From IMG/VR virus record IMGVR_UViG_3300009702_000500, positions 1 to 64,000 of that record: DNA of 64,000 nucleotides. One strand, 5' to 3'. Shown here one piece after another: positions 1-64,000 of the stretch. Each line of letters opens with the position of its first letter. Position 1 is the first letter of the stretch. The DNA comes from a virus. The notes below the pieces were generated by a model that was given only the letters and a program-made list of their open reading frames with translations, was not told where the DNA came from and ran no database searches. The translations under genes were made by a program, and so were the position numbers.

Positions 1-112
1 CCAAACAAGCAATGGATAATTATAGTAAGTATTCCGGTTATTTCGGTGATAAACTTAAATTATATAAAGCATTAAATGCAACAGATCCATCTATAAAGAA
101 ATATGCTTCTGG
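1..112 (+). repeat. Direct repeat copy 1 (partner 1327-1438), in-frame, offset 1326 nt
   Basis: 112 nt identical except position 104/1430 (T/C, synonymous). Encodes MDNYSKYSGYFGDKLKLYKALNATDPSIKKYASG. Confidence 0.95.
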
Positions 113-3100
113 TGGTCCAACTAAGTCGCTTAGGGATAGAATAGCACAAATTTCTGGAGATGCTGCATTAATGAAACGAGTAAGAGAAGAAGAAGAGCGG
201 AGATCACTAGAAACACAAAAGAGAAATCGAGCGGCTTATGCCAAGGATCCTATTGGTTTTCTTACACCAGATTTTCTTAAGAACAAACCAAACTTGGCCG
301 GAGCTTATAGTGCCATTACTTCTGTACTTGGTGTTGATCAAATTGAGAAGGCGATTAGATTAGGTAGACCTGAAGATTATAAGTCTGCAGCAGCTGTTGT
401 GGCGGGGGTATTAGCAGGTCCGGAAATAGGGGGTTTATTAGGCAAAGCTGGTGAAAAAATACTTCCTAAACTACCTGGTTTTCTTACTAAAGATGTCGCT
501 TTAAGTGGCACACTTGGTAAGGCAGGTAAAAAAACAATCTCTAAGTTATCTGAGTTTTTTACTAAAAATAATCCTTTAAAGGGTGCTCTTGGTAATGAAG
601 TTGGTGCCGCGGGTCCAGGGGTTGATTCTTTAGTTGGGAAGTCTATGTCTTTTAAAGAAGGCCGTGATCTTCTTATGAGTATACCAGATAAGATAGATCC
701 TAAGTCGGTAAATATACATTCTCAATTAATATTAGGGGATGAAGCAACTGCTAGACAAATAATAAGTACTTTGCCTAAAAACACAAAGCATTTAGGTTCT
801 GGAGCTGAAGCACTTACATTTAAAACACCTGATGGAAAGGTAATTAGAATAGCTACCAATAGATCTGTAGGAGATACTTTTAACAGACCAAATATTCCAG
901 AAATGTTACAGTCGGATTGGCATAAAGTAATAGGTGATTTCGATGTAGAAGGCCTACCTTTTGCGGACACCTCAAAGGTACACGCTGGGGATGTTCAGCG
1001 TATACATGAAATGTTGTCAGCAAGAAAATCTAAGTATTTGTTTCATGATGATGCTAGAAGAAATTTAGGTTATGTAAACGGTAAGTTACAGATTATAGAT
1101 CCTGGTGCTGTAGCAACTCAAGAACAACTTGATGCGGGATTTGGTGACGCGGGATTTGCTGCTGATTTTTTATCTGAAGATTTGTCAAGCCTTTTTGGTT
1201 ATGCACATGGAGGAAAACCTGGATTTTTGAGTAACATTGTAGATGTTTATAGGAGGATAATGAATACTCCCAGTAACATAAAGAAATGGATAGCTGGAGA
1301 TAGAGATTCTGCTAAAAATGTTACTGCCAAACAAGCAATGGATAATTATAGTAAGTATTCCGGTTATTTCGGTGATAAACTTAAATTATATAAAGCATTA
1401 AATGCAACAGATCCATCTATAAAGAAATACGCTTCTGGCGGGGGAATAAATACTGATAAAGAAAAACCAGTTAAGTATTATGTTAGTGGTTCAAATGGTG
1501 AAATACGTTCCTACACAGATAAAGATGAATTCAGAAAAGCGGTTCAAAGCAGAGATAAAATACTGGGTCGTGAAAGTTTACGTAGTAGTTTCCCAAAAGA
1601 TTATAAAGGCACTAGATATTATACAGCGGGAGCAGGTCAACCATTATCAAGTTCAACTTCTCTGGAGGAGTATAATAAAAAACGTAGTCAGATGAATAAA
1701 TCTTTGAATTTAATGACCCGTAAAACTATGACTGATGAAGATGGTAACTCATTTGAATATGTTACTGCGGGCTATGATAAGGGAAAAACATCAGTATATG
1801 GAAGTAAAGGGTTTGAAAACAATTTAAATAGTGCCGCTGATGAGGAGAAAATAAAAAGACGTTTAGCTTTGTCTATTATAGGTACAGATAAAGAAGGATC
1901 TATTTATGGTACTTCTGGGATTACTACACTGCAAAGCAATGAAAAACAACAACCCTATAAGAATTTTGCTAAAGGGGTAAGCAATCTTATAGAAGATAAA
2001 GATTTAGATAAAGTTAGAACTGAAAAGTTTTCAAGAATTATGGGGCCGTTACCTACAGAAAGAAGTGGCCCAGCTTATGTACCGGGTAAGAGTTATATGA
2101 AACAACAAGATACAGTAGTAGCACCTGCGTCTGAAGCAATAAGGAGACAAACGGAGTATGAACGACAGCTTTTGGCCGGAAAATATAAAGGCAGGTTCGA
2201 ATTTCAGCCAGATAATAAGATAAATAAAGACGGGTATGCTAGAGGCGTTAAAAAAATGCCTATTGATCCTGAAAATGAATTAGCCAGCACATCTTTATAT
2301 AAAGCATATAAGAAGAGTAAACAAAGTAAGGTTGGTAAGTATAATCTTAGAAGTGACGAGCTATTGACACAAACAGATGGTAGTTATGATCTCTTTATGG
2401 GAAAGAGTTTACAAGGTCTACTTGATAAAGGATATTTTACGCAATATTATTCCGATATGAAAAGCGGGGATAAGTTCACTAAAAAACTTTCTAGTCTTTC
2501 TAAAAATGTTGCTAAATTTAGAGAACTAACACAACGACTACAGGATATGCGTAACAGTTCAAGCAGGCCTTGGTTGGATCCTAATAGTGATTATAACAGA
2601 ATAGCCAAAGAGCAAAGGAAAGCCAGAGATAAAATACTTTTAGCTTTTTTTAGTGGTAACAAATTTAGAGAAAATGAGTTGATGTATTCTTATGGTAATA
2701 AGGATGTGATGAATAAATTTGGACCTCAATATAAACTAAAGGATTTGGATCCTCAGGAGTATGTAGATTATTATACGAGAGCATTAACTGAAGAACAAGA
2801 GTCTTTTAAGTCTACAGGTATGGGAGTGCCTGGTCTAACTCCACAACAAATTCGTGATATTAAAGGCACTGGTACCTCTCATTCTATTCCTACTCTTAGT
2901 GTGTCAGCATTGCGTAAATTTTCTAAACAGAGTAAACGTAATAGAGAGCCGTTGTATTCTAAATATGGTTTGCCAAAAGGAGCTAAATCTGAAGATTATT
3001 TCGAACAAATTTTTGATGCCTTAGCTGAACTTAATAAACTAAATAGTGCCAAAGTTCCAAAATCTAAAGCCATGCCAGTTAAACATAGTGGTGGGCTTAT

Positions 3101-3995
3101 AAATCAAACAGGACCATATTATCTAGAGGGTGGAGAAATAGTTGTTCCTAAAAAAATGTCAACCGGAGGTAAAACTGATTTTGATACAGCCTTAAGGATA
3201 GCTGGCAATAAATCTTCAGGATTAACAGATAGTTCATTAATTAAGGATATTTCTAGTAAAATATCAGATGCTATATCTAGTGCAGGTGATGATTTAGTAA
3301 AGAAGCTTTCTGATACAAAATTTAAACCTTTAAAGATCGATGAGGAGTCTAAAAAAATAGATATAAACACAGACGATGCCGCTGATTCATTCGCTGAAAA
3401 GATTGGATCGGTTATTTCATCAAGTGAACTTAAAATTACGCCGCCAGATGCATCTGCTATGACAGCTAAAATAGATATTGATACAGCAGCCATTGGTGAC
3501 ACTATTAAGAAGGCGATAGAAAGTGCAGAAATTCCGTCAGTTAAAGTGGAAGCTAAATTGAAAGATAATACTGTAGAATTAAAGAATAACATTGTTAAAT
3601 TAGATAAAGATACTGTTAAATTAGAAGGTGGGTCCGTTGGTGCTGATAAATTGGACCGTTTGGCTGATGCCATGAATAGTTTAACTGAGTTAGTATATGC
3701 TCATGGCGAAAAGACCTCAGAGGTAGAGTCTAAGATGGAAATGTTAACTACAGATGTTGGGAACCTTAAAAACACATCACTAACTGTAGACACTGTAAAA
3801 CAGATAGCAGAAGAGACTGTTAATATTAATGTTGCATCACTTACATCAGATATAAATATTGTAAATACTAATTCTGAAGCGGTACGTTCTAGAGTTGAGC
3901 AAATGTCCGGCCGCATTAATTATATAGATGAAAAGTTTGAACAAGAATTAGGAAATATTAAAAGTCAAACCTTTTCTTATATAAGTAGTACATAG
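3..3995 (+). CDS. Tape-measure-like giant protein, C-terminal part (5' end lies upstream of the window); modular, with a kinase-like cargo domain
   Basis: Frame is open from the window edge. Recurrent (Y/F/H)-A/S-x-G-G/V motifs (KKYASGG x2, GYAHGG, NFAKGV, GYARGV) and the TMP C-terminal signature HSGGLINQTGPYYLEGGEIVVP. Helical acidic C-terminus. Lies directly upstream of tail-like genes. Confidence 0.65.
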   Translation, partial: KQAMDNYSKYSGYFGDKLKLYKALNATDPSIKKYASGGPTKSLRDRIAQISGDAALMKRVREEEERRSLETQKRNRAAYAKDPIGFLTPDFLKNKPNLAGAYSAITSVLGVDQIEKAIRLGRPEDYKSAAAVVAGVLAGPEIGGLLGKAGEKILPKLPGFLTKDVALSGTLGKAGKKTISKLSEFFTKNNPLKGALGNEVGAAGPGVDSLVGKSMSFKEGRDLLMSIPDKIDPKSVNIHSQLILGDEATARQIISTLPKNTKHLGSGAEALTFKTPDGKVIRIATNRSVGDTFNRPNIPEMLQSDWHKVIGDFDVEGLPFADTSKVHAGDVQRIHEMLSARKSKYLFHDDARRNLGYVNGKLQIIDPGAVATQEQLDAGFGDAGFAADFLSEDLSSLFGYAHGGKPGFLSNIVDVYRRIMNTPSNIKKWIAGDRDSAKNVTAKQAMDNYSKYSGYFGDKLKLYKALNATDPSIKKYASGGGINTDKEKPVKYYVSGSNGEIRSYTDKDEFRKAVQSRDKILGRESLRSSFPKDYKGTRYYTAGAGQPLSSSTSLEEYNKKRSQMNKSLNLMTRKTMTDEDGNSFEYVTAGYDKGKTSVYGSKGFENNLNSAADEEKIKRRLALSIIGTDKEGSIYGTSGITTLQSNEKQQPYKNFAKGVSNLIEDKDLDKVRTEKFSRIMGPLPTERSGPAYVPGKSYMKQQDTVVAPASEAIRRQTEYERQLLAGKYKGRFEFQPDNKINKDGYARGVKKMPIDPENELASTSLYKAYKKSKQSKVGKYNLRSDELLTQTDGSYDLFMGKSLQGLLDKGYFTQYYSDMKSGDKFTKKLSSLSKNVAKFRELTQRLQDMRNSSSRPWLDPNSDYNRIAKEQRKARDKILLAFFSGNKFRENELMYSYGNKDVMNKFGPQYKLKDLDPQEYVDYYTRALTEEQESFKSTGMGVPGLTPQQIRDIKGTGTSHSIPTLSVSALRKFSKQSKRNREPLYSKYGLPKGAKSEDYFEQIFDALAELNKLNSAKVPKSKAMPVKHSGGLINQTGPYYLEGGEIVVPKKMSTGGKTDFDTALRIAGNKSSGLTDSSLIKDISSKISDAISSAGDDLVKKLSDTKFKPLKIDEESKKIDINTDDAADSFAEKIGSVISSSELKITPPDASAMTAKIDIDTAAIGDTIKKAIESAEIPSVKVEAKLKDNTVELKNNIVKLDKDTVKLEGGSVGADKLDRLADAMNSLTELVYAHGEKTSEVESKMEMLTTDVGNLKNTSLTVDTVKQIAEETVNINVASLTSDINIVNTNSEAVRSRVEQMSGRINYIDEKFEQELGNIKSQTFSYISST
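1327..1438 (+). repeat. Direct repeat copy 2 (partner 1-112)
   Basis: Direct sequence comparison with 1-112. Confidence 0.95.
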
Positions 3996-4007
3996 GAGGC
4001 AGTTTAG

Positions 4008-5924
4008 ATGACTGAAAGTTGGGCTAGTTTTGGCACCGGTGAGTTTTCTGGTGATTCTGGGGCTACTAAAAGTGTAGCCGAAGATGTTTTAGATAAATTT
4101 GGAATACCTATTGGTGAACGTGGCGGCGGTAGTCTTCCAGATGTGGATATAAAACACATGGACGCTTTAAACGCTATTAGATTATCTTTATTAGATGAAC
4201 TTGGACATACTGGAACATATAGGGAGATCAGAGTTACTGCTGATGGTCATGTAGATCTCGCTCGTGTTGGTACGGGTCGAGGGGTGAGTAATATTTACTA
4301 TACTTTACAATCACAAGATTATATTACTCCTAAGAGTGGTGTTTTGGTAACTGGCGGAAAACCATTGCCGAAGAGATTTGTAGGAGATACTTACAATATT
4401 CTAGCTCATGCTGAAAGGTGGTCAGCTTCTAAATATATGATTAGTAATTGTATGAGGCCATATTTTGCTAAATATCATGTAATAACTTATGATGACCCAC
4501 ATCTTTCTTCATCATATGCTGATGGTATTTCTAACTTAGCTGATATAACCGATCCATACACACGTTTAATTGGTTATATTTATGATATTAATCCTCATAA
4601 TGATTCTGAATCAGTTACCATAAGCATTAATAAGCAAGCTTCTGTTCCTGTATTTGTTAGTGGGGAAACTCCTGATAATTCTGGAACCGGAGTTATTTTA
4701 GGTGAACTTTATAGGCCCCCGATACTACCAAATAATGAGGATGAAGAGTGTTATGGTCAGGGATTTACTGGCACACCTTCAGGTGGTATTGAGGTTTCCT
4801 TGCCACCCTCACTTAGGTTTACTTCTACTAGAGGAGTGGTATATGATAAGTTTATACGTGTGTCAGATGTTTTTGTTATAGGTATACAGTTAGATAGTTG
4901 TAGGGGAGTACCAAAGGGTCATTCTCATGCAAAGGGGGGTGTTAGTACACCAGAGAATACTGATTTATGGGTAGAAGTTAATGACCCAGATCGTAATGTT
5001 TTTAAACTTAAATCCGGAATACATTATGCCGTTGGATATGATTTAGGTACTATAAGGATACAATTTGCTGATAGAGGCGACCCTTTACTAAATCCAAAAG
5101 TGGGGGATAATACTACTGCTTTTGTAGCTAATACTTGCTTATATGGGGCTACAAATAAAACTCTTAAAGGAAGTATACTACCTACTGATCGTAACAGGGG
5201 TCTCTTAGTACAGCAAGTGTTTGCGGTAGTTGATTTGGATACTCCTTGTATAACCATACAAGATCCGGAAGGAAACGCAGAACTTGTGGGTGATTCTATA
5301 ACTTTTGATGTATCTGCTATATTCATGTATACTCCCCCAGCACCAATGGCTTATAATGGCACGGTTATAGATTTATCAGATGGTGTGGCGGATCATGATC
5401 CTACTACCACCCAGGATTTTAGTGAAACTCAAATGGAACAAGTTTTGAAAGATATGGATGGTGGTGCTGGGATGACATTAAGCTTATCTTCGCTACAAAG
5501 CCCAGATATGGTTGCTAGATTATCTGATGAATTAAAAGAGTTATTTTTGTCTGATAGGGGGGTAACTACTACTTATATATGTGGTCCAAATTGTAATCCT
5601 GAATTATTAGCTAAAGGTCCATCAGGGGGTATTATAAATGAAATAAATTATACATATTCGGATAGTGGTTCTTACACAATATCAGTAACTGAAGGAGCTA
5701 CTTTAACCAGTAATTTTCCGAATATAACTACAGGTAGCCATATAAAAATGGTTGAGGAAGTTAGTGCTGGTGGTACTGTTATTCAAGATGCTGGTAATAA
5801 TGTAATGTACAAGGTATTAGTAGATGGAATTGGAGTACGTGAAGCAATAAATGGTGCCCCAGCGGTTATAAGGACGGGGGATAGAGTTAGTGTAACAATA
5901 CATAATAATCCGGTGGAGGGATAA
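4008..5924 (+). CDS. Putative tail-tip/baseplate hub-like structural protein (638 aa)
   Basis: AGGAGG RBS; first gene after the TMP-like gene; beta-rich. Function inferred from position. Confidence 0.45.
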   Translation: MTESWASFGTGEFSGDSGATKSVAEDVLDKFGIPIGERGGGSLPDVDIKHMDALNAIRLSLLDELGHTGTYREIRVTADGHVDLARVGTGRGVSNIYYTLQSQDYITPKSGVLVTGGKPLPKRFVGDTYNILAHAERWSASKYMISNCMRPYFAKYHVITYDDPHLSSSYADGISNLADITDPYTRLIGYIYDINPHNDSESVTISINKQASVPVFVSGETPDNSGTGVILGELYRPPILPNNEDEECYGQGFTGTPSGGIEVSLPPSLRFTSTRGVVYDKFIRVSDVFVIGIQLDSCRGVPKGHSHAKGGVSTPENTDLWVEVNDPDRNVFKLKSGIHYAVGYDLGTIRIQFADRGDPLLNPKVGDNTTAFVANTCLYGATNKTLKGSILPTDRNRGLLVQQVFAVVDLDTPCITIQDPEGNAELVGDSITFDVSAIFMYTPPAPMAYNGTVIDLSDGVADHDPTTTQDFSETQMEQVLKDMDGGAGMTLSLSSLQSPDMVARLSDELKELFLSDRGVTTTYICGPNCNPELLAKGPSGGIINEINYTYSDSGSYTISVTEGATLTSNFPNITTGSHIKMVEEVSAGGTVIQDAGNNVMYKVLVDGIGVREAINGAPAVIRTGDRVSVTIHNNPVEG

Positions 5925-5928
5925 AATT

Positions 5929-6531
5929 ATGAGTTCATTGACTAGGGTAAAGGTGAGGGCAAGTATAGTCGGTGGTGGAATATCAGCCCAGACACCCTTT
6001 GTTAAATCTTTTAATGTGAGAAAGACACGTGGACAAGCTGGCAGTTTTAGTTGTTCTATTAAAGTCCCAGCAGATTCTGTTGGTAGTCTTCGAGGTCAAA
6101 TACAAATAATGGCAGGCAGCCCTACCGCAAATAATTTAATTTTTACAGGAGTTATAACTAAAGCTACTATTTCTCCAGCATTTGATGATCCTAGTTACGT
6201 TATAATAAATATGTCCGGTACTGATGTATTAAAGACGTTAGAGCATAAAAAGTATACACGGCGTCAAATGTCTTCTTTAGCATGTTGGTGTGAGATAACA
6301 GGGGTTACTAGAAAAAAAGCAAAGAGTGGTAAGTTCCAATATATGAGAAATTTAGATACAATGGTTATATCTGATGGTGAGATGGAACAGGATAGTAGTT
6401 CTGTACAGACAACAGATATTGCTAATTCTCAGATGGTAAAATCAATAGGTACAAATGTACAGACTGGTCAAAACCCATCTTCTGTTCCACTTACAGTTGA
6501 TATAATGACAGGTGAGGAAGGAGTACGTTAA
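5929..6531 (+). CDS. Putative tail hub-like protein (200 aa)
   Basis: GGAGG RBS. Pattern SFNVRKTRGQAGSFSCSI...LIFTGVI...INMSGTDVL resembles the N-terminal barrel of hub (gp27/GPD-like) proteins. Confidence 0.45.
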   Translation: MSSLTRVKVRASIVGGGISAQTPFVKSFNVRKTRGQAGSFSCSIKVPADSVGSLRGQIQIMAGSPTANNLIFTGVITKATISPAFDDPSYVIINMSGTDVLKTLEHKKYTRRQMSSLACWCEITGVTRKKAKSGKFQYMRNLDTMVISDGEMEQDSSSVQTTDIANSQMVKSIGTNVQTGQNPSSVPLTVDIMTGEEGVR

Positions 6532-6532
6532 T

Positions 6533-6919
6533 ATGGCTGGTGGGATATCGGTTTTTTTAATTCCGGGTATGAGATTGAAGGTAACTGTTATTTTGGAGAA
6601 TGAAGAAGGCTCTAGAGGAATAGGTTTTTTTGCAAGCCCAGAAAACCCTATATCTTATAAAGGTAAAACATTCACACTTATTAATGGGTTTGGGTTGGAT
6701 GATGAAATAGTAGGCAAATTAGAACCTTTAAACTCAGATGAGTTAGGAGTGCTTTACACTCACACACGACCAGAAAAAAATTATATATATTTTTTTGCTT
6801 TAACTGGTCAAATGGGGGTTGTAAGTGTGGTAGCAGTGCCAATACATGATCACAGTTCTATAGTACAGGGTGGTCCTGCGTATGCTACGTATTTTAATGA
6901 TGATGAAATCATTACGTAA
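6533..6919 (+). CDS. Hypothetical virion-module protein
   Basis: ATG at 6533 follows AAGGAG; in frame with track ORF 6512-6919. Confidence 0.6.
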   Translation: MAGGISVFLIPGMRLKVTVILENEEGSRGIGFFASPENPISYKGKTFTLINGFGLDDEIVGKLEPLNSDELGVLYTHTRPEKNYIYFFALTGQMGVVSVVAVPIHDHSSIVQGGPAYATYFNDDEIIT

Positions 6920-6931
6920 AGGAGAGAGTAA

Positions 6932-7504
6932 ATGGCTGGTTGTTGTCAATTAGTTGGTGATCTGTATGTAGGAGATTATATTATTTCTGTACAGGTGAAA
7001 AGCAATACAGAAATTAATAAGTCTGGTACTTCAATTATTTTAGGGCCTACATTGGGTAGTGTTTCCATATCGGCATATGCTACTAAATCAATACACACGG
7101 GGTGCCCTGGACGCGCAGGTGTATCATTAAACTGGTTGAGAAAGTACGATTGTGATAAGGATGAGCTTCATTTTATATTTCTTGGGTCTGGCAAATCTTT
7201 TATTTCTGGTGATGTGGAAGACTTGGTTAGTGTTTCAAATGGTGTTGTTAATTATCCAATATTAAATGCTTCTGCTACATCTGGTCCAACTGGTTTTTAT
7301 GAACACACTACGCAAACTGATGGGTTTGGACTGTCATATAAAGGTAAACCTTATAGTTTTAATACAGGATCTGAAGGTGAAGTCAGTATCCCACTAGATG
7401 GAATTGGTCCTGGAACTGGATATTTACAAAGTTTTGCTTTACAATGCGTTCCTGGGCAAGTTCCAACAGTAAATTATAATATTGTATTTACTATGACTAA
7501 TTAA
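6932..7504 (+). CDS. Hypothetical beta-rich structural protein (190 aa)
   Basis: AAGGAG RBS; G/S/T-rich; tail context. Confidence 0.6.
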   Translation: MAGCCQLVGDLYVGDYIISVQVKSNTEINKSGTSIILGPTLGSVSISAYATKSIHTGCPGRAGVSLNWLRKYDCDKDELHFIFLGSGKSFISGDVEDLVSVSNGVVNYPILNASATSGPTGFYEHTTQTDGFGLSYKGKPYSFNTGSEGEVSIPLDGIGPGTGYLQSFALQCVPGQVPTVNYNIVFTMTN

Positions 7505-7522
7505 TTCGGAGGCAATGATATT

Positions 7523-7795
7523 ATGTCTGTTTATAAAGGGCAAGTGTATAAATTAAGAGCAGGGGCACCAATGCCTATAAATAGAGGGGAGTCTATATTA
7601 CAAACATTTGGAGCTGAAGTTTATAATGTTGATTTTTTTGATTCTACTTCTAGTATAGTAGGTAGTAGTCGTTTTAGAGGACAAGGCGGTAATTTGGTTT
7701 CTGCTCAATACTCCAGACTTTCTGATAGGAGTGGTAGTCTGTTTCAAGGTAAGATTGTATATACTTCGTCTTTTGTAGATGAGGATCGGATATAA
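7523..7795 (+). CDS. Hypothetical protein (90 aa)
   Basis: GGAGG RBS; operon packing. Confidence 0.6.
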   Translation: MSVYKGQVYKLRAGAPMPINRGESILQTFGAEVYNVDFFDSTSSIVGSSRFRGQGGNLVSAQYSRLSDRSGSLFQGKIVYTSSFVDEDRI

Positions 7796-7797
7796 AA

Positions 7798-8028
7798 ATG
7801 GCTGAATTTATAGATTGTACATCATTATCAATTTCATTTAATGTTATGGGTATAGCAACAATAAGTTATACCATTGTATCAGATACTGCTGGGTTTAAGG
7901 CTTATGACACAATTGATGCAGGAGGTCAGAAGTTTCATGGTTATGTGGCTAGTATAACCCTTAACCAAATACCAGGGTCATCTGGTTGGTTTGAAAGTCA
8001 TGTAACATTAATAGCTACTACTGATTAA
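7798..8028 (+). CDS. Hypothetical small beta-rich protein (76 aa)
   Basis: GAGGA RBS; operon packing. Confidence 0.6.
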   Translation: MAEFIDCTSLSISFNVMGIATISYTIVSDTAGFKAYDTIDAGGQKFHGYVASITLNQIPGSSGWFESHVTLIATTD

Positions 8029-8040
8029 GGAGGAGTGTGT

Positions 8041-8238
8041 ATGGCATGTGGCGGTTGTAGAAGCAGAACTCAAAATAGGAATACAAAATCTTACAGTGTT
8101 ACTGGGGGATATAAATATCTAAGTGACAGACAAATTAAGGCACGACTTGAGAGATATAAGAGAATTTATTGTAAAGAATGTGAAAAAAGGTATGAATGTG
8201 ATTTTGCTTCTTATAAATCTTGTAGCAAAAGACCATAA
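8041..8238 (+). CDS. Small basic Cys-rich protein
   Basis: AAGGAGGAG RBS; CGGC and CKEC...C...C motifs. Start could be GTG 8035 or ATG 8041. Confidence 0.6.
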   Translation: MACGGCRSRTQNRNTKSYSVTGGYKYLSDRQIKARLERYKRIYCKECEKRYECDFASYKSCSKRP

Positions 8239-8287
8239 TAAACTAACCTTTTAATAGATAGAAATACTATGTTTAGGAGGAATACTA

Positions 8288-8905
8288 ATGGGAGTAGTGA
8301 TAGGGTTTGCAACACAAGCTAGTTTAAATGGTAGATGTGCTGCTAATGTAAGTTGGGGAGCTAATCCAAATACGCAAAGGCTCTATTGTTTAAATTCTAG
8401 TTTTAATCCGTTTATGCAGATAGATAGACCTACAGTTAATGTTAATATGACAATATATGCTCCAGGGTCCCATATTAGTGTAGCACCATCTCAGAGTTGT
8501 ACTACACAAGATCAAGTGGCTGAAGCCACTACAATAGTTAATCCTGCCAGCTGTGATGTAAGTTTACCAAATGTCAACTATAGAATGTTGATAAACAGCT
8601 ATAGTTATTCTAAGGAAGACGCAAAAATGCCGGGACAGGAATCTTATAGTATGATTAGATATGTTTCGGATGAGCCTACTTACGTGATTAGAGGAATAGC
8701 ACAAGGATCTGGTACAGATAATGCGGGAATAACATTTACTGGTACTACCTCTGTTGCTACACAGGGCAGCGTTGCGGCCGGAGGAGTAGGTAAAGCATAT
8801 AGTATAAGGATGGGTACTGTGTCTGCTATAGGTGGTGGAGATGGTACTTCTGGTGAAACAGGTAGAGGAGATGCAAGTATTCCTCATACACCATTATGGG
8901 TTTAA
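8288..8905 (+). CDS. Hypothetical structural protein (205 aa, G/T/S-rich)
   Basis: AGGAGG RBS after a 49-nt gap; composition typical of virion proteins. Confidence 0.55.
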   Translation: MGVVIGFATQASLNGRCAANVSWGANPNTQRLYCLNSSFNPFMQIDRPTVNVNMTIYAPGSHISVAPSQSCTTQDQVAEATTIVNPASCDVSLPNVNYRMLINSYSYSKEDAKMPGQESYSMIRYVSDEPTYVIRGIAQGSGTDNAGITFTGTTSVATQGSVAAGGVGKAYSIRMGTVSAIGGGDGTSGETGRGDASIPHTPLWV

Positions 8906-8917
8906 AGGATAATTAGA

Positions 8918-9403
8918 ATGGATGAGAAGAAATATCAAGAAAAGATAGGTTTTTTATTAGGAGAGCAATATCGTTTAGAACTTCATTGGAAAAAATCAAT
9001 ATATAAGCATGAAGGTGTGTGTAATTTAGAAGGCGCATATTTCTCAGGACCAGTATTACAGCAAGCAGAAGAAATAGGTGCTGATAATGAGATGCTTATT
9101 GATTTTTATAAACAGTATTATATATTTGCGGAAAATGTGTATATTGCCAAACTTTCTTGGCGCGAAGTTACATATAATAGTGATGGCACGGTTACACTTG
9201 GTAATGCTAAGATCTCACATGATACTGAATTAAATAGAGTTCCTAAACTTAAAGATGATGATTATTTAGTAATTGACACTAAGGGGCATGATGTGGAGAC
9301 ACACGCACGTTTTCCTACTTATGTTACAATAGTGGTTAATTATGAAGGAGAGGCCTATAACTTTTGGAATCAACATGGGTCTTATAGAAAGGTGAGTAAC
9401 TAA
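8918..9403 (+). CDS. Hypothetical protein (161 aa)
   Basis: AAGGA RBS; TAATG coupling to the next gene. Confidence 0.6.
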   Translation: MDEKKYQEKIGFLLGEQYRLELHWKKSIYKHEGVCNLEGAYFSGPVLQQAEEIGADNEMLIDFYKQYYIFAENVYIAKLSWREVTYNSDGTVTLGNAKISHDTELNRVPKLKDDDYLVIDTKGHDVETHARFPTYVTIVVNYEGEAYNFWNQHGSYRKVSN

Positions 9404-9825
9404 TGGGACGACCTTATGGTAGATATACACATTGTGGACAGAATCCATGTGGTACGATGACGTGGGAAGAGATGTATGGTACCACCTATGAGGGTAATCT
9501 TCCACAACACAAGAAACATTTACATATAGGTAATTCGTGGATAGCATGTCCTTATTCTATTCAGGCATTAAAGGTTTATGATGCTGAATGGGAGGCTGCT
9601 ATGGGGTTCACAAGGGCTGAGTATGAGTCGTTGTATGGACCATTGGATGTTAATTCTAAGATTATAGATATGTTAGGGTTTGTTCCTAGTCCATTACACA
9701 ATCATACATTGAATGGGAAAGATGTTTTTATGATTCCTAAAAAGAAAGGGGTGTGGGGGTATGAATGCCAACACCCAGACTGCCCATATTTATTGGATAA
9801 TGGGAGACCTTATTTTTATATTTAG
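9403..9825 (+). CDS. Hypothetical Cys/His-containing protein (140 aa)
   Basis: Translationally coupled; CGQNPC and CQHPDCP motifs. Confidence 0.6.
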   Translation: MGRPYGRYTHCGQNPCGTMTWEEMYGTTYEGNLPQHKKHLHIGNSWIACPYSIQALKVYDAEWEAAMGFTRAEYESLYGPLDVNSKIIDMLGFVPSPLHNHTLNGKDVFMIPKKKGVWGYECQHPDCPYLLDNGRPYFYI

Positions 9826-9847
9826 ACATTATTAGGAGGAAGCAATT

Positions 9848-10834
9848 ATGGCGTTAAATGTTAATACACAAGATTTAGACAATTATCCTGGTAATACTCA
9901 GAGAGTCACTGTGGATATGGACAGTTTGGTACCTGTTGGTTTTGAAGGCGATGAGCAGTTTCTTATGGTAGCATCCACCACTGCCTACAGTGATAATGTA
10001 AATAGAACAGCTATTCAAGATTTACAAATTATGGATTTTAAAGCTGGTTGGTGTAAAAGTTCTGGGTTTGCAGGAGTAGGTGGAAAATTTATGCTGGATT
10101 CAGATCATTATAAATTAAATATCAAAATTGATGCTACGATTAGTGGTGCGGATGGATCTGGTTGGTATACTATTGATTTAGCATATAATGATGATGGAAC
10201 ACCAGTTACCGGTGAGGCCGTGGCATCAGATATGGAAGCTAAGATTAGAGCTATAGCAGATAATATCAATGTCAGTGATACTGGATTTTCTTTGGCATAT
10301 TTGAACTCCTCAGTAGAATTTAAACAGGGTAAATTTTGGATTGTGTCCGGCAGTATAGGTAAATATTACACCGGAGAGCACAGAACTTCTGTTGAAGTAG
10401 GCTCCGCTGCTGATAAAGACGCTTCTGCTAGATTGGGGTTTGATACACCAATTACTACAAAAAATTTGGCTACTATTACGGTTAATGAAACAAAATTAAC
10501 TTCTGATTATGTGGCTAATAGTGCTACTATGTCCGTTATGGCTGGTACAGGGGTTACTGCTGGGGATTGTTTTATGATTACGGATGGTATTAACACTGAC
10601 TACTTTACTGTTCTTGTAGGCACAACTGATTTAAGTTTAGTGGTTCCTACCACTGCTAATAATAATTATGTTGGTGTTAACCATAGTTATACAGTGTCTG
10701 GGACTAGACTACAGTTGCTTAGAGAACAAGACCCAGATAATGAACCTACTTCGTGGTATAATAATATTGATCAATTGACTAGATATGGCATTAAAACTAT
10801 GGTTAATCAAATTGATTTTAGTCCACAGGTTTAA
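9848..10834 (+). CDS. Structural protein with a sheath-insertion-like (DUF3383-type) domain
   Basis: AGGAGG RBS. KLNIKID...VASDMEAKI...VEFKQGKFWIVSGSIG...ARLGF; the same pattern recurs in 20950-22485 and 28998-37886. Confidence 0.5.
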   Translation: MALNVNTQDLDNYPGNTQRVTVDMDSLVPVGFEGDEQFLMVASTTAYSDNVNRTAIQDLQIMDFKAGWCKSSGFAGVGGKFMLDSDHYKLNIKIDATISGADGSGWYTIDLAYNDDGTPVTGEAVASDMEAKIRAIADNINVSDTGFSLAYLNSSVEFKQGKFWIVSGSIGKYYTGEHRTSVEVGSAADKDASARLGFDTPITTKNLATITVNETKLTSDYVANSATMSVMAGTGVTAGDCFMITDGINTDYFTVLVGTTDLSLVVPTTANNNYVGVNHSYTVSGTRLQLLREQDPDNEPTSWYNNIDQLTRYGIKTMVNQIDFSPQV

Positions 10835-10847
10835 TGAGGTTAAATAA

Positions 10848-11348
10848 ATGGCTGAATTTTTAATTAGAAATTCATTAAACCCGCATAAGGTAGTCAAATG
10901 CGGTGTTACTCTTACACAATATGTTGACTATAAAAAACACAATGGTGAGCCTATTTGGTTGTTGTCTGTTGGTACTTCAGAACCTCATAAAGACGGTGGG
11001 TCTATTAATGATGTTTATACTAATTTGACTTCATTAGATACGATAGATAAAGAAATAGAACTGCTTGTTTCCAAGATATCTAAACAAATAGACTGGGGAG
11101 AATTAATTGATGACGCCCACCCGCCATTTGTAGATAGTGTTTATCCAGTAGAGTATATAGCTAAAATGGAGGAACCGGTGGAATTTGTTATAAAAGAGCG
11201 TATGCCGTCTACTGGTATTGATCTTGATACCCTTAAAGTTACTGCTAATGGTCTTGATATTACAGACGAGTTAGAAATAAAAGGTAATCCATACGAGTAC
11301 CACTTAAAGTGGAGGCCACGGATTAAAGTGTATGATGTATACGAGTAA
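10848..11348 (+). CDS. Structural protein with a C-terminal Ig-like domain
   Basis: PPFVDSVYP...VEFVIKE...TGIDLDTLKVTANG matches the C-terminal Ig-like domain of 13714-16593 (GPYIENLKP...IEFDIKD.GTGVNIDTLDITVN). Confidence 0.55.
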   Translation: MAEFLIRNSLNPHKVVKCGVTLTQYVDYKKHNGEPIWLLSVGTSEPHKDGGSINDVYTNLTSLDTIDKEIELLVSKISKQIDWGELIDDAHPPFVDSVYPVEYIAKMEEPVEFVIKERMPSTGIDLDTLKVTANGLDITDELEIKGNPYEYHLKWRPRIKVYDVYE

Positions 11349-11362
11349 AGGGGTTATGAATT

Positions 11363-11812
11363 ATGGTAAAGGCTACTGATTTTTGGAAATTTATTTGTGA
11401 GAAGTTAAATTATAGGTTTTTTGCTGGTGTTGCTTGTAAAGGATTTGATCGTTTGTATAGAAAAATGAATCCAGAATTTATGCACTATATTCCAGCTGTT
11501 ACTCAGCAGGCGGCCATCGGATTGGCAATGGGGGCTAGTATTACTTCTTTCAAATCAGCCGCATTGATACATGAAAACGGTATATTTGATCTTATAAAAA
11601 TATATAATCAGTTTATACTCAAAAATCCTTTATCATTTATGATATTTATGTATACTGAGAACGAGTTTTGTAAGAAACTTTTGCGCACACAAAAAATACC
11701 ATTTATTGTATTGTCGGAGGATTTTAAAAAAGAATTAATTAGGTTTGATAAACGTATTATTAAAAACCAACAATGTGGTATAGTATTAGTGGGAAAGGAT
11801 GTTATTGTATGA
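11363..11812 (+). CDS. Degenerate ThDP-enzyme PYR-domain protein (sulfopyruvate decarboxylase alpha ComD / phosphonopyruvate decarboxylase N-terminal-like)
   Basis: FFAGVAC...HYIPAVTQQAAIGLAMGA...AALIHENGI parallels the family pattern FFxGVP[CD]...xAxxExxAxGxAxGA...MQNSGxGN. The catalytic Glu position reads Gln. Confidence 0.7.
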   Translation: MVKATDFWKFICEKLNYRFFAGVACKGFDRLYRKMNPEFMHYIPAVTQQAAIGLAMGASITSFKSAALIHENGIFDLIKIYNQFILKNPLSFMIFMYTENEFCKKLLRTQKIPFIVLSEDFKKELIRFDKRIIKNQQCGIVLVGKDVIV

Positions 11813-12429
11813 CAAGGTATAGGATGATAAAGGAATTTTTAAAAAGGCTTGATGAAAGTGATATAGCTATTTTTGCTGGAAAATTGTTGTGTGAGGAAGC
11901 TTATGTAAATGATAGAGTAGGTAATTTCTACATTCCTGATACACATGGCATAGTTCTTTCTTTTTCATTAGGATTGGCAATGTGTACAGACAAGAGAGTG
12001 TTTGTATTCACTACTGACAGTGAATTTTTAAGAGATGTAGGTTCTGCTACACAAATGGCAGTCAGTGAGTGTAAAAATTTATTCTATTTTATATTTAGTA
12101 GTGGTGCATATATAGAATCTGGTAAACACCCAAACATCTTTAAATCTATGTCTCATCCACAAGGTGTGCTTTTCAGAATGGGCTTTGTTTCGTTTGTATT
12201 TGATAGTTATTTTAGAAGTAGTGAGCGAATGTCTGAATTAAAAGGTGTTATGGATACTATGGTTGGACCGGTATCAGTTTTATTGGAAGTTGGCACTAAA
12301 AAAGGAAATAACAAACCATTAGATCAAGATAATTTATATTTTTTAAACAGATTTTATAAGTTTATTAAGGATAATGATACGGCTATGTTTGAGCCGCCAC
12401 CTCTTAAAAGTACATTTAAGAGTCAATAG
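11809..12429 (+). CDS. Degenerate ThDP-enzyme PP-domain protein (ComE / Ppd C-terminal-like)
   Basis: ATGA overlap with the previous gene. MTRYRMIK...DRVGNFYI...SLGLAM..DKRVFVFTTDSEFL...SGAYIESGKHP parallels ComE DRxxNFYMxGSMG...GLGLAL...DGDGS...DNxxYxSTGxQ. GDG and DN motifs are lost. Confidence 0.7.
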   Translation: MTRYRMIKEFLKRLDESDIAIFAGKLLCEEAYVNDRVGNFYIPDTHGIVLSFSLGLAMCTDKRVFVFTTDSEFLRDVGSATQMAVSECKNLFYFIFSSGAYIESGKHPNIFKSMSHPQGVLFRMGFVSFVFDSYFRSSERMSELKGVMDTMVGPVSVLLEVGTKKGNNKPLDQDNLYFLNRFYKFIKDNDTAMFEPPPLKSTFKSQ

Positions 12430-12438
12430 GAGAAATAA

Positions 12439-13689
12439 ATGTCCTACGAAAATATACGATTTAGAAAACAAAATTTGGTAATGGTAGACGGATACTTTTA
12501 CAGTATTGATGAGGATTTAGATGCATTGGTCATGAAGACAGATGATGGTACTTACGCATTTACATATCCATTAGATACAGTATTACCAGGAGAGGTTGTA
12601 AGTTTAGAACATGATGGTTATAATTTTTGGTCGTTAGAACGCTACGCTGGTCAAACTTTAGTAATACGAAGGTGGTATATACATAATTATGTATGTACTT
12701 TACGTGATACTTTTTCATTAATAGGAGGCGGTACAGATAATTTTGATTCTCACGCGTTCACTGTAGAACACTATCATGTAAAGTTTTCAGGTGACGAAGC
12801 GGCAGGTAGTTCTAATTTGAGTATAACCGATGGTTCAAAATTACAAAGTGGTTATACTGTAGTATTAGGGCCTAATCGACATCAACAGATACAAGAAGCC
12901 ACGGTAAATTCAGCTGGTCCAGATTTTGTTAATATAAATGGGATTACGGATTATGACTTTGAAGAAGATGACCCAATTAGTTTTTATAAGTCATTGTGGG
13001 TATTTAATAACTATTATGGTACAGATGATACTGTAGGAGCGTTGTATAATTTAAATGCTTATACTGGTGCTATTATAAATAAAACAGCAGATTCTGCATT
13101 TAAAGATATTGCTGCTTGTACATTTTATACTACACCAGATACTGTATTTAAAGACCCTATTACACATACGGGGTATGAGGCACATTGTATAGCGTACGTT
13201 AAAAACACTAATATTATTTTTCTAAATCCAGATGATTTAGATAATAGTCATGGTGCAATGACAATGGATAACGTGGAAAATGACTTAGCTACCGTTATAC
13301 CTATTTTTGATATCTCATTCTATGGTACAAATGTTTATAGGTTACAACGTAAAGCTACTTATTATGGAGGTACTACACTTTTCAGGGATGAGACTTATAA
13401 TTACCAATTGTCAACTCTTAATAGTTTTATTACTAGTATAACTATGAGAGCAGAACCTGCCATTTTACCGGCTAATGGAACAAATATATCTTCTATTACA
13501 GTAATAGTTAAAGACCAATTTAATCTACCAATAGCTAGTAAATTAGTATATTTTACTGCAGATGACCCTGATGGTCAAATTTTAATAACACCAGCAAATA
13601 CGAATGCTTTGGGGATAGCACAAACTTCTTATAGGGCTGGTATAAGTGCTAGAGAGGTTAGAATAACTGCTACAGCACAACAGGGATAG
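12439..13689 (+). CDS. Virion protein with a C-terminal invasin-type Ig (Big_1-like) domain
   Basis: C-terminal AEPAILPANGTNISSITVIVKDQFNLPI...TNALGIAQTSY. Paralog of the N-terminal half of the next gene. Confidence 0.65.
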   Translation: MSYENIRFRKQNLVMVDGYFYSIDEDLDALVMKTDDGTYAFTYPLDTVLPGEVVSLEHDGYNFWSLERYAGQTLVIRRWYIHNYVCTLRDTFSLIGGGTDNFDSHAFTVEHYHVKFSGDEAAGSSNLSITDGSKLQSGYTVVLGPNRHQQIQEATVNSAGPDFVNINGITDYDFEEDDPISFYKSLWVFNNYYGTDDTVGALYNLNAYTGAIINKTADSAFKDIAACTFYTTPDTVFKDPITHTGYEAHCIAYVKNTNIIFLNPDDLDNSHGAMTMDNVENDLATVIPIFDISFYGTNVYRLQRKATYYGGTTLFRDETYNYQLSTLNSFITSITMRAEPAILPANGTNISSITVIVKDQFNLPIASKLVYFTADDPDGQILITPANTNALGIAQTSYRAGISAREVRITATAQQG

Positions 13690-13713
13690 ATTGCTTTATA
13701 GGGAAGGTATCAA

Positions 13714-16593
13714 GTGGCTCATGAAAATATAAAAATAAAGACGCCTAATTTTTGTTTGAGTCCCATAGAAGGAAGTTTTTGTAATATTAATACTCAAAAT
13801 CCTACTACAGTGTTAGATGTAAAAAATCTCGGTGGTGCTTTGATTGCTTCTTTTACCTTGTCAAATAACCTGGTAAATCCACCAATGGCGCTTGAGTATG
13901 TAGGACCAGCAAATTCCTATAAATTTATAGATGATTTAGAATTTATAACGTTAGAATATGTGAGTAGCAGTAAGTCTCTGATAAAAATATGGGTAGTGGA
14001 TACAGAACATGCGCAATTGTCTTTAAAGAAAAGTTTATTGTTGTCTGACACCGGTTTATATCATTTTGATGTAAACAGCATGGCCGTGGAAATTGTGCGT
14101 AGGAAATTTACAGAGGATCAAGATCAAGGAACTAATTATTTGTATATAGATGATCTAGAGGGTTTGTATGAGGGCCAAAAACTTTTTTTAGGTCCCAGCT
14201 TTGATCCAGATAATATAGGTGAAATGGACGTAGTTTACATTTCTAATATAGACCCTATATACAAAAGAATAACACTAACTGATGTTTTAAAATACCAGTA
14301 TATTAAGGAAGATAAAATTTCTTTTTATAATAATATTTATGTAATTAGTAATGGAGGAATAGGATCTGATACTACTAAAGGGACTTTGTTTAAGATAGAA
14401 GTTGCTACTGGTAATATACTAGAGGTAACAAATAGTGGTATTTATAAACAAATTTTTACGAGTAGATGGTGTGAGGAATTTAGAACGATAGCTTTATTGT
14501 GTAAACTTAATTTATTATATATAGATCCATATGATAGTTATAGAGTAATTAAATCACAGATTCTTAATAATTATAATCCTGATAAAGCGTCGGTTCATCT
14601 AATAAACGATGTGTGTTTTAATAAGACAGATATGTTTAAGTTATCAATGTTTGCAACATTTAGAACAGATGATGCTGATTTAATTTTAGATAATTGGCAC
14701 CCTTATTATAATTTTCAACAAGATACACTTGCACCATATACACATAATATAACTAATTATTCTAGTAATAGTTTTACATTTGGTCCATATTATATTACGG
14801 ATTTGAATTTACAGGTTAGAGATCAATTTAATGTAACATTGAGGGATGTACCCACTAAAGTAACTATTATTCCTGGTGATAGTGGGGCATTATTGGATCC
14901 ATTAAGTGGACAAGTAACTACAGATATTAATGGGAAAGCAACACTTATATATAGAGCGGGCGCTTCTTTTAATGGCATGTCTGAACTAACTTATAAATCT
15001 AGTGGTGGTTCTAATTTTACCGGAAGTGAATGGGTTTGGAGTAAGGGGTATATAAAATCTAATGTATCTTTTCCAGATACTGCTGATTTATTTGCACTTT
15101 TATTTCAGATATCTTCTTATTCTGGTATTTATAGAACAATAATGCGCCAATTGTCGTATGAGTACAAGAATTGGAATCCAAAGAAGTTTGGTGATTTGGA
15201 AGACGCCTTTGTAGTTCCAAGAACATATATTGCAGCAAGAAATCTTTTCAGTATGCCCGGTGGAGATTGGCAGCCTGGTGGTGCTTCACCCAATCCTAGA
15301 GATCAGCCAACAGTACATTGGTTACCAGCGTTAGATGGGTATCATGGTGTAAATGATGGACTACATAAATTTTATCAATTTAGTATTTGGTATTCGGCAT
15401 TGGAGCCTACTGAGGATGATCCATTTCCTATTGGTAATCCGAAACCTAGTGCAGAATTTTCAGCCAGGGTAACAACAGTAGAGAGACTTCCTTCAAATTT
15501 TTATACATTTAATTACAAAGAATATTTTGTCAATTCATGGGAAAAGAGGCTTGTTGAGGTTGATGGTGAGTTAAAACCAGTAACTTTCCAGCCATATTTA
15601 CCGTATTACTGGATGTATCAGGTGGACGAATCACATCATATGACATTTAGTCAATTAAAATTGAGTTTACATACTAATTGGGTAAACGGGGTGGCTTATG
15701 ATGAATTATTTACTAATGTAAGAGTTGATCAGTTTATATTTGTAGAGGACGCCGTACCAAAATTTTGGAGCAGGAAGAATCCTGTGGATACTAATATATG
15801 GATTAGACTAAGGCCTTTTGCACATAATTTAAATGCGGATACAGTGATAATGGAAGTTCGTGAGTTATGTTATGAAGAAGATACAGGATATATAGATGTT
15901 AGTAATCTAATCACTACAGAATACTATGATGCAGGTAGTGGTCTTTTGGGGGTTGAGATACTATATGATCCTTTAGTAAATTTCCGTAATAAAGCCGTTG
16001 TGTATGTACACATAGAGTTATATGATACAGCCCCTGATCCAAATAAAATATACGTTGATTATTGGTTTGTCGTAATACCAGATTATAAGGGACCGTATAT
16101 AGAAAATTTAAAGCCTGAATCAGGAGAAACTAATGTTCATCCTGATACTAGTATAGAATTTGATATAAAGGATGTGGGAACTGGTGTTAATATAGATACA
16201 CTTGATATAACTGTTAATTCACGTTTGATTAAGCCACAAGAGGTAGTTAAGATTAGTAAAAGGTATTATAAAGTAAAATATACACCGCCTGTACCATTTA
16301 GATATGGGGAGGAGGTTATGGTCAAAGTTAGTTGTGCTGATTTTGCAGATCAGCCTAATATGATGAGAACTAGATACCCTTTTTATATTGATTTAGGATA
16401 TGGAATAGACTTTATAGTGGAGGCCCCTTTGAGATGTTCTTGGGGAGTTCCTAGATTTAATGATGTTCGCTTTTTAGCATTGGGTACCGGTGGAGGAATA
16501 GAATCAGAATCCTTGCGTATTCAGATTCATAATAAGGATGTTACAGATGATCCTAATACTACTATCTTACCAATAGTATATAGAGTTTCTTAA
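13714..16593 (+). CDS. Large virion protein with Big_1-like and further Ig-like domains (959 aa)
   Basis: GTG start. MAHENIKIK vs MSYENIRFR of the previous gene; QVRDQFNV...TTDINGKATLIYRAG; C-terminal Ig-like domains. Confidence 0.6.
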   Translation: MAHENIKIKTPNFCLSPIEGSFCNINTQNPTTVLDVKNLGGALIASFTLSNNLVNPPMALEYVGPANSYKFIDDLEFITLEYVSSSKSLIKIWVVDTEHAQLSLKKSLLLSDTGLYHFDVNSMAVEIVRRKFTEDQDQGTNYLYIDDLEGLYEGQKLFLGPSFDPDNIGEMDVVYISNIDPIYKRITLTDVLKYQYIKEDKISFYNNIYVISNGGIGSDTTKGTLFKIEVATGNILEVTNSGIYKQIFTSRWCEEFRTIALLCKLNLLYIDPYDSYRVIKSQILNNYNPDKASVHLINDVCFNKTDMFKLSMFATFRTDDADLILDNWHPYYNFQQDTLAPYTHNITNYSSNSFTFGPYYITDLNLQVRDQFNVTLRDVPTKVTIIPGDSGALLDPLSGQVTTDINGKATLIYRAGASFNGMSELTYKSSGGSNFTGSEWVWSKGYIKSNVSFPDTADLFALLFQISSYSGIYRTIMRQLSYEYKNWNPKKFGDLEDAFVVPRTYIAARNLFSMPGGDWQPGGASPNPRDQPTVHWLPALDGYHGVNDGLHKFYQFSIWYSALEPTEDDPFPIGNPKPSAEFSARVTTVERLPSNFYTFNYKEYFVNSWEKRLVEVDGELKPVTFQPYLPYYWMYQVDESHHMTFSQLKLSLHTNWVNGVAYDELFTNVRVDQFIFVEDAVPKFWSRKNPVDTNIWIRLRPFAHNLNADTVIMEVRELCYEEDTGYIDVSNLITTEYYDAGSGLLGVEILYDPLVNFRNKAVVYVHIELYDTAPDPNKIYVDYWFVVIPDYKGPYIENLKPESGETNVHPDTSIEFDIKDVGTGVNIDTLDITVNSRLIKPQEVVKISKRYYKVKYTPPVPFRYGEEVMVKVSCADFADQPNMMRTRYPFYIDLGYGIDFIVEAPLRCSWGVPRFNDVRFLALGTGGGIESESLRIQIHNKDVTDDPNTTILPIVYRVS

Positions 16594-16601
16594 GGAGATA
16601 T

Positions 16602-17303
16602 TTGATGGAACCTACACTTTCTTTTATTTATAATCATAGTGCAATAGATACACCTTATGGTGGTTTGGGAGAAGCACAGGGTAATTGGCGAGTAATGAAT
16701 ACTATTTCTGGTACTAATTACATTACCGACAAAATGATTTTTACTGGTGCTGGTATTTTAGGATATCTTCCTACTCCTACTTGTGCTTCCGGCACGAGAG
16801 ACGCTTCTATAAAGCCTGACCTTGCTTCGTATATTATACCACAAACTTATGTAGAAACTTCTACTTTGATGTATAATGTTCCTTTAGCTGGCATTGGTAA
16901 TATTATGGCTAGTCCTTTTAGATATGTTTTTGGTATTTATGTTAACGGAAGAATGGATTCTGATTTGTATTTGGAGGCATGGGATGACGAAACTTTTAGT
17001 ACTGTAAATAGTGTAGTTTTACAAGGTACAGCAAACAGCGGTGGGTACAGCCTAATAAATGCTATTCGTACTACTAATAATGCGCCGCCATGGCATGGCG
17101 CCCCTGGAGACCCATCTGGTGCCTGGACTGGAAATGATTCAGAAGCAGTTTTTTTGCGGGGGATGACAGATAGAATAGGTTTAAAGAATGCTTCTTATGT
17201 AGAAAATGAAACAGTATATTATAATATTTACATAAGACTAGAAACAGATTGTACTACATTCCATGAGACACCTATTCTTGGATTGCGCTATCTCTATACG
17301 TAA
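16602..17303 (+). CDS. Structural protein (LxAWDD scaffold domain)
   Basis: AAGGAG RBS. Shares GTR..I.P, L.AWDD.T.ST.N and terminal L.Y.YT motifs with 17801-19324. Confidence 0.55.
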   Translation: MMEPTLSFIYNHSAIDTPYGGLGEAQGNWRVMNTISGTNYITDKMIFTGAGILGYLPTPTCASGTRDASIKPDLASYIIPQTYVETSTLMYNVPLAGIGNIMASPFRYVFGIYVNGRMDSDLYLEAWDDETFSTVNSVVLQGTANSGGYSLINAIRTTNNAPPWHGAPGDPSGAWTGNDSEAVFLRGMTDRIGLKNASYVENETVYYNIYIRLETDCTTFHETPILGLRYLYT

Positions 17304-17327
17304 TATATTTAACTTAAAGGAGAAACA

Positions 17328-17789
17328 ATGGATTACAGGATACCAAATTTTAAACATTTAACGGCAGAAGAAGGTAAGGTCTATGGAGGACACAATACGG
17401 TTACCAGTGTTAATCCGTATAAGTGCTATTTTATAGCAACGTATCCAAATGGAAGTACTGTGAAAGGTAATAATCTTTTTAACACTGGATGGGATGATAT
17501 CCCCCAGGGCTTGAGCAAACTGTCGTATATACTCAGTACAGGGCATCTAATAGAGATACCACGTTACAGAGCATACAAGCCACTTATAGAGTGTAGTTTA
17601 GGCATGGATGGTAGTAGGATATTTCATTCTATAAGAGTACAGTGCTTAGATAGCACAAGTGTAGTAATAGACAAGATTATACTACAACAAGATCAAATTA
17701 CGAAATATAAGATAGGGGATCGTATTTGGAGTAGGGAACCGATTCCGGCAGGTATAAAAGAAGATAAATCTTGGAAATACACTAGTTAG
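17328..17789 (+). CDS. Hypothetical protein, possible paralog of 22682-22984
   Basis: AAGGAG RBS. FIATYPNGSTV...WDDI...LSKL vs WEVEYKNGTVV...WSKV...IQRL. Confidence 0.55.
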   Translation: MDYRIPNFKHLTAEEGKVYGGHNTVTSVNPYKCYFIATYPNGSTVKGNNLFNTGWDDIPQGLSKLSYILSTGHLIEIPRYRAYKPLIECSLGMDGSRIFHSIRVQCLDSTSVVIDKIILQQDQITKYKIGDRIWSREPIPAGIKEDKSWKYTS

Positions 17790-17800
17790 GAGGTAACGTT

Positions 17801-19324
17801 ATGGCTGTAACCATGACAACAACGTTTTACGGAGACGACACACCAGCTTGGCATGATATGGCAAAAGTTGTATTCACTAGTCCAAATATGACAAATCCCA
17901 ATGTAGCTGGTACTAGATCTCATATCCTTCCCGGCCAAGGAGATTTGGGAATGTGGTATGAAGATGCTAATAATATGTATCGTGTGGAAATGGTACAGTC
18001 CTCTACACAGACAGATTATTATAATTATATAGCTATTTCTGAAGAATATGATTTGGATGCTCAACCAGATTATGTTACTATCACCGGTACTACAGCTAAT
18101 TATGAAGTCTATTATGATTATATAAAAGAAGGTGTAGGATGTGCTGCGATTGGTTACGAGGAAATAGTATACAATTTACATATATTAGACACTATAGTTA
18201 AAGTAGAGTATACTAGCGGTAATTTAGACTATTTATACACAGATTCTGTTTTTGAAAATACTACATCTAATCCCGTTCAGAAAACTGTTGGAGAACAAGT
18301 TTTCAATGTGGCTGAAAACGACAAGATTACAGAAGAGTGTTGGGCGGTCAGAGTTATAGGAGGAGATCCAGAATGTTACATAGATTTTACATTCGATCGT
18401 CCGTATAAAGTAACTAAAATTACATTTGATTCCTTTTATTTTTATGATAGTGATATTGGTAATGGTAATAGCAGGTATACACGTTGGTTCATAGGTAATT
18501 ATAAAATAGAGGGTAAACTTAATATAGAAGATGATTGGACATTATTAGAGACATCAGCCAATACTACTAATTTAGATGTAGCTCTTTATATGAGCAACAA
18601 TGATAATTATTTTAAATATTACAGATTGGTAATAGATAATAATAGTAGTTTAAATACTGGCACTTTTGACACTAGTAGATACGCTATTAGAAATTTAAAG
18701 TTTTATAAGTTTAAATATAACGATACTGGCACTAGAACCAAACCTTTATACGCATTTGCGGATGATGGTTCCGCCAAAATTTTATATGTTGATGATATAC
18801 AAGAAGCGGGTCCAGAAACCTACATCTTATCAGTAGATAGTGTCACTGGCTCTGGTATAATTTCTGATGGGAGCGAACTCAAATCTTGGGGTACTCTTAC
18901 AGGTGAAATTGATTATAGTACTAATGATTCTGTTGTATTTACTGTGACTGAAGGCGAGGCTTATAATTGTAGATTAACTGCATGGGATGATATTACACAT
19001 AGTACCACCAATAACAATCTTATTTATAATGATAGGGTGAGAGTATCTTCTCTAGCATTTTGTGCTACTAATACTGTTGAGGATCCACAAGAAAGTTTTA
19101 GTCCTCTTAATTATGTATTTGCACCTATTCATAATAGAATTTTTAAAGGAAATACTGTATATCAAGGAACAAGATATTATTATGGTGATTTTGATCTTGT
19201 CTACCGTCCGCAAGCATCAATTATAGGAGATTTTTTAATATTTAAACCTATGCTAGTTATAGATGATACAGTGCCCTATGGTGTACATGATTTTGTAATT
19301 GTTTTACAATATAGTTATACATAA
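17801..19324 (+). CDS. Structural protein: LxAWDD scaffold with an inserted F5/8C (discoidin)-like domain
   Basis: YIDFTFDRPYKVTKI...YKIEG...WTLL...FKYYRLVI...IRNLKFY lies between the two halves shared with 16602-17303. Confidence 0.6.
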   Translation: MAVTMTTTFYGDDTPAWHDMAKVVFTSPNMTNPNVAGTRSHILPGQGDLGMWYEDANNMYRVEMVQSSTQTDYYNYIAISEEYDLDAQPDYVTITGTTANYEVYYDYIKEGVGCAAIGYEEIVYNLHILDTIVKVEYTSGNLDYLYTDSVFENTTSNPVQKTVGEQVFNVAENDKITEECWAVRVIGGDPECYIDFTFDRPYKVTKITFDSFYFYDSDIGNGNSRYTRWFIGNYKIEGKLNIEDDWTLLETSANTTNLDVALYMSNNDNYFKYYRLVIDNNSSLNTGTFDTSRYAIRNLKFYKFKYNDTGTRTKPLYAFADDGSAKILYVDDIQEAGPETYILSVDSVTGSGIISDGSELKSWGTLTGEIDYSTNDSVVFTVTEGEAYNCRLTAWDDITHSTTNNNLIYNDRVRVSSLAFCATNTVEDPQESFSPLNYVFAPIHNRIFKGNTVYQGTRYYYGDFDLVYRPQASIIGDFLIFKPMLVIDDTVPYGVHDFVIVLQYSYT

Positions 19325-19335
19325 TAGGAAGGGGC

Positions 19336-20913
19336 ATGGCTACTACTAATATCTACATAGACTCGTCCTTTGTTGAGCCTGACCCACATGGTTTTAGACC
19401 TCCTATTACGCATGAGTTATCTTTTGATGTTCCTGATAATATTGGTGGTAGGGATATACCTTTGGTATTGAAGTATAGTACAACTACATCTGGTGAATCT
19501 GTATGGCCTTTGGAATATGTAGTTATTCTGGGTATAGATGCTCCTGGCGAAGAAGTGTACCATGAGTATTTTAGACATGTTGGTACCGTTATCACAGATC
19601 TTACTATTTTAGCTGAATATACATCGTTACTTACTATATCTTCTGGTACCTACTCTGCCTATATGGATTACTTTAATCGTGGCCAGGCATCCTTAGCGGC
19701 ATACCCCATCTATGCAACTTTTGTGACTGGTGATTATATAGGAGCGTTTAATGCTGTTGCTCTTGGTTATAAAACATTTTTGCCGACTATTGATTGGGAC
19801 AGTATAAGAACTAATTATGTTAATTTTACCGGTGATCATGACTATTGGGGAGACCCAATAGGTTCAGTGAGTGGTACTGAAATAATACCTACCCGGTATG
19901 AAACACATTCGAATACTCTTAGTGGTATTCAAAGTAGTTATATAGATATTACTTTATCAGATTGGGTTCCAGGATTTACAGAGTGTAATGTATATTCGGT
20001 GTGGGAGAATATTAGGGATGGTAAACATTATTACTACCCAGTAGAAGTTACTACGAGGTCTGGTGGTTTAACTGGTGCAGTATCTGATGTTTTTTCTACT
20101 ACATTAGATACTAGGTATTTTGAAGTAGATCTTTATTCTGCTGGCCAGAAAGAACCTGTTATAAATATAGAAGTTTCTACTGTTCCAGGCACGAATAATA
20201 AAATAGATTTTGATGTGTGGTCAGTACATCCAGATATGGCATCCATGGCATTTGATGTTGAGTTATTGACCATGTATTTTGATAATTTTAATTTGGCTGT
20301 TGGGGAATATATGACAGCCTCTGGAACTATTTGTGTAGATGTACATGATGAAGTTTATAGTGTAGTTACTTCTGGTACATATTTTATGGTAGATGGGGTG
20401 CCTGTTTCTGGTACATTAACACCTATATCTAATGGATACACTATTTGTTATAACCCCACTGATAATTTTGCGTCTTTAGCCGGACCAACAAAATTCACGG
20501 CACATGCAGAAAATTCTAATGGAGATGTATTAACGAGAGATTATTATGTAACCTTTGGATATGTAGTAGAGTATGATAATTTTAGATTTCGTGGAATAGA
20601 TTTTGGATTGTATAATAAAATAGGTGTAAGAATGACTGCATCTAATTTAATGAATTGCCCCATAGATGATGCTGATGGTTTTTGGTTTGTGAGTAAGGAT
20701 TATGGGAATACGGATTTACGTGCCAGCATTACTGTAATACCTAGTGGTTTAATTTCAGATAAAAGAGACTTACCCACTAGTATTTATCCACAGAGCACAG
20801 CATATTTTTATGATAAAGTTTTTAGAATGGAACTAAATGTGAAGGACTATGGTGGAAATGCTATGGCACCCTTTGTTTTAGTATTCAAAGTTGAAAATTT
20901 AAATGAAGAATAA
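19336..20913 (+). CDS. Structural protein (525 aa), SG(T)-rich, with an Ig-like C-terminal region
   Basis: T/S/Y/D-rich beta composition; 9 SG dipeptides, 5 of them SGT. Confidence 0.55.
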   Translation: MATTNIYIDSSFVEPDPHGFRPPITHELSFDVPDNIGGRDIPLVLKYSTTTSGESVWPLEYVVILGIDAPGEEVYHEYFRHVGTVITDLTILAEYTSLLTISSGTYSAYMDYFNRGQASLAAYPIYATFVTGDYIGAFNAVALGYKTFLPTIDWDSIRTNYVNFTGDHDYWGDPIGSVSGTEIIPTRYETHSNTLSGIQSSYIDITLSDWVPGFTECNVYSVWENIRDGKHYYYPVEVTTRSGGLTGAVSDVFSTTLDTRYFEVDLYSAGQKEPVINIEVSTVPGTNNKIDFDVWSVHPDMASMAFDVELLTMYFDNFNLAVGEYMTASGTICVDVHDEVYSVVTSGTYFMVDGVPVSGTLTPISNGYTICYNPTDNFASLAGPTKFTAHAENSNGDVLTRDYYVTFGYVVEYDNFRFRGIDFGLYNKIGVRMTASNLMNCPIDDADGFWFVSKDYGNTDLRASITVIPSGLISDKRDLPTSIYPQSTAYFYDKVFRMELNVKDYGGNAMAPFVLVFKVENLNEE

Positions 20914-20931
20914 TGCCACATGATGTGGTAT
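20913..20931 (+). promoter_or_regulatory. Small hairpin/inverted repeat directly 5' of a strong RBS
   Basis: ATGCCACA-TGA-TGTGGTAT (8-bp stem, one G-U), followed by GAGGAGGT. Confidence 0.4.
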
Positions 20932-20949
20932 CTGAGGAGGTAAAGTTTT

Positions 20950-22485
20950 ATGACAGCTACAACTAGATGGGTAGAGTATGATGTAACTACGGGGGGTGTA
21001 GCATCTGATGGTGATAACGATGGATTGGGTACCAGGGGATATGCTCTTGCTACAGCAAGTGTGGCAGATTCTTTTAGTATAGCAGACGCTAATAATAGGT
21101 TTCATTTTTCTTTAGACGGAATTACTAATGAATATATTACTATTACTAGTGGTATTAACATGGATCCACGTTTTATAGCTAAAGATATTACTGAAAAGAT
21201 ACATAATCTTGATACTAATTCTACCGCACATCAGTTTGCTAAATGTGTGTGGGAGAATAATGCTTTTAAGTTATATTCAGGAACGTTGGGCACATCCTCT
21301 AGTGCGTCGGTGATTGGTGGTACTAATACAGCACATCTTACATTAGGGTATGGGACTAAAACAGAAGTAGGTGGTGCAGCACATTCCAACACATATAATG
21401 GTGGCTTAACTATTTCTGGCACATACAACGGTATTTTTGATGAGGTGTATAAAATAGTTATAGATAAGGAAATTCCAATACAGACCCCTAATAAGGGTGG
21501 AGCTAATGCCTACAATGGAGTTATAACGACAGGTGGTGCATATAATGATGGTACTTCAATAACATATACACTCGCTATAGATACAACAAATGGTACTACG
21601 ATGGGTGCCGGTACAAGTAATGTTCCAAAACTTACTTGGACTTCTACTGGCAATGTTGATAATAGTACCGCCGAAGGCATAGAATTATTGTATCCTGATT
21701 ATTGGTATTTTATAGGTACTCGTGGACTTATGGTTAAATTTTCTGACGCGGTGTTTAATACATGTGATCCTGCTTGGACAATTAATTGTAATGCAGTACA
21801 ATATGTAGAGGGCAGTAACACTTCAGGGCCTACGGGAACTGCTAAATATTATTGGGGTTCTGATCGTGGTGATAATGCAGCTGCTTCTTATACCACATCG
21901 GCAGTTAACTTTACACAGCTCGGAAGCAGAGGGTTATATATAAAATTCACGGGAACAAATTCAATGAATGCTGGAGATGAGTTTTATGTATTATGTAGAC
22001 CACCTCAACCAAAGGAATATTACGTAACTAATTTGAATTATGGTAATGTCACAGTTTCTACTGAATCAACAATTAAGACGGTTTTATTTGAAATTATATC
22101 TGGGGCTGTAGAGATAAGTACCATTAAGTTCGGTTTACAGAGCCATGGCTCTTTTCAACATCATACAGAAGGTAATGATGATACTTTGTTTAGGTTTGGT
22201 ACTGTTGGACCAGGTAATACTGCGGGCTCACCCCCTATTTCTGGCCGTGAATGGAGAGAAAATGTAGTTGCTAATGATTTAGCAAGTGATACTCCTCCTT
22301 CATATTTATATGCCACCAGGGAAAATCTACACGTAGTAGCTGATGCTGACAATAGTGAAACAATAGGTGGTAGCACTTACTATGGAATGGTAGCAGATCC
22401 TATATGGTTGGGAATACGTTTGGGAGCGAGTGAGGTTGGTGCAAATAGTACAATTAATTATCGTATTTTTTTTGATTACAGTTAA
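20950..22485 (+). CDS. Probable abundant structural protein (511 aa) with a sheath-insertion-like domain
   Basis: GAGGAGGT RBS; T/G-rich; FSLDG...IAKDITEKI...CVWENNAFKLYSGTLG...LTLGY; flanked by RNA hairpins on both sides. Confidence 0.55.
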   Translation: MTATTRWVEYDVTTGGVASDGDNDGLGTRGYALATASVADSFSIADANNRFHFSLDGITNEYITITSGINMDPRFIAKDITEKIHNLDTNSTAHQFAKCVWENNAFKLYSGTLGTSSSASVIGGTNTAHLTLGYGTKTEVGGAAHSNTYNGGLTISGTYNGIFDEVYKIVIDKEIPIQTPNKGGANAYNGVITTGGAYNDGTSITYTLAIDTTNGTTMGAGTSNVPKLTWTSTGNVDNSTAEGIELLYPDYWYFIGTRGLMVKFSDAVFNTCDPAWTINCNAVQYVEGSNTSGPTGTAKYYWGSDRGDNAAASYTTSAVNFTQLGSRGLYIKFTGTNSMNAGDEFYVLCRPPQPKEYYVTNLNYGNVTVSTESTIKTVLFEIISGAVEISTIKFGLQSHGSFQHHTEGNDDTLFRFGTVGPGNTAGSPPISGREWRENVVANDLASDTPPSYLYATRENLHVVADADNSETIGGSTYYGMVADPIWLGIRLGASEVGANSTINYRIFFDYS

Positions 22486-22669
22486 TCCATATGATTTTAT
22501 TGAATATATGGGGGACAGTGCACTGTGCATTGGTAAGATACCCTAACCGTCTTACCTAACCCCTTTACCTGTTAGGGAGGTAATATAGTGTATTATAGTA
22601 AAGGCAAGGATATCTATATTGTTCTATTTGGACAGCTGTGTATAGATGTTTCTTGTCTATTTTCTTTTT
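22486..22669 (+). ncRNA. Candidate structured RNA (hairpin array with complementary kissing loops)
   Basis: Longest intergenic gap in the window. Stems 22486-93/22505-12, 22532-39/22549-56, 22565-70/22578-83, 22603-18/22641-57. Loop CCCTAAC (22541-47) is the exact complement of loop GTTAGGG (22571-77). Many G-U pairs indicate + strand RNA. Confidence 0.5.
22603..22669 (+). terminator. Long imperfect hairpin with U-rich tail (intrinsic terminator/attenuator or processing stem)
   Basis: GGCAAGGATATCTATA pairs with TATAGATGTTTCTTGTC; inner stem TTGTTC/GGACAG; followed by TATTTTCTTTTT, then the GGAGG RBS. Confidence 0.5.
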
Positions 22670-22681
22670 GGAGGTTATATA

Positions 22682-22984
22682 ATGAGGAGAGGTTGGGAAG
22701 TAGAATATAAGAATGGAACAGTAGTTACTGAAGAACAATTGCCTTGGAGTAAGGTTGTTAAAAGAGATATACAAAGGCTAACTCTTAAATACGGTGGTAG
22801 AGAGTGGAATTTGTCAGGTAAACTTGCTTATTTGCAGAAGAAGCGAGGGTCTGTAGATCCTAATATTCCAGGAAGCTTTAGAATAGAATCAAGATCTATT
22901 GGGTACTATGATGCAAATTGTAAAGTTTGGTATACTGTGGATGAAGCTACAGGACAAATGAATATGAGTGTGGAGGAAATTTAG
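22682..22984 (+). CDS. Hypothetical small protein (~100 aa)
   Basis: GGAGG RBS at 22670 favours ATG 22682 over the track start 22646. Confidence 0.6.
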   Translation: MRRGWEVEYKNGTVVTEEQLPWSKVVKRDIQRLTLKYGGREWNLSGKLAYLQKKRGSVDPNIPGSFRIESRSIGYYDANCKVWYTVDEATGQMNMSVEEI

Positions 22985-22985
22985 T

Positions 22986-25900
22986 ATGCCAAGTGACGGT
23001 GGATCAGATAGTGGTTTAGGTGCTATTGGCCGAACTAGATACGACCGTGATGCACAAATACCACAAGAGTCATGGTTTGGTAATTATGAATTTGATATGA
23101 GAGCAGAGCCTTCTTATATTAAAGGTGGTTATCGAAAGAAAAGCATTGTGTCATGTCAATACTATGTACAAAACCAACCAGCGGTTTGTAAATTTTGGAA
23201 AGAAGGAGATCCTGGTAGGTGTGGTTATGTTAGTGGTACGGTAAGTAGTGGTACGGTAAGTAGTGGTACTAATAGAGATGGCATACCGTCTGGTTATAAT
23301 GAGGGATTTTGCGATTATCTTGGTAGAAGATCCTGGTGTAATAAATATGATGGAGGTGGAAAAGGTGAGGATCCTAATTTCATATGTTTAGCACCTAATC
23401 CATTTCTAACCGGTGTTATAAGCGGGGATGGCCGCAATGTGTTAAAGAAGGATATTTTAGGTTACAATGGAGGTGCTTGTGACGGCTATGGTTGTGGACG
23501 TGGTAAAGTTTTCGAAGGCCCTCTAAATAAACTATTAAAAACACCTATCGTATGTAATTATTATAGACCTTGGCAAATGAGTGTTGGGCTGACTCTTCCT
23601 CAAAGTTATGGAGAGGCAATAAGATCACTGTCAGATAATTTTTCTGCACAATATTATCAGGCACTACAAAAATATAATACTAGTCATGCTCTCGGCGTAA
23701 GATTGCCTTTTTATTTTCATGTATTAAACATGAGAGCTACAATGCAAAAATGTTTATATTGGGATGATGATCGAGGTGCGGTATTTTCACTACGTAGTGA
23801 TGGCGAGGGCGGTTATTCTATTGAACTTAGCTCAAATGTACGTTGTACATGTGAAAAGGAAGATTGTGTGCCATATAAAACATTAGATTCAGCGGGGGGC
23901 AGAGCAAGTTGGTTGCTTAGAAATATATGGTGTAAGGGGGGTGGACCTGTATGTAATGGTGTAAGAACGGATTGTCCATGTTATTCTGGTGATTGGTTAT
24001 ATTGTACTGATGATTCTATGATGAATGGTATGCGTGTTACGGCCAACCAATTAATGGAATTAAGATTTTGGACACATGATTGGGATTCACAAGAGGAGTA
24101 CGATAGATATTTTGAATCACGTCCAAATTGGTCAGATGCAACAACTGCTGATTTATACACTTTCGAAAAATATATTCCTTCATACGACAGGAGTGTAGAT
24201 GGATTTGGGAGACAGATGCTTGGTAAAGCGATTCACATGTGCATGCCAGCAAGTTTATGGAATAGATACTACGATCCAAATATCTATATCACACAAGATG
24301 ATATTATTTATTCAGCACATGGACAAGAATTAGGAACTTCTTCACAAGGAAGCCACCATTTTCCCACATTAATGCAAGAACCTTGGGGGTATACTCAATT
24401 TTATGATATGACTGTGGTATATCCATTTGTATCTGATGATTTTAGCGATGATAAGATGATGGAGGGGTGTATAAAAACTACTAGTGATGATCGAGGAATT
24501 TATCATAAATATACTAATAATCCAGAATTTGATTTTATTACAGTGATAGGACAAACAATACGAAATAAAGTTGTGTATGCTGCTAATAAAACTATAACGG
24601 GTGGGTTTGACTATATAAATGATTATTTAAGTGCTTATGAAATGTCACCAGCAGATAGAGAAACAATGATTAAAAATATTGTGGATGAATTTGAGGAGAA
24701 CTTGATATTACATTCGGATGCTACAGTTAAGACTGTTTCAGATAATGTTTCCGGATATTTTTTGGCTACACCATTACGTCTTTTGGTTAATGAGCTTAAT
24801 CATATTGTGATTGTTGCTGTTATTGGCGGTGAGGTGTTTATATTTAAACATCGTTTAGTTGAGAGTAGTTTTTGTGGCCTTTTGTTACAACAAACTAGAT
24901 TTGATCACAAACCACTTAAAAAACAATCATTAATGGGACATTTTGACCCACCAGCAACGGCTGAAGGATCACTTATGTTACTTGGTGCATCTAAATCTGG
25001 TGATGTATATCCAGCACATAGTAGACATGTAGTAACTTTAATAGATGAGTATGATGAATTTGCTTACATAGTAGAAAGGCAGGATGTAAGTTCTGATTTT
25101 TCTTGGGGGTCAGTAGGCAATTCACCCTATGTAATAGTCTATATGAAGGATGACAGAATAAATTACATACTTAATTGGGGTGTATCAAGAGCGTCATTGT
25201 CTTTTATTGGCGATTCCAATAATAGTGCTACTAGTGCTACAGCGAACTCAGATAGCCCTGGTGATTGTTCTAAGGAGGGCTTAGAAGTAGAACTTGAGCA
25301 GGTGTATCCGGATAAATCTACTAAAACTATAATAGTTGACGGGTATAATTATGAGTATAAAGGTACTTCGTATAGTAATTCACAATCACATAGTTTTTTA
25401 GAACCGGGCATTGTGGTATTTCGACCTAAAAATTTAAAAGATAGGATGCGTCGTTACTCCAGTAAAGATTGGGATTTATCTATTGAAGCCTGGGCGCTGG
25501 TTTTTACTCCACAAGAGACAGATGGAGGTAAAACAGCACCAGATCCACCGACCTATAGTGCTCGCTCATCTGATAATTATAGAGGGGACGATCGCACTTC
25601 TGTTGGTACCCATTCTGCTAGTTCTGGTAAAGATAACCCAGGGGGTTTTCCTGGTTTTACGCGAGATGTTGTTAAAACCCCTTATGTTTTATCAGTATCA
25701 CCAACCGGATTTACAGTGACTGGAATTAAAATAGGCCCTATACAAGTAATGGGTATGGCAAAAGCACCAAATGGTAAATATGTTTCTGCTAGTGCCATAA
25801 AAGTGTACGTTTATACTAATACATTGTTTTGTCGAAGTGTGGAGATAAACCATGCGTATAAGGCGATTGGCAAAGAAGAAGCACTTAATCCTTTTGAAGG

Positions 25901-26285
25901 GTTTGCACTAGCTCCTGGTGGAGGATACACACCAATAGGTGAGGAAAGAACTGCTTATAACCATCCACCGTGTGGCGATCATTTGACGAGTCCGGGTACT
26001 GGTAAAGGACCTATGTGGTATCCTTATTCTAGGTGTGATAGGGCGGATCTATATATGCTATGGGCGGTGTGTGGCAGTTGTGTTGCACCTATTGATGGTT
26101 CTCCTAGAGATGATATGAGGTTTTGTATGACTCCTAGTGAAATTATTATGGCGGCCCTCCCCATAGTAATTGGGCTGGTGCATGTGGAATTCAATGTTAC
26201 TATACACACGCCACTTTTCCGGAAGATACTTTTGCGGGTTATGCTAATCTTGTTAATACAGTTGATGCCAAGCTGTACGAGTTGA
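22986..26285 (+). CDS. Giant Cys-rich virion protein, N-terminal part (probably continues via a -1 shift at ~26141 into 26282-28477)
   Basis: GGAGG RBS before ATG 22986. Dense Cys in the N-terminal ~370 aa. The last ~47 codons read like off-frame sequence while the -1 frame is open from 26141. Confidence 0.6.
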   Translation: MPSDGGSDSGLGAIGRTRYDRDAQIPQESWFGNYEFDMRAEPSYIKGGYRKKSIVSCQYYVQNQPAVCKFWKEGDPGRCGYVSGTVSSGTVSSGTNRDGIPSGYNEGFCDYLGRRSWCNKYDGGGKGEDPNFICLAPNPFLTGVISGDGRNVLKKDILGYNGGACDGYGCGRGKVFEGPLNKLLKTPIVCNYYRPWQMSVGLTLPQSYGEAIRSLSDNFSAQYYQALQKYNTSHALGVRLPFYFHVLNMRATMQKCLYWDDDRGAVFSLRSDGEGGYSIELSSNVRCTCEKEDCVPYKTLDSAGGRASWLLRNIWCKGGGPVCNGVRTDCPCYSGDWLYCTDDSMMNGMRVTANQLMELRFWTHDWDSQEEYDRYFESRPNWSDATTADLYTFEKYIPSYDRSVDGFGRQMLGKAIHMCMPASLWNRYYDPNIYITQDDIIYSAHGQELGTSSQGSHHFPTLMQEPWGYTQFYDMTVVYPFVSDDFSDDKMMEGCIKTTSDDRGIYHKYTNNPEFDFITVIGQTIRNKVVYAANKTITGGFDYINDYLSAYEMSPADRETMIKNIVDEFEENLILHSDATVKTVSDNVSGYFLATPLRLLVNELNHIVIVAVIGGEVFIFKHRLVESSFCGLLLQQTRFDHKPLKKQSLMGHFDPPATAEGSLMLLGASKSGDVYPAHSRHVVTLIDEYDEFAYIVERQDVSSDFSWGSVGNSPYVIVYMKDDRINYILNWGVSRASLSFIGDSNNSATSATANSDSPGDCSKEGLEVELEQVYPDKSTKTIIVDGYNYEYKGTSYSNSQSHSFLEPGIVVFRPKNLKDRMRRYSSKDWDLSIEAWALVFTPQETDGGKTAPDPPTYSARSSDNYRGDDRTSVGTHSASSGKDNPGGFPGFTRDVVKTPYVLSVSPTGFTVTGIKIGPIQVMGMAKAPNGKYVSASAIKVYVYTNTLFCRSVEINHAYKAIGKEEALNPFEGFALAPGGGYTPIGEERTAYNHPPCGDHLTSPGTGKGPMWYPYSRCDRADLYMLWAVCGSCVAPIDGSPRDDMRFCMTPSEIIMAALPIVIGLVHVEFNVTIHTPLFRKILLRVMLILLIQLMPSCTS
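23231..23269 (+). repeat. 15-nt tandem repeat (2.6 copies) encoding SGTVSSGTVSSGT
   Basis: TAGTGGTACGGTAAG x2 + TAGTGGTAC. Confidence 0.9.
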
Positions 26286-28477
26286 ATCGTTGGCGATTAC
26301 CACCATTTGGGAATTTTAATAGATCATTTGTAGATCGCAACTTATGTAAAGATTATATAACTTATTTTGATCCTGAACCACAAGATTTTAGAAGTGCTTG
26401 GGCACCTACTGTTGCAGATGATACTTTGTTCTATACTTCTTTTAACGCTTTTGATACATTTTCTAATACCAATGCTAGTGATTGTTTTAGTTTTACCGAT
26501 ACATTAAATTATGGATTGTGTTCAAATATAAATGAGCATATTGATACTAGTAAAAGGCTTAGGTGGGAGGAGGTTTTCAGTCTTAGGAGGTTTAGTGGGT
26601 GGTATCCTAAACCACTTATATATACAAGGTATGGTAGGGTTTCTTATGGTTATATATTTAATGACCCCAAAGTAGCTTGGGCATGGCAAGAGTTTTGGCT
26701 CCCCATAAAACGATCTGGTTTGTTGCCTTCTGTATATTTAGTAAGACCTGCGTATAGAAATGATTTTTATAAAGCAGAACATAGGTATATAACTGATGAG
26801 GGTAAGACCACATTAAAATTTATAGCACCAGAAAGAACTGGCAATGAGTATACTAGGAATTTTCCCCCTAAATTCGCATTGGGCGGTGGCCCACCAAGAA
26901 TGTTTGAATTTTTATATGAAAATTCTACTGATTATGATAATAGTAGATTAGTATGGTTAGATAATTACGACAAGAAAAATCAAGTATACGCTCATACCAC
27001 AGGAGATAGTAGGTTTGATCATGATTATGATGTTATATTTGATTCAGATTATAGTGATAATTACTCGGATGCGGAACACGATAAAAAAGTTAGAGTTGTG
27101 TCCGTTAGCATGTTTGGTGAAGAAACTAAAGTAGCTTATAATAGAGGTATAATTGTTCGTATGAGGAAAAAAGACATATTAGGACTTCCTTATACTACTG
27201 TTGAAAATACTTTTGTTCCCAGCAAAAATAAAATTAATCCACCATCTAAATCATTCCCAGGAATGTACACATGGTTTCCTTTTGCCATTGATGATAAAGA
27301 CAAAGATGTTCCAGAGGGATCTGTTAGTATGACGGGGTTGTTTTCTGGAGATCCTATGGCTCTAGAAACACTTACTATAATAGGTCTTTGGGGATCTACT
27401 GAAGTTGAAAAAAAAGATGTAACTTTTTGTCAACCAAGTGTAGAAGTGGTAGGGATGTTGGATTCAGGGGAGGATATGGCATTGGCTGGTTTTTGTGGTA
27501 TAGCCAGTGGTTCGTATAATGTTGCTGGTTTAGAAACATATGAAATAAATATTAAAAACACAATTACTCCGTATAACATGATAAATAGAAGAATTGTATC
27601 AGTAACTATAACACTTTCTTTTTTAGGAAACGAAGCCATTGCTATTAATGAAATAAATGGAATATTTGCTGATCAATGGAAAAGTGTAGAGGAACCAATA
27701 GAGATATGGGAACGTAAATACTTTATAACCACCTTTGAAGATCAGGGGGATGGACCAAACCCAGATACGGAGGAGGGTGTGTTGTTAAACAGACACCATG
27801 GTGCACCACATTTCCCGTATGAATACAACTTTTTTCCTGATGGCTATACTTCTATGAATAAAATGAGAGGGTGTTGGGCCAGTGAGTATTACAAAAGGTA
27901 TGGTAGAGAACCAATAGCAATAGGTATAGGCACTATAACAACTGTTGAAAAAACCAAACAAAAAGAGGAATGGGATGCAGCAGTATCTTTAGATAGATCG
28001 AATTCTGATAGGCTTAATTTTCAGGGATATTTACCTCCTTACCATGAGGTTGTTGCAAAAAATGTGTCGTCTGCTAGTAATCCCGTCATTGTTAATCCCT
28101 TATCGATGATTTTTAACTGCCCTTTAATTAAGTGGGATGATTTATATGGACTCCATGATTTTTATACTGAAGGAGTGCCATGGAAACCTGGCGGTCATAC
28201 ATGGGGATGGAGTAATCATGTTACAAGAATAAATTGTATGGTGGATCCTCCGGTAATACGTAATATTCAGCACCCACACGTGGTTCATTTAGGTCACCAG
28301 ACAGAGTATTCCGTTGGTCTAATGAGCCCAGCAGATTCGCTTAGTTGGGGTAAGGTAGAATATGAATTCAAGGTACACGAAATGGTTCAGAAGCAGTACC
28401 CAGGGGCTGATATAGTTTCTATGTCAACAAATTGGCAAGTACGAGACATAATAAACAGTACAGCTACTCGGAGGTGA
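26282..28477 (+). CDS. C-terminal part of the giant Cys-rich virion protein (frame open from 26141)
   Basis: The TTG start has no RBS. Upstream in-frame sequence reads NYYGGPPHSNWAGACGIQCYYTHATF.... Confidence 0.6.
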   Translation: MNRWRLPPFGNFNRSFVDRNLCKDYITYFDPEPQDFRSAWAPTVADDTLFYTSFNAFDTFSNTNASDCFSFTDTLNYGLCSNINEHIDTSKRLRWEEVFSLRRFSGWYPKPLIYTRYGRVSYGYIFNDPKVAWAWQEFWLPIKRSGLLPSVYLVRPAYRNDFYKAEHRYITDEGKTTLKFIAPERTGNEYTRNFPPKFALGGGPPRMFEFLYENSTDYDNSRLVWLDNYDKKNQVYAHTTGDSRFDHDYDVIFDSDYSDNYSDAEHDKKVRVVSVSMFGEETKVAYNRGIIVRMRKKDILGLPYTTVENTFVPSKNKINPPSKSFPGMYTWFPFAIDDKDKDVPEGSVSMTGLFSGDPMALETLTIIGLWGSTEVEKKDVTFCQPSVEVVGMLDSGEDMALAGFCGIASGSYNVAGLETYEINIKNTITPYNMINRRIVSVTITLSFLGNEAIAINEINGIFADQWKSVEEPIEIWERKYFITTFEDQGDGPNPDTEEGVLLNRHHGAPHFPYEYNFFPDGYTSMNKMRGCWASEYYKRYGREPIAIGIGTITTVEKTKQKEEWDAAVSLDRSNSDRLNFQGYLPPYHEVVAKNVSSASNPVIVNPLSMIFNCPLIKWDDLYGLHDFYTEGVPWKPGGHTWGWSNHVTRINCMVDPPVIRNIQHPHVVHLGHQTEYSVGLMSPADSLSWGKVEYEFKVHEMVQKQYPGADIVSMSTNWQVRDIINSTATRR

Positions 28478-28493
28478 TAGTAGGAGGAAAATT

Positions 28494-28892
28494 ATGATAC
28501 ACGATTTAAAATGTGACCAATGTGAAACAGGTATTCTATATTTAGATGTACCAGAATCTATAGATGTTTTATCATCAGATGAATTAGTAGAGTATAAGCA
28601 TATTAAAAGGTATGTGTCATCAGAAATTAATCGTTTTTATGTGTATAAATGTGATGAATGTGGTGCCATTTTTAGATATAATATTAAAAATATTTTACGT
28701 CAACAATTTGATAACCTTATAGAAATGGTATTAGAAAAAGCGGTGGTTAATAGAATGTTAAATGATAGACAAAATAAAGAATATAAAAGAATTTTAGTAT
28801 ATTGTGGTAAATGTAGTGGTCAGGATGGTCGTGGTAGCTGTATGATAGGAGTATTTAATGCCTGCGATCTGAAGGAGTTTCCAATTGGATAA
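28494..28892 (+). CDS. Zinc-ribbon protein (three CxxC motifs)
   Basis: AGGAGG RBS; CDQC, CDEC, CGKC...C...C. Confidence 0.65.
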   Translation: MIHDLKCDQCETGILYLDVPESIDVLSSDELVEYKHIKRYVSSEINRFYVYKCDECGAIFRYNIKNILRQQFDNLIEMVLEKAVVNRMLNDRQNKEYKRILVYCGKCSGQDGRGSCMIGVFNACDLKEFPIG

Positions 28893-29082
28893 TTCCTATT
28901 CAAGAGATGATGTTATAATACGTGTCTCCCCGCTATGTCATTACGATACCAATTTAGCCTATTCAGCTGATTTTGGACGTAATGGTGATGTGGATGGTTG
29001 GAATATTATGATGGTATTCATACATATGGTTGTTGGAATAATTTTTTATTTGGTACTTTATATAGCGATTTCTCCGTTATAG
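28885..29082 (+). CDS. True N-terminus of the ~3000-aa protein (frameshifted at ~29000)
   Basis: AAGGAG-N7-TTG. Reads ...ADFGRNGDVDGW and then degenerates; the -1 frame continues EYYDGIHTYGCW. Confidence 0.55.
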   Translation: MDNSYSRDDVIIRVSPLCHYDTNLAYSADFGRNGDVDGWNIMMVFIHMVVGIIFYLVLYIAISPL

Positions 29083-32000
29083 GTAGAATAAATCCATTCT
29101 TTCCATTTCCTGCGGAGGATTATTATATAATCACATTGTCTATGAAATTGAATATTCAGCCGCGGCTTGAAGGTCAAAAAATACCTAAAAAGGGAATGTT
29201 TGAGTGGCGCACTTTGGCAGATCCTGCTTGGGATTCAAAAAAAACTATTTTATTTGACATTGCTTCTGATAATAAGTGGCATACTTATAATGTAACTCTG
29301 GCTGACGCACAATATTGGCAAGGAGATGTTTATGATCTCAGGGTACATCCAATTTATAGTGATGGAAGAGATGGTGATGAGTTCTTTATAAGAGCTATTC
29401 AAGTTAGATCCATTAGTAAATTTTCATGTGATAAAAAGGACTGTGAATATTATCAAGCTGGTAAATACACACATCCATGTGCTGGTATAGGTGTGGCTGG
29501 GTATTGTTTGTCCAGCAACAACCATACCACCAAATTTACTATTGAAAATGTTAATGATAGTGAGTTGCTAGTAGATATTGATTTCTATGGTACAGAGAGA
29601 ATAATATTAGGTGCGTTTAATGGGCACAGTGGTTCAAAAATAGCACGATTGATAGAAAGACAACTATCATTAATTTCTATTGGTGGTTATGAGTCTGCAC
29701 AAGTAGAATTTACTGAGGATAATAGATTTAAAATACACTCTGGTTCGTTTGGAACCGATAGTAACGTAACAGTGGCTTATTCTAAGGCAGCAGTTACATT
29801 GGGGTTTTATGATGAAGACGGTAACAAAACATTTACATCATCTATTGGTAAACCTCCTGCAAATTATTCTAAACCAGCTGCGTCTTATACACTAAGTACC
29901 TACAATATTCAAGCGTTGTTCGATAATAATAACGCCACATCTATTAATTTTAATCCTTTTTCATATAACGTAGAGGCTGGTAGACGAGATTGGTTGTCGG
30001 CCGGCCCGGGTAAATCCAATGAACAATTACGTTTTACTATGGATGATGATTTCCGTAAGCACACTTATCCAGAATATAATTATGTAGTCGGATTTGATCA
30101 AACACTAATAGACTACTGTCATCCATTTAATGCTAATGGGCGTATACATGAGGTACACGCTTTAGGTACTTTAGATATTCGATACGAGAAGGTACCTGAT
30201 CCACGTTTTGGTGGTTGGTTATGTACTGAAGAAGATGATATAGGCCGTGTGACTGCTATAGGTAGTAAATTTTTAATTTTTCGGCCAAAAGCGGACGGTA
30301 CTTTAATTTGTGTAAATGAAGTTCCGATACGGGATAAGGATAAACCAAATGAGCATTTATATGATAGATACCAAATGGTTATAGAAGAGGATTGTAATTT
30401 ATTTGTTAAAAAAGGTGATCTACTTGGTATTTATAATGTAAAGTTGTATAAAGGTCCTTTATCTGATCCCCATCATGTTAATGCTTTATATTATGTATTT
30501 CCAGATAAAGTAGATGTAGGAGATGTTATATATCCCGGTTCTCTTCATGGTGATGGCACCGATGGTTTGATGATGTATGCGAGGAGTAACCAAAAACAAA
30601 GTAGATTATTATTGGATGTAGATCTTGGGAATAGATTGAATGTCGAAAATATATCTATAGTTGGCGAGCCAGAAAGCCCTAATTTGGAATATAATTTAGC
30701 CAGGTGTTTAGATATTAATTGGACATGTGATGTATTTGGGGGATGGCATACTGTTGGGTTTTTTAATAACTTTACTGGTTTCTGGGAATGGTATACAGTA
30801 GATAATTTGTATTACGGTGTTGATAAATTATACGATGGTATAACAACGGTTCCAAAGAATGGAACAGCTGCTGATGGTTGGTCTTCTTATTCTAATACCG
30901 GTGTTATTCCCGTTAATCCTCAATATTTTTGGGTTAATGGTGACCATGAGTGGTTGGGCAGGCATTATTTTGAGTATCCGTGGTATACGAAGGAAACTGT
31001 TAAGGAATTTGAACAAGACCCGATTGCTTTTACTATAAAGTTTCCATTAAATAGAAATAAAAAAATATTTAAATCAAAAATATATTTTAAAGAAGAAAAT
31101 AATTTTAAAAATTTTGCTCTTTCTTATTATGTAGATGATTTTTATTTGTCGGGGGATGCTGACAATCCACACTTTAATCTTATTCCAGACTATACCGCTG
31201 TTACTCTGGATAAAATTAGGTATGTAAAACACGATCGTAACTATAGTCAAGTAGACGTCTACTTATTCAGTAATCCTTCAATTGGTCATATGAATTTAGA
31301 ATATGTAAATGGTCCAGGATTGTATTATCCAGGGGATGCTACTCTTCCTGGACATGCTTCTTATTTTGCTAATTTTAAAATTACTAATAGCACTTCCACA
31401 CATCAAGCTGCTAATTTAGAATGGAAAACAATTACACATGAATGGGAACCTTTGGATGCTAAAGGGTTTAGAGTATATACAAATTACCATAGATCTACAA
31501 AAATTTTAGAAATGGAGATATATGGATTTGCTCCTGATACAGGGTCTAGTTTAGTTGGTGGTATGTTTATAAATTATTCTTTATATGGTACGTATTGGAT
31601 TAATTCTGATTTGTATCAAGAAGGAGAAACTCGTGTGGTAGCTCCTGTGGGGGACACACCAAGATATTTTACCATAGATATAAATCCTATTTTACCTACT
31701 AGATTTAGTGACATAATACTCAATGTTAGCATGGATGATGTATTTGTAGAAGATAATAGTTGTGAGAATATAGTTTTGTTGGAAAATAACGGTCTTGATG
31801 CTACCGGTGAAACTAAAGAAATCGTGTTAAAAAACTATTACGGTGTGCCTTATGATTTATATGTAGATATATTACGAACCACTTCAGATAATTTAAGTAC
31901 GGTGTTTTATAATAAATTTAATGGTTACGACTCATTAAAGAGATCGGATAGAGGTCCTAGAGTAAACTTGAGTAAGAGTTATGACTATCCAATAAAAAAT

Positions 32001-35000
32001 GATAATTACAATGTATCTATAAATTGTGATTGTTATGCTTTGAAAGATTCCATCATTGGAAAATTGGCATATTATACTTATGATGATGGTAACATATGGA
32101 AAGAATTTAATAATGGTGAGAGACTGACAGACAATCTTATACAGTTTCAAAACATTACTAAAGGTGTCTATAGTGTTATTCATATTCCAGTATTAAGTAG
32201 AAATAGATATTGGAGGATAGCTCTTTTATGTAAAGATAATAATTGGAAGATAAGAGAAATTAGAGCTTATTATGAAGGTGTAGAATTGGACGCTCTTTAT
32301 TATCATGATAAAGACATAGACCTTATATATGGCGCAGCTGTTGATACAGCACCACATTTGAATAATAAATCCGTATCTGGAAGTTATTATGAAATAAAAG
32401 ATAGACAATATATAACTTTGGATTTAGGTTCTCCAAAATCTATAGATAAACTTGTTATATATCATGATTATAAGAGAGATTCTGTAGACTATGTAAGCAA
32501 TAGTACAACGGAATTAAATACTTATTGTGGTGTTGACAGATATACAACATGTTATCTACTTGAAGATAAATTTAATGATACCATTTTTGATTATAGTTAT
32601 TATGAAAATGATGTCATTAAACATGGCAATATAGAGATAGATTCTTCTATAACCACAGTTTCAGGTAGTTATAAAGCAGATTTTTCTTCACCGGTTTCCG
32701 TTGCGGAATGGGAGGCAGTGGAGTGGTGGAATGGTAATACTCGTTATTACGTTCTTCAACATTTAACATATTTTGATTGGGTACCACCAAGCGGTACAGT
32801 AGTTAGTGGTACATATGAATATCCTGGATATCTTGATTTTTCCATAGAAGGCTATAATACTACCGGCTTTTATTCAAGTATTAGACGTTCAGTAGACGAG
32901 GAAAAAGAATTTTATTGGGGTGTCCGTGTGATAAATAGTCAAAATGCCCCGCAAATAGAGCTTAAGTTTGTTTTAGAAGTGAATGATTTTCAAAGTGGTT
33001 CAGTAAATGTGGGGTTTTTAGATGGTTCTAAGTTGGGTCACTCTTATGCTGAATATTTATGGGGTTGTCATGTAGAAATAAGATTTGACGGTACGTACAT
33101 ATATGTTGTTACAGATTCAGTATTTCAAGGTAAATATAATAGTCCTAACTTTGGTACTTGTCAGCTGGACACTAAATATTATTTTAAAATGACTTATGAC
33201 GGTATTTCTCTTTATACACTCAGTGTTTGGGAAGATGATTTTGATGGTGATGTTCTTGCTTTTACTGGTAATTGGACTGATACCCATATATGGTCGTCAG
33301 AGTATATTGGAATAGCTAGTGCACGTAACCATACATATCCTGATAATTATGTTAAGGGCAAATTATACCATTTTGAAATTAACACCAATTTATCTTCAGA
33401 TGGAATAGTGATGCCTGGTAGCACTGGTAGTATTAAATTTGATGGTGATTCTTATATAACAGTTCCTAAAATTGAAGCGTTTAGAATTGAACAACGATGG
33501 GCGTCAATTGATTTTTGGCTAAAACCAACAGAATTACCAAGAGCACTTAGAGACGTTTCATCAAAAGATCATCAAATTGAGTATAAAGGACTGGAGTTGT
33601 TTAAACCTAGTGAGGGATATGTTGGTTGGGCATATCAGCTAAAAGATCCTGACAGTTTTATAATAGTTAGGGATAAAAGTTATTTTGATTTTAGGTATGA
33701 TGATTTTACGATAGATTTGTATTGTAAGTTTATGCTTTTTGGTTCAGCTAAGATGACGCTTTTCTATAGAAAAGACACCCTCCATCTCTATTATGATGGT
33801 GTCGAGAGTAAGTTGGTTTTTGAAAGTGGGGACGTGTTGCTTACTAGTTCACACTGGTATGATCCAGTTCGCGATGGATATGTACATATAGCTGTTAGTA
33901 GGGCTGGTAATGATATTTATTTATTTTTAAATGGTAATATAGAGGATAGTACTGTTATATCAGGAACTTTAGGGTATTATGAGGACACTGATACATGCTG
34001 GGCAAAATGGTCAAGTGGCTTTAACAAAAATGATATGTATATAGGTATGGCTAGTGTTGATGACAGTGTTACTGACCCATTTTTGGGTATAATAGAAGAG
34101 GCACGTATTACTAAAGGGTTTGCTAGGTGGTCTTCGCCCTTTACTCCCCCCACAAGTAAATTTGTGCCAGATGAATATACTATTTTATTAGTAAGAGGCC
34201 AACGTAATTATTCAGTTGTTCTACAACAGCGTAAAACGGATTTGGAAGACCATTTATCAGATCCTGATAATCAATTTGCATTAGTATTAAGCAAATCTAC
34301 TAGTTACTCTAATAAATATACACTAGAAATATTATATAATGATAATGCTGCTATCAATAAAGCATTACATTTATCAATTTTTAGACCCAATCGATGGACA
34401 CATGTTACATTTGTTATTAGAGGACGTTATAGTAAGACTAGAATAGCAGTAGATGGTCTGTATGCTTCACTAGACTATGGGGGTACTCCTAATATAACTG
34501 GATTAAGTGATTTAGAAATAGGTAAATACTTTAAAGGTAATATAACTAATTTAAGAATTTCTCGCGGCGATAGGAATAATCCCAGAGGTAAGTCCAGATA
34601 TTATGATAAAGATTATAATTATCGATACATACCTATACCTACTAAAATGTTATTTGGTAGATTATATACAATGTCTTTCTATGTTAGTGATACTAATGAA
34701 ATTTATGGTAAATATTGTGATGTGGATATGCGATATGAGAGCCAATACAGTTACTATTTTCCAGGGTCCTTATTTAGCTATAAATATTTTTCAATGTTTG
34801 CCGTTGATTTAGAAAAAAGATATAGTCTTGAATTTTTGAGAAACTACGCTAGTCCTAATGCTACAGATTTATCACTGTATAATAATGCACTCTATTCAAA
34901 TGCTGATACATCCAATGTCAACGAGGCATTTAAACACATTTCTTCGGAAGAATTGGATACTTCTTTTGTTGCACAAGATTACTCCATTCCTAAATTGTGG

Positions 35001-37886
35001 AATAGAGAAGAAACTAGTGTAAGCCATGTTTATATTTTTGACAATAAGATGTATATGAAAGTAAATGGTGCATCATCTTACGAGGATACAGCTAAATCTC
35101 TTTTCAAATATGGATTTATGTTAGATTTTGATATACAATTTGATTATATTTTAAGTGACAGACAAGACAACACTTCTTGGTCACTCGTTCTTGTTCTACA
35201 AGACCCATTAAACTCACGTATTACTGTTACATTTGAAATTGGGTTTATATCAGGTCGCATTATTTTTAGAATAGCTATTAGTGACGATGAGGATAATATA
35301 TCAGAAAGATATTTTACTCCTATTACTGTTTTTGTTCCTATCAAAGGGAGTATGAAGGTTAAACGCGTTGGTTCCGTTGTAACTTTTTATACAAAAGACA
35401 TTGATAAAAGTGTGTGGAGTTTAATATATGAATATAGATTCATATATAATGAATGGACCAGGACTTCATTAAGCTTCATACTTAAAAGCGTGGCCCCAGG
35501 ATACCCACTTGCATCAGTATATATTGATAATTTCATAATTAATGTTGGGAAAATGTATTATAATGATCCGAAAGATGCTCGCTGGGTTATGGTTACTTTG
35601 CTTAACGGTGATGGTACTAATAGACTATTAGAACGATTTAATATTTTTACTGAAGTTAGTACACAACTTGCTCCAGGAGGGGGTTATAATAATGATTGGG
35701 AACCTTTAGGTTCTTCTATAACCGCTTATGCTTCTGGTAATAAGAATGTGGCCTTTGGCGCAATGGTTAGTGGTACAAAGACATTTGGTGTTATGGACAG
35801 TCAGTATTTAGTTGATGGTGAAGCATTATATGACATGTCTAAGTGTTGGGGTGTGTCCGGAGATATACCAGAACCATATTTTGTATTAGATCTTGGAAAA
35901 GTATATGATGTTTATAGATTTGTTTTAAAACATGGAGCACAAGAGTATAATGATCAAGGTGCTAGGGATGATCATATGATCTATGACTACACTATAGCAG
36001 TTGCTGAAGAACAAGATAATTTTACTACAGTGTTTAATATAACTGATAATGATAGTTATGAACGTACTCATGATTTAATGTCATCTGTTAAAGCAAGATG
36101 GGTCAAAGTACAAGTATTCGATTTTGCAAAAAGCCAAACACAAATGCCTATAGGTGATGGTACTTATGGTTTTTTCGATGGCCCAGCTCTTAGAGAAATA
36201 GAAGTTTATGAGAACTATGGTTTTTCTATTATAAATAGTGATGACACACCTATAATAGCACTTAATTTAAAGTACCAATTTTATATATCTAATACACCCA
36301 ATGGCGTGGGGCCATGGGCAGAAGATGATACAAAAGATTGGACACACGACCCCACTAATTATACATATTCAGATTCTGTTGTTGATGAGCCGGAGAAAGT
36401 ATTATTTGGTAAGTGGGGTGACACCCCTAATTATGAAAGGTGGGTGGTAAGCAAAGATTTAAATGCTACTAATCATAATGCTGGTAAAAAGTATTTAAAA
36501 TATTTAAAGGTGTTTGGTAACGAGAAGCCTAATATCATTGAATACCCAGAGTGGTGGGGCTCTAATAAAAGTATACTTAGTAGCTCTTATGCACACACTT
36601 ATTACACATGTACAAGGGCTTTAAGAATAGAATATCCAAAGTCTAGCGTAAATGAAAGAATCTACTTTAGAGAGGGAGATGATTTTGGTATAGATGAAAA
36701 GTGTAGTTGGAGAGATGCGATGGCGTTTAGATGGTATATAGAAGATTATGATGCCATAGATTGGACATACGGTGAATTTTATTTTGGTGGTCTTGATGGA
36801 ACTTCACGAAAGCAGCCGGTTATATATCATTGGGATTTTACTTCTTTATCCGGTTCAGTACAGAGTGGTTGGAATAATATGTTTTTAAGATTTAAAAGTG
36901 CGGATCATTTGGACTATAATGCTTCGGAAGGTGTTATAGACACTGACCCAAGGACGCCAAATGAGATATTATTTGGTACTTTTGGTTTCTTTTTTAGAGG
37001 TAATGACACAAAAAATGTTATATTTGAAATAGATGGGTTATTGATATCTAGAAATATATTTGAAGATAAAGTTAATGATGTTCCTGGTTTGTATTTGTCT
37101 GAAAACGATAGTGTTACAATGCCGTTCTCTAATATTAATTTATCTGCTGGTGCTGTAAGTATGTGGATTAGACCGGATACTACTATTAGAGGCATAGATT
37201 CTTATGGTAAAACAGCCTCTCGTAGTATTTTTAATCTAACTAGTACAGCTAATGATTCGTTTGGTTGTATCATAACTTCTGTAGGATTTCTTATATACTA
37301 TGGAAATACTTTGACTGGTACTTTTAATAGGTTGTTCTTGAATGCAATTAACGATTCTGTTATAAGAATAGATGAGCCATGGCATTTTGGAATTGCTTTT
37401 TCTAATAACGGTAAGGGCATTGATTCATCTGGGGCTACAATAAAATTGTTTATTAATGGGGTTTTGTCCTTTACATATAGGGAGACTTGGACATATGAAG
37501 ATGATAAGTTTTATACCTTTATTTTTGGCGGTACGGGTTCGGCCAATGCAACGTTTGATCTTCCAGGGGAAGCTAAATCCATTTCGGCAGTAATTTCTGA
37601 AGTTAAAATTTATAACTACGCTAAAACAGATTTTTATAAAGATATGTTTGTTTATGATAAGACGGATTATGACTATGAGGTAGCATCATCATCAGATTTA
37701 ATAGAAATATCAAAGGATAATGTAACCTTTTATAAGATAGATGACCCACATCTTCCTTTCTTTTATGAAAAAGTTCCTAATGGTGACTCTGTCACTGTTT
37801 ATTCTAGGACTGTTTTACCAAACAAAATTAGCAATGCTGTATCTAGGACTGCGAGACTACTTGCTCAATGGGATATAGGAGTATAA
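28998..37886 (+). CDS. Giant multidomain adhesin/tail protein (CBM-like, sheath-insertion-like, F5/8C and LamG domains)
   Basis: DNKWHTYNVTL...WQGDVYDLRVHP (CBM-like). FTIDLY...HIAVSRAGNDIYLFLNG...IEEARITKG (LamG). NVAFGA...LVDG...LDLGKVYDV...ARWVKV...LREIEVY (F5/8C). GAVSMWIRP...WHFGIAF...ISEVKIYNY (LamG). Confidence 0.75.
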   Translation: MEYYDGIHTYGCWNNFLFGTLYSDFSVIGRINPFFPFPAEDYYIITLSMKLNIQPRLEGQKIPKKGMFEWRTLADPAWDSKKTILFDIASDNKWHTYNVTLADAQYWQGDVYDLRVHPIYSDGRDGDEFFIRAIQVRSISKFSCDKKDCEYYQAGKYTHPCAGIGVAGYCLSSNNHTTKFTIENVNDSELLVDIDFYGTERIILGAFNGHSGSKIARLIERQLSLISIGGYESAQVEFTEDNRFKIHSGSFGTDSNVTVAYSKAAVTLGFYDEDGNKTFTSSIGKPPANYSKPAASYTLSTYNIQALFDNNNATSINFNPFSYNVEAGRRDWLSAGPGKSNEQLRFTMDDDFRKHTYPEYNYVVGFDQTLIDYCHPFNANGRIHEVHALGTLDIRYEKVPDPRFGGWLCTEEDDIGRVTAIGSKFLIFRPKADGTLICVNEVPIRDKDKPNEHLYDRYQMVIEEDCNLFVKKGDLLGIYNVKLYKGPLSDPHHVNALYYVFPDKVDVGDVIYPGSLHGDGTDGLMMYARSNQKQSRLLLDVDLGNRLNVENISIVGEPESPNLEYNLARCLDINWTCDVFGGWHTVGFFNNFTGFWEWYTVDNLYYGVDKLYDGITTVPKNGTAADGWSSYSNTGVIPVNPQYFWVNGDHEWLGRHYFEYPWYTKETVKEFEQDPIAFTIKFPLNRNKKIFKSKIYFKEENNFKNFALSYYVDDFYLSGDADNPHFNLIPDYTAVTLDKIRYVKHDRNYSQVDVYLFSNPSIGHMNLEYVNGPGLYYPGDATLPGHASYFANFKITNSTSTHQAANLEWKTITHEWEPLDAKGFRVYTNYHRSTKILEMEIYGFAPDTGSSLVGGMFINYSLYGTYWINSDLYQEGETRVVAPVGDTPRYFTIDINPILPTRFSDIILNVSMDDVFVEDNSCENIVLLENNGLDATGETKEIVLKNYYGVPYDLYVDILRTTSDNLSTVFYNKFNGYDSLKRSDRGPRVNLSKSYDYPIKNDNYNVSINCDCYALKDSIIGKLAYYTYDDGNIWKEFNNGERLTDNLIQFQNITKGVYSVIHIPVLSRNRYWRIALLCKDNNWKIREIRAYYEGVELDALYYHDKDIDLIYGAAVDTAPHLNNKSVSGSYYEIKDRQYITLDLGSPKSIDKLVIYHDYKRDSVDYVSNSTTELNTYCGVDRYTTCYLLEDKFNDTIFDYSYYENDVIKHGNIEIDSSITTVSGSYKADFSSPVSVAEWEAVEWWNGNTRYYVLQHLTYFDWVPPSGTVVSGTYEYPGYLDFSIEGYNTTGFYSSIRRSVDEEKEFYWGVRVINSQNAPQIELKFVLEVNDFQSGSVNVGFLDGSKLGHSYAEYLWGCHVEIRFDGTYIYVVTDSVFQGKYNSPNFGTCQLDTKYYFKMTYDGISLYTLSVWEDDFDGDVLAFTGNWTDTHIWSSEYIGIASARNHTYPDNYVKGKLYHFEINTNLSSDGIVMPGSTGSIKFDGDSYITVPKIEAFRIEQRWASIDFWLKPTELPRALRDVSSKDHQIEYKGLELFKPSEGYVGWAYQLKDPDSFIIVRDKSYFDFRYDDFTIDLYCKFMLFGSAKMTLFYRKDTLHLYYDGVESKLVFESGDVLLTSSHWYDPVRDGYVHIAVSRAGNDIYLFLNGNIEDSTVISGTLGYYEDTDTCWAKWSSGFNKNDMYIGMASVDDSVTDPFLGIIEEARITKGFARWSSPFTPPTSKFVPDEYTILLVRGQRNYSVVLQQRKTDLEDHLSDPDNQFALVLSKSTSYSNKYTLEILYNDNAAINKALHLSIFRPNRWTHVTFVIRGRYSKTRIAVDGLYASLDYGGTPNITGLSDLEIGKYFKGNITNLRISRGDRNNPRGKSRYYDKDYNYRYIPIPTKMLFGRLYTMSFYVSDTNEIYGKYCDVDMRYESQYSYYFPGSLFSYKYFSMFAVDLEKRYSLEFLRNYASPNATDLSLYNNALYSNADTSNVNEAFKHISSEELDTSFVAQDYSIPKLWNREETSVSHVYIFDNKMYMKVNGASSYEDTAKSLFKYGFMLDFDIQFDYILSDRQDNTSWSLVLVLQDPLNSRITVTFEIGFISGRIIFRIAISDDEDNISERYFTPITVFVPIKGSMKVKRVGSVVTFYTKDIDKSVWSLIYEYRFIYNEWTRTSLSFILKSVAPGYPLASVYIDNFIINVGKMYYNDPKDARWVMVTLLNGDGTNRLLERFNIFTEVSTQLAPGGGYNNDWEPLGSSITAYASGNKNVAFGAMVSGTKTFGVMDSQYLVDGEALYDMSKCWGVSGDIPEPYFVLDLGKVYDVYRFVLKHGAQEYNDQGARDDHMIYDYTIAVAEEQDNFTTVFNITDNDSYERTHDLMSSVKARWVKVQVFDFAKSQTQMPIGDGTYGFFDGPALREIEVYENYGFSIINSDDTPIIALNLKYQFYISNTPNGVGPWAEDDTKDWTHDPTNYTYSDSVVDEPEKVLFGKWGDTPNYERWVVSKDLNATNHNAGKKYLKYLKVFGNEKPNIIEYPEWWGSNKSILSSSYAHTYYTCTRALRIEYPKSSVNERIYFREGDDFGIDEKCSWRDAMAFRWYIEDYDAIDWTYGEFYFGGLDGTSRKQPVIYHWDFTSLSGSVQSGWNNMFLRFKSADHLDYNASEGVIDTDPRTPNEILFGTFGFFFRGNDTKNVIFEIDGLLISRNIFEDKVNDVPGLYLSENDSVTMPFSNINLSAGAVSMWIRPDTTIRGIDSYGKTASRSIFNLTSTANDSFGCIITSVGFLIYYGNTLTGTFNRLFLNAINDSVIRIDEPWHFGIAFSNNGKGIDSSGATIKLFINGVLSFTYRETWTYEDDKFYTFIFGGTGSANATFDLPGEAKSISAVISEVKIYNYAKTDFYKDMFVYDKTDYDYEVASSSDLIEISKDNVTFYKIDDPHLPFFYEKVPNGDSVTVYSRTVLPNKISNAVSRTARLLAQWDIGV

Positions 37887-37891
37887 GATCC

Positions 37892-40870
37892 ATGAAATTT
37901 AACTTGGCAAAACATTTTGCACTTAACGTTAATCTAGAAATAGGTAATGTACCTCTTGATTATCTACAACTCACCTCTTTGTTAGATCTTGGTACAGAAC
38001 CAGTAGCAGTAATGTCTGAAAATGATATACTATGTTTAGATGTAGATTTAGGTGAGCGTACTAAAATAGATGAAATACGTTATTATTTCTCATCAGTGTC
38101 TACTTCTGGTACTGTTGCTTCTGGTATAGCATTTCAGTATAGAAATGAATTTTACGAATCTATGATGAGTAGTCCTACACTTATTGGTGATGGTTATTAT
38201 TACACTACTATTTCCGGTTCGTCCTCCCCTAGTTTTATAAGATTAAACCATACAATTGCTAGTGGTACATCAATTAGTGGTTCTGTATATGGATACACCA
38301 TATTAAATGACGATACTATAATAAACTTTGGTCCAGATGGGAATAAAACTGAATTTAATACTGTGGCTACAAAAGGTTTTTCAGATATATACACTATACC
38401 TATTTATAATAGTGGTACTTCAGATGCTACAGCGTTTATTCGCCTTGAACCGCGCCTAAATAAAATGGATGACGCAGTATCCATATCTAACAATGTTAAT
38501 GGTCCATGGATGGGTGTGAAGAATACAGGCTTTGTAATAGCTGGTAAAGATACCTGGAATCAAGGTACTTTAGGAAATAATGTAACAGTCTATAATAATA
38601 ATCTTACCTTAAAACATGACACAGCTGATATACTTGTTGACACTATGAGGGCTTTTAATGTTTTTGAAGGTGAGTACACTACTACAGTATTTAGTGGTAA
38701 AGGATTAAATGAATATTCTAATATTGTTATATTAAATACTACCTCTGATCAGGGGTCTTCCATAAAGATAGATAATTACGATACCACTGAGACTATAAAT
38801 GTAAGAAGTAATAAAGATATACTTAAATATGACATATATAGAAAAATATATGCTCATAGAGATCATCAGGATACTATAGTAGGTTATACTGAATACCACA
38901 CTGATAGTGAAGAACTTATTAAGCAAGTGAATGAAGTGTTTAGGTACTATGACTATTATGGTGGAGTATCTGATTATCTACATGTAGTGAACCCATTAAC
39001 TGGGGATTCTGCTGGTATAATATTGTCTAATAGAAAGGCCGAAGTATTTTATTTAGCTAACAATAGTTCTAGTGCCAGTCACAGAGACGTAGCAGATACT
39101 GGTAATTATTCCTATATGATTTCTATTAAAGATATGGCAATAGATTTATATGGTGGTTTGTGGTTGTATCTTTATGCTCGCTATGGTAACGCTGGGAGTG
39201 ACATTTCAAAAGCGGGTGATTATTTTCTACATTATGATAAAGCTTTAGGTAGTCCTGTACTTAAGTTATTTGATGCTCAATTAATAATCGGTGGTTTTGG
39301 TGTAACTCCTTCTTCTGGAAATGCTTGGTACACGTCCATCCCATCGCATGTGGTATTTTTATTAGATACTTTTGGCAATACACTGAAGTCATATGCTTCA
39401 GATGATTTAGGCACGTTGGGTGTATGTTGCATGCTTTCAGATGGAGGTTGTTGGTTTGTTAATGTAGTTTCCGGCAGCTATACTAATTTACTTAGACTTG
39501 ATTCAGATGCTCATTTAGTTTCTTCTTTGGAAAATATAAGTGACACTGGTAATATACTGGCGATGCGTGCAGATGGTGATGAGGCTCTTTGGATATTGGA
39601 TGGTTTTGTTCTTAAGCGTATTATGACAACTGAAGAGCAATTTGGTAGACTTATGTTATCAGTTAGTATACCCTATCCATATAGAATTTTTACTACGGTT
39701 ATGGGCTGTTGGGTTATGTCCGCCGACGGACATGCCTATTTTGTTGATAAGTTTGTAGGAAAAATTACAAAGCATATATTACCAGCACAAACATCAAACG
39801 AAAGAACTCCGTTTGCAGTGTATTCGGAGCCTGGGGATGGTAGTGTATGGGATGGTGAGTACCCATTATCTATTGATAATAGTTGGACTTCTATGAATTA
39901 TACTAAAAAACCTAATAATAATTATTACGTAACACCAGATTATTATACACAGATTAATTTTAAGATGTATGTGGCACCACCAAGTAAGTTATATGATAAT
40001 GTGTCTTTTGATGAAACTTGGTTGGCTAATGATGATTTTAGTGGAAGTTTGAATGATCGCCCTGCCGAGCATAGATGGAATTATTACGATGAAAGAATAT
40101 ACATAGAAGACGATAGACTTTTATTCAAAGGTAGCAACACTCCTAACTCACCTTCTCCTATTTTTATAGATAGTTATAAGAAATGGTATTTAAGAAAATA
40201 TTATAATGAAACATTTGAATTTCAAGTAGACTATGATGTACCAGAATCTACCGTGTCTGGGTCTGTTTCTATTAGTTTATCTGTGAATCCTAATACTACT
40301 AACAATAGTAAAAGTGATTATTACAAAGTTACTATTATAAGGCGACCCACTGAAATTGAATTTAAACTGTCTGCTCATGGAAATACTAGACATGGTGATA
40401 ATTCCTATACTAGTTATAATCATAGTGAAACTTTTCCTTCATCCGGGGTAACCGGCTCTGGTAAAATAAAAATTAGAAGAGATAATGAGTCAACACAAAT
40501 GCTTCATTTATATCATTATGATGGAACAGACTGGACTGAGGTTAAAATGTATACCGCAGGTTATTATTACCATGATTATCTTGTGTTTCATTATAGACGT
40601 AGTTTAAATATAAATATAGAAGTTGATGCTGCTAGAGATGTATACATTGATAATTTTATTATAAATGATGATGTTACTAAATGTTATTGGTATTTAGTGC
40701 CGCCTATTATAGAATCCGTATATTTACAAACACCAGTAGAATTAGGGCCTATTCCACCAAATGATAGTAGAGATTTATACATGAAGGTAGATGTACCCGA
40801 TACCCAAGATTTTAATATAAAAGATATATATGAGGCTAGTTTGTTGACTTGGTGGGAGATTAAGACATAA
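37892..40870 (+). CDS. Large virion protein with a beta-propeller-like central region
   Basis: AGGAG RBS favours ATG 37892. Repeated blade-like DxxGGxWx motifs (DLYGGLWL, SDGGCWF, DGDEALWI). C-terminus resembles that of the preceding giant protein. Confidence 0.6.
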   Translation: MKFNLAKHFALNVNLEIGNVPLDYLQLTSLLDLGTEPVAVMSENDILCLDVDLGERTKIDEIRYYFSSVSTSGTVASGIAFQYRNEFYESMMSSPTLIGDGYYYTTISGSSSPSFIRLNHTIASGTSISGSVYGYTILNDDTIINFGPDGNKTEFNTVATKGFSDIYTIPIYNSGTSDATAFIRLEPRLNKMDDAVSISNNVNGPWMGVKNTGFVIAGKDTWNQGTLGNNVTVYNNNLTLKHDTADILVDTMRAFNVFEGEYTTTVFSGKGLNEYSNIVILNTTSDQGSSIKIDNYDTTETINVRSNKDILKYDIYRKIYAHRDHQDTIVGYTEYHTDSEELIKQVNEVFRYYDYYGGVSDYLHVVNPLTGDSAGIILSNRKAEVFYLANNSSSASHRDVADTGNYSYMISIKDMAIDLYGGLWLYLYARYGNAGSDISKAGDYFLHYDKALGSPVLKLFDAQLIIGGFGVTPSSGNAWYTSIPSHVVFLLDTFGNTLKSYASDDLGTLGVCCMLSDGGCWFVNVVSGSYTNLLRLDSDAHLVSSLENISDTGNILAMRADGDEALWILDGFVLKRIMTTEEQFGRLMLSVSIPYPYRIFTTVMGCWVMSADGHAYFVDKFVGKITKHILPAQTSNERTPFAVYSEPGDGSVWDGEYPLSIDNSWTSMNYTKKPNNNYYVTPDYYTQINFKMYVAPPSKLYDNVSFDETWLANDDFSGSLNDRPAEHRWNYYDERIYIEDDRLLFKGSNTPNSPSPIFIDSYKKWYLRKYYNETFEFQVDYDVPESTVSGSVSISLSVNPNTTNNSKSDYYKVTIIRRPTEIEFKLSAHGNTRHGDNSYTSYNHSETFPSSGVTGSGKIKIRRDNESTQMLHLYHYDGTDWTEVKMYTAGYYYHDYLVFHYRRSLNINIEVDAARDVYIDNFIINDDVTKCYWYLVPPIIESVYLQTPVELGPIPPNDSRDLYMKVDVPDTQDFNIKDIYEASLLTWWEIKT

Positions 40871-42951
40871 TGGTTCAATATGGTCTACAGATAAATCCTG
40901 CTGCTTACACTTACGTACGCCCTATCTTTATAACAGAACCAGGAATATCTGATAGAGTAAATGCACAGGTGTATATAAAATTAGATGCGTCTAATTTTAA
41001 TTTAGAACTTTTAAAGTCTGATTATAGAGACGTAAGATTTGCTGATAATTTAAATGGATCTTCAGCATTATGTTATTGGCATAATTATTATGATTTGGCG
41101 AGTAAAAAGTTTTTTATATGGATTAAAATCCCATTTATCGGTAAAGGAGAGACTAAACAAATATTTATGTTCTGGGGCCGCGACGATGACGTTGGTGCAG
41201 AAGATATGGAAAGTTTGGATTTTTATTTTGTTTCAGATTTTAGATATAAATTGATTGATAACACAAAATGGTATCCAAATTCATCCTCTTTTCATGATCT
41301 ATATGGTATAAAGCTTGATCACGGCCATTTAAGCACTAAATATGATTTTTTAACTGGAAAAACAAATTGGATAGTTGAATTTGGTATTTACTATGACGGC
41401 TCATACCAATCTTATACTTTTGGATATTACTTGAACATACTTTCTACTGAAAATTACATAAAATCAAATTATTATAGAGATGACTATCTTTCAATAAATG
41501 CTATAAGTATAGACACCTTTGATAGCTATAACGGTTTTGGTCCTGAAGCTGGTTCTTTTAACATACATTCAGTTGGTTATGTGGAATATGATGATAATGT
41601 AATTATAGGAATCAATGGTAGACTTACTAAACCAAATGCCTATAAGACTATTGAGAGGCGTGTAGAAGGTGATACACGGCCTAGTAGACTAAATATTGGG
41701 AGGGATACATATTATGTATTTAATAATTGTTATTTATCTTGGGTAATAGCTAGAGAGTTTTTTGTTGAAGATTTTATTGTTGATACCTCTGAGTTATTCG
41801 TTCCGAATGAATATGTTCCACCGCAAGTATTAGATTTTGAATCTTATGGTTTAGATATCACTGATATAGTATATAGGCACACATCATCTGATGATGGGGA
41901 TCCATATAAACTTTCTGATAACCATATAGAATCTGATGACAGTTATTGGGAAGTAACAGGTGCCACAACAGCATCGGTGTCCATTAATTTTGCCATTACT
42001 ACAGAAGATGTAGTACCTGAAGCTAATTTGTTAGTTCCTTATGTATATAGAGAAGAATCAGGTATGATTTTTTTAGAGGAAGGTCCATATTCAGACATTT
42101 ATGATTCAATGGGTCACAGGTATTGGGAGGGAAATAGTGAAGAAGGGTGGCTAGCTATAGGCTTTCCTAGTCCTGGTTATGCAATATCTGTATTTGAATT
42201 TAAGGGTGAGACTATAAATAATATGCCAAAAGATTTTTTATTTCAAAGAAGTTTTGTTAATCCTCATACAGCAAAGGAATATGATTGGTTTACATTAGTT
42301 TCTGGTACATGTACTGAATCTACTGATTGGTATATGTTTCAATTTAGTAATTCTAATAAATACCCATATTATAGGTTTGTTATAAAAAGTACCTTCGGCG
42401 GCGCAGTTCACAGGGTTCGAAGATGGCGTATGTATGAAAAAAGTAAAACTTCTAAACAAAGGGTTGTTTCTAAATTGAGATTGTTGCCTTCAAAAATAGG
42501 AGGTAATGAGAATTTTTTTCCTAAAAAAATAAGTTTTTATGGGTCTAATGACTTCAATGATTGGACCCCGTTGTTTGAGGATCATTACACCACCACACCT
42601 TATTTTGATTTTACATATGGTAGGTGGCAAGAAATTGTTTTTGATAATAATACGCCATTTTGGGCGTATAAACTCACTATGGAAGGTAATTGGGGCGGAA
42701 GTAATGACAAGTTTGTTATAGATGAATGGGAAATGTATGAATACAAATATTTGGATCACGGATACAATATTTTAAAAGGAAGTAGTAATAACATTAATAA
42801 TATATGGGCTAGCCCCGATGCTACAATAGATAGTGGCTGGTTATATGTTGCCAATGAAGGAGTTAATTATTTGTATGACGGTAAATTTGCAATGTTTAAA
42901 GAACTTACTGGATCTATTATTGATTTACAGAAATTGAGGGGACTTAAATAA
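40870..42951 (+). CDS. DUF2341-like + F5/8C-domain virion protein
   Basis: DVRFAD...CYW...IWIKIP...IFMFWG (DUF2341). PKDFLFQ...YPYYRFVI and PKKISFYGSND...IDEWEMYE (F5/8C). Confidence 0.65.
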   Translation: MVQYGLQINPAAYTYVRPIFITEPGISDRVNAQVYIKLDASNFNLELLKSDYRDVRFADNLNGSSALCYWHNYYDLASKKFFIWIKIPFIGKGETKQIFMFWGRDDDVGAEDMESLDFYFVSDFRYKLIDNTKWYPNSSSFHDLYGIKLDHGHLSTKYDFLTGKTNWIVEFGIYYDGSYQSYTFGYYLNILSTENYIKSNYYRDDYLSINAISIDTFDSYNGFGPEAGSFNIHSVGYVEYDDNVIIGINGRLTKPNAYKTIERRVEGDTRPSRLNIGRDTYYVFNNCYLSWVIAREFFVEDFIVDTSELFVPNEYVPPQVLDFESYGLDITDIVYRHTSSDDGDPYKLSDNHIESDDSYWEVTGATTASVSINFAITTEDVVPEANLLVPYVYREESGMIFLEEGPYSDIYDSMGHRYWEGNSEEGWLAIGFPSPGYAISVFEFKGETINNMPKDFLFQRSFVNPHTAKEYDWFTLVSGTCTESTDWYMFQFSNSNKYPYYRFVIKSTFGGAVHRVRRWRMYEKSKTSKQRVVSKLRLLPSKIGGNENFFPKKISFYGSNDFNDWTPLFEDHYTTTPYFDFTYGRWQEIVFDNNTPFWAYKLTMEGNWGGSNDKFVIDEWEMYEYKYLDHGYNILKGSSNNINNIWASPDATIDSGWLYVANEGVNYLYDGKFAMFKELTGSIIDLQKLRGLK

Positions 42952-45900
42952 TGGCTAATATAGTTAAATCAGTAGAAAAATTTGATCTTGCATTATCGGC
43001 ATTAACTGTGTCTGGTCAATTATCTAAATCACAGAATGTAGATAATTGTGTTCCATTTATGTCTACTCGTGGGAATAGTAGTACTATGCGAGCACATATT
43101 ACGGATGCTTATTTTTCTTCTACCGGCTCCGATGATTTTATAAATGTGGCAAGAGCATATAATAATGGCACAAATTATTGTAAAGTATATGTAGTAGAGT
43201 TTGATCCAAATGAAGTAAAGGTACAACAGGGATCTTTTACTTTAGATGGGACCACTAATACAACTGTTACTATAAGCGGAGTAGACCAAGATCGAGCGGC
43301 TATGTCCTTTTATAATGTCGGCACCACGGGTACTGACTATGCTAGTGCTAATTTAGTTAGAGGTAAGTTTGCTAGTAATTCTAGTTTAGAGTTTAGAAGG
43401 GGCACCACTAATCAATCCGTAAATGGTCATTATTTTGTGTTTGAGGCTTTGAAAGATCAATTTACTGTACAATCATCTGATTGGTCAAACGTATCTACAA
43501 CTGATATTGAATTAAATCCAATGAGTTTTGTTAAGGGATTATTGCTATCCTCTTATTATTCTGATTACGGAGGAAACTCACCTCCTTACCATTATGCTAG
43601 GACTTTTTTGTGGAGTAGAAAAAACATTAGAATAAATAAATCTTCTGGTAGTAGTACAGTATATGGTACATCTTTTTTTATTGAATTTGCTGATAATAAG
43701 AGGCATACACAGCAGTGGTACCCTTATTTTTCTTCTAGTGCTACATCAGTTCAATATGATTTGAAGTATCCAGTAGATTTAGATTATTCTATGGCAATAT
43801 TAGATAATTTTCAGAGTATAGTTACTGTCAGTTTTAACAACAGTAGTTACACTCATAATGCTTTTTGTACAGCAGAACTATTAACGGCCAGTGGTGTAGA
43901 GATATATAGAAATAATTCCGGAGCTGTAAGTTATGGCAGTTTACAAGTATTCGATTGGAAAGGTGTAGATATATCTATTGGTAGTAATTCTAGCCCATTA
44001 GCATCTGGTATTTCTTGTGTAAAATCTGTTGAAAATAGTATTATTACTATTACAGGCGAAGATAAATACATTGATTATGCTTTAACTAAGGGACAAGATA
44101 TATCGAATTGTGTTCCTTTTATTTCATCTCGTGGTGATTCTAATACCTATTCTAAACAAATGTATAATGTATGGTTTGAGTCACCTAATTTAGTATGTAT
44201 CAATAGAGGGGGCAATACAGGAGCTATATCTGTAATACATTTGAACATCGTGGAGTTTTACCCGGAACAAGTGAAGGTTAATTCTGATGTTATTTATATT
44301 AGTGGACAATATTATACTACTACTATTTCTAGTGTAGATTTATCTAAAACTGTATTAATATTTAATGGATCTTTAGCAACCAATGGTAACGCCGATTCTT
44401 CATATGTTAGGGGGAAGTTTACAAGTGCTAGTGGGATAGAATTATACAGAATGGGGACGGCTGGTAATTGGAATGGCACTTATTACACTTTTGAGGATTT
44501 AAAAAATAATTTTGAGGTGGAACAGCATACCGGTAGTTTTTCATCTTATAGCCGAGACTATGCCACTATGGAATTAGAACCAGCATGTACTTTTTTGATA
44601 GGTTCATATGCTATTAATCTTAATGGCACTTCAGCATCTTACGCCCAAGCTATGCTTACCTATCAATCTACTTCTATAGCAGGCTTTAATAAATATTCTA
44701 GTAGCTATACGTGCTATTATTGTTATTTTATGGTAAAGTTCATTGATGGTAGGGAGCATGTTCAGAATATATATCAATATTTTAGTTCTTCTGATAGCAC
44801 TAAGACCCAATCATTGTATGATAGATTTATAGGACATAATGATAGTATAATTGCTTATTCTAATACATGTCCCGGAAGCGAGGTGAACACAAATAATAGT
44901 TCATATATTAAATTTGGATGGTGTTCTATTGAATTACTCCCTAATAACACTTTAGAAATGAAGTTAATTTCAGCTCCGTCGGTAGATGTTAAAACAGCGT
45001 TCTCGGTGATTGATTGGGTAGGGTATAAACCAACATTCCCTATTGTATTGAAAACCAAATCTTTTGTCAGATCGATAGAGAATATAAAGTTTACTTTAAT
45101 TGACAATGATTATCAAGATATAAAGTATTTGACAAAAGGACAGATTTCTGAAAATTGTGTTCCTTTTTATACATTAAAATCTTCTAGTAGTAATGCTGGT
45201 ACTTATGAGTCTATGGTAGCTTGTTTAATTTTTACAGGTAATAAGATAGCAGCCTGTCGAGGTATGTACGGGTCGGGTATGGGTAGAATAGATATGACTG
45301 CTTCTGTTATAGAATTTAATCCAAATAAAGTTAAAATACAGCGTGGTCATTTTTATGTATCTGGTACTTCAACAGACATTACTGTAGAAGAAGTAGATCT
45401 TCACAGAGCATTTGTTGTGGTATCTTCATATGGATACGGCGTTTCTAATAAGTATTCTCATTCATTTCTAGAATCTTATTTTACTAATAGTACAACATTG
45501 ACAGTTCAAAGGACTACCTCGGATTCTGGAGCTATTATGGGTCAGTACTATATAGTAGAAGCATTAAATGAAGAGTTTTATGTACAGACTGTTCGCGGTA
45601 GTACTAATTCATCTATTCATAATATATTATACCCAGAATATACCCCAACAACTAGTAAGTCTATACTTATTGCTTCCGTTAGATCTAATTATGATGGTAA
45701 TGGGCCTTCTTATGGTTGTACTAGAATTTATAATGATCTACAGAGTGTATATACAAATAAATATTCGTCTAATAGTAATACTTATTACACTATTTTTGTA
45801 GTAGACTTTGATAAATCACTGGACATTGTTACACAACAGCGGTTTTTCTCATTTTCATCGTCGGAGAGTGTTAAAGAGTCCTCTATTAATAAAGTCAGTG

Positions 45901-46349
45901 AAAACTCTACTGCCATTGTTGTACCTACACAGAGTGTCAATTCTACTGTTAACACTACTAACGCTGGTCATTTTCCATATGCATTCTCAGAAATAGTTTT
46001 AACAACTTCTGGAACCAAAGTAGAAGCTAGTTTATCTCAAGCACCAGGTGTAGACGTTAGAAGCTTTGCTCAAATAGTTGAATTTCCAGAATTTAGTACA
46101 CATTATTTTGATGGCACTGTTACGGAACGGGGTTTGCCGGCCGCAGGAAGAATTGTTCGCGCGTATAGAAGAGATACCGGAGACTTAATGGATGAAACAG
46201 TATCAGCAAGTGGAACAGGTTATTTTTATTTAGAAACAACATATAGTGGTGCTCATGATATAGTATGTTTAGATGATTTAGCAGGGTACAGTTATAATGA
46301 TTTAATTTATGGAGATGTGCTTCCGACTGTAATTTCGGGCGCGCCGTAA
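42951..46349 (+). CDS. Adhesin-like protein with three ~350-aa repeats and a C-terminal prealbumin/carboxypeptidase-regulatory-like domain
   Basis: V(K/R)S(V/I)E...K(G/S)Q...NCVPF...EF.P..VK(V/I) occurs three times. C-terminal GTVTERGLPAAGRIVRAYRRDTG...GYF. Confidence 0.65.
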   Translation: MANIVKSVEKFDLALSALTVSGQLSKSQNVDNCVPFMSTRGNSSTMRAHITDAYFSSTGSDDFINVARAYNNGTNYCKVYVVEFDPNEVKVQQGSFTLDGTTNTTVTISGVDQDRAAMSFYNVGTTGTDYASANLVRGKFASNSSLEFRRGTTNQSVNGHYFVFEALKDQFTVQSSDWSNVSTTDIELNPMSFVKGLLLSSYYSDYGGNSPPYHYARTFLWSRKNIRINKSSGSSTVYGTSFFIEFADNKRHTQQWYPYFSSSATSVQYDLKYPVDLDYSMAILDNFQSIVTVSFNNSSYTHNAFCTAELLTASGVEIYRNNSGAVSYGSLQVFDWKGVDISIGSNSSPLASGISCVKSVENSIITITGEDKYIDYALTKGQDISNCVPFISSRGDSNTYSKQMYNVWFESPNLVCINRGGNTGAISVIHLNIVEFYPEQVKVNSDVIYISGQYYTTTISSVDLSKTVLIFNGSLATNGNADSSYVRGKFTSASGIELYRMGTAGNWNGTYYTFEDLKNNFEVEQHTGSFSSYSRDYATMELEPACTFLIGSYAINLNGTSASYAQAMLTYQSTSIAGFNKYSSSYTCYYCYFMVKFIDGREHVQNIYQYFSSSDSTKTQSLYDRFIGHNDSIIAYSNTCPGSEVNTNNSSYIKFGWCSIELLPNNTLEMKLISAPSVDVKTAFSVIDWVGYKPTFPIVLKTKSFVRSIENIKFTLIDNDYQDIKYLTKGQISENCVPFYTLKSSSSNAGTYESMVACLIFTGNKIAACRGMYGSGMGRIDMTASVIEFNPNKVKIQRGHFYVSGTSTDITVEEVDLHRAFVVVSSYGYGVSNKYSHSFLESYFTNSTTLTVQRTTSDSGAIMGQYYIVEALNEEFYVQTVRGSTNSSIHNILYPEYTPTTSKSILIASVRSNYDGNGPSYGCTRIYNDLQSVYTNKYSSNSNTYYTIFVVDFDKSLDIVTQQRFFSFSSSESVKESSINKVSENSTAIVVPTQSVNSTVNTTNAGHFPYAFSEIVLTTSGTKVEASLSQAPGVDVRSFAQIVEFPEFSTHYFDGTVTERGLPAAGRIVRAYRRDTGDLMDETVSASGTGYFYLETTYSGAHDIVCLDDLAGYSYNDLIYGDVLPTVISGAP

Positions 46350-46365
46350 AAGGAGAGTTAAATAA

Positions 46366-49300
46366 ATGTCTTGGTCAAATAAAATAGATATAACAATAGA
46401 TGGTTCAAAAATAAATGAAACATTAACAAATTTTCCTTTATTAATAAATCTATCTGAATCAAGTGGTATTTCAGATGAAGATATATCTGCTATTTTCACT
46501 GAACTAGGAAATAATTATTATAGGATTAAGATAGAAGATGAATATAATGTTCAACTTCCTATAGAAATAGAAAACTGGGATTCTATATATAAGAAAGCTC
46601 AGTTGTGGGTGAAAGTACCTACTGTAAAGGGAAGTGGAGATACTAAACTGACCTTATATTATGATAATGGTGAGGCTGATAATACTCATTATGTAGGAAA
46701 AACCCCAGGTGTTAAACCTATAAATATGGTAGTTAATATAAATGAAGAAGGTACTTATGATACTAGTGGTATGTATGCACCATGTGTAATTAAAGAGAGT
46801 GATACCTCCTATAAAATGTGGTATAGTGGTAATGATGGATCACATTATAGAATTATGTATGCTACTTCAACAGATGGGTTAACCTGGTCCAATCATCAAA
46901 TGGTATTAAACTATAATACTGAAGGTACTTATGATACTACACATGTATATACTCCATATGTAATTAAAGAAAGTGACACCTCATATAAAATGTGGTATGC
47001 TGGGTATGATGGCTCATATAGAAGAATGCTTTATGCGGTCTCTACTGATGGCACATCATGGTCTAATTATCAAATGATAATAGATGTTGGTAGTGAAGGT
47101 ACTTATGATACTAATTCTGCTTATTATCCATCTGTAATTAAAGAGAGTGATACTTCATATAAAATGTGGTATGCTGGGTATGATGGATCACATTATAGAA
47201 TTTTATATTGTACAAGTACTGATGGAATAAATTGGTCTAATTTTCAACTAGTATTAAATTATAATCAAGAAGGTACTTATGATACTTCATATATTTATTC
47301 TCCTTCTGTAATTAAAGAATTAAGTGGTTCGTACAAGATGTGGTACACTGGCCGGGATGGATCACATTATAGAATTTTATATTGTACAAGTACAAATGGA
47401 ATTTCATGGTCTAATTTTCAACTAGTATTAAATTATAATCAAGAAGGTACTTATGATACTAATTATGCATATACACCATGTGTAATTAAAGAGAATGATA
47501 CCTTATATAAACTGTGGTATACTGGTAATGATGGGTCGTATTCTAGAATTCTTTATGCTACTTCTGAAGATGGAAAAGTTTGGACTAAAAATATTGTAAA
47601 TCGAGTTTGGGATGATAATTTTGTTGCTGTTTATCATATGTCACAAGATCCATCTGGTGGTTCAAATAGTATTTATGATTCTACTTCAAATGCTAATCAT
47701 GGTACCCCACAGGGCAATATGAATAGTAGTAACCTAGTTGACGGAGAAATAGGTAAAGCTTTAAATTTTGATGGGGTTGATGATTGGATAAATATAGGAA
47801 ATGTTATATATTCACCACATTATTATACTATTGAAGCAATATTTAAAACATCACAAACAGGCAATAATACTGCATATAATTTATTAACTTCAAAGCATTC
47901 ATCAGCTAATATTAAACCAACTATGTATTTTGATGGTTCTACTAATTTTCAATTTAAGACAGGATTTTATAATGATAATACATGGTATAGAGATGATAGT
48001 GGAATAATAGGAAAAAATGATGATAACTTACATTATGCTGCATCTACTTATAATAAAGTAAATATAATATCATATATTGATGATGATTCAACACATAGTA
48101 CATCAGCAACTGTAGATATGGCAGCATCAACAAATGATTATCGTATTGGAGCACGATGGGATGCAGAATTATATGGTGGTTGGTGGAGTGGAATTATAGA
48201 TGAAGTAAGATTATCTAAAATAGCAAGATCACCAGAATGGATTAAAGCTACTTATTACTCTAATTGGGACAATCTGCTGTATTATAATTTTCATCCTGGC
48301 GCTGAAGTAGGATGGTTAGAAACTTATGAAAACGGTGAGTATAAAAAATGGGCTAAAAGAATAAAAATAGATATAGATAGTACAAAAGTAGATGATATAT
48401 TAGTAGACTTTCCTGTTTTAGTACGGCTAGGTGAAAGTGTAGGATTAGCTAATACAGATGTGACTGATGTATTTGATACTTCTAAAAATAAAATAGCAAT
48501 AACAGCTGGAGATGGTACTAGTCAGTTATACACAGAAATAGAGTACTGGTCTTCAATTGAAAAAGAAGCAGTTCTATGGACAAAAGTTTCAAGGATAAGC
48601 AGCGATGAGAATTCTTCAATTTATTTATACTATGATAATGAACGTGAAGATAATACTGATTATGTTGGAGAAACAGGAACACAACCGGCTCAAAATGTTT
48701 GGGATGATAATTTTGTAGGTGTATGGCACATGTCTCAAGACCCATCTGGTGGAGCAAATAGTATTTATGATTCTACTTCAAATAATAATCACGGTACTCC
48801 AAATGGTAGTATGACTAGTGGTGATTTGGTTGATGGTCAAGTTGGTAAGGCTATAGATTTTGATGGTACTGATGATTATATACAAATGAGTAATACTAAT
48901 ATTCCTTTTGGCGCAAGCCCGTTCACAAAAGATGTTATTGTTTATTTACCTAATAAAGTGGATTCAAATAATACTAGAAAAACTATACTATGGTGGGGGC
49001 AACCATATTCAAATAATTATATAAACCTTCTAAGGACAGGTGATTCTAGTGGTGAGCTTCTTAATGGCTTCTGGGGTAATGATCTAGTTTGGGCACCAAC
49101 ACATCTAGTTAATGGCTATAATCATATTATGATTACATATGATGGAAATATATTAAAAGGTTACGTTAATGGAGAATATGAAGCATCATATACCGCAGGC
49201 GCAGCTAATGTTTCAACAAGTGATGTATTTATTGGAGAATCTTCTAATACTTGGGATTATAATTTTCCAGGGATTATAGATGAAGTAAGAATATCTAAAA

Positions 49301-49617
49301 CAGCAAGATCACCAGAATGGATTAAAGCTACTTATTATTCAAATTGGGATTCATTACTCACATTTCATAATGAGCAAAAAAAGCCTGCTTTTAAGTATAC
49401 TGGTTATGTGTATGTAGAAAATACACCGGCCGCAAGAGTAGTTAATCTGTACAGAAGAAGTGATGGTAAATTAATAGGTACTACCATATCAGACGATGCT
49501 ACTGGATATTTTGAAATAGTTGCTGAAGACAATGCTTACCATTATTCTGTCATACTTCCAGAATTAACCGAGTCTTATAATTTAATTGCTACTGATAAGA
49601 TAAAACCGGAGAGTTAA
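46366..49617 (+). CDS. Adhesin-like protein: DUF2341 - five-bladed beta-propeller - LamG - DUF2341 - LamG - C-terminal prealbumin-like domain
   Basis: LTNFPLLI...EIENW...LWVKVP...LYYDN. Five 58-aa blades (Y.P.VIKE...YKMWY.G.DG..YRI.Y.TS.DG..W). VWDDNF...H.S...FDG.DD.I...IIDEVR.SK.ARS.EWI occurs twice. Confidence 0.75.
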   Translation: MSWSNKIDITIDGSKINETLTNFPLLINLSESSGISDEDISAIFTELGNNYYRIKIEDEYNVQLPIEIENWDSIYKKAQLWVKVPTVKGSGDTKLTLYYDNGEADNTHYVGKTPGVKPINMVVNINEEGTYDTSGMYAPCVIKESDTSYKMWYSGNDGSHYRIMYATSTDGLTWSNHQMVLNYNTEGTYDTTHVYTPYVIKESDTSYKMWYAGYDGSYRRMLYAVSTDGTSWSNYQMIIDVGSEGTYDTNSAYYPSVIKESDTSYKMWYAGYDGSHYRILYCTSTDGINWSNFQLVLNYNQEGTYDTSYIYSPSVIKELSGSYKMWYTGRDGSHYRILYCTSTNGISWSNFQLVLNYNQEGTYDTNYAYTPCVIKENDTLYKLWYTGNDGSYSRILYATSEDGKVWTKNIVNRVWDDNFVAVYHMSQDPSGGSNSIYDSTSNANHGTPQGNMNSSNLVDGEIGKALNFDGVDDWINIGNVIYSPHYYTIEAIFKTSQTGNNTAYNLLTSKHSSANIKPTMYFDGSTNFQFKTGFYNDNTWYRDDSGIIGKNDDNLHYAASTYNKVNIISYIDDDSTHSTSATVDMAASTNDYRIGARWDAELYGGWWSGIIDEVRLSKIARSPEWIKATYYSNWDNLLYYNFHPGAEVGWLETYENGEYKKWAKRIKIDIDSTKVDDILVDFPVLVRLGESVGLANTDVTDVFDTSKNKIAITAGDGTSQLYTEIEYWSSIEKEAVLWTKVSRISSDENSSIYLYYDNEREDNTDYVGETGTQPAQNVWDDNFVGVWHMSQDPSGGANSIYDSTSNNNHGTPNGSMTSGDLVDGQVGKAIDFDGTDDYIQMSNTNIPFGASPFTKDVIVYLPNKVDSNNTRKTILWWGQPYSNNYINLLRTGDSSGELLNGFWGNDLVWAPTHLVNGYNHIMITYDGNILKGYVNGEYEASYTAGAANVSTSDVFIGESSNTWDYNFPGIIDEVRISKTARSPEWIKATYYSNWDSLLTFHNEQKKPAFKYTGYVYVENTPAARVVNLYRRSDGKLIGTTISDDATGYFEIVAEDNAYHYSVILPELTESYNLIATDKIKPES
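46747..47585 (+). repeat. Five 174-nt coding tandem repeats (propeller blades)
   Basis: Invariant GAAGGTACTTATGATACT at 46747, 46921, 47095, 47269 and 47443. Confidence 0.95.
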
Positions 49618-49618
49618 T

Positions 49619-50389
49619 ATGCCTGTTCCTACAATAAATGGGGGCGTTTTTAATTTTACTGAGACTGGGTATACACCACCAACATGGAGTGGTGCTTCTT
49701 ACGAATTTGGCGGTGTAGAATTAAACGAAATCTATACTGATTCAGAATATGTTTATGCTGCTTTAGGCACAGGGTTGGATATTATAGATATAGAGCACGA
49801 AAGAAAGTGTGCCTACATTGAATATTCTGATGGTTTTACTACAGTTTGGGGTAATGCTTTTTCAGTTTTTTTAGGCAGTACTTCTTCTGGAATAAAATAT
49901 ATAAACAAGTCAGATATCAGTAGTGATATAGTACTTCCTGTTAATTTAACAGATTATTTAAAGGATTTTAAATCATATCCTGGTATAACGTCTAATAATG
50001 TAAAGCATATACATGGTAGAGAAGATGAACTTATGTGTTGTACTTCATCTGGTGTAGATTTTTTTAAGTTAGAACCTAATGGTTATAGAAGCTCTACTAC
50101 TGTATCTGGCGCCTATAAATGTTTTGTGCTGGCCGGAAGAGCAATATATTACTTAACATCTTCTGGTACAAATTATTTTATAAATAAAATTAACCATTCT
50201 TTGACGGATTGGGCAGAGCCTGATGAAATTTTTACTGTTGATTCTGGTTTAAAAATAAACGACTTGTTTGTTACTGCTAATACAGCAACAGAGGGTATTA
50301 AAAATACCTTATTTATAGCCACATCCTCAGGTGTGTATGTCACAGATGAGGCCACTTATGAGGTAGATGTTTATTACACAGCGGAGTAA
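49619..50389 (+). CDS. Partial beta-propeller-like virion protein with an N-terminal FxF-YxPP motif
   Basis: Blade-like YVYAALGTGLDIID and LFIATSSGVYV; N-terminal FNFTETGYTPP. Confidence 0.5.
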   Translation: MPVPTINGGVFNFTETGYTPPTWSGASYEFGGVELNEIYTDSEYVYAALGTGLDIIDIEHERKCAYIEYSDGFTTVWGNAFSVFLGSTSSGIKYINKSDISSDIVLPVNLTDYLKDFKSYPGITSNNVKHIHGREDELMCCTSSGVDFFKLEPNGYRSSTTVSGAYKCFVLAGRAIYYLTSSGTNYFINKINHSLTDWAEPDEIFTVDSGLKINDLFVTANTATEGIKNTLFIATSSGVYVTDEATYEVDVYYTAE

Positions 50390-50394
50390 AAATT

Positions 50395-50718
50395 ATGGCT
50401 GATATTATTGAATTTAATTTTAAGAACGATACTTACAAAACACCTAGTAAGCCCGTAATATTCAATTTTATTGGTACTTACTTTGAAATTTTGGGCGGTA
50501 GAAGTAATAACTTTATTTCCGTTTGGGCTGATGAACGGGCCTCAAGAAAAACATTTAAATTATATGCAGCCTCTACAGGCAGAGGTGCTTCTTTATCTGT
50601 AATTGACCTATATACAAAAGCACTGGTAGATAATTACACACAAACTAAGGTTGGAGCATTCAATGAATCCTTGGACGCTGAAGATATAACCGACATTAAT
50701 ATAGGATCAAGGAGCTAG
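50395..50718 (+). CDS. Small virion-module protein
   Basis: FNFKNDTYKTP motif. ILGGRSNNFISVWA resembles the C-terminus of 40870-42951 (ILKGSSNNINNIWA). Confidence 0.55.
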   Translation: MADIIEFNFKNDTYKTPSKPVIFNFIGTYFEILGGRSNNFISVWADERASRKTFKLYAASTGRGASLSVIDLYTKALVDNYTQTKVGAFNESLDAEDITDINIGSRS

Positions 50719-50721
50719 TTA

Positions 50722-52830
50722 ATGGCAGGGTATAAACCACCTAGTAGTAAAGGCATGCCGTTTGAATTTACTGATACAGGCTATGCCAAACCTACTTACA
50801 GTCCTACTAATGCTAATTTTAAGCCTGATTATTCAACAGTAGACTTAAAATCTGCAATTCAGGTGCTGGGGGTATATCAAGAATCTACATACACTTATAA
50901 GAAACATTGTCCTACATATGTAGTGGGGTATTCTCCTTATGGTGTTCAGATTATTAAAGGCCCATGTGTGTATGGCGGTATTAGAGATCTAGGTGTTTTT
51001 ATTGATGCTAAACCAAAAAAGCAAGGATATAGTAATTTAGGTGCGTTTTTAAAGAGGATACAGGGTCAAGGATCTTATGACTTAGGGTCACTTATTAAGT
51101 CGTATGAAAACTTAAATCTTGGTGCAAATATACATGGATTTGCGATAAGAAATTTATCTGCTGTTGTAAAGATGCATCCTCCGGAGAATTTAAACGCCCA
51201 TTTAAATGTTTTTCAACATACATATACAGATTTGCCTTCTAGTGTTTATGGTTGGCAAGCTTCAGATTTACATGCCTATTTGACTGGTGTTGTGTTCGAA
51301 GATCTTCCAGCTAGTATATATGGTATACCACCTAGAAATTTACCTGCTTATCTTAAGGTGTGGCCAGAGGATTATTTGTATGTTTCTGTACATGGTTGGG
51401 ATAAATTGGACTTGTCTGCTAGAATTCATGGTAAACCTTATAGTGACTTAAATTCTTATATAGGGGCACACCCCTGGGTTAGTATAACTGCTAGAATAAA
51501 AGGTTGGATGCGAGAGGCCACAACTGATTTACCTGGTTATATCAGAGCATTTCAACATAGAGAATTATCTGCTTACATATTTTCTTACAAGTTCAAAAAT
51601 CTTGGAGTAATCATTTATCCAATTCCTTATGTGCCATTACAGGGTATTATACATGGTTGGCAGGAGGCTTATTTGGGTGGTATTCTTAATGGTAAGGACT
51701 ACCCATACAACTTAACATCTTCTATAATTGCTTCCGGCGGGCTAAAGAATTTGTCTGCCAATATAAAATCTTATGTAGATATAGATGTTCATAGAGATCT
51801 TCCTATATTTATTCATTCTTGGAAAGCAGTAGACCTATCTTCTTATATTTATGCTGAAACTGTAGGTATATTATATGCTAGTTTATTTGTAAGTGGTGCT
51901 AGTAGAGATATAAGTGCTTCTATACGACCTAAAATGATTCGATTGACAACTGTTCTTGGAATGATTACATTAAATAGTAGAAATATATCTGCTATGATAA
52001 ATGTATCTTGTTTATATTCCAAATTTTCAGATCTATTTGCCTATATTAAAACTGTGTTCAAGGATGATATTGGTGTTTATATAAAGGGTCTGAAAGAGTA
52101 TTCAAGTTCAAATATTGGCGCGTCTGTTGGCGAGCGACTTGTAGGTAAAACATTAGATAGACTTCCATTTACTATCACAATAAAATCGGCAGGTGCTCAA
52201 ACGTATGATAGATTTCCAATATATTTTAAATTGTTTGAATCAGGACTTAATCTAGGGGCCAATATAGTTGCAACACCAGCATATTTAGATTTGGGAGCAA
52301 CAATACAATCAGCATATATTAGAAATTATTCTTTTAAATATCAAAAAAGTAAGGAAAAAGTTTATAAACCAAGGGAATTTGAAAGGGGCCTTGAGTTATC
52401 CAAGGTAGTAGAATTTACATTTAGAGATGCTGTGAAGGAATACGTTTATATATCGCAAGGAGATAAGGCTTTTGCTTTGGACTTTTTAGAAAAGTGGGCT
52501 ATGAATGTTAAAGGATTTTCGCCTATAAATAAGAGATTAGGCACTAAAAGAAAACTATTTAGAGCAGCTGTTTTATATGATATACGAAAGTATAAAGATA
52601 TTGATGAGGCCGTCCGTGATATGATTGAATTTGTCACAGGGGAGCCTAAAGTAGATCTTGGAGCAAGAATAAATCTTATTCACAACAGTATGTTTAAGAT
52701 TTTAAGTGCTAATATAAGTGCTAAGTATATAAAATCAGACGAAACTCTTATCAGTGCTAGGATAGAAAGCAACATCCCATATCCAATAGTAGTTGCTAAT
52801 GAGCAAGCCGGTATAGATATTATTGAATAG
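50722..52830 (+). CDS. Fibre-like protein with short (D/N)LxAxIxG repeats
   Basis: AAGGAG RBS. Many ~15-17-aa units (SDLHAYLTG, EDLPASIYG, LDLSARIHG...). N-terminal YKPP...FEFTDTGYAKP. Confidence 0.55.
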   Translation: MAGYKPPSSKGMPFEFTDTGYAKPTYSPTNANFKPDYSTVDLKSAIQVLGVYQESTYTYKKHCPTYVVGYSPYGVQIIKGPCVYGGIRDLGVFIDAKPKKQGYSNLGAFLKRIQGQGSYDLGSLIKSYENLNLGANIHGFAIRNLSAVVKMHPPENLNAHLNVFQHTYTDLPSSVYGWQASDLHAYLTGVVFEDLPASIYGIPPRNLPAYLKVWPEDYLYVSVHGWDKLDLSARIHGKPYSDLNSYIGAHPWVSITARIKGWMREATTDLPGYIRAFQHRELSAYIFSYKFKNLGVIIYPIPYVPLQGIIHGWQEAYLGGILNGKDYPYNLTSSIIASGGLKNLSANIKSYVDIDVHRDLPIFIHSWKAVDLSSYIYAETVGILYASLFVSGASRDISASIRPKMIRLTTVLGMITLNSRNISAMINVSCLYSKFSDLFAYIKTVFKDDIGVYIKGLKEYSSSNIGASVGERLVGKTLDRLPFTITIKSAGAQTYDRFPIYFKLFESGLNLGANIVATPAYLDLGATIQSAYIRNYSFKYQKSKEKVYKPREFERGLELSKVVEFTFRDAVKEYVYISQGDKAFALDFLEKWAMNVKGFSPINKRLGTKRKLFRAAVLYDIRKYKDIDEAVRDMIEFVTGEPKVDLGARINLIHNSMFKILSANISAKYIKSDETLISARIESNIPYPIVVANEQAGIDIIE

Positions 52831-52856
52831 AAGTAATAAAAAAGTCAAAAAAACAC

Positions 52857-52889
52857 TTGACAAATGGAAATTATGTTTTAACTTATACT
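52857..52889 (+). promoter_or_regulatory. Sigma70-type promoter candidate for the replication module
   Basis: Perfect TTGACA (52857-62) in a 101-nt gap. The -10 is ambiguous: TAACTT at 16-nt spacing, TATACT at 21 nt. Confidence 0.5.
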
Positions 52890-52931
52890 AAAGAAGGAAG
52901 CGCTAAAATTAATATTTAAGGAGAATTATGT

Positions 52932-54074
52932 ATGAGATTTAAGATTCCTGTGGATGAATTACAGGGCATTATCAACATTTTAGGTATCACTGCAAAGGTT
53001 AACACATTAGAGGTAGCTGGACGTATTCTAATTGAGGCAACCAAAGATTCAGTTCTTTTCTTGTCCAACAATCTTTCTACTGGTATATCTGTGATCACTG
53101 ATAAGGCTGAAGTTGAGGAGGAAGGCAAAGCTTCCATAGTATTTGGTAAGATTAAGTCTTTTGTTTCTCCTTTTACTTTATGGGATCCAGATAAAAAAGA
53201 AGGGGCAAAGTATTTTAATTTCAAAGGGGATGACCGGCATCTTACCATTAGCGTAAGAAATAAGTTTGCTAATGGTAAGGTATCTAATGGCAGAGTAAGA
53301 TTAGACAGCTTCAATTCTTCCAGTATAATAAAACCAGCCTATTTTTCAAAACCCACGTTTACATTAAGTGCTAATGCATTTAAAGCAGCTATAGGTAAGA
53401 TTATGTATGCTGTTGATGCTAATTGTATGGCTCCAGCATTAAGGGGCGTGTGTATTCGCTTCGATGATGACAAAATTAGGTTTGCAGGTACGGATGGTAA
53501 AGTATTGTCTGAATATGCCATAGATAATATATGTGATCTAAAAGATGGTTCTTTTGTGATTAAGGTTGATTTTATGATGGGGTTGAGAAGATTTATTATA
53601 CCAGATATGGAGTTAGATTTTGAATTAACTGATAAAGAGATAAAGGTGAAATCTGGTAGCGTTATGTTTTGGGGCAGATTGTTGACAGGTATGAACTACC
53701 CTGAGTATACGCATATGTTTAAGGAGTATGAACATGAAATAATAATAGATAAAGGGGTATTAATGAGCAATTTGGTGCCTCTTATGGATGTATTAGACCC
53801 AAGTGATTCAAATAGAGTTGTATTCAAAATAGAAGATAAAAAAATAAGTTTATATAATAACGTAGGTAGTTTTATTTGTGATTGTGAGTTTTCTTTTTCA
53901 AAAGAAATTATAGCTGCTTTAGATGGTACCGCCATGTTTAAAACAATCGATGCTATTAAAGATGAAAATATATCCATTAAATTCTCTGATAATACATTAA
54001 AGAGCTTTATCTTTGATTCAGCTACATATCATGATCAAAAAGCTATAATCGCACCATTAAAAACAAGGTCTTAA
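52932..54074 (+). CDS. dnaN: DNA polymerase III beta sliding clamp
   Basis: 380 aa; ILIEA, LRGVCI...FAGTDGKVLS and RLLTGMNYPEY motifs. Confidence 0.85.
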   Translation: MRFKIPVDELQGIINILGITAKVNTLEVAGRILIEATKDSVLFLSNNLSTGISVITDKAEVEEEGKASIVFGKIKSFVSPFTLWDPDKKEGAKYFNFKGDDRHLTISVRNKFANGKVSNGRVRLDSFNSSSIIKPAYFSKPTFTLSANAFKAAIGKIMYAVDANCMAPALRGVCIRFDDDKIRFAGTDGKVLSEYAIDNICDLKDGSFVIKVDFMMGLRRFIIPDMELDFELTDKEIKVKSGSVMFWGRLLTGMNYPEYTHMFKEYEHEIIIDKGVLMSNLVPLMDVLDPSDSNRVVFKIEDKKISLYNNVGSFICDCEFSFSKEIIAALDGTAMFKTIDAIKDENISIKFSDNTLKSFIFDSATYHDQKAIIAPLKTRS

Positions 54075-54077
54075 AAA

Positions 54078-54641
54078 TTGGATAGAGATGATATTATAAA
54101 AGACTTAGAGTCTCTTGTATCAAGTCACGGTATTAGGATATATGAATTGATAGAGCAGAAGTGTATAGAATATCTTAAGGCTTCTGGTTATAAGGTAGTT
54201 AAAAAAGTAGAATCTACCTACAAGAATGTAAAAAACACTAACGATTTGGTAGAATTGTTTTATAATTTAGTAGATTATAATTACCCCAGCCCTGTGGGAT
54301 ATTATAGAAATGTTGGTAAAGACAGAAAATTAGCTAAAAGTATGATAGACAACAGAATGAAGACTAATCATATATCAAGAGAAGAAGCGTTGGCAGAATG
54401 TGCTTTACTTGTAGAATCACTATTTAAATATGCTGATGCTCTCCATCTTGAAAATAAGCCCACTAGTTTTGGTGTTTTTGGGCAGGAAAAGATGGGCTGG
54501 GTTACTGATAACTTAAATAGATTATTGTTGGATAAAGAGAGAAAACGGCTTAAAGTTAAAAGAGAAGCTATGGAACAGGAAATATTAGATAAGACATTGG
54601 AAGAAAGAGGAATAGAATATTTAAGATTAGATGGAATTTAG
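54078..54641 (+). CDS. Hypothetical helical protein (187 aa)
   Basis: Fills the gap between dnaN and recA; TTG start. Confidence 0.6.
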   Translation: MDRDDIIKDLESLVSSHGIRIYELIEQKCIEYLKASGYKVVKKVESTYKNVKNTNDLVELFYNLVDYNYPSPVGYYRNVGKDRKLAKSMIDNRMKTNHISREEALAECALLVESLFKYADALHLENKPTSFGVFGQEKMGWVTDNLNRLLLDKERKRLKVKREAMEQEILDKTLEERGIEYLRLDGI

Positions 54642-54649
54642 GAGGATTT

Positions 54650-55690
54650 ATGGCCAAAAAGGACAACAAGAGTAAGAAGAAGACAAGTAGTTTAGATTTA
54701 GCCAAAAAGGCTATTATCAAAAAGTATGGAAGTATTGTAAGTACCTTGGGAGAGCAGGGAGACCTTATTATAGAAACTATTTCTACAGGGTGTCTTGGTT
54801 TGGATATCGCATTGGGTAGAGGCGGTGTTGCTAAGGGACGTATTTACGAATTATTTGGGGAACCGTCTTGTGGTAAAACTACTTTAGCTATGAGTGTGAT
54901 GGCACAGGCTCAAAAGCGAGGGATGAAGTGTTGTTTTTGTGATGCTGAACATGCCGCGGATCCAAAACTTTTTCAATCTATGGGAGTAAATATCCATGAG
55001 GTTGAACTTATTAGAGCATTTATGGGTGATGATAATTTGGATGCTGTGGAGACGCTTATAAAAACAGGAGAAATAGATGTGGCCGTACTGGATAGTGTTT
55101 CCGCATTGATTCCAAAAGCAGAGGCCACCGCCGCTATTGCTGATGAGCATATTGGCTTATTGGCTCGATTGATGAGTAAGGCTATGAGGCGGTTTAGCCC
55201 GCTAGCAAGTGAAACAAACACTTTAATAATTTTTATTAATCAAATTAGAACTAAGATTGGTAGTTGGGGGGATCCTACTACTACGACTGGCGGATCAGCA
55301 TTAGATTTCTATGCTACGGGTAGAATACAAGTTTCCGGTGGTGCGTATAAGAGTCAACGGATTGTAGACCCTATTTCAGGGGAGGTAATAGGCCATAAAA
55401 CTACTTTTGATGTTAGAAAAAATAAACTCGCGCCGCCTTATAGAAGAGCAGAAGTACCTTTAATTTATGGTGTGGGTTATGATGGGCATAGAGAAGTGTT
55501 AACTTTATCAGAAGGTCTTGGTATTATAGAAAAACGAGGTGCGTATTATTACAAAGATGGAGAAAACTTCGCACAAGGTGAAGAAAATGCGGTGGCTTAT
55601 CTTAAAGAAGATGAGGATTTTTACAATAAACTAAAAAATAAAGTCATTGAACTGACTGGTCTAAAGGAGCAATATGAGCAAAATAGCTGA
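54650..55690 (+). CDS. recA: RecA recombinase
   Basis: ISTGCLGLDIALG.GG..KGRI.E, Walker A GEPSCGKTT, DAEHA, LDSVSAL, ARLMSKAMR, IFINQIR, KNKLAPP. Confidence 0.97.
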   Translation: MAKKDNKSKKKTSSLDLAKKAIIKKYGSIVSTLGEQGDLIIETISTGCLGLDIALGRGGVAKGRIYELFGEPSCGKTTLAMSVMAQAQKRGMKCCFCDAEHAADPKLFQSMGVNIHEVELIRAFMGDDNLDAVETLIKTGEIDVAVLDSVSALIPKAEATAAIADEHIGLLARLMSKAMRRFSPLASETNTLIIFINQIRTKIGSWGDPTTTTGGSALDFYATGRIQVSGGAYKSQRIVDPISGEVIGHKTTFDVRKNKLAPPYRRAEVPLIYGVGYDGHREVLTLSEGLGIIEKRGAYYYKDGENFAQGEENAVAYLKEDEDFYNKLKNKVIELTGLKEQYEQNS

Positions 55691-56030
55691 TAGTGTTCAT
55701 TGTGCATTAGAAAGACTATTTCCAAGATATACTATTTTAAAAGAGGTTTATGTAAATTATCATTACACAAAATTATTTTTCGATTTTTTTATAAAAGAGT
55801 TTGGAATCTACATAGAAGTACAAGGGGTTCAGCATACGTCATTTAGTAAGCATTTTCACGGTACAAAAGAAAATTATTTGGCGCAGAAAAAACGTGATAA
55901 CCTTAAATTAGAATATGTACAAGGAAAAGATGATTTAAGTTTAGTACGGTTTTATTATAATGAAAATTTGACAGATAAGTTAATAATGTTTAAGATAGAG
56001 AAAGCATTGGAGCAAGGATACTATGAGTAA
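55674..56030 (+). CDS. Vsr/DUF559-like endonuclease-fold protein
   Basis: FFDFFI...IEVQGVQH...QKKRDNLK. Confidence 0.65.
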   Translation: MSKIADSVHCALERLFPRYTILKEVYVNYHYTKLFFDFFIKEFGIYIEVQGVQHTSFSKHFHGTKENYLAQKKRDNLKLEYVQGKDDLSLVRFYYNENLTDKLIMFKIEKALEQGYYE

Positions 56031-56232
56031 AAAACATAATAAAGATTGTATAGACTGGACACCAATGGATGATGGTACTAAGACAGGGGACACCGAGTAT
56101 TGTGCCTTGAGTCTTTTGTGTAAACAGATAGGAATGAAAGGAGATTTTATTTCTTTTATAAACAATGATACTAAAACTACAGAGTTTGACTATTTTTGTA
56201 CTTGTATGTACGAGAAAAAGGAAGAGAGATAA
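56023..56232 (+). CDS. Small Cys-containing hypothetical protein
   Basis: Overlap coupling; five Cys. Confidence 0.55.
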   Translation: MSKKHNKDCIDWTPMDDGTKTGDTEYCALSLLCKQIGMKGDFISFINNDTKTTEFDYFCTCMYEKKEER

Positions 56233-56691
56233 ATGGATCAGACTATTTTTGTATACGATAAGATTAAGCCAAGTGTAGAGTTAATAGAAGAGGTGTTATC
56301 ATATGATTTTAGGAAGTTAGATCAAGCATCTGGAGAAGACATAAGTAAATATTGTGCCGCATTGGCCCAATATCTTGTTTATATGCAGTACCAAAGAAAC
56401 AAAGTAAAAATAGAAATGATTAAAACTAAACAGTACATTGATAGAGTTGTGTTTCAAATAATGGATGATAGTACATTAAAGAAATTTAAAACTAAAACGG
56501 CTGCTAAAGAAGCAATTATAACTGGTAATGAAGAACTATCAAAATCTCGTGATAAACTTGATGCTTTAGACACAGAACTTATTATGAGTAAAGGTATGGA
56601 TAAGGGTATACTTGAATTGATTAATGCGCTTAAACGTGAACTGACTCGTCGTAGTGAAGAAATGTCGTCGGTTAGGTCAGGGAGAAGATAA
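56233..56691 (+). CDS. Helical protein, possibly a UvsY-like recombination mediator
   Basis: 152-aa coiled-coil between recA and dnaB. Function inferred from size and context only. Confidence 0.35.
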   Translation: MDQTIFVYDKIKPSVELIEEVLSYDFRKLDQASGEDISKYCAALAQYLVYMQYQRNKVKIEMIKTKQYIDRVVFQIMDDSTLKKFKTKTAAKEAIITGNEELSKSRDKLDALDTELIMSKGMDKGILELINALKRELTRRSEEMSSVRSGRR

Positions 56692-56692
56692 T

Positions 56693-58096
56693 ATGGTAGT
56701 TGATTTCTGTAGAGCCACAGATGAGAGATTACTTTTAAAGTTTTGTATCTCGGACCAAGACATGTACTATAGTGTAGCATCTAAACTTGTGGAAGATGAT
56801 TTTCTTAATAAAAGTCATAGAACTCTTTATGTACTAATTGGAAGTCTTTATGGTTCAGGATATAACAAATTAGACAGTACCATTATAATAAATGAAGCCA
56901 AGAATATGGGAGTTATAGACAGCCTTGGCGGACCAGAATATCTATCAGGTGTTGTAAATGCCGATGTTAGTACATCTAATTTTGATAAGATATTACACAA
57001 TGTATTAGAAGCAAGTACAAAGTCCAAATTATACGAAGCGATTGATAGACATAGAGGCACTATTATAGATAGTGTAAAAGGAAGAACTTCTCTTTCTAGT
57101 GCGGATCTTATTGGAAATTTAGAAAACTTTATAATGGATTTATCTACAAGTAGCCGTGCTATAAAAGAACCATTAGATGTAGCTGAAGGTTTGTCTGAAT
57201 GGATTGATAATCTTAGAGATAATAAAGTAGAAATGTCCGGTATATCCACAGGGTATCCTATACTTGATAAACAAATAGATGGTATGATTCCTGGTACTCT
57301 GATGTTTATAGCCGCCCGTAAGAAAATGGGTAAGAGCGCTTTTCTCACAAATGTTGCTGCTTATGTTGCATTTAAATTAAAAATACCAACTTTATATGTA
57401 GACACAGAGATGTCATTTTTACAATTTAGATCAAGGCTAGTTGCCGGTATGGCGGGTGTTAAGGAACGTACCATTATTCACGGTGGATATAGTGATAATG
57501 AGTACAATAATATAGTGCGTAGATGCCTCAGACTGGCCACGGAAGGCAACTTATACCATGAATATATGCCAGGGTATACAGTAGATAAGTTAGTAGCCTT
57601 ATATAAGAAATTTAAGCTAAAACATGATATTGGATTTGCTGTATTTGATTATTTAAAGGAACCTGCTTTAAGTGCTACATCAGATAAGCAAAGAAAAGAA
57701 TATCAAATATTGGGGGATGTGGCTACTCGTTTAAAGGATCTTTCAGGTGAATTAGATATTCCCTTCTTAAGTGCTGTACAGTTAAATAGATCAGATGATA
57801 TAGCAGATAGTGATAAAATAGCAAGATACGCTGATATAATAGCACATTGGGCTAAAAAGGAATTAGAAGAGTTTGAGGCTGGTGGGCATCAAGGAGGAAC
57901 ACATAAACTAATGATTAAAGATACTCGCAGAGGAGGTAGTACCGGCGAAGCAGGGATAAGTTATTATTTTTTTAAAGAGCACTTACGAATAAAAGAAGTA
58001 GACGCAGAACACCAGTTAGTTAATTATATGAAGGAAGACGAGGTTGTAAATGATGACAGTGCAGACACAACATTCTCTGACGAAGAGCTCCTTTAA
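56693..58096 (+). CDS. dnaB: Replicative DNA helicase
   Basis: N-terminal DnaB domain (ERLLL...DDFLNKSHR..Y), GISTGY..LD, AARKKMGKS, DTEMS, FDYL, QLNR. ATG 56693 follows GGAG. Confidence 0.93.
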   Translation: MVVDFCRATDERLLLKFCISDQDMYYSVASKLVEDDFLNKSHRTLYVLIGSLYGSGYNKLDSTIIINEAKNMGVIDSLGGPEYLSGVVNADVSTSNFDKILHNVLEASTKSKLYEAIDRHRGTIIDSVKGRTSLSSADLIGNLENFIMDLSTSSRAIKEPLDVAEGLSEWIDNLRDNKVEMSGISTGYPILDKQIDGMIPGTLMFIAARKKMGKSAFLTNVAAYVAFKLKIPTLYVDTEMSFLQFRSRLVAGMAGVKERTIIHGGYSDNEYNNIVRRCLRLATEGNLYHEYMPGYTVDKLVALYKKFKLKHDIGFAVFDYLKEPALSATSDKQRKEYQILGDVATRLKDLSGELDIPFLSAVQLNRSDDIADSDKIARYADIIAHWAKKELEEFEAGGHQGGTHKLMIKDTRRGGSTGEAGISYYFFKEHLRIKEVDAEHQLVNYMKEDEVVNDDSADTTFSDEELL

Positions 58097-59126
58097 TAAA
58101 TCAAATGATGATAAATGGTTGGAGTTTAAACAACATATACAAGTATTAAAAAATGCTGTAGATGGTAGACTTCTTCTGGAAACACTCGGGTTTAATATTA
58201 CAAAAGAAACTTCAAAAGAGTTGCGAGCAGCATGTATAATTCATGGTGGTGATAATACAACAGCTTTCAGATTTAATAAAGAAAGGCACACGTGGGTTTG
58301 TTTTTCTCACAAATGTCATGAGATATTTGGTAATGACGTTATATCACTGATCCGGGCTTGTGAAGACACAGATTTCAGAGGCGCTGTTAATTATCTTCGT
58401 GAATTGACAGGCGATATAGATACTAACCCGAGGAAATTTCTTGAGTTACAAAGGCAGCAAGAGAGGCGCGCATTTATTAGGGAACATTGTACTAAACATA
58501 GTGTTCCGCCATATGTGTCAGAGAAACATTTGCAAAAACATTTACATCTAAGGTCTAATGGATTTATAATAGACGGATTTAAACCAGAAACCTTAGATTA
58601 TTTTGAAATTGGCGGCGGGTATGTAGATGAAGAAGGGGATATTAGAGATATCATACCCATAAGAGACCTAGACGGAACCTTATTAGCCTATAGTCAGAGA
58701 GATATTCGCCGTAATATAGATATACCAGACGATGATAAATACAAAATAACCCCAGGTCTTTTAAAAGATAGAGTACTATATAATTTGAATAATGCTAAGG
58801 AGTATCTTCCTAAGAATAAACTTATTATAGTAGAAGGATTTAAGAGCGTGTGGTGGTTGTATGAAATGGGTATTTATAATGTAGTAGCAGTTATGGGGTC
58901 TTCTATTACGCCAGGACAACAAACGCTTTTATATCAGCACGCACACAATGGCATTGTGGTGCTGTTTGATAATGATGTGCCTGGAATAGAAGGTACTCAA
59001 AAAGCTTATGAACAGATGTTTAATAAAATAAGTATTATTCCTATTATTATGTATGGTCCAGAAGGTACTGACCCTGCAGATATAGATAAAGATATTTTAT
59101 ATAAATTCTTGAAAGACTTTGTTTAG
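58050..59126 (+). CDS. dnaG: DNA primase (CHC2 zinc finger + TOPRIM)
   Basis: CIIH...CFSHKC; IIPIRD; LYNLN; IIVEGF; FDND..G; DPAD. Confidence 0.9.
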   Translation: MMTVQTQHSLTKSSFNKSNDDKWLEFKQHIQVLKNAVDGRLLLETLGFNITKETSKELRAACIIHGGDNTTAFRFNKERHTWVCFSHKCHEIFGNDVISLIRACEDTDFRGAVNYLRELTGDIDTNPRKFLELQRQQERRAFIREHCTKHSVPPYVSEKHLQKHLHLRSNGFIIDGFKPETLDYFEIGGGYVDEEGDIRDIIPIRDLDGTLLAYSQRDIRRNIDIPDDDKYKITPGLLKDRVLYNLNNAKEYLPKNKLIIVEGFKSVWWLYEMGIYNVVAVMGSSITPGQQTLLYQHAHNGIVVLFDNDVPGIEGTQKAYEQMFNKISIIPIIMYGPEGTDPADIDKDILYKFLKDFV

Positions 59127-59131
59127 GAGAA

Positions 59132-59461
59132 ATGATGAGTGATTTGTCAGGAATGAATTTTGTTAGATTAAGAGGCAGAATTAAAAACCCAAAGACTAAA
59201 ATAGTAGGTCAATATAATTCTATGGTGTTTAACGCGTCTTTGGCTATACCGGCACCACACCCACAAACTGGTTTTCAATACATTAAAATTTCTTCTTTTT
59301 CTAGAGCAGAGGAACTTTCTGAGTTGGAACCAAATACTTTTGTGGAACTAGAAGGTCATATAGAAGAGCGTTCTTTTTCTAGTAGTTGTAGACATTGTGG
59401 CGGGTATGAAAAGAAATATTGGACCGAGGTTGTGGTAGATAATTTTGTAGTATTAAGCTAA
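59132..59461 (+). CDS. ssb: SSB-family OB-fold protein with a CxxC insert and no acidic tail
   Basis: MNFVRLRGRI..P...VELEGHIEERSF...YWTEVVVDN. Confidence 0.75.
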   Translation: MMSDLSGMNFVRLRGRIKNPKTKIVGQYNSMVFNASLAIPAPHPQTGFQYIKISSFSRAEELSELEPNTFVELEGHIEERSFSSSCRHCGGYEKKYWTEVVVDNFVVLS

Positions 59462-59473
59462 AGGAGATAGATT

Positions 59474-59836
59474 ATGGAATATTATGGTTTACCATCTATG
59501 TTATTGTTCCCTTCAAGCCATTATCGCTTTGAGGTGGGTGATGATAAATTTGAACTTACATTACCAAAGAAAGGTATTTATAAAGATTTAGACAAAGAAT
59601 ATTTTAAAGGGCACGATGCCGAATTTAAAGAATTTGTAGTATTTGATGATGAAACAAATACTTTTTACCCTCCGGCAGTAACAACAGTTTTACTGTCACT
59701 TAAAAAATATCCCAGGTTAAGTGTAGGAGAGGTATTTATGCCATTGAAGTTTGAATTAAAGGAAAAGGATATTGTTATAGTAGGGGTTATAGCTAAACTA
59801 TTATCCAGCGAGGGGTTGGAAGAAAAGGAGGCATAA
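59474..59836 (+). CDS. Hypothetical protein (120 aa)
   Basis: AAGGAG RBS. Confidence 0.6.
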   Translation: MEYYGLPSMLLFPSSHYRFEVGDDKFELTLPKKGIYKDLDKEYFKGHDAEFKEFVVFDDETNTFYPPAVTTVLLSLKKYPRLSVGEVFMPLKFELKEKDIVIVGVIAKLLSSEGLEEKEA

Positions 59837-59837
59837 A

Positions 59838-60590
59838 ATGAATTGGAAGGTGGCACCTATACAGGGCAGACAATTAAGAGATGTTAGGAGAGAAGACATC
59901 TTCGGTGATTTTAGGTTATGTGAAACGTACCGTGGTGGAGGCGGCTATGATCAGTTTCCTAGGATTTTCAAAAGAAGAACCAAGTCTGCGTTAGGAGACA
60001 CAGATCTAAGCAAACAATTTGTCGTCCAGTTGTATGGGTGCCCCCTCGATTGTCCCTATTGTTACGTGACAAGAGATGGAGTGTTTGGTAGATATGTAGA
60101 GTATAGTACTAAAGAGCTTATAGCAGCATTCGAAATGTCTGGCACTAATGTGTTTCATCTTATGGGTGGAGCCCCAGCCATTTATTTGGAGCATTGGTCA
60201 GAGGTTGTAGAACAATTACCAGAGTATGCTATATTTCACAGTGATTTGATGTTTATTGAAGGCTTATATAATGTTGACTGGTTATCTAAAATAAATAGAC
60301 CTAATGTATTATTAGCGGTTAATATAAAAGGTGTAACACAGGAAGATTTTATGAGAAATACCCGCAGAAGATTAGATTGGACTATGTTATGGAAAAATTT
60401 AGATACAGTAGTACAATCAAAAGTAAATTTTTATTTTACATTTACAAACCCAGATAAGAATTATATAGACGATTTTAAACTGGAATTAATTAAAAGGCAT
60501 GGATCTAAAATATTAGAAGATTCATATACAATAGACTTAGTAAAGTATGATGCTTTGAAAGGAGACATTGATGAAGTGCCCGGAATGTGA
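59838..60590 (+). CDS. Radical SAM protein
   Basis: GCPLDCPYC (CxxxCxxC); LMGGAP variant of the GGEP motif; VNIKG. Confidence 0.85.
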   Translation: MNWKVAPIQGRQLRDVRREDIFGDFRLCETYRGGGGYDQFPRIFKRRTKSALGDTDLSKQFVVQLYGCPLDCPYCYVTRDGVFGRYVEYSTKELIAAFEMSGTNVFHLMGGAPAIYLEHWSEVVEQLPEYAIFHSDLMFIEGLYNVDWLSKINRPNVLLAVNIKGVTQEDFMRNTRRRLDWTMLWKNLDTVVQSKVNFYFTFTNPDKNYIDDFKLELIKRHGSKILEDSYTIDLVKYDALKGDIDEVPGM

Positions 60591-60894
60591 TAAAGTGTTA
60601 TCAGAATTGACAGATAACAACGGTGATGTGTTTCTTTGTTGTATGGAGTGTGGGATAGTAATGTCTGGTTATAATTCAGATTATAGAATAGAGTTTTATG
60701 ATGCTGATGATATTGAGGCTTCTATGCTATATGACAAGGATAACATTAAGTTGAAAGAAATATCCATCGGTGATTGTATGGAAAACTATATACATAAATG
60801 TTTAAGATGTAATTCGTATGGATTTGAGGTATCAGAAGGTACTTTTGAATGTATGAAATGTGGATTTGAATGGGAGGTATTTACCATTGAGTAA
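60571..60894 (+). CDS. Double zinc-ribbon protein
   Basis: CPEC...CMECG and CLRC...CMKCG; AGGAG RBS. Confidence 0.7.
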
Positions 60895-61660
60895 TGACTA
60901 TTACGATACGTTGGGAGTAGCAAAAAATGCAACTCAAGAAGAGCTTAAAAAGTCTTATAGAGCGCTGTCTATGAAGTATCATCCCGATAGAAACCCAGAT
61001 GACGCTGAAGCAGAAGAACGATTTAAGAAAATTAATGCGGCTTACTCGGTTCTGTCGGATCCTGAAAAAAGACAGCAATATGATAATAGGGATAACCCCT
61101 TTATGAACATGATGCATGGCTGGGGGGATATGATGGGCAGACCCAGAAGGCCTGACCCAAATGCTCCCAGACGAGGCAATGATCTTAGATACATAGCAGG
61201 AGTACCTCTGTACAAAACGGTTCTTGGTGGGGATCATACAATTAAATTTAGTTATCAAGATCCATGTGAGAAATGTAATGGTATAGGTGCTTCTGAAACC
61301 AGAATTTGTTCAGAATGTAATGGTAGTGGTATGAAATCTATGGTTCAGAACCAGGGGAATATGAGAATAATGTCTTCTTCACCTTGTCCTAAGTGCCAAG
61401 GAAGTGGTCGAGAGTCTATTAAAAAATGTGAACAATGTGATGGTTCTGGGTTTAAAACTTTAGATAAAGAATTTACATTTAAAATACCAATAGGGATACC
61501 TGATGGTCATGTATTATCTTTTGCTAATGAGGGGTGTTCAGGTGTAAATGGCGGTCCGCCAGGAGCATTGCTTGTGAGAGTAGGAATTATAATGCCAAAT
61601 GCGCAACGAATGTCTGAAGAGCAGAAGGAAATGCTAAAAAATTTACCTTATGGAGAATAA
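60887..61660 (+). CDS. dnaJ: Compact DnaJ co-chaperone
   Basis: [22 protein letters not shown]; four CxxCxGxG repeats; one C-terminal domain. GGAGGT RBS favours TTG 60887. Confidence 0.92.
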
Positions 61661-61663
61661 CAG

Positions 61664-62026
61664 ATGTCAATAACAGTGGCCGCGCGTAAAGCAAAAGCCA
61701 GAAGATTACAAAATTGGGCAGCAGAAAAAATAGCAAAGTTATTGGGATGTAAATGGGGTAAGGATTGTAGTGTGGCTCCTAGAGAAATGGGCCAAAATGG
61801 TACTGATGTAAGATTAGTGGGTAGAGCACAAGAAGACTTCCCTTATTCTGTGGAGTGTAAGTACCAGGAAAGTTGGGCAGTACATGCTTGGATAAAACAG
61901 GCTAAAGAAAATCAAAAAGAAGGCACCGATTGGCTGTTAATATGTAAAAGAAACAATATGAAACCTGTAGTTATAATGGATGCGGAGGCGTTTTTTAAAT
62001 TGTTAAAGGAGAACAAAGATGTCTAA
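61664..62026 (+). CDS. Holliday-junction-resolvase-like PD-(D/E)XK nuclease
   Basis: KAKARRLQ..., GTDV, SVECK.QE, KRN..KP.V.MD. Confidence 0.7.
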   Translation: MSITVAARKAKARRLQNWAAEKIAKLLGCKWGKDCSVAPREMGQNGTDVRLVGRAQEDFPYSVECKYQESWAVHAWIKQAKENQKEGTDWLLICKRNNMKPVVIMDAEAFFKLLKENKDV

Positions 62027-63182
62027 AAAAGTTATTAAATTAAGTGCAAGTAGAATAAAGACCTTCTTAGAATGTAAACTTAAGTACAAGTTTATGTATC
62101 AAGACAGATTACCAAAGGTATTAAATCCAGCGTTCAAGATGGGTAATGCTTGTCATGAGTCGTTAGAATTTGCAGGAAATATATGGATGAAGAAGGGCAA
62201 GTTTACAAAGACTGATATTAATAAGATTTTGGAGAAGTATAAGGAAGTATCAGTTAGGGAAGGTATAAGCGATTTTGCGATACATATGAAGGGAGAGGAG
62301 TTGGTTAAATCCAGACTAAAAGGGTTTGATTTAGGCAAAATACTTGGGTTGGAGATCAAATTTGGAATGGGTAAGGGGTCATTAGATATTACAACAGATG
62401 ATGGAATACCCCTTATTGGCGCTATCGATAAGTTCATAGAGATAGACTCTGATACAGGGCTCGTAGTAGACTATAAAACTTCTGCTGTGGTTCCTACAGC
62501 AGATGATCTGAAACATGATGTACAGCTTTCCATCTATGATCTAGTGGCAGCTAAAATACACCCTGAATATAAACGAATTATTCTTAGCTTGGATATGTTA
62601 AAGTATGATCCGGTATATACTTATAGAACTGAAGAGGAAAGGAGGTATTTTTCTGATTATTTAACTATAATACACAAGGAGATGACTAGTTTTACAGAGA
62701 AAGACGCTAAACCCACATTAAATATTTTTTGTCCATGGTGCGAATATAAAGAATTTTGCCCAGAGTATGAAAAAGCGCTTAAGAAATCTGATTACAAATT
62801 CTTAAAAACATCTACTATGGAAAGTAGTGAAATGTTTAAACAGTGGAAAGACATTAAAAGTCTTATGGCATTGTTAAAAGGCCGTGAACGGGAACTTACT
62901 ATGTTGATGCAAGAAAGAATACGTGAACAGCATGAGCAGATTGAAGAGGGAGGAAAAGAGTTATATATTAGACAAAATGCCCGTGGTAGTTATGATCCAG
63001 TAGAAGTAGCAAAGTATGTGCCAGATTATGAAACTTTTTCAAAACTGGTATCTACATTGAATAATAAAGCGGTTATGAAGTACGCAGAAACAAATCCAGC
63101 ATTAAAGAAAAAAATTGAAGAAACAAAACGTGTTAATTATACCGCACCATTTTTAGCGGTTAAAAATTCTACAAAGAAATAA
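62019..63182 (+). CDS. PD-(D/E)XK (RecB/Cas4-like) exonuclease with Fe-S cysteines
   Basis: LSASRIKTFLEC..KY, GNACH, GAIDK, VDYKTS, QLSIY, CPWCEYKEFC. Confidence 0.85.
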   Translation: MSKKVIKLSASRIKTFLECKLKYKFMYQDRLPKVLNPAFKMGNACHESLEFAGNIWMKKGKFTKTDINKILEKYKEVSVREGISDFAIHMKGEELVKSRLKGFDLGKILGLEIKFGMGKGSLDITTDDGIPLIGAIDKFIEIDSDTGLVVDYKTSAVVPTADDLKHDVQLSIYDLVAAKIHPEYKRIILSLDMLKYDPVYTYRTEEERRYFSDYLTIIHKEMTSFTEKDAKPTLNIFCPWCEYKEFCPEYEKALKKSDYKFLKTSTMESSEMFKQWKDIKSLMALLKGRERELTMLMQERIREQHEQIEEGGKELYIRQNARGSYDPVEVAKYVPDYETFSKLVSTLNNKAVMKYAETNPALKKKIEETKRVNYTAPFLAVKNSTKK

Positions 63183-63196
63183 GGAGAATTATTATT

Positions 63197-64000
63197 ATGA
63201 GTGATCGAATTAAAGTTTTAGCTTATTATGATTCACCTACTTGTGCCACTGGTTTTGGTACTGTAAGTAGGAATATTTTTGAAGGGTTGTATCGAACTGG
63301 TAGATTTGATATTGAGATTCTTGGTATTAATTATTGGGGAGATCCCCATAATTTTCCATATAGGATTTGGCCTACTGGTACAAATAGTCAGAGAGATCCA
63401 TATGGTCGTAGAAAGATTTGTGGTATGATTCCTAGAATGGAATTTGATATTTTGTTTTTACTTCAGGATAGTTTTATTTTGGATTTTATGCCAGAATTAA
63501 TGAATTATATGAAGGCAAACTATACAGGAAAATATAAGAGTATTTGTTACTTTCCGGTAGATGGTATTCCAAAAGAACAATGGATTAAAAATGTCGGTGT
63601 TGCCGATCATGTGGTGACGTATTCTAATTTTGGTAAAGCCGAAGCTGAAAAGGCTTGTCCGGAGCTGGGTAAAAACATTGAAATTATTCCTCACGGAGTG
63701 AATACTAGTGACTTCTTCCCATTAGATGATGAAGAAAAATTAAAATTTAGAAAAAGATATTTTGGAAGACATAGTGATAAATTTATTTTTACTAATTTGA
63801 ACAGAAACCAGCAAAGAAAAGACATTCCTCGTACAATTCAAGCGTTTGCTGAGTTTAGAAAACATGTTCCTGAATCTATTTTGTATCTCCACATGGCAAG
63901 GCAAGATCAAGGGTGGAATCTACCTGAAGTTTGTGCATCTTATGGGTTTAATATTAATGATGATGTTATATTTCCTGAAAACTTTGGTCCCAATCAGGGA
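63197..64000 (+). CDS. GT-B (GT4-like) glycosyltransferase, 3' truncated; absent from the ORF track
   Basis: AAGGAG RBS. My translation: MSDRIKVLAYYDSPTCATGFGTVSRN...YFPVDG...IIPHGVNTSDFFP...NRNQQRKDIPRTIQAF...LYLH. Open to the window end. Confidence 0.88.
   Translation, partial: MSDRIKVLAYYDSPTCATGFGTVSRNIFEGLYRTGRFDIEILGINYWGDPHNFPYRIWPTGTNSQRDPYGRRKICGMIPRMEFDILFLLQDSFILDFMPELMNYMKANYTGKYKSICYFPVDGIPKEQWIKNVGVADHVVTYSNFGKAEAEKACPELGKNIEIIPHGVNTSDFFPLDDEEKLKFRKRYFGRHSDKFIFTNLNRNQQRKDIPRTIQAFAEFRKHVPESILYLHMARQDQGWNLPEVCASYGFNINDDVIFPENFGPNQG

Follow-up and report, generated by a model that had tools for sequence, protein, structure and literature searches.

A candidate RNA leader family with a three-way junction and complementary loops, located after a conserved virion-module gene of uncultured jumbo phages

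Results

Locus and features

The window, that is the whole stretch of 64,000 nucleotides analysed here, is the first 64 kb of a 92,332-bp IMG/VR virus record with a CheckV completeness of 34%. All of its long ORFs (75/75) are on the + strand. A related virus record of 268,764 bp is rated complete, and the phage group of the window therefore belongs to the jumbo phages (~270 kb). Tail-module genes are present in these ~270-kb phages, and the RNA element described here lies within a tail-gene operon, between gene A (20950-22485) and gene B (ATG at 22682). Searches with Pfam and PHROGs gave almost no matches among the genes near the element, ARAGORN found no tRNA or tmRNA, and blastn against phage GenBank gave no match.

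The features of the region are the following, all on the + strand.

20950..22485, +: gene A, 511 aa, conserved beta-rich virion-module protein (ORF list)
22487..22511, +: hairpin H0, confined to one lineage, with a 3' arm that shares the first G residues of P0
22510..22563, +: three-way-junction core of 54 nt, defined by pattern matches, covariation, covariance-model matches and minimum-energy folds
22510-13 / 22560-63, +: P0, closing stem GGGG / CCCC
22514-16, +: junction strand G-A-C
22515-22526, +: palindrome ACAGTGCACTGT
22517-22 / 22526-31, +: hairpin P1 with loop 22523-25, the palindrome of the earlier note
22532-39 / 22549-56, +: hairpin P2, GGTAAGAT / GTCTTACC, with loop 22540-48; H1 of the earlier note
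22541..22547, +: P2 loop CCCUAAC, the 5' kissing partner, exact 7-nt complement of 22571-77
22557-59, +: junction strand UAA
22565..22583, +: hairpin H2, TTACCT (22565-70) / AGGTAA (22578-83), with loop GUUAGGG (22571-77)
22575-80, +: Shine-Dalgarno-like GGGAGG, split equally between the H2 loop and the 3' arm
22588..22710, +: degenerate mini-ORF of 40 aa starting with GTG, 7 nt past GGAGG (ORF list)
22602..22658, +: hairpin H3, a bulged stem of 18 bp, rich in A/U and G.U, with an apical part that varies
22659..22669, +: U-rich tail AUUUUCUUUUU directly 3' of H3, with 9 U in 11 nt
22670..22984, +: GGAGG (22670-74) and gene B (ATG at 22682), 100 aa, MRRGWEVEY...; homologs begin at the corresponding ATG

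The gap between the two genes had been described as the longest in the window. It is among the three longest in the 92-kb record but not clearly the longest, since other long gaps measure 259 nt (8029-8287) and 202 nt (56031-56232). An apparent gap of 780 nt between long ORFs at 7524-8230 contains small genes, and a Cys-rich ORF of 60-odd aa beginning with MACGGCRSR shows that this region is not non-coding.

Homologs of gene A were found in more than 100 loci in IMG/VR and the JGI metagenomes. These loci and contigs, given L-numbers, come from relatives of the window's phage, all of them uncultured. Gene A itself has no Pfam or PHROG match, and there is no detectable paralogy between gene A and the two preceding genes of ~510 aa. 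The AlphaFold model is poor (pLDDT 59) and a fold search gave no reliable match. The single confident local match was to a neck-and-tail-complex chain of Pseudomonas phage Pa193, a phage tail-sheath chain (probability 0.99, 136 columns, rmsd 4.7), but because of the poor model gene A is not named from it.

Folding and Rfam searches

On the + strand, positions 22483-22685 fold at -55.3 kcal/mol with z = -2.64 (2 of 200 shuffles are equally good), compared with z = -0.60 on the - strand. The numerous G-U pairs had earlier been taken as a sign of selection on + strand RNA, and this difference bears that out. When 22507-22599 is folded alone, the minimum-energy structure consists of exactly the closing stem, P1, P2 and H2. 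The same junction followed by H2 appears in single-sequence minimum-energy folds of the window and at least nine other members.

The element had not been recognised as a known family, and the Rfam 15 scan agrees. Over the whole window no model matched at the gathering score, over 22440-22720 none matched at E up to 10, and in nine relatives no match overlapped the element; the models without a match include riboswitches, ribozymes, pRNA and phage cis-elements.

Three-way-junction core

The hairpins proposed in the earlier note fall into place in a three-way junction. H1, like H2 and H3, lies where it was described; it is the same as hairpin P2 and is conserved with compensatory changes. The 12-bp palindrome is also where it was reported but is no separate feature, being part of hairpin P1. 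H0 is correctly placed at 22487-22511, yet it has no conservation beyond near-identical contigs: it is identical in L010 and L069 and absent or different in all other members. The mutually exclusive pairings CCTAAC/GTTAGG and CCTTTAC/GTAAAGG could not be upheld, as they are not conserved and no covariation support is possible. The former can form because the loop of the window happens to resemble the conserved junction sequence, and the latter is confined to the window's lineage.

Stems vary considerably between members. P1 reads UGCA-CUG-UGCA in the window and CGCC-GACG-GGCG or CACC-GGCG-GGUG elsewhere. P0 covaries from GGGG/CCCC to UUAAGG/CCUUAA in L099, AAGGAG/CUUCUU in L091 and UUAGG/CCUAG in L103. 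The near-invariant unpaired nucleotides are G-A-C-A, U-U|G at the joint of P1 and P2, and UAA. This conservation seems to exceed what a passive scaffold would need and hints at a partner for the junction. Two partners are available to the 5' G-run, namely the 3' C-run and the P2 loop.

Occurrence in relatives and covariation

Among related uncultured jumbo phages, 17 distinct sequences contain the core together with the hairpin following it, always a short way past the stop codon of gene A. Six more distant contigs, in which gene A is 59-66% identical, carry a homolog of 22507-22565 right after gene A. A pattern search found the core at exactly 54 nt in eight loci. In an alignment of eight sequences 97.5% of the cells are paired and nine pairs have changed on both sides, which none of 500 shuffles equalled.

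R1, a covariance model that leaves out the pseudoknot, then detected ten more divergent copies outside its training set, with E-values of 1e-14 to 4e-5 that are rough because of short calibration. The matches are in L026, L038/L059, L046, L025, L118, L111, L091/L117, L099 and L103, all 30-100 nt past the stop of gene A. A second model (R2) found nothing more in 87 other loci (533 kb). In each of five virus records, among them the one of 268,764 bp, it gave a single strong copy. Weak matches elsewhere in the genomes (E 0.1-1) lack the signature and were set aside as noise.

The alignment of 18 sequences has 92.1% of its cells paired, against at most 52% for slid partners; it was fitted to nested helices and leans towards them. 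Both sides have changed in 24 of the 32 pairs, a count in which the loop-loop helix is included, across a modest number of independent lineages, and again no shuffle of 500 was equal. P1, P2, H2 and the loop-loop complementarity proposed in the earlier note are thus kept in relatives by compensatory changes. Judged from the sequences compared, the element is a member of a structured RNA family that is conserved in jumbo phages and previously undescribed.

In IMG/VR, exact patterns for H3 and H1 returned an already-known relative only, or nothing, and a strict core pattern returned nothing. The sole core-pattern match in species genomes (L072) lies in a G+C-rich Nitrospinota MAG without the hairpins and was discarded as a chance match.

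Loop-loop complementarity

The proposed complementarity between the loops of P2 and H2 is real and has been kept through 11 sequence versions. It extends over 6-7 nt in 17 of 18 copies. The mean is 6.6 nt for the two loops of one copy, compared with 4.3 nt for loops exchanged between copies. Nine of the versions are as follows (P2 loop / H2 loop).

CCCUAAC / GUUAGGG
CCCUUAU / AUAAGGG
CCAUGUU / AACAUGG
CCCUAAU / AUUAGGG
CCUUAUU / AAUAAGG
CCUAUUA / UAAUAGG
CUACUU / AAGUAG
CUUAUU / AAUAAG
CUUACC / GGUAAG

The remaining two contain a U.G pair and a central mismatch, respectively. The loop-loop helix is absent from the covariance model, and its presence in the copies found with that model is therefore an independent test. 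Shuffling the downstream segment in nine members outside the model training gave per-sequence p values of 0.004-0.28. By this comparison, the P2/H2 loop-loop interaction can be considered real and selected. The motif GTTAGGG is not enriched in the window.

H2 and the gene that follows

Covariation is seen in the stem of H2, whose loop pairs with that of P2 across the members. GGAG(G/A) lies within the H2 loop and 3' arm in all of them, an arrangement that would sequester a Shine-Dalgarno sequence. A start codon follows 7-10 nt past this sequence; it is AUG, or GUG in the window, L010 and L026.

In L118, L025, L091, L099, L103 and L038/L059 an ORF of 257-647 aa begins at this start codon. The domains found in these ORFs are CapR-homology repeats, HTH, NUMOD3, and Phage_endo_I or REase_MTES_1575, and the ORF in L091 has a Mom-family domain. 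By their predicted domains, these ORFs are composed like free-standing homing endonucleases. CapR is itself derived from a homing endonuclease by domestication (PMC8096241).

Only a mini-ORF follows the element in the window, the L022 group, L026 and L111. In the L022 group and L026 it encodes 20-38 aa, and its conserved ends KSGV...PDF form a hairpin with a U-run. The same ends match both ends of a nuclease-like frame in L046, and the mini-ORF is, by this correspondence, a deletion remnant that now resembles a terminator. In L022, L023, L027, L031, L021, L052 and L026 the conservation of the mini-ORF is at the nucleotide level and not in the protein, with the frame switching across the hairpin. 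Its ends match KSGV... and ...YTPDF of the PD-(D/E)XK-like frame at L046:4700-4860, and these ends are complementary to each other even in the long form of L046.

The mini-ORF of the window occupies the place of the nuclease gene in relatives, crosses H3 and enters gene B out of frame. Translation from this start in L010 yields 18 aa in another frame, so there is no conserved peptide. A tblastn search for a nuclease-gene remnant in the gap of the window gave no significant match.

H3 and the U-tract

Folded alone, H3 reaches -22.3 kcal/mol (z = -4.6), with none of 200 shuffles equally good, and offers a duplex of ~18-23 bp. The stem sequence is kept in L010, L012, L011 and L002 and the apical ~20 nt are free to vary; H3 is the part that its own clade always keeps. 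Changes in the stem are few and one-sided (G-C/G.U or U.G/U-A), with pairing retained on + strand RNA only. The U-tract has the form CUAUUUUAUUU in the closest clade. Unrelated hairpin and U-run signals are found at the same place in other relatives, and no second copy of the H3 arm was found.

H3 had been called terminator-like. That description fits a stable hairpin followed by a U-tract, but not a G+C-rich stem with a short loop, because A-U and G.U pairs make up most of the stem, and its apical region is large. A scan with a consensus terminator did not call H3. Termination at H3 cannot be complete because essential genes follow without a visible promoter. H3 and the U-tract look like an intrinsic-terminator-like or attenuator signal, and the conservation of H3 fits a terminator, an attenuator or a 3'-stabilising role for gene A transcripts.

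The element is missing from L102 (~4090-4130), where a gap of 86 nt holds a perfect hairpin, GGTAAGATAC-TAAC-GTATCTTACC, and then a U-run. The GGTAAGATAC and GTATCTTACC arms are almost identical to the P2 arms of the window, with gene A only ~53% identical. This hairpin may be a leftover P2 reused as terminator, or the result of convergence.

Variable slot and evolution of the element

Gene B, which has closer relatives at 88-74% identity, is the conserved right-hand border of a slot that begins after gene A. The distance between the two genes is 42-2360 nt across relatives, showing that the slot is variable. Its cargo ranges from 0 to ~2.3 kb in L002-L119. Most relatives have a Zn-ribbon gene of 67-71 aa there (MPLYDF.C..CG..., FmdB-like), and many slots also contain one of at least three kinds of homing-endonuclease-like gene. 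Neither kind of gene is present in the slot of the window, and a search of the 92-kb record gave no Zn-ribbon homolog. A frame reading PYDFIEYMGD in the 5' part of the gap was considered as a remnant of a decayed Zn-ribbon gene. This idea was rejected because the YMGD part derives from the conserved RNA core and because relatives have the core alongside an intact Zn-ribbon gene.

L010 and L069 are near-identical contigs in which the whole gap is kept at ~98% nucleotide identity (95.7% over a 185-nt BLAST alignment with L010/L069). Compared with L010, gene A is 92% identical in protein sequence, the flanking coding DNA 82-91% and the gap 97-99% at the nucleotide level. Positions 22507-22599 differ from L010 at ~5 of 93 nt; ~14 differences are expected from the divergence of the flanks. 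Patches of 94-99% identity to L010 on a background of 75-90% are also seen at 20493-20692, 20793-20942 and 22420-22740, which indicates mosaic recombination between close lineages, with one patch covering the element. The high identity of the gap to L010 may be such a recombination patch rather than selection.

L012, L011 and L002, with gene A ~79% identical, have H3, the U-tract and an H2-like hairpin but neither H0 nor P0-P2. Since P0-P2 has been lost there, the junction is dispensable for the phage. On a quick version of the gene A tree the element requires at least 11 gains or losses over 74 rows. The near-identical flanks of L102 and L103 enclose a block that differs, from ~36 nt before the stop of gene A to just before the ribosome-binding site of gene B, and that holds the element and a nuclease gene in L103. 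The leader thus travels or is lost with the cargo of the slot. In phages, nuclease genes are known from recombination boundaries (PMC10448857).

Discussion

The earlier note suggested a riboswitch or attenuator-like element tuning read-through into a 30-kb block. The structured RNA on the + strand stands, but not the switch for the 30-kb structural block: H2 carries a Shine-Dalgarno sequence and a start, and homing-endonuclease-like genes follow in relatives, which makes the element firstly a translational leader. On balance, and with modest confidence, we favour the interpretation that 22507-22599 is a cis-acting leader that sequesters a ribosome-binding site at a slot for mobile nuclease genes and is followed by a terminator or attenuator. 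The three-way junction (P0, P1 and P2) would present the 7-nt P2 loop to the 7-nt loop of H2, and the loop-loop helix together with the H2 stem would base-pair the entire Shine-Dalgarno of the first gene after gene A. In relatives, this first gene is the free-standing homing-endonuclease-like gene of the variable slot, and the leader might keep its translation low or conditional on a long late transcript. In the window the nuclease gene is gone, leaving the intact leader, the degenerate GTG mini-ORF and H3 with its U-tract. H3 would end or attenuate gene A transcripts, or stabilise their 3' end, at a point 3 nt ahead of the gene B ribosome-binding site, and translation of the mini-ORF could be coupled to this by melting H3. 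The sequence comparison shows the structure with its covariation, constant position and neighbouring genes; we infer the repression of translation, the termination at H3 and any coupling between them. Because the nuclease gene is missing and the mini-ORF is not frame-conserved, the leader in the window may have no present target.

There is a parallel in T-even phages, where homing endonuclease genes are controlled by hairpins that sequester the ribosome-binding site and by terminators early in the gene, such as those in mobE and segF (PMC2988022). In both cases the setting is a phage late operon, the Shine-Dalgarno of a free-standing nuclease gene is paired by a structure immediately upstream of that gene, terminator hairpins are found within or soon after the beginning of the reading frame, and expression of the selfish gene is presumably low. 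A homing endonuclease gene directly follows the element in the six relatives with a long ORF (L118, L025, L091, L099, L103 and L038/L059), compared with a mini-ORF only in the window, the L022 group, L026 and L111. Where T-even phages have simple local hairpins, the leaders described here form a conserved family built on a three-way junction plus a loop-loop helix of 7 bp. The leader is also common to nuclease genes of different families, persists after the loss of the nuclease gene and has no sequence relation to the T-even leaders, and no internal late promoter that would free the site was found.

The junction might instead be a sensor, either a new riboswitch class or a factor site, that gates both nuclease translation and read-through into the structural genes, which we consider unlikely. 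Making and breaking the 7-bp kissing helix would then gate translation of the nuclease, and the short ORF across the terminator would gate read-through. Put as a riboswitch-like or protein-responsive attenuator, the junction would be an aptamer for a small molecule or for a phage or host protein, and binding would set the capture of H2 by the P2 loop, hence translation, the formation of H3 and read-through to gene B and the structural block. Junction nucleotides are invariant and stems free to vary, as in aptamers, and the G-run that pairs with the 3' C-run or the P2 loop would allow alternative states. The window group, the L022 group and L026 all have a short ORF with a sequestered Shine-Dalgarno that crosses a terminator hairpin, and a short ORF across a terminator is the layout of translation-dependent attenuation. 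The probability of such an attenuator is nevertheless low, because there is no ligand-related context and what lies downstream is not one pathway but selfish genes of several nuclease or DNA-binding families, or no gene. Furthermore, the alternative pairings suggested earlier are not conserved, no Rfam riboswitch model matches even at E up to 10, and the junction is deleted in close relatives with no other visible change.

The conserved fold with support from covariation (24/32 pairs, 92%) is a property shared with riboswitches. The purine riboswitch (L2-L3) and guanidine-II (kissing hairpins) likewise have a conserved junction, variable stems and a loop-loop contact, with a Shine-Dalgarno and a terminator downstream. 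The element differs from them in that it matches no riboswitch model, has no metabolic gene association, and has a kissing partner that is outside the junction and is itself the ribosome-binding site.

The element in the window could also be the leader of a decayed homing-endonuclease cassette without present function, where H3 alone matters as the terminator or 3' hairpin of gene A and the rest is not yet eroded or has recently been recombined in. The patchy distribution on the gene A tree, the whole cassette by which near-identical L102 and L103 differ and the loss of P0-P2 in the closest clade are consistent with this. The same applies to the window itself, which has no nuclease gene and a GTG mini-ORF that is in a different frame in L010, and whose high-identity patches with L010 occur elsewhere too. 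A relic of this kind is nonetheless quite improbable, given that five helices are all intact in the window and that positions 22507-22599 have fewer differences from L010 than expected. For P1, P2, H2 and the loop pair, the window's lineage also has compensatory versions peculiar to it, meaning that the structure was selected along its branch.

The phi29 pRNA is a free RNA of 120-174 nt in small phi29-like phages that binds the portal, and its loops of 4 nt pair between molecules and covary. The element likewise has a three-way junction, and covariation preserves the complementarity of its two loops, with pairing within and between molecules indistinguishable. The element might accordingly be imagined as a free small RNA of ~160 nt that has a promoter just upstream, ends at H3 and acts as a pRNA-like multimer or in trans. 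The terminator-like hairpin at the end of the window copy suits this, as do sigma-70-like boxes just 5' in some relatives (for example TTGACA-17 nt-TATAAT in L025). However, these boxes are at inconstant distance and absent in many members, and a promoter scan with the sigma-70 consensus, which may not be the type used by these phages, was no better than shuffles. The second hairpin of the element is a translation start on an mRNA, and six relatives use H2 as the ribosome-binding site for a real gene of 257-647 aa, with no terminator between. The loops are 6-7 nt long, neither pRNA nor any other Rfam model matches, and the operon holds tail genes of ~270-kb phages that are not phi29-like. The proposal of an RNA that multimerises as phi29 pRNA does is hence not supported, and a free small RNA of any kind is very improbable.

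Just as little probability is given to a self-cleaving ribozyme or a processing site that separates the message of gene A from the downstream message, including the variant in which H3 is an RNase III-type site like those between T7 genes. Several small ribozyme classes have compact junctions, invariant unpaired nucleotides and tertiary loop contacts and occur in phage or mobile-element contexts, all of which are seen here, and the duplex of H3 would be long enough for processing. On the other hand, hammerhead, twister, twister-sister, pistol, hatchet and HDV-like models gave no match even at E up to 10, and to our knowledge the junction strands resemble no known catalytic core.

For the favoured interpretation, a leader followed by a terminator or attenuator, the nearest likeness to H3 is found in the intrinsic terminators and attenuators of phage late operons, with a stable hairpin and then a U-run after a conserved structural gene. 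H3 differs from intrinsic terminators in its long stem (18 bp with a bulge), which is G-C-poor, in its large loop and in escaping the terminator scan. It also has essential genes within 3 nt, implying that termination is only partial.

The element adds a structured RNA family to phage biology, in phages with almost no annotated genes. A hot spot for homing endonucleases can carry a shared and elaborate RNA leader and not ad hoc hairpins, and this bears on how phages tolerate selfish nucleases within essential late operons. With its invariant nucleotides, the junction is a candidate binding site for a ligand or a protein, and a programmable kissing pair of 7 bp that hides a ribosome-binding site is a compact natural design.

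A box, AAACTAACCT...TATA(A/G)TAG, is recurrent in the intergenic DNA of these phages. It is found in the window at 8236-8262 and just after gene A in L019, L004, L077, L016, L086 and L040. In relatives without the three-way junction the AAACTAACCT box heads the leader of the nuclease gene and is followed by a hairpin and a ribosome-binding site. With CUAACC and an H2-like hairpin, it is similar to the element's 3' half, and it may represent either a promoter of the phage or the leader in a shortened form.
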